Source: Geosiphon pyriformis uo1 (lineage: Eukaryota > Fungi > Glomeromycota). From it: a stretch of 64,000 nt of DNA. The stretch is taken from NCBI GenBank assembly GCA_016748015.1, contig JAAOMT010000436.1, positions 754,033-818,032 on the forward strand. The letters run 5' to 3'. The notes under the pieces were generated by a model. That model did not search any database and was not told where the DNA came from. It worked only from the letters and a program-made list of their open reading frames with translations. Positions 1-64,000 of the stretch are shown in pieces. The stretch's first letter is position 1; each line of letters opens with the position of its first letter. The translations under genes and the position numbers were made by a program.

Positions 1-3000
1 AGAACCAGATTTTTGAGACAGAAGCAGCATGTTGTGGATCAGGAGAAATTGGACTCATCAATTTCCACATACCAGCCAGGAACTATAGCTGCATCAAAAT
101 TCCCATTTATAATAACACTGGAAAAGTTATAGAGATACCAGAAGAAACCATCATAAGACATTTAACTACTAAAATAGAGGACCAACCACCAAACCCCATT
201 CCAGACTTTCCACAGCTTTGTGGATATGTTGACATCACATCACAAATGATATATAAACAAAATGAATATTATTTGCTCCAACCAGAACAATTGGAACAAA
301 TGAACATAGAAAATCTAGACCCATTCCAATGCATGCAGTTAAAGATATTGCTCAACAAGTTCAATGACATCTTTGCCAGCGAAAATAAATTCGGCAGAAC
401 TAACATTATCCAGCACCAGATCAAAACTAGAGATGCTATGCCAATAAAACAATAAGCATACAGAGTACCACCTGCCAGCCATGAGATCATTCATTAAGAA
501 ATCAACTGGATGTTTGACAATGGGTTAATTCAGCCATTAATGAGTCTATGGTCATCACCAGTAGTACTCGTCTAGAAAAAAAATGGGAAAATTCACTTTT
601 GCATAGACTACAGAAAGCTTAATGAAGTCACACGTGGAAACAACTATTCAACTCCATGGATTCAAGAATTATTTGATGCTTTTGGGGGAAACAAATGGTT
701 CTCAACATTGGATTTAGATAGTGGTTATTAACAAGTAGCCATGGATCTAGTGGACAAAGAAAAGACTGCATTCACAACATGGGAGGGAAATTTTGAATTC
801 AAAGTAATACCATTTGGCTTAACAAATGTGCCAGCCACATTTCAATGGCTAATGGAAATAGTATATACCAGCTTGTTATGGAAATCAGTAGTTGTTTATT
901 TAAATGACAGCAATATGTTTTCTAAAACATTCAATAATCATTTACATCATCTACAATAAGTGTTTGAAAAGCTATAACAAGTAGGGCTAAAGTTAAATGC
1001 CAATAAGTGCTTCTTTGGCAAGACAGAATTAAACTTTTTAGGGCACATAGTAAGCAAAGACAGCATCAAAATGGATCCAAAAAAGATAGAGATAGTTAAG
1101 AACTTTCTAGTACCAACCAATGTAATGAAGTTAAAATCATTTTTAGAATTTGCAGGCTATTATCAATGCTTTATCAAAAACTTTTCCAAGATAGCTCAAT
1201 TACTCAATTATCTCCAAACCAAAAATGTGAAATATGAATAGACAGAAGCTCAACAAGAAACATTTGACACATTAAGAAGAAAGCTTATCCAAGCTCTAAT
1301 GTTGATATATCCAGATCACAGCAAACTATTCATTATTACTACTGATGTATTAAACTAAGCATTGGGAGCAGTACTATTGCAGAGAAGACTGGATGAAAAA
1401 AACATTCAGTAGCTTATGCTAATAGAAGCTTAAGTCCAGCAGAAAAGAACTATAGAACTCCAGTACTGGAACACTTAGCTATTTATTAGGCTGTTATCAA
1501 ATGGAAAGAATACTTGAATCAAAAGTTTGATGTGTACACTGATCACAAAGGATTGTCTTTAATTCAGAAGCAAGAATTTGGAGATGATCACCATGTCAGA
1601 TAAAAAATAAAACTTTTACTATTTAATTATACAGTATATTATAAAAAGGGAAAAGACAATGGAAATGCTAATGGTCTGTTACGAATGAGACAAATCTAAA
1701 AAAAACATTTCAACCCAAAAATATAACAAAAAAATAAATATACAAAAATATTAACAACTCTAACATTATATAAATACTCAATTGTTCAAGGAGAAATTAT
1801 CTCAAAAGGAACAAAACAACATAAAACAACAATCAAAATATTTTATCAACTACCAAAATATACTTTACTGAAAAAACAGAAAAAATCCAGATCAACTAAC
1901 CAGAGTAATTACAGAACCAAAAAAAGAGACAATATTATTCAACATGCACTTAGATCCAACAGCAGAACATTTTCATAAAGAAGCAACCATAGAAAAAATC
2001 AGAAAAAGATATTATTGACCATCAATGTATCCAAACATCATCCAATATGTTTAAAATTGTGATGCTTGTTAGAGAAGAGAAGAAACAAAACCCAGTGAAC
2101 CATTAAGACCAATCTAAGTAGAACAACTATTCAATTGCATTGGAATTGACTTAGTTGGACCATTAACAATTACCAGCAGAGGCAACAGATATATTGTAGT
2201 AGCCATGGATTATCTCACAAAATGGCCAGAAGCAAAAGCTATTCAAAGGGCAGATGCAGAATCCATTGCCAAATTTGTTCATCAAGACTTGATCTGTCAA
2301 CATGGATGTCCAAAAAAATTGTTATTGGATCAAGGAACTCACTTTGTGAATAGAACATTAACAGAATTGAGTCAAAAATTTGGGATAAAAAGACCATTAT
2401 TATTACCTTACCATCCACAAACAAATGGGTTAGTTGAAAAATTTAACAGAATATTGTGTAAAGCCATTGCCAAAATCAGCCAAGAAAACCAGAACAAATG
2501 GGATTTGATTATATCATTAGTATTATTTGCTTATTAGACAATGAAGCAAGACACTACATAAGCAACACTATTTGAATTAGTATACGGTAGAACAACAATA
2601 TTACCAGTTGAGATAGAAATCAAGACATATCCAACAGAACCAATAACAGAAGAGAATTTTCAAAAAACACTGTTGAAAAAAACATATGACTTAATAGAGA
2701 CATTAGAAAACACACAGCAAAAGGCAGTTAATAACATCCAAAAGTCACAAAAAAAACAAAAAAAAAGACATAATAACCAACTAGAGAAACCAGTTGAATT
2801 CAAGATTGGAGACAAAGTACTTCTGTATTATACTAAAACAGAAAAACAATGAAATGGAAAATTTGACCCCAAATGGGACAGACTATTTCACATAGAAAAA
2901 ATTCTTGGAAATGGAGCTTATAAATTAAAATTAAACAACAAAATTTTAATCAAGACAGTATATGATGATTGACTAAAACAATATTACTATATAGCATTAT

Positions 3001-3108
3001 CATTCATCAGTAATATTCTACAATTAGGGGTACAGAGAATATTAGTCAGACCAGATGAGATTTTACAAAATCAAGAACCAATTATAATTATTGGACTGAA
3101 CATGTAAA
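1..3108 (+). pseudogene. Gypsy pol remnant (RT-RNaseH-integrase with GPF/Y-type C-terminus), many nonsense mutations
   Basis: ORF fragments 246-455, 741-959 and 2205-2537; the stops inspected are single transitions of CAA/CAG/TGG/CGA codons. Confidence 0.93.
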
Positions 3109-3166
3109 ATTGAACAATGAAAAGAATATATAAAGACACAATATATGTAACAAAAAACAACAGAAA

Positions 3167-4799
3167 ATGGAGATTACTAACAGCATCTACTCACTAGCAC
3201 AACAACTTTTCAACTGATCCAACAACAAAAAATGGAAATTACAATTAACCAATAAACTATCAGGTACACACATACCAAAAGAAAACCATGGAATAAAATA
3301 AGAAAAAATACAGAAAATACTGTTGACAAAATAATCTCAAAAGTAAAATTGACAATAAAAACACAACCAAAAGTCACCCAATATCAAGAGTTGACTATAG
3401 AAACTTGGAATTGGTGAATACAACAATTTCTAAGAAACTTTTGTTACTTTTACTTGGAACAACACATGAATATTGTTACCAATAGAATTTTAGCTATTAA
3501 TTAGCATAAAATTACCCTTATAATTCTTATAATTAATTAGTATATTAATATCATTTCAAATTATCATTTATTATTTAATCAATTATCACATATCACAATT
3601 CAATTAAATAATCCAATTAGTATAACAGAAAGTAAGATGATCAAATTACACAATACTCTGAACTTTGTAACATTCAAAAATTTGCCAAAATTTACAGAAA
3701 TTCACCAAAATTTATAAGAAATTCACCGAAATTTATAGAAATTCACCGAAATTATGAATAGTTCACCCAAATTAATTAATAGTTCAGCAAAATAACTTGT
3801 AGTCCATCAAAATGTATCTTTAGTTCGCCGAAATTTGAGCAAAGAAAAAAAGTGCAAGTTCATAGACTAGTATTACAACAAGTTGTATAAAAAAAGAGCT
3901 TTTCTCTTCAAGAAAATATATTTTACTTTAGATTTATTACTTAGAATCATTCCTACACACACAAAAAAAAAAATATCAAATAATTTGAAAAACCAAATTC
4001 TTTAATTATTCCACTTGGAAAATCCCCAAAACCCAACTAACATTTTGAAATTGATTAGCTACCAATTTCAGTAAACTGTTAGTGACTCCAGACTTGGATA
4101 GAAAACGTTTCCCTTGACAGAATTTAATTTCTTTTACATTTTTTTTATTTTTTTTTATTTTCTTACTATAATCATTAAGGTAGTCTACAGACAAGATTTC
4201 TGTAGAAAGATTGACTTTCACAGCAAAGTAACTACACAATTTGGTGAGCTTCCAGATGAGCAATTCCTGGGAAAGAGTTGATGTTTACTACAACGTAACT
4301 ACACAAAGTAACTGGCATGGAATTGGCCATTCCACTTATAAGCCCAGCAATTCAAATTATAAGAAATAATTTGAAGATAAATTCAGTACTGGAGGTTCAA
4401 CTACTTCTAGAAAACGTGAATTTGCAACCAACAGATATTTACAACATTCAAGAAAAGAGACCAAAAACCTCCAGTAACAACATTAAGAATTTATACATAG
4501 ATAAAACAAAACAATTATTTGATACAACAATACTATAACAACTGGAACATTTTGTGGGGAAAAACAATTTGACTACACAAACAAAAGCCATCTATCGGCT
4601 ACATATTAGATTTCAAGATTGACCAGAAATCTTACTCAATCTAGAAATAAACTTCATTACCATTAACCAGATGGGAAAAATAACAAATGCTCAATTTGAA
4701 AAATTACAGAACAAGATAGCACAAATAATTTTTAAAAAAGAAATTCAAGAAATACTCAAAGACAGAGAATTAGAATTAGGAGATCTCAATGGAGCTTAA
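3167..4799 (+). pseudogene. ORF3 of Gypsy copy 1 (unknown function), split by a solo-LTR insertion
   Basis: MEITNSIYSLAQQLFQLIQQQ... at 3167-3473 and NLYIDKTKQLFDTTIL... after 4483 match the ORF at 43473-44141. Confidence 0.8.
3474..4479 (+). mobile_element. Solo LTR (1006 bp) of a second LTR family
   Basis: Termini TGTTAC...GTAACA; 4-bp TSD ATAT(3470-3473)/ACAT(4480-4483); the empty site is visible in copy 2 near 43800 (atatgaacatttag); internal AAATTCACCGAAATT repeats at 3680-3840. Orientation is tentative. Confidence 0.9.
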
Positions 4800-4819
4800 T
4801 AGTAAAGAGAAGGGAATAA

Positions 4820-5682
4820 TGTTACTTATAGAATATAAGAAGTATATTAGCATATAAATTAGCTAATCAGAAGTAGCCATAGTAAATGTGGAATTCCAGA
4901 ATTTTTCTCAAAGGAATTGGAGAATTCCAAGAATTTCAGAATTCTCATACAAGAAATTGCAGAATTCCAAAATTTCAGGATTTCTTGCAAAGGAATTGCA
5001 GGATTCCAGAATTGCAGGATTCCTTGCAGAGAAATTGCAGGATTCCAGAAATTCTAGGATTTCTGGTGTAAAGAATTGAGGAATTTCAATTATGTATATA
5101 TAGTGGTAGTGTTAGAAGTAAAAAAACAGATCTTTCAGTTTAGATTTAATTTAAGCAATCTTCCAATTTACAAATATTAATAAAGAATTATTTGATATCT
5201 CAATCCATTTTTTATTATCAACACTTCATGTTGATAGTCTCAAATACTTGACTACACTGGAACAATAGCTTTTGATCATGACTATTGATGAGATACTAAC
5301 AATCATTGTCTTGGCTTATTTCTTTTATTTTATTTTATTTTCTGTTGTTATTTCTTTTGTATATTACTAACTGGATTAAAAAAATTCATACACAGAGGTA
5401 CTGATGTCAGGATATAGCATTGGTATAAGACCCAGGATTAAGAGTAGACACTCAGAATTGAGGATAGCTTACCAGGAAGATTACCAGCCATTATGCTGAG
5501 AAAAAAATTGATGAAACTGTAATTTCGAAAAGCTACAGATAAAAAAAACCAATTACATCTCTGTTTATTATACAAAGAACTCCATAACAAAACTTTTAGA
5601 TATCAATATACCAAAATACTATGCAAGCATCAAGTTATGGGTTTGTTATTTGATTTAAGATCTCAAATAATTACTTGTAACA
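4820..5682 (+). repeat. 3' LTR of Gypsy copy 1 (863 bp)
   Basis: TGTTAC...GTAACA, preceded by a PPT; homologous to the LTRs at 31992-32816 and 44156-45030, including the GAATTCCAG tandem array. Confidence 0.92.
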
Positions 5683-8380
5683 ATAATAATTTTAAAATTT
5701 CTAAAAACAGAAAAAAATTCCAAATACCAATCACTAAAAACAAAATTTTTGTATAAAACAGTATATATTACAGTATTAAATAAACACAATAACAATAACT
5801 AAAATACACAAAATAAAATCTGTACAAATTAAAAAAAAAATTTATATAATAATCTAAAAATTCAACAAAGCTTTACAAGTAATAGAATTTATTATACATA
5901 AAAATAAATAATCAAAAAACTTTATATTATTATAAAAGAAACATTATACACTATAATAACATTTATTATACAAATATTTGTAAATAATTACAGACAATTA
6001 ATAATACAAAGCTTTTATAAAACAAAACAAATACAATAGTAATTTAATTTATATAGTCAGCTATTATATAAAAATCCAAATATTACACCAGAAAAGAATT
6101 AATTTGATCTATATTTTCAATTAAACTTTGGTTTAAAATTTTGGTATTACAATTAATTTTTTAATGAACACACTAAACAATTTGAAAATTTTTATAAATA
6201 AAATACTTTATATTTTTAAAAACACATATACTATTGACTTTTAAATTTTTTTTAATAATATTTAACAACAGTTATAAAAATTAGACAAAATCAAAACAAA
6301 CTCCAAAAAACATAAAAAATTAATATTTAGCAATTTATTATATATTTGACAAAATTTAAAATACTTAAAAGTTAAATATCTATTATAAAAGAAAAAAATA
6401 CTTAATAATTTGTTAAAACATCCAAATATATAACTGTTCAAACAAACCAAAAAGAAACCAAATCACAAAAATCAAATTGTTTTTAATATTAAAAGTTTTT
6501 TTAGTGGAAATTTTTATTTTTTTTATTATTGTTTAATAAATACAAGACTAAAATATTTAATTGAATAACAGATATTAAAAAAGACAGAATTTTTAAGAAT
6601 TATAAACATTAAAATATCTTCTATAAACTTAAATGCTAATAATAGAATGTTGTTTAGAAACAAATTATGATCACAAAAAATCTTAGCTATTTTAGCCAAA
6701 AAGTTGTTAACTAAACTAATTTTAAAACAAATTAAAAAAAACAAAAAATATCAAAAAAACCAATTTAATACTTAAAAATCTAAAGATTTATGATTAAACA
6801 ACTGATCTAAAATAATATCAGTATTAAAAAAATTTAAGACAAAAACTAATTTATGTTCAGTTTGTATTTGCTTAAAAAACTTTAAGCCATAAAAAAAGAA
6901 ATAATAAATTGTATTATTTGAAAAGTCTAAAAGCAGACCAAATTTTAATTTTAAACTTTTTCAAACCAAAGTGTTTTATTTATTATATACACTACATAAA
7001 ACAAAGTTAAATTTAATCTTATAATTAATAATAAAATGTAAAACAACCAAAACCAAATAAAAAAATTGTTTATTAGATAGAATCTTTTTTAAAACTTTGT
7101 TTATAAAAAACCTAATATTTAAATAAGCTTTGATTAAACTAAACTTTGACAAACTATTTGTAAACAAAAAAATAACTAAATATCTATAAGTTTTTTCTTT
7201 TTTGACAATTAAAATAGACAGATTACTAATTATTAATAAAAAAACACCAACTTTATAGTTAATAAAAATAGCCACTATTTTACTATTATTAATCAAAATA
7301 TTATTAATTTGAAAAATTTAATAACAATATTTAAAATATACTAAGTTATAGCTTAATTATTATTCACTTAAATTATGTTATTAATAAAAACACCAGCAAT
7401 AAAAAAAAACATAAAATATATCTGAGTTTTAACTTGCTTAGCTCTAGTTACAAACTTGAAATCAACTTTGTACTTATATATGTTTCTGTTTTTTGATTTT
7501 ACACAAAAAAAATTATAAATATATGCCAAAGAAAAGAAAAAAAATCTTATTCTAATCTAATTTATTATAAACATAATAATTATTTGTTAGACTAAAATTA
7601 ATCATAACTTGATTGATCTAATTATTGTGAATATTATCAAAAAATCTAACAAATTTGTTACATATTTTGATTTTAAATAAACTGTTTTTAAGTATTTTTA
7701 AGTCATAAAATTATATGTTTTATACATATTTTATAAAACTAATTAAAGTTTACAGTTTTTTTTAAAATATTTTTTACTACTAAACCAATTATAAAAATAA
7801 AAGATTGTATCATTATATTTTTTAATACTGAAAAATTATTCTTACAAAAAACATTAAACTTATTATATATTAAAAAAATTCTGTTAGACAAGATTTTTAA
7901 TTTTTTTTCTAAGATGTTTTAATTAAAGCAATAAACTAAATATTTATTAGAACATCTTTTTATTTGTATGACTTAAAGCTCATTAAAATTTATGTTTCTT
8001 TTTAAAACTAAGAAACAAATTTTATATATTAAGCAAAAGTTTATAAAATCTAAAAGTATATCTATTATTATTTTGTTATAATATTTTTATAACTTATTTG
8101 AAATACTAAAAAACCAGCAGCTTTTCTGTTAGATAGCTCTATTATTATATTTAACAACTTATTAAAATTAATAGAATATATAACATTAAAAAAAGCATTA
8201 TTAGCAATATAACTTAGTAAGAGATATTATTAATATTATATCTTAAATATTACTTTCAATATTTTTTGTTTTCTTATTTAATCCTTTATAATCTTATTTA
8301 CCTTAAACTTAATCAATTCAAATTTTAATATTAGCTCTATATTTACAATTAAATAATCCAAAACTACTTTATAAAAAAAA
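5683..8380 (-). mobile_element. Heavily eroded LINE ORF2 remnant (RT to C-terminal zinc finger), into which Gypsy copy 1 inserted
   Basis: ORF fragments 6976-7296 (TYRYLVIFL..., KQFFYLVLVVLH) and 6526-6744 (NNFLAKIAKIF) match LINE ORF2 at 12714-13520. Confidence 0.85.
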
Positions 8381-8530
8381 CATACTTTTTTTCTCTCTTA
8401 CCTTCAAAAATTCTCAAACGAGCACATTTCTAATAAAGAAGTTTTTTGTTTTCTCTGTTAGTTTTATTTCTATATTTCTTTAACTAATAATTCCTTTGTG
8501 GTAGATTTGGTGGCTGCTTCAGATAGTAAC

Positions 8531-10360
8531 ATATCTAAAAAGAAGGCACCCAAGAGTGTTTTTCATGATCCTGCTGGTGGTTCTTTTTTACAGAAAAAGA
8601 AAGTTGTTCTTGGGAATGTTAAACATTCTGGTGATGAAAAGGATGTTTTTTTAATATCTGAATCTGACAGTAATGTGTATTCTAATGTAGAAAGCTTGTC
8701 TGGTGATGATGTAGATATTGACATGTCTGGTGTTAGTAATGGTTCTATCTTGGGTTCAGCTGCAAACACTTCTAAAGTGAAGTGCATTAACACTAGTACT
8801 GATTTTGGCTCCCCTTTTGGTTCTCCCAACTATGATATAGAGAATAAGTTAGAACTCCTTCCACCTTCTCTCAAGATAACTTTGAATATAAAGTGGATTG
8901 ATCTCAAAATCATGAAAACATCTGTAAAAGTGGCTGTAAACAAATCTTTTGCTTTGAATATTAATCTTTCGACTGTGAAAAAAAAATTGGCAACAGCAAA
9001 AACGCAACTCATCAGAAAAACTTTTTCAAAAATCTGTGGTTTTGGGAGGGCCACTACTCTCTCAAAATTCGAAGAGATCATTCAATCTACTTTTACATCA
9101 GAGAACAATATGAAAAAGGCCATATCATTGGTCTTAGAAAATGAAATTACCATAAACACCAATCTTAAAAGACAAGGAGTGTGTTTGAACTGGGCTGTAG
9201 TAATTAAAAAAATTCCCATGGACATGCCAAAGGAGATGATTATTGCTGCAGTTGCCAAATTTGAAGAAATTAAATCTATTAAAATACAATTAATTGGGTT
9301 ATAACAGAAGGCTGTGGTAGAGTTTGCTGAATCAGATTAAGCTAATTTGTTGGCTTCAAGGTAATCATTTCTGATTAAGAAAGATTCAATGCACATGGCC
9401 AAAGCTGTGAGTAATTGGGAGATTTGGGCATCTAGAAATTGGTACAGAGCACTTTTGTTTACATTGCCAATAGGTACTATAGCTTATAATTTGGGTAATC
9501 TTTTGAAAGGAGCTGGTAGGAAGACTTGCTTTATTAATTGTTTGTTGATAACTGGCAATAGGATCTCCTGTGTTGTTGTTTGTTTTGATTCTGATGAGAC
9601 ATTAAAGTCTGCATTTCACATGGAGCTGATTCTTGGCAGTATTAAGCTCTCTTGGGCAAGAATGGATGTGATTTGGCATGAAAAGTGTAAGAGGTTTGGT
9701 TATTTTGCTTTGGAGTGTGACACACCAGTTGCATCCACTTCTAAGCTTTCAAAAGCATTTAAAAAAGTTGCTTCTAATAAATGTCATTTTCAATTGGCAA
9801 GATTGTATAAAAAGAAAAGTGTTCTGATATCTCGTCCTACTGCCTTTAGTGGCAAAACTTGGGCCCAGGTGGTCTCACTTGCTGGTTCTTCTGATGGTCT
9901 TTACTTTAGTTCTGGTTCTGATTTCTTTTTCTCTGACACCTCAGATTTGAATAGTGGTTTTCCTCTTGTTTTGGCTGATAACTCATCCTTGAATGTTTGT
10001 TTGGCCTCTTTAGAATGCTCCTTGAAGCTCTTGGCAGATCAGATTTCTAGTATTTTGAAAAAGTTGAGTTTTGTAGAATTGGTACTGGCACTCTCTTTGG
10101 CCACTCCTACATCTTTGGTGTTACATTTGGACATGGATATGGCTTTAGATAGTGTGTTGATGCCATCTGCTTCTCCTTTTTCAGCTGCTGGTAATGTAGT
10201 CTCTGACTTCAGCTCAAGTAGTTCTAAGGTTTTGACCTTTAAGGTGGGCAGTTTGAAATCAAAAATGGTAGCTTTGGAGGTCTTGATCAGTTTGGTTTTA
10301 GAAAAGTTAGATCATTTGTGTTCTGGTTTAGGTTTTTCAGCTCTTTCTTTATTTCAATGA
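8531..10360 (+). pseudogene. LINE ORF1 (gag-like nucleic-acid-binding protein with a degenerate CCHC knuckle)
   Basis: ORFs 8498-9304 and 9389-10360 share one frame; HEKCKRFGYFALEC is a decayed CX2CX4HX4C; the start is probably ATA 8531, which reads ATG in the minus copy near 49157 (ATG TCT AAA). Confidence 0.85.
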
Positions 10361-13300
10361 GTGATTTGGTGTAAAAAGTGGTTATGTATAATATCAGAGG
10401 CATAAACAATCCTGCCAAACAAGAAAATATTATTTACTGACATAGAGAAATGTGCAATTTAATTTCTGTGATTACAGAGACAAAGTTAAGAGGCAAAATT
10501 TGTCCATGGATTATGAATAAGTTTAATGGTGTTTGAGTGTTTACTTCTGGTTTGGAGTCTGGTTACTTGGGTTTAGGTGTAGCCATAATTATGAATGTTT
10601 TTCTAGTACAGCATATGTGTAAAGTTTCTGAGGTGTCTGGTTGATTTATTTCTGTAAAGTTACTTTTTAAGAACAAACTTTCAGTAACAGTTTTGGGCTT
10701 GTATGGAGATGTTACTTTAGAAAAAAGGCTGGCTTACTCACATGTTATCAATTCAATGGTGGCTGAGACTTTGAATGGCAGTATATTTGTTGTTCTTAGT
10801 GGTGACTTTAATGAGAATGATTCTGGTCGTAGTGTAAGCTTTAAGAAATTTTTGGATCTGGATTTGCTTGATTCTTTATATGGTTCTCTTTTGCACAAAC
10901 TTTCCACATGGTTCAATTCAAGGGGTGTTCAAAAGTGTATAGACTTTATTTTAGTTAATGATGGTCTTCGTAGTTCTTCTTTCAACCAGCAGGTTTACTG
11001 TCTGGATGAATTTTTTGATTTTGATTACTTGGTCATATTGGTGGACATTGGTTTGAAAGGCCTTCTCAGTTTTTAGCTCATTTTAGTACACAAACAGGCT
11101 ACAAAAGATAAGTAGAGATACAAAGTCAGCAATGTCAGTAGAGAAATTTGGAAAAAGTTTGGGAATTTATCTTTGGCTGCTGCTTCGATGACCATTAATG
11201 ACTTTAAATATTATGAAAATAAAGGTAACATCAATAGAATGTAGACACTACTCTGTTGAATAGTGTGCTTTGCAGCAGAAGCTCTCTTATAAAGACATAG
11301 TTTAAAGATAGTGAGTTGGTCAAATTTGCTGCATTCTCTAGATTTTACAAGTTGGAACTGTTGGTGGTAAAAATTTTGAAAGCATATAAGTCAAATGATT
11401 TGGGGAGATTTTAGGCTTTGGTCAATAAATAAGTTGACTTGGACTTTGACTAAGCTGTGGAGTTCAAGGGATTTTTGAACAATGGTCATAACAAAGTGAT
11501 GGTTGAACAATTACTGACTTGTTTTAAGAAATTATATAGGTTTCATAAGTTTTTAGATTCCAAGACTACTGAGAATTCTCAGATCAGGGCAGCTATTGTT
11601 AAACATATAGAAGCTTTTGCAAACAATAAGAGTCAAATAATTAGGAGTGTATTGGAGAAGCTTTTTAGAAAAGTTACATTAAATTATCTGATTGATAATA
11701 AAGATTTGGTTTTAGAGCTGGATTTGGTCAAGTACAAAGTGAATTCAATTATAGAAAATTGGATCAGGAAGTACACAATTAAATTTTTTGTTTTTTATTA
11801 TTAACAAAGACAATTTGCACCTTTCAATTATATTGATAATGGTGTGTTTTCTGGCATAATAAAGCAAATTGATTTTGATGAGTTTTTGTTGGTAATCAAG
11901 AATCTTCCTAATGGCAAAGCTGCTGGATTGTTTGGTATCTCTAATAAAATATGGAAACATTGTGATGAGTTTGTTCTGATTCTTTTTCTATGTCTGCTCA
12001 ACTTGTGTTTGGCATGTAAATCTGTTTCTAATGCTTAGAAAGAAGTCTGAATATTCATAATTCTGAAATCTTATGAGTGGAAAGGAGTTTTAATGAACAC
12101 TAAACCTATTGCTTTTATTGAGACTGCTAGGAAAATTCTCTCAAAGATTCTGTCTGATCATATTTTGAAGGCTTGCAGCACACACAACATTCTGCATGGT
12201 GACAATTTTTTGGTTTTAAAAGGCACTTTTACTCAGTCTCTTATTTTTATTGTAGGATCTGTTGTAGAAAATGCTTTGAAAAAGAACAGAGAAATCTGGT
12301 TGGTTCTTCAGAACATGAGCAAAGCTTATAATTCAGTAGGCTGGTTGCATTTGAAAAACAGTCTGAAAAGAATCAAAATGTGTGAAAAGTTTGTTAGGTT
12401 TTTTGGTCATATTTACAATAGCTACATGAATAGAGTTATGACAGACTTTGGTTTGTCTAAAGATTATAAAGTCCATGATGGTTTGGACCAGAGTGAAGTT
12501 TTTTCTCCTTTTTTGTGGAGGATTTTTTATAATTCTTTGTTGTGTGAGGTCAAAAAACATGATTTGCTTTTTGGATATTAAGTTGATTCCAAATTTGTGG
12601 CCAGAATGGACAGAATCGAGTCAAATGCTGGTTTGACTTCATATTTGGCTGCTGGTGCTTTTATGGATAATATTATTTGGGTTGACAATTGTCGCACAGT
12701 AACATAGAACATTTTGAATATTGCTAGCAAGTTCTTTAATTTAATGAATATATCAATCAACACAGATAAAATGGTTGTTATTCCTATCAACTTGAAAACT
12801 AGTGATATCTTTTTAAATATTAGTGGATCTCTAATTTTAATTACAAAGACTGGTGAGACTTATCAGTATTTGGGCATTTTTTTGTTAACTAAAAGTCTTT
12901 CTGGTCCAAGTTTAAAGAAAGCAAATTTGGATGTAAAGTTTTTCTCATCCATGGTTTTGTGCAAAGCTATTTTGAACAAACAGTTCTCTTATTTAGTCTT
13001 GATTATTTTACAGTCTATAGTGGAATACAGAACTCAGTTTAGTTTTATCAATAGAGATATGTGCAAGAAATAAGTTCATATAATTAGAAAAAAATTGAAG
13101 TCTAAGGCCAGTTTGCCCAAAGATTTTCCTAATAAGGCTGTACACCATCTATCTTTGTACAATTTGAAACTTTTCGAGCAAGTTCAGGCAAAAGAAAAGG
13201 TGATATTGGTGTTGCAGTTTGCTAATGATAAAAGAATAATGAATCAACTTTTTGAACATAGGTCAATGAATTTCCAAGTTTTGGGCTGAGTACTTCAGAA

Positions 13301-15044
13301 CTCTTTTCAGTTTCCTGTTAAGTTGATAGTCAATTCAATGAACAATTTTTTGGCTGGTGTTACTAAAATTTTTTTGCATAATAAGATTTTCTTGGCCAAT
13401 GGCTTGTCCAATGCTTTTTGTTTCAAGCATGGTTTTCTCATTTTGGATATTTTGGGTCAAGCACTATACTTTTGGATTTACAGATTACTAAAGTGTTTTG
13501 GAATTATTTTTGCAGATTAATTTTTAAACAGCCATGAAAAATGTTTTAATTGGAAAAATTTTTGCTGTTGGAAATGATTGGATTCTAGGGGTTTAGTTCC
13601 TTTTTGGTTCACAATGGTTTCAGATTTTGTCAAAGGTAGTGGTCTAGTTAAAGGTCTTCCTTCCACTTTTGGATGCTTTTCCAAGTTAAATGTTTCTGAT
13701 ATGAGCAGTATTAGTGTCATCTGCTCTAGTCTAAAAGATGCTTTTTTGCCTGAAATTTCAATTTACACTGATAGTTCTGTTAAAAACTTTGGTACATCTA
13801 GTGCTGCCAGAGGAGCTATCACCTATTTTTCTGATCTAGATTTGTATGTAAAGGTGGAGATCCATGATTTGTTATCATCTACCTTGGCTGAAATATAAGC
13901 TGTTGTATTGGCTCTTGAGTGTGTTCTAGCTTTCTCTAAAGTCACAGTTTTTTCTGACAGTTAGGCTTTCTTGGATGCTTGCCAGGCTGAGTTGAGATTG
14001 GTGGCTCCTAATTTTCACAATAGATGCTGGATAGAGCACCATTATATTAACAATTTAGTCAAATATAAGAACATTTCTATCACTTGGACAAAAGTGAAAG
14101 ATTATTCTGATGTATTGGACAATGAACATATTGATAGGTTGGCTGATCTGGCCACCTCATTGGGGCTTGTTTTTTCAGTGAATGTTAAGGAAAAATTCTT
14201 ATTGGCAGATGATAAAACAATTTCTGGTAATACACATTACTTTGTTAAAACAACAAATAATACTGTTAAGTGTTTTCAATGGAAATTTGGATCTGGTTTA
14301 AGCATCATAGATTCTTCATGGGTTGGCAACATTAATTGGGTTTGTACTGCTTTAGTCTGACACTCTAACTCCCACATGTCTGCTAAATATATAAGCAAAG
14401 CCACTTCTGGCTTGTGCACATATTTGATGAAGGTTTTACACAGAAGGCTGTCTGTAATTGTTAGAAAGTACTTGTATAATCACAGCTATCCTAGTATTTT
14501 GTGTATGTGTTGTGGGGAGATGGATTTTTCAGATCATAGTTTTGTTTGTGGCTTGAACTTTTTGACACATCAGGGCTTATTGAGTAAGTATTCTTCTCTT
14601 TGGAAATCTTTTACTGGAGCAATCTTGTTATTATTTATGATACATCAGTTTTTGGCTTTATTTGTTTTTGATGTTAAACTTTATACAATTTTGTGCAAGA
14701 GGTTTATATTCGAGGATTGGTTGATAAAAGCTAAGGCATCTTTTGAAAATACTAAGCTTGCAATGTTTAATCTAATTGGGTTCATTTGGAGCATGGTTGC
14801 TGGTCATAAGAAGTGAATTTGGATGTTTAATTCGAAACTTTGAGCTAAAATGGAGCATCAAGGGTTGCTATATGTAGATGGATTTTCATATGATGTCATT
14901 TAAGATTTTTCTGCTAGAATTTTAGGTGGTGTTGCTCATTTGTTGAGAATTGGAAGAGGTTATGTCACCAATCTTGGCCTGAGTATTGGCCATTTGTTTT
15001 TTGCTAATACTATTGGCAAAATTATGGTTGATATAGTTGTGTAG
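10357..15044 (+). pseudogene. LINE ORF2: AP endonuclease - reverse transcriptase - RNase H - CCHC zinc finger
   Basis: APE motifs NIRGINN, GDFNE, IDFILV; RT motifs KAAG, KPIAFIET, LQNMSKAYNSV, GLDQSEVFSP, AFMDN (from FVDD); RNase H IYTDSS, STLAE, WTKVK..NEHIDRLA; CMCC...DHSFVC. Confidence 0.93.
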
Positions 15045-15179
15045 TGTAATCTTGATTGGCCAAGTGGCTGGTCATATGTAGTAAATGTATGAATCACATT
15101 TAATTTAGAACTTTAGATAGTTGTATTATATTAGATAGTGATTGGGCTTTACTTATTAAATGAATAAAAAAAAAAATTA

Positions 15180-17398
15180 TATTGTTGTTAGTTTTTTTGA
15201 TATTGTTAATTAACTTTTTAAATATTGGTTTTTGACTTTATAAATTATAAGTTAAACTTTTAAAAATTTATTATAGTTTTTTGTTAAATTAAAAGTTAAC
15301 TTACTTAATAATTTTTTGGTTAATATAATCAAGATTTTATTAAATTGTAATATTATTTTAATAAAATTTTTATTTATAATATTTTATTATTTTAATAATT
15401 TTCTAATATTAAATATTTTTAATATATTATTATATTATAAAGTATTGGTTTTTAAAAAAGTTTGATGTAATTTTTAGTAAATATTTAGTTAATAAACATA
15501 ATTAAATTTTTAAGTAAAAAACTTTTTATTATTGAAAAAAACTAAATTTAAAAAATTTTATGTTTTAATAATTTAATATTATTATTAAATTTCTTTAAAA
15601 TAAAAATTTATACATGGTTGTTTTATTTTTTGGTTATAATACAAATTATTAATGTTTATAATTTGTGTAATTTTTTTGTGATCAAAAAATATTTAATAAA
15701 AATAGAGTTATTTATTATTAATATTTTTATAAATAACTTATTAAAAAATTAAATTTCTGTAATATATTTAATAATATTACAGTTTTTTTAAGAATTTGGG
15801 TTTAAAAATTAGTGTTTATGTTTTTGGTTTAAGTTTATTAATGCTGGCTAAATTGCAAACTATTTTTTAAATCATTGTATATATATTAATACTTAGTATA
15901 ATTAATATTTATTTATTTATTTTTATTTATTTATTTAATGAGTGAGGTCCAAACACTGCCTAATACAATACATCATACAAGTAATTTAAACTAGGTGTGA
16001 ATCATGCATTTCCTACACATGACCAGCCACTCGGGCTAATCAAGACAACACTAGGCACTTATATATACTGAAATCATATCACTGATACCTGCAAAGAATA
16101 AACAAGACTTATGAAACCCAAAACTCACACCAAATGCATCTGCAATACCCAACAACCTAACCACACCAGCCGAAAGCACTGAAAGAAGACCAGAAACTGA
16201 GACAGGAACAAAACCATTATACAGGATCATGCCACTCTTTTCCATATTTATTTTAATAGTTAATTTGCTTTTAATATTTGTATTTTTAAGCTTAATTTAA
16301 AATTATTAGACATTTGTAATAATTGTTAAATTAAAAAAAAAACAGATTATTAACTTTATTTATAATAAAAATATTTTAATTATTTGATTTAAAATTAAAA
16401 ATTATTCTAATATTATTAGTAATTTTATTGCTAATAAGTTAATTAATAAGACTATTTATATAATTTTGTATCTTCTTATTTTAATTTATAAAAGATTTTT
16501 TTAGTTAATAGAGTAACTATTTTAAATAATATTTAATGTTTTGTTTATAATATATTAAATAATAAATTATAATTATTGAAAAGTTAAACTTAATATTAAT
16601 ATAATTAATAATAATATAAGTAAAAACATAAATTGGTAATATTTTTTTTAATTTGACATTCTAATTTTCATATAAAATTAAATTTTATTAGTAAGTTTTT
16701 TAACAAATTTATATACATATTTAATAAAAGTTGTTTATAAATGGTTTTTTGTTGTTGTTTAAAAATATTTATTTAATAAATAATATTCTAGAATTTTTTG
16801 TTTTTATTGTAATAAAATAAAATTTTTGAATTATGTTTTTATATACAATTAGATACTATTATTTGTTTAAAGTTATTAATAAACTTGACTAAATTTTGGA
16901 ATTTTTATTAATATTTTGTTTTTATTATTTTTGATTTTGTATTTTTTTTTTGTATATTAAATAATATTTTATATGTTGTTATATATAAAAGTTTTGTTTT
17001 TAAAATTTGGTTTATTGAAATAATATTAATTTTTAAAAATACTAAATTTACAAACTTATAATTGGTCTTTTTTTTATATTAAGTAATAACAGATTATTAA
17101 AAAAAATAATTTAATTAATAATAATATATGTGTTTTTTATATTTGTGTAATTTATCTAAGTAGTTTTTTTAAAAATATAATATATATGCTTGATATTATT
17201 AAAGTTTTTGTAATTAGTTTTGATTTATATAGTAAATATTAATTTTTTTGGTTTAAATAATAGTATTAATATTAATATAAATATATAATATAGTTTTAAT
17301 TAATTTAAATAACTAGTTACATATAACAAATATATAAATTATATTTAATTATAAATACTTAATTTGTTTATATTTATTAAATAATATAATAAAAAAAA
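15180..17398 (+). mobile_element. Extremely eroded LINE copy (RNase H to 3' end), interrupted by a young 5'-truncated LINE
   Basis: Residual alignment to 13820-15176 (atgctggctaaattgcaaactatt ~ TLAELQAI; 3' UTR remnant near 17290-17330; A-tail ~17390). Left boundary uncertain. Confidence 0.65.
15911..16245 (-). mobile_element. Young 5'-truncated LINE (last ~65 codons of ORF2 + 3' UTR + (TAAA)n tail)
   Basis: Intact ORF 16051-16245 homologous to the ORF2 C-terminus; CpGs retained; 3' end nearly identical to 52474-52600. Confidence 0.9.
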
Positions 17399-17399
17399 G

Positions 17400-18500
17400 T
17401 TTATTTTTTTAAAAAAATTTTTGATTGTAAACTTATTTATAAATTAATAAAAAAATTTTTTAAATAATATTATAAAATAGTAATTTTTTTACAATTTTAA
17501 AAAAAATTTATTTTATTAAAATTAATATATAGTCTAACTACTATTTAATACAATATGTTAAACTAAATAATTTAAATTAAATATAGTTTATATGCTTTTT
17601 ACATATAACTAAATATAAGTTTAATTTAAATTAAATTATATTAAATATAAAAAAACTTACTTTAAAATAATATTTTATTTATAATAAAAACCAATATATT
17701 ATTATTTTAATTAAACTATTTAAATATTTAATAATTATATTTATGTTAAACTTAATACTATTAAGTTAATATTTTTAGAAAGTAATTATTTAAGTTTAAA
17801 GTTTATTATCAAGTAAATTAATAATATTTTTGATATTAAGTTAAAATTTATTGGTTAATAAAAATATAATTTTATTTATTTTAAGTTTTATGTATTATTT
17901 AATATTGTTTTAATTTATTGGTTAATTTTAATAAAAAACAATATTAAAATTTTTTAAAATATAAAAAAATTATTATTTTTAAAGATATTTTTAAAGCCAA
18001 ATTAATAAATTTTTTTTAGTTGTATTGTTTTTAAAAGTAATAAATTAATTTTTTAAGTATATAATTATACTTGTTTTATTTTTTAGTGTTTAAATTTTAT
18101 TTAATATTTAAAATATATTATTGTTGTTTTTGGATTTTAAAATAACTTTTTTGTAATATAAATTACCAAATTTAATTAAACTTATTGGTTTTTTAATTAA
18201 TTATAAAATTGGTAAATAAAACAAAATTTTTTTATTTTTATTATAAAGAAACAGATTAATATGTTTTTAATAAAGTTATTAAAAATTAAAATAAAAAAAT
18301 AATTTGTTTTAAAATAAAATAAAATAGTTATATAATTGGTTAATTTGGTTTTTAATAATAATAATTTATTTGTAATTTATGTAAAAAATAATTGTTTTAA
18401 ATAAGTTTTCTTTTGTAAATTCAATATAATTTGGTTTTGATTGATTTAAATAACTAATTATATAAAAATATTATTAAAATTTGATTCTGATTTTTTATAT
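17400..18500 (-). repeat. Eroded interspersed repeat; its right end matches ~55490-55580
   Basis: ataattgttttaaataagttttcttttgtaaattcaa...aaaaatat (18388-18470) vs ataattgttttaataaatttacttttgtaaattcaa...aaaaatat (55496-55580). Family and strand tentative. Confidence 0.5.
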
Positions 18501-19882
18501 GAAAAAAATATTAAAAATATTTACAATTATTTGCAATTATTAAAAAAATTTAAAAAAATTAAAATATTAAACATTATACAATTTAAAAAACAATAAAATT
18601 ATAACATTTTATATTTATAAAATAAAAATTAAAGTGTGTTTTAATTTTAAAAAAAAATATACATATATATATATATATATGTATATGTATATGTATATAT
18701 AATTTGATTAAAATACTCGGTTTAAAAACTAGTAAATTAATTTTTATATATTGATTATTTTATCATAGCGCAAATAAACTTTTTAAGCTTTTTTAATTTT
18801 TTATAAAGTTGCACATTAAATCAACTGTAACAATTCCAATCTAATATAATATTTTAAGAAAAAGAAAATATATAAAACGATGTATGACATACACACGTAC
18901 AACAAATTTATTTCATCAAGTCCAAAATAGTAAAGAATAAAAATAAAAACTGCACTTGGCATTTATATTACAAAAATAAAAAAGAAAGCCGACTTTAATT
19001 CAAGGAGTAATTGAAAATTAGCATCTTTCTCATGCTTGGTAGTTCAGATATCATTTTTAAAATAACAAAAAAGGGAGGATCCAAATTACCCGTTTAAAAA
19101 TAATTGAAATGGGTGGGAAATATCATTGACGTCATCATTATGTTTAATTCAAAAGGGTAAAATAAAAAAGAAGGCTGATGGTTTTTAGGTTGAGAAAAAG
19201 ATGACGAATGGGAATGTACGGTAATTATCAGACGGATCTTAATCATAGCATACATAGAAAATAATTTTGGGGGTTGTAGAGGGTTGAAATATTGCTAATT
19301 ATCATAGGCGAAACAAGAATGCTTTTCTCTAAAAGGAAAAGATAACGTATAATTTTGCGCATTCAAGAAAAAAATTTACAAATACGAGGCAACATCAAGA
19401 ATCATATATATAGTGTAAGTTTGGGACATTTCTGCTTTGAGCTCTTTTGAAATAATGGAAAAAAAAATAGTCGTAAAGAAAATAATCAAAAAAAATTTAC
19501 AAATAGTTAACGGACATTATCTGTGTGTGATTTTCGAGAAGAAAATTAAGTTTTTTTTTTTTTCAGAGATGAAATACTTATGAATAGGGGATTCGATCCT
19601 ATAGGAGATTTAATCATTGAAAAAATCGGAAACGAGAACATATACCTGTTTGGGAAGAATCAAAATCAACCAATCTTTACAATTTTTACAGTGTAATAGT
19701 ATAATAATATTATTAATAATATTAATGATAATAGGCTCTCCATACCGTAATATCAAGAAACTCGTAACGAGAAAACATCGAAGCTTTCTCTTGTCCGTTC
19801 GTGAAGTATATTTACAATTCAAACAAAGTTTATTTTTCAAAACAGAGTCAATCTTTCTTTCTCTGTCCACTCTTTCATGAAT

Positions 19883-20059
19883 TCATGTAGTCGATTGATT
19901 GGCTTGATTGATAGATGGCCAATAATTCATGGCTGGCATTGCTTGAGGTAAAGCTGGACGACTTCGAGTCCTCAGCAATTCACATAAATCATCTCCCATC
20001 ACCCGATCACTATCCTCTTCACCAACACCCGGGACAACCCCACCTCTGTGACCATTACT

Positions 20060-20092
<33 letters not shown>

Positions 20093-22074
20093 GCCATTAT
20101 TACAACCAGATCCAGAGCTTCCTACTAAATATGCACCACGATTTCGATTTGACATCAATGGTAACGTTGCTTGTGGAGGTGAATTGGAGCTTAATTTCGT
20201 TGATGAATGACGATAATCAGATCGGTATAACGGTTCCATACTTGAATCAGAAGGTGAAAGACTGCGAACTTGAACATCAGGTAAACCGTTAGCGGTACGA
20301 TTCATAGTAGTATTTGAAGGAGAACTCTCTGGAGAAGAATTTGGCGAGTAAGGATAATTCGGACGATTATCAAACAACGAGGAGTGATCATTAAAATGAC
20401 CATTGTTGTGATTATGATGAGTATTGTTATTACTATTACGATTACTATTACTACTACTATTACTACCACTGCTATTATTACGATCTTTTTGTCTCATCCA
20501 AGGTTCTTCTCCAAGGCCATGAGTATCATCTTCGGTAGTTGAAGTGTATGAAGAGTGGGAAAATTGTTGACCATTATTACCACCACCAACACCACCACCA
20601 CCCGAGGAGTTGTTACCCCGATGACGTCCATGACCATCATCATCGTTCATATCACTATCACCTTTGTAACGTGCAAGCTCAGCACGAAGTTTCCCAATCA
20701 TTGAAGACATTTCTTGCTTTTCTTTTTGCAAGTTTTCCATCATCTTTTTTACATTGTCCAAATCTTTTGCCTTTTGCTCCAAGTCTTTAATGTAACGATC
20801 TTTTCGTTGACGAAAAGCTCGTTGAGCGGCACGATTTTGAGCGGCCCTTTTTGAATTAGTCAAAGTACGACTATTAGAGGGAGATCTAACAGCATTCAAC
20901 ATTACTTGAGACATATCATTTGGAGATTGAGCGAGTGAGCCGGGGGATGGAAGATTTTGTGGGACATTTTGTGACTGGGCTTGATGAGCTAGAATTAGAG
21001 AAGTTTGTGGAACCGGAAAAGTTGGAATTAAGGGGGAAGGATTCAATCCAAGTGTCCCTGAGGATTGTTGTTCATGCATAGCACGTGGGGGCAAAGCAGG
21101 TTTTCCTTCTGGCACTTGAACGAAAGCGAGAGAATGGGACGATACGGTGAAAGGGAAAAAAAGCGAGATAAAAGTGAATGGATTAGAGATAAGTTTATAA
21201 AATAAAATAAAATAAAATAAAGTAAACGGAGGGATAGATAATCAGGTCTACAGGTGGGTGGAGAGACCTTGCAGGGACCGAAATTGTCATAATAATGGTT
21301 TCAGCGTGTACCATAATTATTATTGTGGTGATGGTGGTGGTGGTGGTGGTGGTGGTGGTGTACATTATTTTGCATAGCACAAGCACACAAAAATATTTCC
21401 CGAAATCAAAAGCCACACTAGAGAAAGAGATTGAATCACCATAAAAAGTACCAGGGGTAAAAAAAATTTTCCTCACTGGACAATGCATGGGTGTAAAATC
21501 TACGTTTTTCCTATAGGCCCACAGAATTGAATTTACAGAAAAAAAAAAAAAAACATTAAAAAATTTAATTCTTACATTGAGTATTAGAATATCCGTTGAA
21601 GGGAGCTAAAACATTTGAAGAATTAGATCCGTTGTTTTGAGGCGGATAACCTAAAGGAGAAGGTTGTCCTCTTTTCTCCAAACTGTTCCAACCATTAGAT
21701 GATAGGGTAGCTTGTGGGATTACTTGTTGTGATTGATGGTGATGCGAGGGTTGTTGTTGTTGTTGTTGTTGTTGTTGATGATGAGAGTGGTGGTGGTGAT
21801 GGTGGTGATGGTGGAGTGGAGAGGTTCCATTCGTGGTAGGAGAAGAAGAAGAAGATTGAGAGTGTTGTTGTTGTTGGGATTGTTCAACTGTACTAGGAGG
21901 ACTAACGGTTAGATAATAAGGACTTCCGGCCGTGTTTGGAGGAGGTGGTGGTTGAAGAGTTGGAGTCGAGGTAATATTTGTTTGCCGAAAAGTTGGAGTA
22001 TTTGTATTGGGATTATTTGAAGACAAGGAAAGTTGGTGAGGAGTGTTGTAAACGTTTCCGAACGACATTGTCAT
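19883..22074 (-). CDS. AP-1/Yap-type (KapC-like) bZIP transcription factor, 2 exons (22074-21576, 21114-19883), ~576 aa
   Basis: Basic region SKRAAQNRAAQRAFRQRK plus leucine zipper; His/Gln/Asn/Ser low-complexity tracts; GTAAG donor at 21575 and polypyrimidine-AAG acceptor at 21115 join in phase (T+TG = Leu). Confidence 0.88.
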
Positions 22075-22240
22075 TTTAATTATTATTTCTTTTTTGGTTT
22101 AAAAAGAAGAAGAATTGGTTGTTTTTTTTTTTTAGATTTAGTGGAAAAAATTGAATTTGATTGATTGATTGATTGATTGATCAGTTTGAAATTAAGATAA
22201 AAATGTTTTGCATCAAAAATCCGGTTTTAAAATTATGTTT

Positions 22241-22300
22241 GAAGGAAGAAAGGAAGGAAGGAAGGAAGGAAGGAAGGAAGGAAGGAAGGAAGGAAGGAAG
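22241..22300. repeat. (GAAG)n microsatellite
   Basis: Seen directly in the sequence. Confidence 0.95.
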
Positions 22301-23537
22301 GGGAAATAGGGGAGAGAGGATATAAAGAGTAATATGAGAGGAAAAAAGAGGTTTTTTAATGATAAGAGAGAGATTAAGAAATGTGAAAGAATGGTTTTTA
22401 GGAATATTTAAAAAAATTTTCAAAAAAGACCAAAATTATTATTTTTTTTTTTCCGAAAAAACGTCGTAAAATAACAAAAAAAAGAAAAATCAGTTATTTC
22501 GATTATTCTTCGGTTGTTGTATCTGAGGAAAAAAAAAAAATCGTTTAAAAAAAAAATTTCTTCCCAATAATGATTGACTGATTGTAGCTGAAGGGTTTTT
22601 GCGTGATCTATTTTTATTAGGAAGGCTAATATTGAACTTTGTTTTTAAGGTTTAGAAAAGCTTATTTCTTGTACCAAAGGGGAAGGGGGGATAAGTAAAC
22701 GAGGTAAAGGGAAACACCGTACGTTACGTTACGTTATGTTACTATTTTCTTTTTTGCTGCTGCAACCAAAAGACAAGGGTAAGCAAGCAAGCAAGCAAGC
22801 AAGGGAAAAGTAGCTAAACGTTGACAACTAAAAGACGACGACCGTTAATATTACGATGAAATTCAAGTTGTCAAAAAAAAAAAAAATTTTTTTTTTGAAA
22901 AGCTTTAAAGACTTGACCGAAAAAAAATTTTTTTTTTATATAGGATCTGATAATTGTTTCAAAAAAAGTTTCCCGGCTTTCGCTTTTTTGCGTCAGCTTC
23001 AAAAAAAAAAATAATAATAATAATAATTGCCAAATGCTTGCAGCAAATCTCCTAAAGCTGCTTGCAGAATGGAAAAGAGGTAATCCAATTATTTTTTATT
23101 TATAAAAAAAAGAAACATCCAAAAATTTGAAGATCTTTATAGATCGACAGATCCTATATACACTGTAAAAAAAAAAAAAAATTTGTTTGTTTAAAGAAGA
23201 ATTCAAGGAACACACATTGAAGAGTATCGTTTTCATGGTTGGTTGGTTGGTTGGTTGTGTAGTCAAAAGAGTAATTTAAAATTTATTTATTTATTTATTT
23301 ATTTATTAAATCATATATTAAAAAATTATATCATTATTTGTTTTAAATGAAATAGATTAACAGCTTTCATAATGAAAATGCGCTGTTAATGAAAATCAAT
23401 TGATTAAAAATCACAATGATATTATTAAAAGATGACGGTTTAATAACAAACTTATGATAAGCACCGAAAGTTCTACGCACAGACTAAAAAGAAATCTTTA
23501 ATATATATATATATAAATATATATAAATAAAAAGAAA

Positions 23538-23568
<31 letters not shown>

Positions 23569-23990
23569 GATTGAAATAGAAATAGAAACTCGTTGGAATT
23601 GATAGTTAATTAAGAAAAATTAGCAAAGAGGGAAGTAGTCGAAATAAAGAAATAAAGAAATAAAGAAATAAAGAAAAGATAGATAGAAAGAGAGAGAAAA
23701 AAAATCTCGACTTCAAAGGGCACAATTATTTGTGAAACTATCATGTTGGATCCCAGAATCTTTTCCCAGACTAGCACGACTGGCATATTTATTGTGGTTA
23801 TTTATTGTTTGATAAACAAAATCTTCTCAGTTCTATTGTCAGAAAGATTTCCAGGTGTAACTGGTTTTAAAATATCTGTCTGTCCATTCCTATTCAAGAA
23901 TTTATATCAGCTATGGTTTTTAGTAGATTATGTTATAAATTTTTTTTTTTTTTGGGGGGGGGGGGGGGGGGGGAAGCTTTTTTGAAGTGA

Positions 23991-24284
23991 NNNNNNNNNN
24001 NNNNNNNNNNNNNNNNNNNNNNNNNNNNNNNNNNNNNNNNNNNNNNNNNNNNNNNNNNNNNNNNNNNNNNNNNNNNNNNNNNNNNNNNNNNNNNNNNNNN
24101 NNNNNNNNNNNNNNNNNNNNNNNNNNNNNNNNNNNNNNNNNNNNNNNNNNNNNNNNNNNNNNNNNNNNNNNNNNNNNNNNNNNNNNNNNNNNNNNNNNNN
24201 NNNNNNNNNNNNNNNNNNNNNNNNNNNNNNNNNNNNNNNNNNNNNNNNNNNNNNNNNNNNNNNNNNNNNNNNNNNNNNNNNNNN
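23991..24284. other. Assembly gap (294 N) between a poly-T/poly-G tract and an (AAT)n tract
   Basis: Run of N. Confidence 1.
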
Positions 24285-24287
24285 ATG

Positions 24288-24440
<153 letters not shown>

Positions 24441-25165
24441 ATGCTAAAAAAAATTTTTTTAATGCTGGAAAAACCGTATCAAGTCGGGTAATTGAAAAGC
24501 GATCTGAATACCATCTGTGGAATCTCACGCGATTCAAGTCTAAATGTTTCTTTCAATCCGTAACGCCCCAATTAAACAATGAATGTGTTACCTTGCATGT
24601 AATACTCAGTTTTTTGGTGGTTGATGCCGCGCATTGGTACCTGATCAATAGATTTAATCTCTTTACCTTCTTTACAGTTTAAGGAAAAATAGAAAGTGAC
24701 ACGCAATGAGAAGAGCAGATGCAGATATGAACTAATAAAATATCTATAATTTGGAAATAAATGCATTGATTAACTATTTTTGAATCCCTTACTACTATCT
24801 GATCAAAGCTTCCATTTCTTAATTTTAAGTTCATTTCTTAAAAGCGTAAATCCCTTTTTAAAAAAGATTCAATTTCAAATTGACAATGGATCGGTGGTTG
24901 GAAATTTCAGCAAGAAGGAATTAATTTAAAGTTTATTGATTTTTCGGTATTGGATGAGTTGTGAGATAGAAAACAATGGAATCATAATAACTCATAACCA
25001 TTTTTAATTGCTACCTCTCTCTCTCTCTCGTAATAAGATAAGTTATTCTTAAAAGGAGTATGCAATCAATTTAGATTAAGGTTGATCCCGTGTTTGTAGA
25101 AGCAAAAAAACATTTAGTCATCAGTCAGACTTGCTCACTCTTACTTTTTTTCACTCTTTCATTCT

Positions 25166-25171
25166 TTCTCT

Positions 25172-25232
<61 letters not shown>
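25166..25232. repeat. (CT)n microsatellite
   Basis: Seen directly in the sequence. Confidence 0.95.
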
Positions 25233-25233
<1 letters not shown>

Positions 25234-25878
25234 TAATCCTAACCATAACCTTCTCCCTCACTCTCGTACGTACCCCTTGCATCAATAAACCTCAGTTCTG
25301 TCTGTTGCAATTTAGAATTTGAACCTAATTTGTTTTTTTTTTAAAGTTTTAATTTTGACTTCGGGTTACATTTTTAAAAAATAGTGACAAAGTAGATCCA
25401 TGAAGATTTCAGAAATTTCGTTGGTCAATGCATCTAATATAAAAATTAGTACTTGTGTATGATTAGGGGTTCCCAAGCCAATAAGTTTTAATAGTCACCG
25501 GATATTGAAAATATGGGGATGGTGTACGTGAGAACTATAACCTTTTTATTTTTTTTAAATTTCTTTGTCATGTGTACTTTTTGTGAAATATTGTTAATTT
25601 GGTAACAGGAAAAAAAATAAAGATCTAGTTCAATTTTTTTGGTCTGGAAAAAGATTATTTGGTTAAACAAATAAATCAAATACCAACAGATCATGATCCA
25701 CATAAAACTCTATAGTGAATCGGTAATACCCAAAAGTGCATTGAAATCTCAGATCTTAGCAGATTGGCAAGTTCCTTTAAGGATTATTCCTCTTTTTAGA
25801 AATGTTAATACAAACTTCGGTTGGTTAAGGACTAAACAAAAACTGGGGAAAAGGGAGTTTTTCCAGTCGATTAAAAAT

Positions 25879-25922
<44 letters not shown>

Positions 25923-26425
25923 TAATTGATCGAGGAATGAGAAAATCTTGGCAAACAACCAATTAAAAATTCATGTGATTTTGATTTTTTTTTTTTCAAA
26001 GATTTGGTTACTTTCTACTTTAGTGTTTACCGCGGAATTGGTAGCTGCTTTTACCTTTTTTCTTTTTCTATTAGACTAACTTCAAACAGATTACCAAACT
26101 ACCTATCTTTGTCACCTCCCATTTCCGAGAACTTCCTTTTTCCTTTGCTTACTACTTCGTCCCTCAAAACTGTCAAAAACTCGTTAATCAACTGGTTATT
26201 ATTTTTTATCTAAGAATTCCACGCGATAAATTACGATATCAATTACCCAATCATTTATTCCTAAAATATATCTGTTATTATCCAAAAAATCAACATTTTC
26301 ATAATTATTGTTATTTCCTTATCTATTATCTTGATGCTTTCGTAAACATGGTCAATGCTCAGACAAAAACCAATTGACCGTCGGTAATACCAAAACCGTT
26401 TTGCCTCTTTAAGAACTAATTTTGG

Positions 26426-26514
26426 AAAGAGAGAGAGTGAAAAAGAGAGTGAAAGAGAGTGAGAGAAAGAGAGTGAAAGAGAGTGAGAGAAAGAGTGAGA
26501 GTGAGAGAAAGAGA

Positions 26515-26555
<41 letters not shown>

Positions 26556-26570
26556 ATAGAGAGAGGGGAG
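26426..26570. repeat. (GAGAGT)n / purine-rich compound microsatellite
   Basis: Seen directly in the sequence. Confidence 0.93.
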
Positions 26571-27160
26571 AAAAGAAAAAAAATCTAATTTTAGGAAGAG
26601 AAAAATTAATTTTTTAAAATTGAGTTAAACTAAACTAAATTAAATTAAATTAAATGAAATTGCATAGAATTTAATACTAATGCTTTAGTTTTAGTATGAG
26701 ACGGTTACCAAATTTAATGATAATGAATGAAAATGAAAGATAAAGAAAGTAAAAAAAAAAAAAAGGTCCTACAAAGAATTTCTCTATGATCTGTTTGTGA
26801 GTGAATCCAATCCAATCCAATCCAATCCAATCCAAGTAAAGTAATATAAATGGGCGTCAATGCAATTAATTGAATAGTCTTATAGAACAATCAAAATGAA
26901 AAAATGATTCTCCAAAAAAGTTTATAAAAATAAACAATTTCATTCATTCGTTCGTTTTGTTCGTTTGTTCGTTAATCTTTGTTATTATTTATTTTTTGAT
27001 TTTTCCAAATGTTTTTTTTTAATTTTAATTCTTTTAATATTAATGAAAGATCACAAATAAAATAAATAAATAAATAAATGAATGAAATGAAATGAATCAA
27101 TGAATGAATTGGATACATAACCTTTACCGCAGTGAAAATAAAAAAAATCTTTGTTCTAAT

Positions 27161-27195
<35 letters not shown>

Positions 27196-28477
27196 ATATC
27201 ATACGTTTTATTTCGTTTCATCTGAAAAAACGCCACTTTGCATATCAAAATGTGATACGATACCAGGCTTTTTGAAAAGAAAATTTGTTTAATCTCTTCT
27301 CATTTCAATCAACAAACAAAAAATATACCACAATACGTCACTTATGAAAAGTGTGAGAATCAAATAACGAATTAAAAATGCCCGTTTTTAAATTTTTTTT
27401 TTTTTCGAGATTTACGAAAAAAAACAAAGATAGAAAAAAAATCAAATCAAATCAACATTCCGATAACAGGTTTTTCAATAATGATTTTTTTTTTTTACTT
27501 GTAACTCAAAACTATTATGATGATGATGATCTTTTTTTTCCTAATTTTCCTGGTTTTCCTATTCCTGGTTTCATGAAAAAAAAAAAAAAAAATACGAAAT
27601 CAAAAATTTAAGAAATATTGTCATTTAACTTTAATATTATAACTTTTGTTTTTTAATATTATTTTTAATATTATTAATTTTTATTTTTATTTTTATTTTT
27701 ATTTTTATTTTTATTTTTATTTTTATTTGTTATTAAGGATTAATCATGAATTAAAGTTCAAAAAATATAAAAAATAGATTTCAATTTTAAAAATAATAAT
27801 TGAAAATCTTTATTTATTTAATTTGATTATTTTATTTTTTTAAAAAAGTGAGATTTTTTTATTATTTATACAGATTCCAATGTTAAAAATCAATTATAAA
27901 TGTGAATTATATAGTTTTAAAATGTAACCAATCATTTAGACTTATATATATTAAAATTATATTATATTGTTTTTACATAAAAATAATTTAAATTTTGGTT
28001 ATTTAAAACAAAAAAATTTTTGATTTTGATTTTGATTTTAATATATTAAAATTAAAATTAAACTTAATTAAATTTTACAATATTATTAAATAATTATATT
28101 TTTATTATTAATAAAATTTTTATTTATTTGTTTGTTTATTTGTTTGTTTGTTTGTTTATTTGTTTGTTTGTTTTTTTGTTTGTTAACAAAAAAAATTACT
28201 TGAATTATTAAAGTTTTTAATAGATTTTATTGGTTTGATTTTAAAAAAAAATTAAAACCAATAAAACAGTTTATAAAAAATTTTAAATATAAAAATTTTT
28301 TTGAAAAATAAATTTTAATAATTTAAAAAAAAAAATTGTTTTTATAATTAAATGTAAAAATAATTTAAATTTTAAAAAATTATAATAATATTAATATTTA
28401 AATTTTTTTTTATTAAATATAATATTTTATTTTTTGTATATTAATTTGCTAACTTAATATTTTATACTAAAATATTT

Positions 28478-28537
<60 letters not shown>

Positions 28538-29489
28538 GGCAAGAATATCAGAAATTCTAATAATAACTTAAAAAAATTGTAAAAATTTTAAAAATTTTAT
28601 ATTATAAAGATTTATGTATATATAACAAAAATAATAAAAGCCCAAAAAATATTATTATTTAACAAGATAATAGATAAGCTTATTTTGAGATCAGTTTAGT
28701 TCTTTTTACTTTTATTAACAACTATAAATTAATTAAACTACTTAATAAAAACTTTAATTTTATTTATTAATTAATAAATTCAAAATTATTATATTAAAAC
28801 TTATATTATTATTATATTAATATTATTTATCTTCATAATAACTACTTAACAATATTAGAACAATAATTTTTAATCACAGCTATTAATAAGATATTAATTA
28901 TTATTTTAATATTTTAATATTTTTGTTTTATTTTAAATTACTAATTAATTACAAAAAAAGTATTAAAATTATAATATCAAAATTTGCCTGGTAAAAAATA
29001 TTAGAAAAAAGTATAAATATAATTAAAAAATTAAGATTGCTTACCAAAAAAATATAAATATTAAAATAAATTGATTATTAAGTTGAAAAAAATATCAAAT
29101 TTATTATTAATTAAATAAAAATTAAAATTACTTTTTTATTTTTATTTTTTTAATATTATTATTTTTAATAATACATAAAAAACAATTGCTAATTACCAAA
29201 AAATTTTAAGTAAATAGTTTTTATTTTGGTATTTAATATTTTTTTTAAATTGTTTTTAATTTTTTATATAGTTTTATTAATATAAAATTAATTTTTAAAA
29301 ACAATATAAAATTGTTTTATATAAAGTTTATTTTCTAATTTTTTTTTGAATTTTATTATTTAAATTAAATTAAAAATTAAATTAAAATTTATGAATTTTA
29401 AATATATTTTAAGTAATTTAAATTAAAATTTATTAAAATTCATAAATAATTTATTAACTTTATAAAAGTTTTTATTAAATTAATTATTT

Positions 29490-31991
29490 TTTTATTTTTT
29501 TTATCTTATTTTAATAAGTAAAATCCAATTGCTATCTAGTATATAAAACCAAATTAAATACAATTTATGTACTTTTTACATGTGACTAGCCATTTGAACC
29601 AAATAAGACAACACTATATATTTATATAAATTTTCAAATTACTATCTAATCCAAAGAAAAACAAATACAATTTGCACTTACTAAAACTAACAATAAATAA
29701 TTTAATTAATTCTAAAAAATAAACCATACTATTTGACAAATCAACCATCTGACAAATCAACTATCAAGCCAACAGCCAGACCAGAATTTATACTTTTATT
29801 ATCTATCAAACTTACTCTTTCTATATTTGCTCTGAATTTTAATTTAACAAGCCAAATTTTTGAACAATAAAATTCTACCAATTGTTTATGAAAACAACTA
29901 TAGTATTTAAAGCTTTTTTTTTGCTATTAAAAGTTATTACAGTTTTCAAATATTATTTTTTTAACACAAATTTTTTATAAATCAAAACATACAAATCTAC
30001 ATTAACTAAATATTCAAAAAAAATTTTTAATACAACAGAAAAAAAAATACCAGTATTTATTAAAAAAATCCAGATACCAAAGAGCTTAATTAAAATTTTT
30101 TTATAAATAATAACATTTTTAGAATAAGTAAAAGCATAATCTGGAAATTTCACCTTCTTATAAAACAAACATAATACTCCAAAGTATCTCTTATTATATA
30201 GTCTCTTTTTAATTATTACAGACAAATATTTATGAACAGTTTTTATTAAATATATACAGATTGGCAGACTTCTTACTTATAAAACCAGAAAACATATGTA
30301 AATTAAAATGCTATATTTTTACAGTAGATGACCAATCTACTTTTTAAATCAACTTATCCAAAATCATATTTTAGCCAAGACTATTTTTTCAATAAGCATA
30401 ATATATAATTTTATATATATTATAAATAAAATAATAAACATTGCTAGAAACAACCATGTTTTTAATTACAATAAAACATTCATAAATTCTACTTAGCAGA
30501 AACAAAGAGAAATTTACAATCTTATTTATTATTTAATTTATTTTAATATTGCCTAAAATATTTAAATAGTTCTTAAACTTAATTTACCTAACTATAAAAT
30601 TTTGTTTTTTATTAAATTATTAATATGTCTTCTTTTTGTCTAATATTAATTGCAAAAATCTGTATGTTAAGTTCAGCCTCACAAACACATATATTAATAG
30701 CAGCTTAATTATACAAATATAAAGCCATCATATAAAAAACAGAATACACTTCAAAGACAAAACAACAGTCTGTAATTTGGCTATTGTAAATAACAAATAT
30801 TATATACTTTGATATCAACTCTCATATCTAATGCTGAAAAGTATATTGTAATTCTACAAGTTACTTTTATAGAACTCAAATTTCTTAATAATTTGTTAGT
30901 ATATATATTAACAACATTTGTCGAAATCTCATGTAAACATTTATCAATATTAGAAAACTTATTAGATTCCAAAACACTCAACTTATTTGATTCATTAGTA
31001 CAATTAGAATTAACTATCAAAAAAGTAATATTATAAAAAAACTTTGAGACTAATTTAAACCAAAATAATACAAAGCTTTTAAGATCTAATTTTTTTCAAT
31101 AATAAAACATTTTCCAATTTATTATATTGCCATACTTATTTAAAAATCTATTATTAAATACCACATTAAATTTTTTTTAAAAGCAAATTAAATTATAGTA
31201 CAAAAATTTTCTAAGACTACAAAATACATTAAGCAGCTTGCTATTTAGAGATAAATCATTAATTAAAAAAATTTTCACCATTTTTGCCAAAAAATTGTTA
31301 ATAAAACTAACATATAACTTAATGAGATATTACAATAAATTCAAAAGAGTTTAGTCTAAAATCTGCAAATTCAAATGCCTATAATTAAACAACTGTCTAA
31401 GAATGTTTGAAAAATTAACAAAAAATACTACTGATACTAATTTGATTTCAGCTTGTATTTGTTCAAAAGATCTTAAGCCATATAAAAATATATAATACAG
31501 TGTCTTACTAGGAAAGTTATATAGCAAATTAGTCTTAAACTTGAGACTCTTCTTAATTATAATGTCTTATTTATGATACATACTTAATAAGACAAAACTA
31601 AATTAAAATTTATAACAAATTATGGGGTGCAAAACAGCTAACACCAAATAAAAAAACTGTTTATCTATAATAGTCTTCCTAAGCACTATATTGACAAAAA
31701 ACTGAATATTAGAATAAGTCTTAATTAAACTTGGCTTAAACAATTTTTTAGTTAACAAAAAGATATTTAAATATCTGTATGTTTTTCTCTTCTTAACAAT
31801 AGAAATTGGCAAGCCACTAATTTTCAAAAAAGCAATCTTAATATTTTAATTAATAAGAATAGCCACTGTTTTTTTATTGTTGATTAAAATATTATTAACC
31901 ATAAAAAATTTATTAACTATGTTCAAAACATATTATAGAGAAACTTAATTATTTCTAATTCAAATTGTATTAACAACAAATACATTAGCAA
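29490..31991 (-). mobile_element. 3' half of a formerly full-length LINE split by the Gypsy insertion
   Basis: T-tail ~29490, 3' UTR motif 29560-29613, ORF2 stop ~29614, zf, RNase H and RT C-terminal fragments (ORFs 29953-30225, 30781-31020, 31603-31827). Confidence 0.9.
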
Positions 31992-32816
31992 TGTTATTCA
32001 TAGAATATAGGAAAGATACTAGCATAAATTAGCCAATCAGAAGTAGGTACAGTAAATGTGGAATTCCAGAATTCCTTTTAAAGGAATTACAGGATTCCAA
32101 AAATTTTAGAATTCTTGTACAAGGAATCACAGGATTCCAAAATTCCAGGATTCCTTTCAAAGAAATTGAGGAATTTCAATTATGTATATATAGCAATAGT
32201 GCTAAAAGTAAAAAAGACAGAATCCTTTAATTAGAGATCTTTCAGTTTAGATTTAATTTAAGCAACTTTCCATTCACAAATATTAAATAAATAATTATCC
32301 ACTATCTCAATCCACCCTCCACTATCAACACTTCATATTGATAGCAATTGATACTTAAAAACACTAGAACAATAGCTCTTGATCATGGCTATTGATGAGA
32401 TACTAACTTGCAATTGCTTTCACTTATTTCTTTATTTTTTTCTTTATTTTTTTTTTTTTTTTGTTGTGATCTTATTGTTGTGTACTAATTGATTGAAGAT
32501 TAAAGTGCTGAATTATTGACATCACAGATAGCCTGGTAAAAGACTCAAAGATAAGAGTAAGAATATATATATTAATGGATAGCTTACCAGAAGAGCATGA
32601 CTGCCAGATTAAACCAGCCACCACACTGAAGACAGAAATTGGGAAAACAATTCACCAACCACATTGTCATCAAATCTTTGTCTATTATACAAAGAACTCA
32701 ACTCTAAAACCTTTAGATACAATTAATATACCAGTATTACCAGCATTATCAAGATATTAAGCACCAAGTTACGGATTTGTTATTTGATTTGAGACCCCAA
32801 ATAATCATCTGTAATA
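31992..32816 (+). repeat. 5' LTR (825 bp)
   Basis: TGTTAT...GTAATA (decayed TGTTAC...GTAACA); direct repeat of 44156-45030. Confidence 0.95.
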
Positions 32817-32818
32817 TT

Positions 32819-32833
32819 TGGTGCTCTTTGTGA
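32819..32833 (+). promoter_or_regulatory. tRNA primer-binding site TGGTGCTCTTTGTGA
   Basis: Starts 2 nt after the LTR with TGG, complementary to tRNA CCA. The primer identity cannot be fixed here; an ending like ...CUCAC-nnn-GAGCACCA is compatible with elongator Met or Ile(UAU) tRNAs. Confidence 0.85.
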
Positions 32834-32878
32834 AATATAATCCTACAGAGAACCAGCACTAACTAAAACCATCCAAAA

Positions 32879-35800
32879 GTGGCAGAATCAGAATCAATAG
32901 GAGCAAACCATTTAGGATTTGTAAAATCCTTATTTCAACACTACTGTCAACATTTGGGATTAAACCATAATCACATATCAGCAGAATTAGCCTTCAATTT
33001 TTACATCAACAAGAGAATTGCCTATCTGTTAGAGACTTCAGTAAATACCAAATCAGTAAGGAAAACCTTTTACAACAAATTAATTCAAAACATTAGTCTA
33101 CTAATAAACCACAATTTTGCATCTATCATCACAAAAATCAATAAAGAAATTGAATATTACATCCAACAAAAATATCCAATTACATATGTCAGTAAAAGAA
33201 AAAAAAAACTGCAAACACCAGCAGTGACACTCCAAAGAATACAACCACTCACTTGAAAGAAAACCAAAGTTAAATTATCAACCAATCCATCATACTACTA
33301 TATACCTAGAAATACCATCAATATTTTATCAACAGACATGTCCACATTAAACGTAACATCAACATTTGGATGATTTCCATTTCAAAGTAAATAAAAGAAA
33401 GTAGAATTACTAAGAACTTATAGTAATTATTTTGAAAGATTTAAATTGTGATCGTCAATGCCATCAGGATTCTAATTATCACCATCACAACCAGATTTTG
33501 GAAATGCAAGTCCCTGGAAGATAACGGAATCAGATGAAAAAAAAAAAGAAGTTGAAGATCAAGAATTTATTTATCAGAACCTGATTTCAGAAAATTCAGA
33601 CATTGAAACCCCGAACTTTCAGACTTAGTAAAATACAAATTTAGAAAACCCAGAAATCAAAACTCCAAATTTTCAAACACAGTACAATCAGAACAATTAA
33701 AACCATGACATTAATAATCAACACCACTTATCTCCAGAAATTGTCATCAATCCACCACTAGTTGACACATTATGACAACCACTACCACAACCTCTGATTT
33801 AATTATCACAACAACAACAACAACCAAACTTGGATCCAATGGCCTACACTCCAATAGCAAAACTCAAGAAGTTCACTGATAAAGAAGACGATGCCCAAAT
33901 ATGGCTTAACAACATTGAAAAAACAATCATAGCCAATAGATAGAACAATGCAAGAGCACTTCAAGCCATCTCCTATTTCTTACAGGATACTGCCAACTCA
34001 TGATATCAAAGTTTAGCTGCCAAACCTTAAACATTTCAGGAATTTAAAGTTGCATTCTTAGGATATTTCAGTAACAATAATAGCATTAACAGGCTAACAA
34101 ATATCTTCACTATCATTAAACAAGGGGAAACTGAAGCAGTTACTACTTATTTAGGATGCTTCCACAGAAATCTGCACCAGATTCAAGCCATCAATGTCAA
34201 TTATTTTATAGTGGTCCAAATCCTAAATTAGTTTATTTGTGAATTATGCAGTAGCATTCTACAATGTATACATCCAATGCATTCCATTGATCTGCAAACA
34301 GCCATTACAAATGTCAGAGATTTTAAAGCTGCTGAATTAGAGACCAATCATGCCCAAACAGTAAATCTAATAATGAACAGATCATCTGACTTGGATTCCA
34401 AATTGAAGTAATTTAGCAAATTAATAAATCAAAAATTAGAGAGATACTTAGCTAACAATAATCAAGCAATCTATCAAACCCCACAGTAATGCAATAATTA
34501 AGAAAACTCTAATCATTTCCATAATCAATCACGTCCAACATCATCAACCAATCAACAGTAACAACAGAAACACATGTTTGTCACTATTGTGGTAAACAAA
34601 AACACTTACAAATTGACTGCCACTGTCACTTGAATAATCAACAATCAGAAAATCAATATCAAAACTCTGAATACTGGTTTCAAACTCCAGATAACCCACT
34701 AAATTCAGAGCCATATTATTAGAATTACCTGCTAATAACACAGCAGCCAATTTATCAAATACCAGTATATCAATCTCCAATTTATCAACCACAATCACCA
34801 GCAACATATTAACTGCAGCCACCAGTAATTTATCAATCCCAACAACTTTAAACACCACCACCAAACCCAGCTTAAATGACATCAGGAAATCCCAGATTGA
34901 GAGTTACTCAAAACTAGAGATTGGCAATGGTTGTTCACCAACTGATCCCCAGTTTCTCTTACCAACCAACAAGACCATGCTCTCAGAATTTGAAAACCAA
35001 GCATGCCCAAAATCCAAATTCCCAACACTATTTAAGTCTTCTAGTTACCTCAGAAGATGTCATCTCCAACAATCTAAAACCCAACCAGAAACAGCCACTT
35101 ATCAGCAATATTCCACCAGCAACCATCTTTAATGACAAATCTTTAGCAGCTATTTTTTCTTTCGAACTTAAGAAAACCACATCAGTTTCATTATTCAGTA
35201 GAGCCACTCTTGACATCAAACCAATCACTATTATGTACACTAATGCAAAAATTGATGGCCACGCCATCAAACTGATTCTAGATAGTGGATCAGCTGACAG
35301 CATCATTACCAAGCAACTCATAGATTAGGTTGCTGAGTTAACTGTACTGCCAGTGCCAAAATCATTACAGCCAATGGAATGACTAAAATTCTTATTGGTA
35401 AAATAAATGACTTCCTGATTGAAGTCAATAGCATCACAGTACCAATCAAAGTTCTGGTCATGAAAGCTACTTAGTACCAAGCTCTAATTGGTAATGACTG
35501 GCTATTCAAAACCAATGCAATGCTTGACTAGACAACACAAGAGTTGCAAATCAGTTAGAATGGCCAACACATATGAGTACCAGCAACATGTGATTATTTC
35601 AAACTTAGTATTAAGACACGACCACTTATTGATTTTGAAGAAGAAAAAAAGAAATCTATCTGGGAAGCTTATCAGGTCTCATGGACTGACAGCAATCACA
35701 ATGAACTATCACCAATACTATTTTGGGATGACAACAACAAAAGAAAACAGAAGGAAAAACTTATCTGAAACACTGACCAAGCCTGAAAAACTAACAATAA

Positions 35801-38800
35801 CCAGGAAAAACTAATAAATTGGAAGTGGGAAGAAAATAAAAAGGGAAAAGGAAAGAGGAAGAAAAAAGAAACAACACCTGACAGCACCACTACTTATAAT
35901 TTCTACACTATACCCCAATGATCCACTTATTGCTGCCCAAAACTAGTATGCATCAATTGTGGCAAGAAATTGTTATTAATAAATGCTTGTTATGGTAATA
36001 ATAAAAAATACACTTTGGCAACCAAATTCTACTATTGCCCATGCATTATTAAACACTTTGGAAAACCAAAATAAGTTGGAAAATGGGACAATAAACCATG
36101 CTTGGCTTGTAGAGAAACTCTCCCAGACGAAAAAATATGGAATGATATTCCTAGATAAAAAGGAATGTGTGATGAAATATGTCAGTATACAATTCTAATC
36201 AACAACTGGATATGCAAGGGCACACCAATCAATGATGTCTGAAAATGAACATTGTGACAATTGAAAGGATACTTCCATAATAAACACGAATTATGGAGAA
36301 TGGTGAGTGTGAAAACAGAAGGCACAACAACAGTGAACTACTAAAAATCAAAAACAATTCTTTATCTCTTCCTAAACCCGAATACGTCCAAACTTTTGAC
36401 ATCTTTGGCAATATTGAAGATGACCCAGAAGAATTTTATGAACATTACCAGTGTTTAGCATCCACTAGGGAAGAACAAGAGCAGCATTTAGAACAGTTGA
36501 ATACTTGATTATGTCAACATTGTTTAATTCTCTGTGACTTTTAAAATTGTAATAAGTGTGATTTTATTTACAATCCATTGATCTGTATGATTTATACAAT
36601 CTCAGAAGAGGAGAAACCAATCAGCAGCTGTACATTGAAATTAGGATCAACTTTCAATCCTGATTCAAACTCTGACAATAACAACAACAAAAACAATGGT
36701 TTTAGCTCCACTCGATCAGACAAGAAAAATAATGGCAATTTAGATTTCAATTTAAATTCCAAAACATACATTACGCTTCCTGACTTTTTCAAGGAACAAG
36801 AACTCAAATAGTATAGCAACAACAATAAAAGCATCATGCCAGAATGTGCACATGATACAGATGCAGGGTTTAATCTAAGATATCCAGAAAAAGATCTCAT
36901 CAAATTGAAACTTCATTTGCGTATCTGTATTGATCTCAAAATAGTACTGGAAATTCTAACAACAACAATAGTACAATTAGCATCTAGAAGTAGCTTAGCT
37001 AAAAAGGAAATCAACATCAGAGAAGGAATAATTGACACAGGATATGTAGAAAATATCATTGCAATGCTACAAAATGATTCAGAAAAAACATATACCATAG
37101 ACCCAAATGAAAAAATAGCCCAGGCAATATTCTTATCTCTGGTGAAAGTAGCTTAGTTAGTGTTAGTGAGAAACAAGAAAAAATTAGGAATAACAGTAAG
37201 ATGGATATAAAGATTCGGATTCACAGATAAAATAAATGTACCAGTTAATATGACAGAGGAAAAAATTATTGACAAGAGAAAAATTATCTCTATTTGTCAA
37301 TTAATTTCTATTCTATCATATGACCAGTATATGTTAGTCATAAAAAGAGAAGTAAAGAATCAAGTTCAATTGTTTGAAGCAGAAGCTAACATATGTGAAT
37401 CAGGAAAAATTGGACTCACTAATCTTTACATATTAGCCAAAAGTCCCAAAAACATCAAAATTCCCATCTACAATACAACCAGAGATGTCATTGAAATACC
37501 AAAAAGAACCATCATTGGATATTTAACCACTGAAGTTAAGGATCAACAACCCAACTACATTCCAGATTTTTTACAGTTTTGTGAATATGTGGATATCACA
37601 TCACAAACCATTTATGGACAAAGTAAATGTTATCTGCTCCAACTGGAACAATTGGAACAGATAAATTTAAGAAACTTAGACCCACATCAATAGATACAAC
37701 TTAAGATATTACTCAACAATTTCAATAACATCTTTGCCAATGAAGATGAATTTGGCAGAATTAGCATAATTCAGCATCAGATCAAGACTAGAAATGCAAT
37801 GTCAATAAAACAAAGAGCATATAGAGTACCACCAGCCAGTCATGAGATTATTCATCAAAAAATTAACTGAATGCTTGACAACAGGCTAATTCAGCCATTA
37901 ATAAGCCCATGGTTATTACCAGTAGTACTAGTTTAGAAGAAAAATAGAAAGATCCGTTTTTGTGTGGATTATTGAAAACTGAATAGAGTAACTAAAGATG
38001 ATAGCTATTCAACTCCAAAGATCTAAGAACTATTCAATGCTTTTGGAGGAAATAAATGGTTCTTGACACTGGATTTAGATAGTGATTACTGGCAAGTAGC
38101 CATGAAACCAGAAGACAAAAAGAAAACAGCTTTTATAACTCGAGAAGGAAACTTTGAATTCGAAGTAATGTCATTTGGCTTGATAAATGCTCCAGCCACT
38201 TTCCAGTGACTTATGAAAATTGTTTATACTGGGCTACTATGGAAATCAGTCATTGTATACTTGAATGACACCAATGTGTTCTTAAAAACATTTGATGATC
38301 ATTTGCATCATCTCCAACAAGTGTTTGAAAGACTAAGAAGAGTCGGATTAAAGCTAAATGCAACCAAATGTTTCTTTGGAAAAACTGAACTCAAGTTTTT
38401 GGGACATATTGTGAGCAAAAACAGAATCAAAACAGATCCAGACAAAATTGAAATTGTCAAGAACTTTTTAGTACCAAATAATCTCACAGAATTAAGAACA
38501 TTCTTGGGATTTACTGGATACTACTGCTGCTTTATCAAGGACTTTTTCAAAATAGCTCAACCATTACACCAACTCCAAACAAAGAATGTGAAGTACAAAT
38601 GGACAGAAAACCAACAAGAAACTTTTGACATATTAAGAAAAAAGCTTATTCAAGCTTCAGTATTGATGTATTCAGATCACAACAAATCATTCATCATTAC
38701 TACTAATGCATCAAGCCAAGCATTGGGAGCAGTACTATTACAGAGAAAACCAGATGGAAGAGAGCATCCAGTAGCTTATGCCAGTAGAAGCTTAAGTCCA

Positions 38801-40363
38801 GCTGAAAAGAACTATGGAACTTTAGTACTGAAACACTTAGCTATTTATTGGGCTGTCATCAAATAGAAAGAATACTTGAGTCAGAAGTTTGACATATATA
38901 CTGATTACAAAGGATTGACTTCAATTCAGAAACAAGAATTTGGAAATGATTGCCATGCCAAATAGAAAATAGAACTGTTACCATTTAATTATACAGTACA
39001 TTATAAAAAGGGAAAAGACAATGGAAATGCCGACAGTTTGTCATGAATGAGACAAATCTAAAAACATGTTAACCCAAAAATATAACAAAAAATGAATATA
39101 CAAAAATACCAACAACTCCAATATTATATAAATACCCAATTGTTCAAGAAGAAATTATCTCAAAAAGAACAAAACAAATAAAACAACAATTAAAATATTT
39201 TATCAGTCATCAAAATATACTGTACCAGAAAAACAGAAGAAATCCAGACCAGTCAACAAGAGTAATTACAGAACCAGAGAAAGAGACAATATTGTTCAAT
39301 ATGCACTCAGAGCCAACAGCAGGACATTTTCATAAAGAAGCAATTATAAAAAAAACTAGAAAAAAGTATTATTAGCCATTAATGTATCCAGACATCATTC
39401 AGTATGTTCAAAATTGTGATGCTTGTTAGAGAAGAGGAGGAACAAAACTCAGTGAACCATTGAGACCAATCAAAGTGGAACAACCATTTAATCACATTGG
39501 AATTAACTTAGTCAGATCATTAACAATCACCAGTAGAGGCAACAAATATATTGCAGTAGCCATGGACTATTTCACTAAATGGCCAGAAGCAAAAGCCATT
39601 CAAAGAGCAGATGCAGAATTCATTGCCAAATTCATTCATCAAAATCTGATCTGTTAATATGGATGTCCAAAAAAATTATTATCTGATCAAGGAATTCATT
39701 TTGTGAATAGAACATTAGTAGAATTAAGCCAAAAATTTGGAATAAAAAGACCATTATCATCACCATATCATCCACAAACAAATGGATTAGTCGAAAGATT
39801 CAACAGAACACTGTGTGAAACAATAGCCAAAATCAGCCAAAAAAACCAGAACAAATAAGATTTAATTATACCATCAGTATTATTTGCATATCAAACAATA
39901 AAGCAAAACACTATACAAGCAACACTATTTGAATTAGTATATAGTAGAACAGCAACATTACCAGTTGAGATAAAAGTCAAAACATATCCAACAGAACCAA
40001 TAACAGAAGAAAATTTTCAAAGAATATTGTTAAGAAGAACATATGACTTAATGGAAACATTGGAAAACAAACCAAAAAAAGCAGCTGATAACATTTAAAA
40101 GTCACAAGAGAAACAAAAAGAAAGACATGATAACCAATTATCAGATAAACCAGTTGAATTCAAGATTGGAGACAAAGTACTTTTACATCATACTAAAGCA
40201 GAAAAACAATGGAATAGAAAATTTAACCCCAAATAAGACAGACCATTTTACATAGAAGAAATTCTTGGAAATGAAGCTTATAAATTAAGATGAGACAACA
40301 AAATCTTAGCCAAAGCAGCACATGGTAATTGATTGAAACCATATTACCATATAATATCATCAT
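32879..40363 (+). pseudogene. Gag-Pol polyprotein remnant: N-terminal domain, capsid (from 33839), CCHC knuckle (34579), YQP repeats, aspartic protease (DSG, 35281), Cys-rich region, dUTPase, RT, RNase H, integrase
   Basis: CHYCGKQKHLQIDC; LILDSGS; VYLNDT, KCFF, FLGHIV; ASSQALGAVLLQ, PVAYASR; MDYFTKWPEA, SDQG, YHPQTNGLVERFNR. The knuckle and protease are in the same frame. The last codons resume after the insert at 43335-43442. Confidence 0.93.
36836..37230 (+). pseudogene. dUTPase domain within pol
   Basis: Motif 1 AGFNL (AGFDL), motif 2 SRSSLAKKEI, motif 3 GIIDTGY, motif 4 EKIAQAIF, and a decayed motif 5 (..RFGFT from GFGST) near 37210. Confidence 0.9.
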
Positions 40364-43334
40364 TATTACCAGAAGATTTTCACACCTTTCAATGCAAAAA
40401 TTACAACACATACAATGAAAATTAACATCAAAATCATGCGAAAAAGACTTACATTATTGCACTTAATTAACAAAATCAGCCAGCAATCTGAAAATAAATA
40501 ATCAGTAATCAATCCAATTACAACAAAGAAATATGGCACAATTCAACAATTTAACTAAGTTGGACACAAAAAAATCTTGGCAAATGAAAAAACACCAATG
40601 GAAATGAATGATTGATACATGTAATCAGATAACAACAGGTTTTGTTATGCTTCAAAATTCTTATACATCCTTATTAGAACAATTTAACATTTCAGATCTG
40701 TAATCAATAGTTAAAAGTAGTTACCAAGAAATGTAATCAATTGATCTACTTCTGATTATGTTGATCATAATTACAATTGATATCATTAATTTACAATCAA
40801 TGTTCTAGATTCAGCCATCTAAAATCTGATCATCTAAATTACTAGCTTTTGGATAAATAACAGGCTGAGTAAGCTCATCATGAATTGATTAATTAAATGT
40901 ATATAAATAATTAATGTATTTTAAATAGTTCTAATATAATATATAGATCTGATGTAATTTAGCTATATATACAGCCTCTTTGTCAGCTCAGAAAAGCATC
41001 AGTTCAATACTGAGCCAACTCTTTGCTATAGTTTTATAGTGAGCAATTAGTCTTTTTCTCTATCTCTCACTCTTTTTTTTTCTCTTTTTCTATGCTCTAA
41101 ATACTTGTCATCACAATTTCAAGTATGCTTTCCCATATTCCTTATCACTATTTGGAATTATGTTATTTAGAACTTCTTATTTACTTGCTAACAAAATCAT
41201 CAAGCTTTCTATTACTTCTGATCTTTCAAATTATGTGTTATCACCATTTCACATTAAGTCTTGTTTCACTGAACAAGTTGTTATAATATTAAAATAAGTA
41301 ATAAAGTATCATGTTGTTAGAGAGTGGTCTCAACAATAAAAAGTTTAAATCTATTTCAGTTATGTTTTGCTCTTACAATCTTTTATAATTCCTATAACTT
41401 CATTTTCAAAGCAGGCATTTGAATATCACACCCTTTTGACAACTAATTAAAAGAATTCTGGTTATGATTTTTTTAAGTAGTTTTGGTTTCTGCTTGTTGC
41501 TGGTTGCACTTCTAATACATATAAAGAGATATAACTTCTTTTTTCCCTTTTAAAATACCTAAGACTGGTTCTTGCCCAAAAACAAACAATAATAACAATA
41601 CTTTCTTTCACTTTTAATAACATTATTACGTACCCTTTTTTGCTTTCCCACTTACTGAAATAGTTCATACACCCATAATATGCTATAGTTCATAGCATAA
41701 TTATAATAATGTGTGTTCCAGGTGAAAGTTATTGTCGTTGCTAAGAAGTTATAAATTCGTAGCTTTCACTTGGTAACATATGGTGCCTTTTGTTGTCAGT
41801 ATGGAAACAACTATGAACATTTTAATGATTTTTAGATATCTCAAAGAACTTCGATCTTCCCTAGAGAGAAAGAAAAATTTAACAATTTACAAGAGCTCAT
41901 TTTTCAAAGATAGAGAAAATGTTACTGGAAGATTTTCACATCTTTCAATGCAAAAATTACAACATATACAATGGAAATTAACATCAAAATCATGCGAAAA
42001 AGGCCTATATCATTGCACTTAATCAACAAAATTAGCTGGCAATCTGAAAATAAATGATCAGCAATCAATTCAATTACAACAAAGAAATATGGCACAATTC
42101 AACAATTTAACTAAGTTGGACACAAAAAAATCTTGGCAAATGAAAAAACACCAATGGAAATGAATGATTGATACATGTAATCAGATAACAACAGGTTTTG
42201 TTATGCTTCAAAATTCTTATACATCCTTATTAGAACAATTTAACATTTCAGATCTGTAATCAATAGTTAAAAGTAGTTACCAAGAAATGTAATCAATTGA
42301 TCTACTTCTGATTATGTTGATCATAATTACAATTGGTATTATTGATTTACAATCAATGTTCTAGATTCAGTCATCTAAAATCTGATCATCTAAATTACTA
42401 GCTCTTAAATAAATAACAGGCCGAGTAAGCTCATCATGAATTGATTAATTAAATGTATATAAATAATTAATGTATTTTAAATAGTTCTAATATAATATGT
42501 AGATCTGATGTAATTTAGCTATATATACAGCCTCTTTGTCAGCTCAAAAAAGCATCATTTCAATACTGAGCTAACTCTTTGCTATAGTTTTATAATGAAC
42601 AGTTAGTCTTTTTCTCTATCTTCTACTCTTTTTTTTTCTCTTTTTCTATGCTCTAAATACTTGTTATCACAATCTCAAGTATGTCTTCCCATATTCCTTA
42701 TCACTATTTGGAATCATGTTATTTAGAACTTCTTATTTACTTGCTAACAAAATCATCAAGCTTTTTATTACTTCTGATCTTTTAAATTATGTGTTATTAC
42801 CATTTCACATTAAGTCTTGTTTCACTGAACAAGTTGTTATAATATTAAAATAAGTAATAAAGTATCATGTTGTTAGAGAGTGGTCTCAACAATAAAAAGT
42901 TTAAATCTATTTCAGTTATGTTTTGCTCTTACAATCTTTTATAATTCCTATAACTTCATTTTTAAAGCAGGCATTTGAATATCACACTCTTTTGACAACT
43001 AATTAAAAGAATTCTGGTTATGATTTTCTTAAGTAGTTTTGGTTTCTGCTTGTTGCTGGTTGCACTTCTGATACATATAAAGAGATGTAACTTCTTTTTT
43101 CCCTTTTAAAATACCTAAGACTGGTTCTTGCCCAAAAACAAACAATAATGACAATACTTTCTTTCACTTTTAATGACATTATCACGTACCCTTTTTTGCT
43201 CTCCCACTTACTGAAATAGTTCATATACCCATAATATGCTATAGTTCATAGCATAATCATAATAATGTGTGTTTTAGGTAAAAGTTATTGTCATTGCTAA
43301 GAAGTTACAAATCCATAGCTTTCACCCAGTAACA
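40364..43334 (+). mobile_element. Non-autonomous LTR element: two 1415-bp LTRs (40364-41778, 41920-43334) flanking a 141-bp internal region
   Basis: T(A/G)TTAC...GTAACA termini on both repeats; PBS-like TGGTGCC at 41781; purine tract before 41920; TSD TCAT/CCAT; the empty site is seen in copy 1 near 2995-3010. Confidence 0.93.
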
Positions 43335-43472
43335 CCATCTACCAGTAATATTTCACAATTAGGAGTACAGAGAATACTAATACAATCAGATAAGATTCCA
43401 TGAGATCTGGAACCAATTATTATTATTAGACTAAACATGTAAAATTGAACAATAAAAAGAGTATATAAAGAC

Positions 43473-44141
43473 ATGGTAAACATAATAGAAGACTCCAAAA
43501 AAATGGAAATTACCAACAACATTCACTCACTAGCACAACAACTCTTTCAATTGATTCAACAACAAGAAATGGAAATTACAATCAATCAACAAACCATCAA
43601 ATACACAAACACTAGAAAAAAACCACAGGATAAAATATGGAGGAAAACAGAAAACACTGTTGACAAAATAATGGCAAAAATGAAACTAGTAATAGAAACA
43701 CAACCCAAAGTCATCCAATATTAAGAGTTGAATATAGAAACATGGAATTGGTGAATACAACAATTTCCAAGAAACTTTTGTTACTTTTACTTGGGACAAC
43801 ATATGAACATTTAGAATCTATGCATAGATAAGACAAAATAATTATTTGACACAACAATACTACAACAACTGGAACAATTTGTGGAGAAAAACAATTTAAT
43901 CACACAAGCAAAAGCCATTTATTGGCTACATACTGGATTTTAAGATCAGCTAGAAATCTTGCTCAACATTGAAATGAACACTGTTACTGTCAACCAAATG
44001 GGAAAATTAACCAATGCCCAATTTAAAGAATTACAAAACAAGATAACACAAATAATTCTCAGAAAAGAAGTTCAAGAACTACTCAAAAATGGAGAATTAG
44101 AACTAAGAAATTTGGGAAATCTTGATGAAACTCAATATTAA
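43473..44141 (+). pseudogene. ORF3 of the Gypsy element (~220 codons, unknown function)
   Basis: ORFs 43473-43724 and 43959-44141 are in the same frame; the stop at 43722 is CAA in copy 1; the ORF ends at the PPT. Confidence 0.82.
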
Positions 44142-44155
44142 AAAGGAGAGAATAA

Positions 44156-45030
44156 TGTTACTCATAGAATATAAAAAGAATACTAGCATAAATTAGCCAA
44201 TCAAAAGTAAGCACAGTAAATGTGGAATTCCAGGATTCCTCTTAGAGAAATTGCAAGATTTTAGGAATTTTAGAATTCTCATACAAGAAATTGCAGGATT
44301 CCAGAATTCCAGGATTCCTCTTAAAGAAATTGCAGGATTCCAGAAATTCCAGGATTCCTGGTGTGAAGAATTGAGGAATTGAGAAATTTCAATTATGTAT
44401 ATATAGTAGTAGTGCTAAAAGTAGAAAAGACAAAATATTTTAGTTAAAGATCTCTCAGTTTAGATTTGATCTAAGCAACTTTCTATTCACAAATATTAAA
44501 TAAATAATTATCCACTATCTTAATCCACCCTTTACTATCAACACTTTATGTTAATAGTGATTGATACTTAAAAACACTGGAACAATAGCTCTTGATCACG
44601 ACTATTGATAGAATACTAACTTGTAATTGCTTTCACTTATTTCTTTATCTTTTTCTTTATTTTTATTTTCTTTCTTGTTGTGATCTTATTGTTGTGTACT
44701 AATTGATTAAAGATTAAAGCACTGAATTATTAACATCATGAATAGTCTGGTAAAAGACCCAGAAATAAGGATAAGAATATATATATTAATGGATAGCTTA
44801 CTAGAAGAACACAACTACCAGATTAAACCGACCACTATGCTGAAGACAGAAATTAAAAAAACAACTTACCAATCACATTGTCATCAAATCTTTGTCTATT
44901 ATACAAAAAACTCAACTCTAAAACTTTTAGATACAATTAATATACCAGTATTACTAGCATTATCAAGATATTGAGCACCAAGTTATGGATTTGTTATTTG
45001 ATTTGAGACCCTAAATAATCATCTATAACA
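44156..45030 (+). repeat. 3' LTR (875 bp)
   Basis: PPT AAAAAGGAGAGAA, then TGTTAC...ATAACA. Confidence 0.95.
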
Positions 45031-48000
45031 GCAGCAAAAAAAAAACATCTCATTATTATTCTTAATTCTGTCTGTTTTGGCCACAAACTTAGTATTAATT
45101 CAATATCTGCACAAATGTTCATGTTTTTTAACTTTACATAAAAGTAGATTATAAAAATTTTTTAAAAAAAAGGTAAAAAAACTTCTCTTTAATCCAATTT
45201 ATTATGTATTTTATAGCCATTTGAAAGCCCAAAGTTGGTTATTATTCTATTAATTTTACCCTCATGTATGCTGCCAAAAATTTTTACAAACTAATCATAT
45301 ATCTTAATTTATTATAAACTAGTCTTTAAGTAATATTATTTAACTAAATTAAATGTTTTGTGTATATTTTACAGGATTAACCAAAATTTTCTATTCTTTT
45401 AAAACATTTTTAATTACAAACTCAATAGCAAATACAAAAGACTAAGTTAAAATATTTTTTAATATTAAAAAACTATTATCATATAAAACATTAAACTTGT
45501 TATATACAGCTAAAATTTGATCAGAAAAAAATTTAAAAAGAATTTTTCTGATTGTTTCAATTAAAGCAATAAGTCAAGTGTTTATTAAAATTTTATTCTA
45601 ATTATATAACTTGGAAATTATTAAAATATAAGCTCTTTTCCATAGAACAGGAACATCACTAAAAGACAGACATATATTTAGCAATTCTAGAAGAAATTTT
45701 ATTATACTACTACTACTATATTTCTAAAGTTTATTGGAGATATTAAACAATTCAATAGTCTTATTATTAGGTAGATTATTAATTACCAAGAGTAATTCTT
45801 TCATACTGATCTTTTTTATTACTTTGAAAAAAGTATTGTTACTTATATAGTTTAATAGTACATATTGACAAGTTTAAAGATTAGGCATTACCAAAAACAC
45901 AGTCTACTTTTTTGTTCAATTTTTTATAATTTTGTCAACATTAAGCTTTACTTTTTCTGGTTCTAAAACCAATTTATTCTCTATTATTAAGTAGTCCAGA
46001 GCTACTTTGTAAAAAGACCAGTCTAGTACACTTTTTATTATGCTTTCTTTATTAAAACAAAAATTTTTCATGTACTTCTTAATTGGTTTCTTGATATATG
46101 TTTTTTTAGCCAATTTTAACTTATACAATTTGAATTTTTTGTATTTTTTATGGACAATTAACAAATATTTAAAAATATTTGTTAACATTAAACTATTTTG
46201 AACTATTTTCATGACTTTGAAAGCCTTATTACTATTTAAAATCGATCATTTTTTAGCAAAATAATTGAATTTAAGCATGTTATTAAAGTTCAACTTCTTA
46301 GCAATCTTAGCAATTAGCAATTCCAATCCAAAAAACTTAGAAAAATGTTTGTTTTTTAAACACTAAAACTTATTAAATTAATGTTTAGAAAATATTTTAT
46401 CAACAGATTCCACCATTATTTTACTTAATAACTCTTATATAATATTTAAATTTTTACAAGTTTTTGCTTCTAAAAACTCATTTGTTATTAACAAATATTT
46501 AACAAAAGAGTATTTCTTAAATTATATTTACTTGGTACTATTTGTATCTTTAATTTTGAACTTTTAGTAATCTTTATTAGCTTGCATATATAAACTATTT
46601 AACAAATATCTAATAAGCTACTTAGACCAACTATTATTGAAATCATTTTGTAATTAGTATCAAAAAATTCAGATATTGATTCAACTTTATAACTAGTAAC
46701 TGCAGAAAACAAGTCTTTATTCACAAAAATGTAATCAATAACTTTTTCAACACCCCTTAAATTGCTCTAAGTAGAGATTTTAATCAATAGATGTCTATCA
46801 AATAAGTTGACCAAACCCAAATCCAAACAGAACTTAAAACTTGTACTTTTTTGAATTTATTTTTGTTGAAATTCTTATTTAAAACCACAAAATTGCTGGA
46901 GTTAACTGTTTTAGCAATAAAAAAGTTGATTTTCAAAGTCTAAATGAACTTAACTTCAGCAAAAGCACCAGCATATAAACCCAAAACCATAACTGAAAGT
47001 TTGTTTTTAAAAAAAAGCTGCACTAAGATAACACAACCAGAAACTTTTTTTATTTTAGAAATATGTCAAGCCAAAAAACTGTTCATAATAATAGCCACTC
47101 TAGCATTAAAAAAAACTCTTATTCAAATCAGATGTAAAAACTTGTATTTCATTAAACTTATTTACAATTAATAATTTAATATTAGATCTTAATTTTGTTT
47201 TTGTAATAATAGAGATCATATTACTCAACTTTTTATGCCAATAAACAATATTTTTTGCTTAGCAAAAACATTGATGTCTTAGATATTACATATAACAAAT
47301 TTTCATACCAAATTAATTATTGAAATGAAAAAAACAACAAAAAACTTAAGCCAGAACACAATTAATTTAATCTTTTTAAAACTGAACTAATAGAGATCTT
47401 AAAAACAACCATTTTTAATTCTAAGCCACCAACTTTGGTGGTTAAAATCTTTAAACTACTTAAACTCAAATTTGATAACTTATTTTTTGCAACTGATAAA
47501 GATAAAAGAGATAATATTAATAAGCCATCCAAAATCATATCCAAATCCAAATCCAAATTCAAATTTAATAATATAGATACAACAAAAAAAAAAGATTGAA
47601 AAACAAATATTAAGAGCATCAAATTCATATTGCTTAATTTTTACACAATATCTAATACTTAATCAATCAAAAGTTCTAAGAAGTATTCCAAAGAAGCCAA
47701 GTGAACACCAATAAATAAATTATCTTAAACAACCAAAAGATTTTCTTTAACATATAATATATTAGAAAAAAAAAATTCAAAACCAAAGTAAGTATCATTA
47801 AAAGAAGTAGCAAGTAAAATTATCTGTGTCCAAAATTTGCCATTAAAGATAATAAAACAGAAAATAGAAACATATTTCTTAATGTACAATCTGGTTAACT
47901 GAAAATAATTTTTTCTGAAGCAATTTTTTTATGAATATTTTTGGAAGGCAAAATAGATGCACCTAATATATTACACTTCAAAACCAAATATTTAAAATGT

Positions 48001-49285
48001 TCACACTTCTTACAATAAACCAAACTTAATCTGGCCTATAAGAATTTTACACTATCAAAAACTGGTTTTATACAAAAAACAGTTTCTAGTTCCTTATCTG
48101 TTTTAAAACCAATTATAGCATAATAAATTCTATTGCCAGTTTTCAATAATTAATTAATAATGCAAGTTTTCTTACCAACTTTGTTCAAAAGAGTATCAAA
48201 ATTATGAACAATTATACCTATAGACAAAATAAATAAGAATACTCTAAAATAATTTCTAATCATTCAAATATTCCAATTTTTCACAATTTTTATTATATAT
48301 ACTGAATTTTTATTAATTAAGAAAAACTACTTAAATATTAATTAGTTAGCTTGATTTGATTTGGCAAATTTTATTATAGTTTTCTGCTATAGTTTAATAA
48401 ATTATAATTTAATAAATACAATTTAACCAAACTTGGATACCATAATGATGATTGTTTTTTTTGGTGTATTTATAAAAATTTTTTGATTATTATAGTCCAA
48501 TCTAAATAATATTTTTGTTTCTTAACATCATTGTTTATGATAATTTTTTTTTCCTAAGCCAATAATAAAGCCTTTTTTAGACTTTTTTTTAATGTAAATA
48601 TTAATTTAATAATTTTTTCAAATTTTGAAAGAGTAATAGTCTTCTCTAAAACTATTGATTAATGGAAAAAAATGTTTGATAAACTGAGTTTTTACTATTG
48701 CTAATTTGTCTTTTATTACTAAAAAGTTAATATCTAAAGCAAATAATTTCTTAACAATCATTTCTATTTAAATCTTAATAATTTTTGGATTAATTCATCC
48801 TTTGTCTAAAGAGATATTAAGAAGAAGTGAAAAAGACCTGATTTTTTTTTTATGTTAAAGTTAAAAAAACCAAAAAAAAAGTTATAAATTATTATAATAT
48901 CAAATTTTTTGGCTTTGGGAATAGTAGCAGTTAAATCTAAGAGTGACTTATTATTAATATTATTCATAATAATACTATTTTTACCACTATTAAATTTATT
49001 ATCTATATTCAAATACATATTATTTAAAATTAACCAATAATATGTTTTTATTATTATTAAAGTGCTTAATATTACCAAGAACAACTCTTTTTTTCTATAA
49101 AAAAAAAGCCACCAGCAGAACTATAAAAAGTCTTTTTGGGCACTTTTTTTTTAGACATATTACTATTTGAAGTAGCTTTTAAGTCTATAACAAAAAAGTT
49201 ACTAAGTTGAAAAATATTAAAAGAAAATAACAAAAAAAACAAAAAACTTTTTTTTTAAAAATAAGCTCTTTAAGAAATTTTGGAT
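45031..49285 (-). mobile_element. 5' half of the split LINE (5' UTR, ORF1, APE, RT N-terminus)
   Basis: ORF 47362-47628 (KILTTKVGGLELKMV) is the ORF1 C-terminus; 45916-46212 is the ORF2 linker; the 5' end matches 8385-8600; it rejoins 31991 across the TSD. Confidence 0.92.
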
Positions 49286-49299
49286 ATAGGAGAAAAAAA

Positions 49300-50226
49300 A
49301 GTTTTTATTAAAATTTAATATTAATTATTTTTATTTTTATTATTAATTAACATATATCAAATATTATTTTAATTATTACTTATTATTTAATTAAATTATT
49401 AAATATTACTAATTAAATTAATAACTCAATTTATATAATAAAAAATAAAATGATTAAATTACACAATATCTCAAACTATATAATATTCAAAAATTTGCCA
49501 AAATTTGTCAAAATTTGTAAAATATCTTAATAATTTACCAAAATTATTCATACTTTGTTAAAATATATCTTTAATTTATTAGAATTATAGCAAAAAGAAA
49601 AAGTTCAAATTCATAAACTAGTACTATAACAAGTTTTATAAAAGAAGAGCTTCTTTTTTCAAGAAAATATATTTAAGTTAGAATCAATTATTTTATACAT
49701 ATCTTTACAAAAAAACAAATAAAAATTAAATATTTTAAAAACCCAACTTTTTTAAATAATTATACTTGATATTTTCCAAAACCCAACTAACATTTTTGAA
49801 ATTAATTAATTACTAATTTTAGTAAATTGATTAGTGATTTCAAGCTTAGACAGAAAACAATTTCCTTAACAAAATTTTATTTTTTTCTTTACATTTTTTT
49901 TATTTTTTTATTATAATCATTAAGATAGCTTATAAATAAGATTTTTGTAGAAAAATTAACTTTTACAACAAAGTAATTACACATTTTTAATAAGTTTTTA
50001 GATAAGCAATTTTTGGAAAAAAGTTGATATTTACTACAATATAATTATATAAAGCAACTAATACAGAATTGACTATTCTACTTATAAGTTCAGCAGTTCA
50101 AATTATTTTCTATAATTTGAAAATAAATTTAGTTATTAGAAGTTTAACTGCTTCCAAAAAACGTGAATTTACAATAAACAGATATTAACAACATTTAAAA
50201 AAAAAGACCAAAACTCTTCAGTAATA
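49300..50226 (+). mobile_element. Eroded LTR of the same family as the solo LTR at 3474-4479
   Basis: Colinear similarity (atgattaaattacacaat..., aaaacgtgaattt..., aaaagaccaaaactcttcagtaata); left end obscured by the LINE 5' end. Confidence 0.85.
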
Positions 50227-51529
50227 ACAGCTTTATTTATATTTAAATTAAGATTAACAGATTAATGCTTTTAAAAAGCAATTAACTAAGTATAAACATT
50301 ATTATTAAGAAAATTATCACAACTTTTTATATAATTAGTATTAAAGCTATATTTAAATTTAATTTAAATTATATTTATAAAAATTTTACTTAAAAGTTTA
50401 TTTAAAACAAATATTTTATCTTAAACAATAACAAATATATTTTTAAGTTTTATATATAAAACAGAAAAAATAATCAACAAAATAATAATTAGAGTAATTA
50501 AAAAACCAATTAGTTTAACAATAAACTTAATTAAAATAATTAAATTAAAAATTAAAAATTCTAAAGAATTTAATTTATTATTAATCACAAAACTAATTAT
50601 AAAAACAGCCAAAGATACAACAATAAAAAAAACAAAAAAACAAAAATGCTAACATATAATTTTATATTAACAAAAAACAAATTAAAAATCTTAAAGTTAT
50701 TAATAAACTTAATAAAAAACTTAATAAAAAGAAGTAAAAACATTTTATAATCTAAAAACAATACAATATTTATATAAAGTGCTAGTTTTTACAATAACTA
50801 AATATAAAATCTTTAAAAACTTAAAAATTACAACAATAAAAGATTAATAATAAGAATTAAAAGAATAAAAAATAAAACATATACAGTTGTCAACTTAAAA
50901 ATTCAAATTATAAATTTTAAAGACAATATAACCAAAAAAAATTAATTAATTTAATTTTAAATCTATTTTTTAAAATGATAATTTTTCTTTAATTAAGCAA
51001 AAAAAAGATTTTAATATTGTTTTTTTAATTAATAAAAATTAATAAATAAAAACAGCAACAACAAAAAAAAAGTTTTTAAAATAAACAATAACATATTATT
51101 ATAAACCAACAAGCTTTAACTTAATTAAATTGACAATACTAAAAATATTAAAAGTATTTTTAATATTATTAAAAAATATGTTAAAAAAAATATTATAAAA
51201 TATAATAGAAAAAAAAATCTTTACAAAAAATTTTGCAATCTTAAATATAGTTAAAAAAAAATTACTGATAAAATTTTAATAACAGTAATCAAAAAAATCG
51301 TAAAAGTAAAATTTACATAAAACAGTTTTATATTATTTTATAAAATTAACTTAAATTAAGTTTTTAAGATTAGTATTTACAATAATAATAATATTATTAT
51401 TAACTAATTTTATAATTTTAATATATTAGATTTAAATATAAATATTGTTTAAATAATTTTTTGATTACTTTTAATTTTTTTAAAAAACTTATTATTAATT
51501 ACTAAAAAATTAATATTTAAAACATAAAA

Positions 51530-52365
51530 TTTTTTTATTTTTTTATTTATTAATAAGTACAGTTCAACTATTATTTAGTATACAGAAACAAGAATGTGAA
51601 TTTAATTAAATATAATTTATGTGCTTACTACATATGACCAGTCACTTAGGTTAATTCAAACAATACTATATATCTATATAAACTTTTATATTATTATTAA
51701 TATCTAAAAAAAATTTGCATGTCTTATGCAAACTAAAACTAATAGCAAAAACTCAATAATACCAAATAACTAAATAATATTTTTAGACAAAAAGCTTAAC
51801 ATATTACACAAAACTGCAGAAACCAATCTAATATTGCTAATTAGATGATCTTTTTTTATATTTATTCTAAACTTAATTCTAAATAATCACAACTTATTCT
51901 GATGTTTCTTAGCTAAATTATAAATAAAACCAATAATTATCAACACTGTTTTTTTTCTATTTTCAAAGATTAAAGCTGTTTCATCCATTTAATCTCTAAA
52001 AACAAAGTCTTTACATAAAACTGTATAGATACCAACATCTGAAATTCCAAAAAAGAGTATACATAATACTATAAAAAAAAATAAGGAAAAATTATTTGCC
52101 AAAAATTTTTATAAATTTACATAACTTAATAATCTACCAAAATGTACACAGTCTCTTTTAAATAAGTAAAAATGTGATTTGGTAATTTAATATTATTACA
52201 TAATAAACAAAGCACATCTAAATAATTTTTATTATAAAGTTTCTTTTTTACAGCTGTTAATAATCTTTTATGAATCATTTTTATCAAATATATATAAAAA
52301 GCAGTCAAAGTTTTGTTTGTAAATTTTAACAGCATATAAAAATTCAAATGCTATATAATTTTTTA
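51530..52365 (-). mobile_element. Eroded LINE 3' fragment
   Basis: ORF 52126-52347 (YLIKMIHKRL...CLLC...NHIFT) matches the ORF2 zf region; 3' UTR motif at 51610-51668. Confidence 0.85.
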
Positions 52366-52473
52366 ATAAGAATTTTAACTTTAACTTTTAAAAAAAAATT
52401 ATTAAATTATTATTATTATTAATAAATTTATTTTATTTAAAAATATTATAATTATATTTTTAATTATAATTTT

Positions 52474-53306
52474 TTTTTTATTTGTTTAACGAGTGAGGTC
52501 CAAACACTACCTAAAACAATACATCATAAAAGATTTAAACTAGGCGTGAATCATGCATTTTCTACACATGACCAGCCACTCAGGCTGATCAAGACAATAC
52601 TAAGCATCTATAACAACTAACACAGAATTCCCAATGCCCGAAAAAAATAAACAAGATGTACAAAAGCCAAAGTGAATGCCAAAAGCCTCCACAATACTCA
52701 ACAGCTTTATCACTCCAGCAGAAAAAATTGAAGAAAGGCCACACACCAGATCAGGAACCAAACTATCACAAGGAATCAGGCCACACTTCTCCATTAAAGC
52801 ACAGTGACTCACATGAACCAACCAAACCTCATCTCTAAAAGCAAAACAGAAATTTCGCACAAATTCTACCATCTTATAACAAGCAATTTTGAAGTCTCCG
52901 AAAACCGAGACCACTTTCTGAAAACAAAGTTTGAACATAAAACCCTTACAAAATGCCAAACACATCAAGGTGTCAAAAGTACAAGAGAGCATAAGCTATA
53001 TAAGTTGTGACAACAACTGAGATAAACCAGAGAGGGCTCCTCAGATAGCTGCGTGCATGTTTAACAGCTGAGTGCGGATAGCAATATTAGAGCCACATAA
53101 GAAAACGTGATCAGAAAATTTGACTTTACCACAAAACAAGCATAAAATACTGGGATAAGACCTACTATAAAGGTGTTTACAAACAGCCACAGGCAGCCAA
53201 TAATATAAAGCTTTTATGAAATAAGTATGAGCACTAGCAGAATGTTTACCAGTGAAGCCAGCGACCATGTACATATCAGGATGCCACACAAGCAAAGACC
53301 TACGCC
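52474..53306 (-). mobile_element. Young 5'-truncated LINE with TSD
   Basis: ORFs 53041-53295 and 52600-52992 (CLFCG...DHVFLC); TSD ATTATAATTTT at 52463-52473 and 53307-53317; CpGs retained. Confidence 0.92.
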
Positions 53307-55941
53307 ATTATAATTTTAATATAAAAACCAGTTTTTTTATTAAATATTTCTTGTTTATATTTATATTATCTAATTTTATTGTATTATTAATATTAATATT
53401 TTTAAATTTTTTAATAGTTCTATTTTTATTTTTTTAAAAATTAATATTAAAACTTAAGCTTTTTATAATTTTTTTATATTTATTATATTATTAAAAATTT
53501 TGTATTTAAATAAAAGAGAAAAAAAGTATTTAAATATAGTTTTCAATTTATAATTAATATTTTTAACCTTTTATAAATTAAAATTTTTGTTTAAAAATAT
53601 TAATATAACAAAAATTTAAAAATTTAAAAATTTGTTAAATTAATACTTAAAATTATAATTATATATAAAAAAAAATATGATTATTAACAATAAAAATAAA
53701 AATAAAAAACACAATATAATCTAAGAAAAAAATTTGTAATAATTAAATATAATATAGTTAAAAAATTATATATTATTATTTTAAAAAATAAAATATGTTT
53801 AAAATAAAGTATTCAAGTAATTTTAAAGTTAAAATTTTGTTTATATGCTTGTAAAATATTTAATAAAAAAAATATATATAATAAATTATTTAGAAAATCT
53901 TTAATAAAAAAAAAAAAACAACAAAAAAAATTTTTTTTTCTAATATTTTTTATAATTACAACTAAACTAAAAAGTAAAAAAGTTGTAATTTTTTTATGAT
54001 TTAAAACAATTAATAGTATTTTTATTAATAAAATACTTAAATTATTAAAGTTATTTAATAATAATTTATAAAATATTTTTTTTAAATAAAAAAATTTAAA
54101 TTCAATTTAAAACACTATTTTTGTTTTTGATTAAAAGTTTTTTTTTTTAAAAAATATTTAATAAAAAACTGATAATTAAGTTATTTTTTTTATTGCTATT
54201 TAAATAATTAAAAAAACCAAAATATTTAAGAAACAATTTTTTTAAATCTTTAATATGTTTAATAACAACTTTTTTAAAATGTTAAAAAGTTTTTTTTTTT
54301 ATAAAAAATAAAATATTGGTTTTTTCTGTTAATTTATATTATTTATATTAATTATAATATTTAATATTATTATAATTGTAAATAACAAAATATTTTTTAT
54401 TTTAAAAATAATAATAGAAATATATTAATTTATTTTAATTTGAATTAATTTTTAATTATATTATTTAATATATTAATTTTTGGTTAATTATTATTAATTA
54501 TAAAAATATAACAAATTATATATTTGATGTTTTTTTTAAGATTTATATTAAATTATTTTTTAGTTTATACATAATTTTATTAATATAAAATTAATATTAA
54601 GCTATTTTATATAAAGTTTGTATTTTAGATTTTTTTAAATATTATTATATAAAATAAAACTTTTTTATTTTTTTTTATTTTTAAAATTACAAAATTTTTA
54701 CAGTATTTGTTTTTTTATTGTTATTTTATGTAATATTTTTTAAAATTATTTTTAATAAGATTTTTAAAATTAATTTAAAACTTATTAATTAATAATAATA
54801 TATTATTATATATTTTAAAAACTTTAAAACTGTTAAAACTATTTTTGCTTATTAATTGATTTAATAATAAAAATAATATTAAGATTTTTTTAATTAGAAA
54901 AAAATAATTATTTCTTATAATATATTTAAGACTATGTTAATAAAATTTTTTGATTATATTATTTTGAAAATTAATAAATTGGTTTTTTAAAAAAGTTATA
55001 TTTAATAGAAAATTTTTAAATATTAATGTTGTTTTAAATTTTAAATTTTAAATTATTTGGTTTTTAATTACAAAAAATTTTTATTTTTTTTTAAAGTTTT
55101 TACTTAAGCTTATTATTAATTTTAAAATTTTTAAATATTACTTTGTTAAAATAAATTTTTATGTTAAAACTACAGTTTTTTTTATTTGTTATTAATATTA
55201 TTAATTTTATAATTAACTTTAAGTTAATTTTTTTAAAATTTAAATTAACCAAGTTAATATTATTAATATTAAAATAAAATATTTTTAAAAAAGTTATTAA
55301 AAATTTAAATAAAAAAATTATTAATTTTAAAATTAAGTATAATATAAATAATTTACTTAATAATAATATATTTAAGAATAATTTAAATTTTTTTGTTAAT
55401 AAAAAAATTTTGTTAGAATAATAGTATTTTAGAAGCTATAAACTTTTAATATTATATAATTAATTAGTAAAATTTTAAATTTTAATATATAAAAAATAAT
55501 TGTTTTAATAAATTTACTTTTGTAAATTCAACTTAATTTAGCTTTAATTGGCTTAAATAAATAATTAAATATAAAAATATATAAAACACAGGTAATTTAA
55601 AGATTTTTTTATTATATTATATTAAATAATAACTAAGTTACACTTTATAAAAACATAATAAAAATAAAAAACATAAATTGTGTTTATTATAAAATATTTA
55701 AATTTTATGTATATAAATAATAGTTAATAAAAATTAAGAAAATATAACATTTATTTTAATTTTATATAAAAGATTACTAACAATTTCAAATATGACGTAA
55801 ATGGTGTTACAGGAAAAGGGTTTTATTATTGGCACAAATACCTTATCACTCATACTAAAGGTCCTCAAAAATTTCCCCGCTTACGCTTCCCCAATTTCTC
55901 TCTTTAGAAACCAATACTTATAAGACTTTTGCTCTGATTCA

Positions 55942-58407
55942 ATGGCTTCAACCCTTTCAAGGTACTTACTTGTGAGTTAGACCGCTCTTTTCATTTGGAA
56001 CTAAAAGCGCTTGATAAACATTTTTATTTGCTTGGGGTAATTTAGTGTCCTACCAAAGCCCCGTCACCAGCTATTAAATTCACATCAACAAGATGAATAC
56101 GAACGAAGTTTCGACGAAATAACAGCTCTGCAGCAAAAGAAAATAATCCCGGTTTACGGTCAGAGGGCTGGTTGGAAGCCAAGAACAGCTGAAGATTTTG
56201 GAGATGGAGGTTCTTTTCCAGAAATACATATTGCCCAATACCCATTGGAGATGGGGCGTAAAAAAACTGTATGTTAAGTCGCACATTTTCAATCCTTTAA
56301 AAATATAACTCTATTAATTTTTGATTAATATATACAGGCCACAAGTGGTGGAGCCCTTTCATTACAGGTCGATGCTGAGGGAAATATTCGATATGATGCG
56401 ATCGCAAGACAAGGTCATAGCGAATCTCGCATTATTCATTCGCAATTTAAAGACTTAGTGCCATTGAATCTTAGGGCTGATGTGGAAAAGATAACTTTGG
56501 GTAGACCTGATGAAGAATTGGTTAAAGAAACCACAGAAAAGACCAGAGAAGCATTAGAAAAAATTGTTCAAGGTAAAAATCAGAAATTCAAAAGCAAGGT
56601 TTCTTTTTATCCAAAGAAAGAAATGGTTCTCATATCTCGAATTTTTATTCAGGAAAAATAAAAGCTGCACAGCCCAAAAATGTAAAATCAGATCAGCCAT
56701 CGGAACCCACTTATATCAGATATACCCCGGGACAACAAGGAGAGGCTTATAATTCTGGGGCCAAACAAAGAATCATTAGAATGGTCGACATGCCAGTGGA
56801 TCCAATGGAGCCACCTAAATTCAAACATAAGAAAATCCCACGCGGTAATATAATTTTTTCAACAATTAAGCCTCTTAAGAGGTTTGAAGTTTAAAAATAC
56901 TAATTTTTTCTATTTTAATGACAATAGGTCCACCATCACCACCAGCTCCAGTGCTTCACTCACCTCCACGTAAAGTAACAGCTAAAGAACAACAAGAATG
57001 GGTTATACCTCCTTGTATCTCTAACTGGAAAAATGCAAAAGGCTACACGATCCCTCTTGATAAGCGATTGGCCGCAGATGGACGTGGTTTGCAAGAGGTA
57101 TTAAAAGTCTTTAAATCAGTGAACTTTTAAATTGAAATTAATAAATTTATTAGAACCTGAACTTTCTATAGTCAACCATCAATGATAATTTTGCTAAATT
57201 ATCCGAAGCACTTTTTGCAGCTGATCGACACGCTCGTGAAGAGGTTCGACAACGTTCATTAATGCGTGAGAAATTGGCACAAAAAGATAAAGAAGAGAAA
57301 GAAAAACGATTACGAATGCTCGCACAAAAGGCTCGAGAGGAGAGGTTTGTGTCGATTTTATTTGCTAGAATTTTAATTCTTAATCATCTATGACACTCTT
57401 GTCTAAGTAAGTTCACCGTTTAAAAATTAATAGGGCGGGAATTACGTCTAATGTAGCAGGAACATCTAAAGCTGGAGCAGAGCAATCGGATGAGGAGTCC
57501 GAGTCGGATGAAGAAAAAGCAAATGAACGTGAAGAATTAAGACAAGATCGTCGTAGGGAGCGTGAGAGAGAATATAGATTATCAAGAATGGGGGCAGAGC
57601 AAAAAGCCAAATACCTGGCCCGGTAATTATTTCCTCTATTGAGCTTTATTTACTTTGTTCTTATGGCAAACTGAAATTTTTAATCGAAACTTTTAGGGAA
57701 CAAAACCGAGATATATCCGAGAAGATTGCGTTAGGACTCGCCAAACCCACTATCAGCAAAGATAGTTTATATGACTCTCGGTTATTTAATCAAAGTGAAG
57801 GTCTATCTTCTGGGTTCAAAGATGATGAAGGTAAGGCGCATTACTTTCGATTAATTTATTATAATCAAAGTCTTTAACCTATAATTCCCTATCCCGTAGC
57901 TTATGACCTTTATGATAAGCCTCTGTTTGCCAGCTCAAGCATTTCAAGCATTTATAATCCCAAGAAAAACTATGATCCTGATTTGTTTGGTGGTGGAAAT
58001 GAAGAGGAAATTGTTCAAAAACTCAGTGTGGACAAATTCGGCATTACATCAAAAGGATTCCAAGGGGCAGATCCAAGTCAGGTGTGTAGAGTCTTTGGCT
58101 GGATTTATATATTACATTAGAGAATTTTTGTTTTCTGATTGGAGACTAATTGGAACCCATATGTACCAATTAAATTATTTAGATTCGAGATGGTCCTGTG
58201 GAATTTGAAAAGGAGGAAGCAGATCCATTTGGTCTTAATCAGTTCTTAGATGCCGCCAAAAAAGGCACCAAACGAGGATTAGATAACGCGTAAGTCTACA
58301 AATGATCTCCCTTCAACCTTTCTTGAGATTGACGCACTTATCAACTATTTTTTCATTCTATATATAGAGGTGAAGGCACCAGCAAGAGCAAGCGATCGAG
58401 AGATTAA
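55942..58407 (+). CDS. PRP45: SNW/SKIP pre-mRNA splicing factor (Prp45), 11 exons
   Basis: DFGDGGSFPEIHIAQYPLEMG, DPMEPPKFKHKKIPRGPPSPPAPVLHSPPRK, WVIPPCISNWKNAKGYTIPLDKRLAADGRGLQ, RDISEKIALGLAKP, YDSRLFNQ; ten GT-AG introns of ~70-100 nt. Confidence 0.97.
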
Positions 58408-58938
58408 TAACTTAGATTTTATCTTTTAATTGGAATCGTAATCATATAAATCCTTTCCGTTGAACCGTATCATCAATGAGGTCAACAGAAATGCAATCTA
58501 AATTTGTTAATTATGTATCCTTGGTACTTTTCTCATGAGGTTTATCATCACTTTAGGGAAGTGTGCCTTTATTAATCGGAGCAGAAGCCATTTTGCACCG
58601 GTAAATAAATCATTTTCGCATTCTGAAAATGGGCTTATTAATTAAAGCCCTTTTCAAATATGAATCCCGTCATCATACCGGGTGTATTTATCCTTCCAAC
58701 GAAAAAAAGGTAGAACATTGGCTGGCTTAACAAAAAGCCGATTTAAACAAAATTTAGAAGACTTGAGTTGAATTATGAGGTAATTGTCAACCCAAGACTT
58801 GACTTGAACTTTCTTAATTCAATTTGTTTTGGCTTTAGTCCTTTGGTCTTCCCAAAAAAAAACTCGATTTCAATTGCATTGTAAAAATATGTTGGCATAA
58901 TTTTTTTAAACTAATAAAAATTTTATTTTATTGTTACA

Positions 58939-60203
58939 ATGTTAAACAGAAGGTATATAATAAGAACCAAAGTTAAAAAAGAAACTTAATATTTAAGTTA
59001 GGATTAAAATAAGTTCTAAGGAGAAACTGTGTCCGTATTAACAGTTTGAATCTGTTAAAGACGCTTGTGGCGTCATATTCACTGGTTGCAAATATGAATT
59101 CAACTATCCGTTCCTTAAAGACAAGTTTAAGGAAAGAAATGCGTAAGATTCTCACCGAGATACCATCGGAGGTAATCGAAAGAGAAAGTATATAAAAGTT
59201 TTATTATTAAGCGGAGAAAATAAGAAGCTCAAAATCTATAAATGTAGCGTAAACAAGTTGTTTGCCATTAACGATTACTCCCTTTAAGGCAGAGCTGTCG
59301 CTGAAAAACTAGTTTCGCTGCCCTCTTATTTGAACAGCAAAAATGTAAGTATCTACCTTAGCATGACCAAGGGTGAAATACAAACAAACTTCTTGATAAA
59401 GGATATTTTCAAAAGAGGTAAACATCAACATGTATTTTCAATAAGACTTTTCGTGTACATCTTATGCTGTGCTGCAATTCATTTTTTGGAGATAGGAAAA
59501 TCTTGTTATGTTCCTCGCTGGACTGGTGAAATGATGGAAATGGTAAGGGTAATTTCCTTCGAAGATTACTTGTCGCTGCCAGTCAATAAATGGAATATTC
59601 CAGAGCCAAGTCACAATGAAGAACGAGAAGTTGGTAACCTCATTTTCTTTGCAATTCTTTCAAATTAAACCTCTTTGCTTTGTTACAAAAAGCTCTTCCC
59701 ATTTTACAGCGAGCAATTTAGATCTAATCGTCATGCCTGGTAAGTAATATCGGGTTTTTTCAAATCAAATTTATAGATTTACCATTCTTTTTTTTCTTTT
59801 TTAGGAATGGCTTTTGATGTTTTCGGCAACCGCCTTGGGCACGGCAAAGGGTAGGAGTAATTTGATTTCTTGCACCATAAATTTTGCTTACTACATGTGC
59901 AGGGTTTTTATGCACAAAGGTATTATGATCGTTATTTGATGAAGATCAAGAAAATTACTAAAGAAGAATCCAGGGATCCCCCAATAACGGGTGAGGAATG
60001 CACATGCTTGGCCTGCGCATATAATAATAATAATTATTAACCATTTATCGATACGATTTGACGATATGGACACAGTCGCGTTAGCTTTGGAGGCTCAGAT
60101 TCTGAAAGAACGCATGATACCCACCTGTGGTTTTGACCAAAAACCCGATTTGGTTCTTTCCGCGACTCAAATTATTAAAGAGAAATCTAATAGTGAAAAT
60201 TAA
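58939..60203 (+). CDS. FAU1: 5-formyltetrahydrofolate cyclo-ligase (MTHFS/Fau1), multi-exon; core start ATG 59094, possible upstream exon from 58939
   Basis: KTSLRKEMRKIL, VSIYLSMTKGEIQT, CYVPRW, NKWNIPEP, LDLIVMPG-MAFD, RLGHGKGYYDRYL, VALALEAQI, DQKPDLVL. Confidence 0.93.
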
Positions 60204-61902
60204 ATTTCTTTTTTTGTCATCGGGAATTTGATAATACGAATTAGAGATGAAAACTTAGGCTTTCTAATTTGAAAATGATATTTGCTAAGTATCATATTTC
60301 ACGGGTTCGGGAAATTCAAGCGTCAATTTTACCCCTTAAGAAAATTCAGCATTTTATCAATGAGAATTATATATTTGAATTCTGGAGCGTGGAATTATAC
60401 ACCTGCATATTAAAGTACAATATTTCCTTTCGATTTTGATGAAACAAGAGATCATGGAATGAAATTTAGCATATATCTACAAAATTCTTGTTCCGGATTT
60501 TATAAAGACTGTGGCTGATTCATTGTTAAAAGCTTTGAAGATTACGAAACATATTTGTGATTTTGAATAAAAATCACCATTTTTAAAAATTATAAAATAT
60601 AAATGTGAAAAATATAGTTTTAATCCTACAAATAATTATTTTTTAGATTTTATATTATAAAATTAATTTTTTTAATTTGCATAATAAAAAATTTTTAATA
60701 AATTAATTTTTATACTTTTTTTTTTGTTTTTTTATATAATATATAATTAACGTTAAGTTTATTAATATTTATAAACTATTTATTACAAATGGAAAATTAA
60801 TTTCTCTTTTACTAGAAAAAAAAAGCAGATTATATTATATTTACATTTTCCAAAAAACTTACATAGTATCTGTTAATAGTAAAGATTAACCCATTAAGAT
60901 ATTACAAAAAAGGTATATTAAATAATGTAATCAAGCTCAAAAATGAAATATGTGCTTGAAAAAACCATTGATAATGGCATATATAACAAAAACATGATCA
61001 TTTATATTCTTTTTGTAAAAGACAATGAACTTGTTTATAAATAATTTTCATTAATATGGTTTAATTTATATTCAAATTTTCGCCTTTTTCAAAAGAATTG
61101 AAATCTTGATACAAGCACAGATTAGAGTAAAAATAAGATCAAATGATTATTCAATATACTACACTATATCCAAAGACGATTGTTATTCAGATTGTAGAAA
61201 TTTGTTTCAATACGAAAATCAGTGAAAAAAGTAATGAATAAGGAATCTCCAAAGGCACCGCCTCGTCAAAACATGAGACAGGTATCTTACTTCACACTGA
61301 TAAAGATTCTTCAAAGTTAAAAGTCTTGTTGAAAGCTAGAATTGAAAGTGTTGCAACTTTATTTGTGGAAAAAAGTTTAATTTTCAGATTTTTTTAAAAA
61401 AATTTAGTTTTTAGTTTAATTATGGCTGACAATTACTAAGCATAACTTTGGGAAAATATCTTTGTCTTTTTCCAGAAGACGAGAGGTGTAAAGATCATGA
61501 ACTTTGGTGCACCGATCCATCATTTCTCTTGTTTCCCCATTTTTATTATATTTTTACCATTTCGCCTATAAGGAACGTGTAAGCCAAGAATTTTGAATTT
61601 TTGTTAGGTTAAAGCACAATCTTTGTGATAAAATAAAATAAAATAAAATATATAATAATATAATTTGAACACAATTTAATTTCAATTTCAATTTTTTGGC
61701 GTCTGCGAGTTTAATTCCAATTTTGTGGAATTTGTGATTAATTTGTAAATTTAAATTTTTTTTTAACATACTGTATGTTTCATTGATATCTAATAATATT
61801 GCATTATCTTTAGATATTATGAGAATTACTCTTTTTATAACGATAATGATTCATTTACTATGAAAAATTACCTGGGTTTAGGTTTTTCAGAAAATCCTTT
61901 GT

Positions 61903-61979
<77 letters not shown>

Positions 61980-62189
61980 AGTTCAAGTTTCAATTCTTAA
62001 TTTAAAGAAAATTTAAATATTAAAAAAAAAATCGAGGAATTTCTTATAAAATGACTGAACCTATCCCTTCACAACACTTTATCAAAAGAAATTATCTTTT
62101 GAAAAAAAACAACCAAATAATTCCAAAATCTCATCAAACATTTAAAATATATCAAAACCTAATCTCAGGACTAAAAGTTAAAATTTAAA

Positions 62190-62456
62190 ATGTTTCGCCA
62201 TTCAATCCTCAAACCCTTTTCTAGCACAGTATTCTTGTACTTGCTCTTCTGTTTCACTTTTCTTATTATAAGTTTCGACTTGATTCGCTCGTCACCCATC
62301 CCGCCCACCAATAATTTTCGATGGGAACCGTATACCTTTTATGTTCCTCCGTGGCCTCCGTGGCCTCCAGGTTGTCCCAACTGTAACCCTTCTTTTCCAT
62401 CGGATATTTACGAAATAGGTCAATCTCATGGTGGAATATTGGGAGGGCATAAATAA
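62190..62456 (+). CDS. Small secreted Pro/Trp-rich peptide precursor, 88 aa
   Basis: AAAATG context; basic N-terminus and hydrophobic core FLYLLFCFTFLIISF; likely cleavage near S-S/P-I; GC-rich island in AT-rich flanks; has a paralogue. Confidence 0.75.
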   Translation: MFRHSILKPFSSTVFLYLLFCFTFLIISFDLIRSSPIPPTNNFRWEPYTFYVPPWPPWPPGCPNCNPSFPSDIYEIGQSHGGILGGHK

Positions 62457-63336
62457 TGTTTTCAAATTACATATACAAATATTAAGTTTTTAAGAAAATT
62501 TTTTCAAAGCTTTTTTTTACAGTTTATTAAAATTAACTACATAAGCAATATTTTTTAATTTTTAGAATATTACTGTAAAAAACCAAAATCTATATTTTTA
62601 GCCTTGGAAATATCAATTTTACAAAAAAAAAGTTTTTTATTTGTATTTTTTTTTATATAATTAGAAATAAAAAGTTTTTTAAAACTATAAATATTTCTTG
62701 ATTCTTTAAAAAAAATTATAATAACGTAATGTGAATTCATCTGAATCATGAATTGCCATGAATATCATTTTGATTTTTCTTTTCAAAAAATATAATTTAG
62801 TTAAAATATAACTATTAATACCAAATTTCTTTTATTAGATTTTCATAATATAAATAAATTTCAATTTTTTGGCGTTTGCGAGTTTAATTCCAATTTTGTG
62901 GGAATTGTGATTAATTTTTAAATTTAAATTTAAATTTTTTGTCACATATTGTTGTGTATTATATATTGAAACTATTTATATTTCATTAATAGTCTAATAA
63001 TATTTCATTATTTTTAGATATTATGAGAATTACTCTTTTTATAACGACAATGATAAATTTACTATGAAAATTACCTGAGTTTAGGTTTTTCAGAAAATCC
63101 TTTGTCCTTTTTTTTTTTTTTATTGAGTTCAAGTTTCAATTCTTGATTTAGAGAAAATTTAAATATTATAAAAAAAATCGAGGATTTTCTATAAAATGAC
63201 TGAACCTATCCCTTTACAGCACTTTATCAAAAGAAATTATCTTTTGAAAAAAAAACAACCAAATAATTCCAAAATCTCATCAAACATTTAAAATATATCA
63301 AAACTTAATCTCAGGACTAAAAAGTTAAAATTTAAA

Positions 63337-63573
63337 ATGTTTCGCCATTCAATCCTCAAACCCTTTTCTAGCACAGTATTCTTGTACTTGCTCTTCTGTT
63401 TCACTTTTCTTATTATAAGTTTCGACTTGACTCGCTCGTCACCCATCCTGGCAAACAATGATCTAAATATTCTTGTCATTTGGCCTGCTATAGAGAACAA
63501 CTCTAATTCTGGATCATCGCAGACTAAAGCAACAGGTTAACCTCAGGGTGGAATATCGGGAGGGCATAAATAA
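63337..63573 (+). CDS. Paralogous small secreted peptide: 67 aa to TAA 63538, ancestral frame continuing to 63573
   Basis: The first 37 codons differ from the paralogue at one base; TAA 63538 aligns with CAA 62421 and is followed in frame by PQGGISGGHK-stop. Confidence 0.7.
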
Positions 63574-64000
63574 TGTTCAGAATTCGGCGAATATTTAATG
63601 TGAATTATTTCAATTGCAATTGTTTTTTTTTTTTTTCCAAATTACATATACCAAATATTAGGTTTAAGAAAATTTTAAATTAAATTTTTTTCAAGGCTTT
63701 TTTTACAGTTTATTAAAGTTAACTACATAAGTAATGTTTGTTTAATTATTAGAATATTACTGTAAAAAACCAAAATCTACATATATCTTTTTTTTAAAAA
63801 AGGGATATTTATATTTTTTGGCTTTGGAAATATCAACTAACAAATAAAATTTAGCTAAATTTCAAAAAAAAAAAAATTTTTTATATAATTAGAAATAAAC
63901 AGTTTTTTAAAACTATCTTATTTCTTGATTCTTTAAAAAAAAAAAAAAGAGATAATAGCTGTTTTAAATTGCTAATCAATTGACCATTGTCAATTTACCA

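Follow-up and report, generated by a model that had tools for sequence, protein, structure and literature searches.

Near the end of the window lie two short open reading frames, A and B, which begin almost identically, diverge in the middle and share a further stretch of sequence at the end. The question raised by this locus is whether the two encode a fixed leader and a fixed follower around a variable core, as in RiPP-type precursors, or whether another process has produced the same profile. The window is the 64,000-nt stretch C669:754033-818032, to which the coordinates refer, and genome-wide searches cover the AT-rich eukaryotic assembly of 128.3 Mb in 792 contigs. The reading that we favor, with a probability of roughly 60%, is that A and B form a tandem pair within a small orphan family of very short secretory-pathway peptides, the mature part of which is diverging in place, in a fungus of the Glomeromycotina type, probably Geosiphon pyriformis. 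Both are treated as candidate genes.

The two genes sit in two tandem units of about 1.15 kb. The units and their main elements are as follows:

61683-62850, + strand: tandem unit A (promoter, gene A and 3′ flank), from alignment with unit B
62856-64000, + strand, continuing for about 420 nt past the window end (to about L004 position 417): tandem unit B, from alignment and repeats
62045-62051, + strand: TATAAAA box of gene A, from the sequence and a four-way alignment, about 140 nt upstream of the ATG
63190-63196, + strand: TATAAAA box of gene B, the same box as upstream of gene A
62190-62456, + strand: ORF of gene A, 88 codons plus stop, starting with MFRHS
63337-63540, + strand: ORF of gene B, 67 codons, ending at the TAA at 63538-63540 (CAA in A)

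The direct repeats are spaced by 1145-1228 nt, and the stretch at 62757-62846, with which unit A closes over its final 90 nt, is found again at L004:327-416 with 83% identity (repeat D7). The promoter and UTRs reported as shared in the preliminary description are present in both copies, and they are common to A and B because the whole unit was duplicated. A transposable or otherwise multicopy element was ruled out for the unit, as the 5′ flank and the leader are confined to the loci described here in the entire genome, and no Rfam match was found anywhere in the 64-kb window. The genes flanking the pair are housekeeping genes; the neighbors encode an SNW/SKIP splicing factor, a 5-formyltetrahydrofolate cyclo-ligase, a vezatin-like protein and a mitochondrial glycerol-3-phosphate dehydrogenase.

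Within the two genes, the following parts were distinguished:

62079-62300, + strand: block of 99% identity between the copies, presumed 5′UTR plus leader, with a sharp end at 62300
62190-62291, + strand: predicted signal peptide of gene A, residues 1-34, from hydropathy, charge, the residues at -3 and -1 and the AlphaFold2 helix
62301-62417, + strand: variable middle of gene A, 39 codons, rich in Pro and aromatic residues, with one CxxC and 48% GC
62352-62369, + strand: 9-nt tandem duplication in A, TGGCCTCCG / TGGCCTCCA, encoding WPP WPP and single in copy B
62418-62456, + strand: tail (the "follower") of gene A, 12 C-terminal codons plus stop, 35/39 identical to 63535-63573
63337-63447, + strand: leader of gene B, from alignment with A
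63448-63534, + strand: variable middle of gene B, from the same alignment
63541-63573, + strand: follower remnant behind the stop of gene B, untranslated barring read-through, at least as diverged as the 3′ flank

All the features listed in the preliminary description are present in the sequence. Against the background, the copies are about 90% identical. In 50-column windows the far 5′ flank reaches 91-94% and the 3′ flank mostly 82-95% with many indels; overall, the 5′ side is 92-99% identical and the 3′ side about 84%, again with many indels. Two anomalies stand out from this background: the 5′ block has hardly changed, and the middle has changed fast. The "fixed follower" is not a third. 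The 222 nt of the block at 62079-62300 carry two substitutions (62159 and 62284) and two 1-nt indels, and the first 111 coding bases contain a single difference, as had been claimed, namely the T>C change at 62284 that replaces Ile by Thr. The presumed 5′UTR plus leader diverges significantly less than the 3′ flank (Fisher p = 8e-9), as expected under homogenization or constraint. The leader has a dS of 0, with changes at 0/24 synonymous sites vs about 5/21 in the middle (p = 0.017). In our reading of the sequences, the duplication would be old enough for 10-15% neutral divergence, and the 5′ block would have been homogenized since then or kept under strong constraint. Gene conversion, constraint, or both may hold the 5′UTR and the signal-peptide block at 99%.

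The middles, 117 nt in A and 87 nt in B, show 57.5% identity over the aligned columns with 30 gap columns, and identity in 50-column windows drops to 44-68%. The claim that the middle is hypervariable is borne out, since it diverges far more than the neutral 3′ flank (Fisher p = 1.5e-6) and shows roughly fourfold the divergence of the flanks, a contrast that is inflated by alignment bias and indels. The earlier statement that the two are barely alignable applies to the peptides, the similarity of which lies within the shuffle range (351/2000 shuffles), but not to the DNA: the DNA alignment exceeds 1998/2000 shuffles and the in-frame codon alignment exceeds 500/500 codon shuffles. The residues conserved between the middles mostly use the same codon. 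The net length difference of 30 nt preserves the frame, as previously noted, and neither middle contains a stop. The middles are homologous codon by codon; they have therefore diverged where they stand, and there is no need to invoke cassette exchange. That exchange, or replacement by unrelated sequence, which the preliminary description had offered as one option, is rejected by the in-frame homology above shuffles together with a whole-genome search in which no copy of either middle was found elsewhere. Two further candidates were tried and discarded. A compensated frameshift finds no support, because the other frames of one core are unlike the peptide of the other core. RIP-like C>T mutation is not seen, the ratio of transitions to transversions being 36:38 for the flanks as against 14:23 for the middle.

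Over 29 aligned codons of the middle, the Nei-Gojobori estimates are dN 0.61 and dS 0.31, a ratio of about 2 that is not significantly greater than 1, the counts (about 28/66 nonsynonymous and about 5/21 synonymous sites changed) being too few for significance; alignment of such short, indel-rich middles also favors identical codons. In our reading, nonsynonymous change in the middle has outpaced the neutral rate. This would point to diversifying selection, although two short sequences are too few to prove it, and strong selection on the middle is possible. The 9-nt duplication in A shows that indels of the slippage type contribute to the length difference. The divergence of the mature middle in place came about through substitutions and small indels, this 9-nt slippage among them.

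The tail behaves differently from what had been claimed for it. Its similarity stands: 35/39 positions are identical, and the segment occurs exactly twice in the window at no more than three mismatches, with 0 expected. As a fixed follower, however, it does not hold up, since its divergence is indistinguishable from that of the 3′ flank (Fisher p = 0.48) and all four differences alter a residue in the frame of the preliminary description. Moreover, the tail is untranslated in B because of the CAA>TAA change at 63538-63540. The follower would then be an old C-terminus that drifts at the rate of the flank, and copy B would have lost it through a nonsense mutation; B is perhaps a truncated variant, or else a gene on its way out.

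Several observations bear on whether the ORFs are coding. Between the ATG and the shared stop the GC content is 38-48%, whereas the sequence on either side has 15-21%; in both copies the drop coincides with the shared stop. Coding sequence of this genome stands out from its surroundings in the same way. There are four ATG ORFs of at least 60 codons in 61000-64000, vs 0.3 in shuffles. For A, B and the paralogue C described below, the annotated frame scores 13-22 bits higher than either alternative frame, with absolute scores of about 0 under a codon table built from about 2000 codons of neighboring genes. In run X1, the sole run found and one of uncertain type (possibly DNA), a 180-nt contig matches 63400-63579 with 0 differences, includes the TAA of B, and is unspliced and colinear across the leader, middle, TAA and tail of this copy; no contig was found on copy A in that run. 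The same run yields a 555-nt contig at L004:186-740 with a depth of 43.8 vs 2.6 on B, a 17-fold contrast between two sites that are both single-copy in the genome, which would be unusual in a DNA run and is a hint that run X1 is RNA. In the proposed scheme, the TATA-box promoter would drive a single-exon mRNA.

If the variable segment were instead an intron, or part of some other gene model, the mature products of A and B would be nearly identical. Both middles do end in AG/GT, and in A a GT at 62272 would join in frame onto the tail. Nevertheless, the middles have the coding-like GC content given above rather than that of the non-coding flanks, they are open in frame with codon-level homology, no GT is present at the boundary between leader and core, and such a splice would leave the TAA of B in place. 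The contig at 63400-63579 is also colinear with the genome, with the reservation that run X1 may be DNA. We consider this explanation very improbable.

The family extends beyond the pair. When the whole genome was searched in six frames, both with protein A and with a leader profile, only six loci came up: A, B and four loci on contig C693. Three of the latter (paralogue C) are identical ORFs of 62 codons located beside runs of N, and they are not all assembly duplicates because at least two of them differ in the 3′ flank. The fourth locus (paralogue D) has ATT in place of ATG and is probably dead. Leaders across the paralogues share 50-58% protein identity, and a TATA box similar to that of A and B lies upstream of the copies of paralogue C. 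At the DNA level, homology over shuffles is found for the leader (z = 9.7 for A vs C and 11.1 for A vs D) and for 150 nt of upstream sequence (z = 3.5 and 3.1, respectively), whereas behind the leader and downstream no DNA homology was found between A and C or D (z = -0.8 to 0.9), and the sequence behind the leader differs in every family member. The homology is limited to the upstream region and the leader, and therefore the heritable module of the family consists of promoter, 5′UTR and leader. What the family appears to conserve is thus the promoter, the 5′UTR and a putative signal peptide, not a leader plus a follower. The small family suggested earlier on the basis of a shared leader is therefore real to the extent of four further loci, but its follower is undetectable there in the DNA. 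A Gly-rich tail motif of ten residues, G-x-x-x-G-x-[IL]-x-G-G, does recur in mature C beyond what composition explains (p = 0.006-0.017); this lends weak support to the tail having once been coding in the frame of the preliminary description, and it is not evidence of follower function.

The structure of the family also brings up the alternative that these ORFs are non-functional or barely functional, either relics of a lineage-specific family that is dying out or proto-genes, with a relaxed middle and a 5′ block that is simply a recent gene-conversion tract. The family could be decaying, as one of the six loci is without an ATG (D has ATT), another (B) stops at a TAA before the point where A ends, and the three copies of paralogue C are identical and lie beside assembly gaps. 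Exact-product look-ups for these peptides found no gene on record, and no homologue appeared in the collections searched; dN/dS is not significantly different from 1, absolute coding scores lie near 0, and run X1 gives one contig on B and none on A. On the other hand, the middle has about four times the divergence of the flanks, and neutral decay cannot exceed the neutral rate. The 30-nt net indel leaves the frame intact, and no stop interrupts either middle. The leader ORF, promoter and GC island persist in paralogues with a protein identity of only 56-58%, and at least two copies of paralogue C that differ in their 3′ flanks are intact. Weighing these points, we regard loss or near-absence of function as a minor but appreciable possibility, and retain the small family of secretory-pathway peptides as the best reading.

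The leader itself looks like a cleavable signal peptide of 33-34 residues, which is unusually long. By hydropathy and charge, all members have a 12-residue n-region with a net charge of +2, followed by a hydrophobic stretch of 15-17 residues; in gene A this stretch covers about residues 13-29, and the leader is the sole hydropathy peak of the protein. The c-region of all members is polar, with a small residue at -1, an aliphatic residue or Thr at -3, and then a conserved (S/D)-P-I. Applying this rule, the predicted cuts (marked by slashes) are IRS/SPI in A, TRS/S in B and VRA/G in paralogue C, with IHS/S in a further member. AlphaFold2 modeling from the four-sequence alignment predicted one helix at residues 9-34, with block-mean pLDDT of 85-89 over residues 11-30, and everything after the leader helix as disordered (pLDDT <55). 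The first 33-34 residues would accordingly act as an ER signal peptide that is cut after a small residue, releasing a short and probably disordered peptide. Predicted mature A comprises 54 residues, of which 13 are Pro and 9 are aromatic, and has one CxxC. Predicted mature B has 33 residues and is rich in Asn and Ser. Both are neutral to slightly acidic in charge. Predicted mature C, of 29 residues, has 7 Lys/Arg vs one Asp and is strongly basic, with a net charge of about +6. A role as an extracellular interaction peptide or a surface peptide is likely.

A signal anchor is conceivable because the hydrophobic stretch of 17 residues and the overall length of 34 residues are at the long end for a signal peptide. 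The leader would then stay uncleaved, and the products would be very small type II membrane proteins, their variable part extracellular or lumenal, and not free secreted peptides. The hydrophobic stretch of 15-17 residues lies 12 residues from the N-terminus and is preceded by positive charges, and the predicted helix is continuous through residues 9-34, all of which would suit an anchor. Yet 15-17 residues fall short of typical membrane spans, and the polar c-region, the small residue at -1 and the (S/D)-P-I that follows in all members are arranged as at signal-peptidase sites. Membrane retention is thus unlikely, and cleavage remains the preferred prediction.

The RiPP interpretation, for which MSDIN-like and conotoxin-like architectures had been cited, holds that leader and follower are recognized by tailoring enzymes that excise and modify a hypervariable core. 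Gene A does have a conserved N-terminus, a variable middle and the 12-residue tail shared with B; its core is rich in Pro, Trp and Cys; and the resemblance to fungal RiPP precursors such as Amanita MSDIN and the dikaritins lies in a short, variable peptide between more conserved parts. Two loci matching Peptidase_S9_N, that is, prolyl oligopeptidase genes, are present in the genome. MSDIN precursors are processed by a dedicated prolyl oligopeptidase of the POPB type; the two loci here, on contigs C642 and C348, show no linkage to either cluster, and their presence says little because housekeeping prolyl oligopeptidases are common. No peptide-tailoring enzymes were found within about 10 kb either side of A and B, where the neighbors are housekeeping genes, and none near the C693 cluster; UstYa/DUF3328 (PF11807) has no match in the genome, a blank that the control genomes gave as well. 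A RiPP gene cluster is not supported, and the RiPP reading is unsupported because no peptide-modifying enzymes are nearby.

The precursors themselves also differ from known types. An MSDIN precursor has about 35 residues, starts with MSDIN and is without a signal peptide, whereas A has 88 residues, starts with MFRHS and carries a hydrophobic, signal-like leader, and its tail is at the divergence level of the flank, behind a stop in B and undetectable in C and D. Dikaritin precursors do carry a signal peptide, followed by repeated core peptides between which lie Kex2 (KR) sites; in contrast to these ustiloxin-type precursors, A and B are without a dibasic Kex2 site and without repeats beyond the 9-nt duplication. 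Dibasic sites occur only singly, in C (KRR) and in D (KR). The follower is unconserved and the leader resembles an ordinary signal peptide, to be removed by signal peptidase, rather than a recognition leader; therefore the RiPP reading fails in its defining features. The leader/core/follower architecture is not supported by these comparisons, and we give the view that A and B are RiPP precursors only a very small probability.

No relatives of the family were recovered outside the genome. Pfam gave 0 matches at E≤10, the best PDB hit (E 0.74) was not significant, and a word-indexed protein collection searched with A and with the four-member alignment gave no match. Among 1.84 billion cluster representatives there were 0 hits at E≤0.001, the ESM Atlas provided no usable match, and the JGI metagenome contigs contained no relatives.

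The pattern itself has precedents. In the Hessian fly, SSSGP genes are tandemly clustered, with near-identical promoter, 5′UTR and signal-peptide regions and a highly diversified mature region (PMC2955719), a pattern explained by positive selection plus concerted homogenization (Chen et al. 2010, BMC Evol Biol 10:296; PMC2955719). A and B are alike in that promoter, 5′UTR and signal-peptide region are better conserved than the mature region among clustered paralogues. They differ in that the SSSGP genes belong to an insect and have an intron and a highly conserved 3′UTR (PMC2955719), whereas the 3′ side of A and B is at background conservation, and the pair comprises two candidate genes only, one of them truncated.

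In Glomeromycotina, the signal-coding ends of AGL genes share 82.7-91.3% DNA identity and the mature region 41.5-60.8% (Schultz et al. 2022, Mycorrhiza 32:45; PMC8786786). The likeness here is to small, co-located genes of the same fungal subphylum with secreted products, secretion being predicted for A and B, and the tandem pair shows a comparable profile of 99% in the leader, 57.5% in the middle and 90% in the tail. The DNA alignment of the A and B middles has gaps of 8, 2 and 8 nt, another point of resemblance, and their mature part is predicted by modeling to be disordered, as in the intrinsically disordered AGL proteins. The summed Pro, Gly and Ala content of AGL proteins is mostly above 70% and at the lowest 58%, in contrast to 35% in A, 21% in B and 25% in C. 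AGL proteins end in a GPI signal, whereas the tail of A and B consists of 12 polar or Gly residues, with no hydrophobic C-terminal stretch by hydropathy; the AGL intron adjoins the signal cleavage site, and none is evident in A or B. No sequence similarity was found between AGL proteins and this family. Membership of the AGL family and a GPI anchor were rejected on the composition and the absence of a hydrophobic C-terminal end. The SSSGP and AGL genes are the nearest analogues, and the pattern of inverse conservation has itself already been described.

A and B are best read as part of a small, unannotated, lineage-restricted family of short secretory peptides that follows a pattern known from other systems. 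If the peptides are expressed and secreted, they add an unannotated, lineage-restricted family to the Geosiphon secretome and offer a compact case, with two genes 1.15 kb apart, of a uniform secretion module and diverging cargo. The value of the locus lies in a candidate list for work on the secretome and symbiosis, not in a new mechanism.

Geosiphon is the one fungus known to harbor cyanobacteria within its cells. It is conceivable, though we hold it to be rather doubtful, that the peptides are Geosiphon-specific interaction peptides acting at the Nostoc interface or against microbes, with the module kept by gene conversion and the peptide under positive selection; were this true, the family would represent in fungi what the SSSGP system is in gall midges. 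Animal host-defense peptide families are multigene families with a conserved signal (prepro) region and a hypervariable, short mature peptide. They belong to unrelated taxa with no homology to the present family, and A and B differ from them in having no conserved cysteine framework, acidic propiece or processing site. Paralogue C, short and strongly basic, resembles many such peptides.

The leader shared by genes A (62190-62456) and B (63337-63540) recurs at four loci of a further contig, C693, where the members fall on the stretches L015 and L016 as follows.

L015:5358-6005 and L016:4372-4560, contig C693: 62-codon paralogue C, three identical copies
L015:2465-2662, contig C693: family member D, with ATT where the start ATG is expected

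Each of the three copies of paralogue C begins directly behind an N run, and the sequence upstream is identical among them. Some of these copies may be scaffolding duplicates; the 3' flanks differ between two of the three. In member D, the leader is followed immediately by LLKR, a Kex2-type site, behind which lies a Val/Ile-rich peptide with CC at its C-terminal end. This locus is probably a pseudogene.

The tandem units of about 1.15 kb carrying genes A and B differ in length on both sides of the coding regions. Upstream of gene A, a T run of about 75 nt, interrupted by one A, occupies 61905-61979, whereas only about 14 nt of T run are found at the equivalent position of unit B. At this site, which lies in the presumed promoter region, the two duplicates show a large polymorphism in length. 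Immediately 3' of the gene B stop, an extra 58 nt relative to gene A is located at 63574-63631, reflecting either an insertion in B or a deletion in A, and the 3'UTR lengths of the two genes therefore diverge from the first base on.

Beyond the window end, a 555-nt contig of X1, a sequencing run of uncertain type (RNA or DNA), covers the single-copy sequence at +186 to +740 (L004:186-740) at a depth of 43.8, compared with 2.6 for the X1 contig on gene B. The covered sequence may be the 3' end of a minus-strand vezatin-like gene, and its coverage at this depth is a hint that RNA was sequenced in X1.

Other coding features were identified within the window.

38213-38866: fragment of an LTR retroelement, an ORF encoding reverse-transcriptase and RNase H domains
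19883-21115, minus strand: one long ORF encoding a bZIP_1 domain (E = 2e-9)
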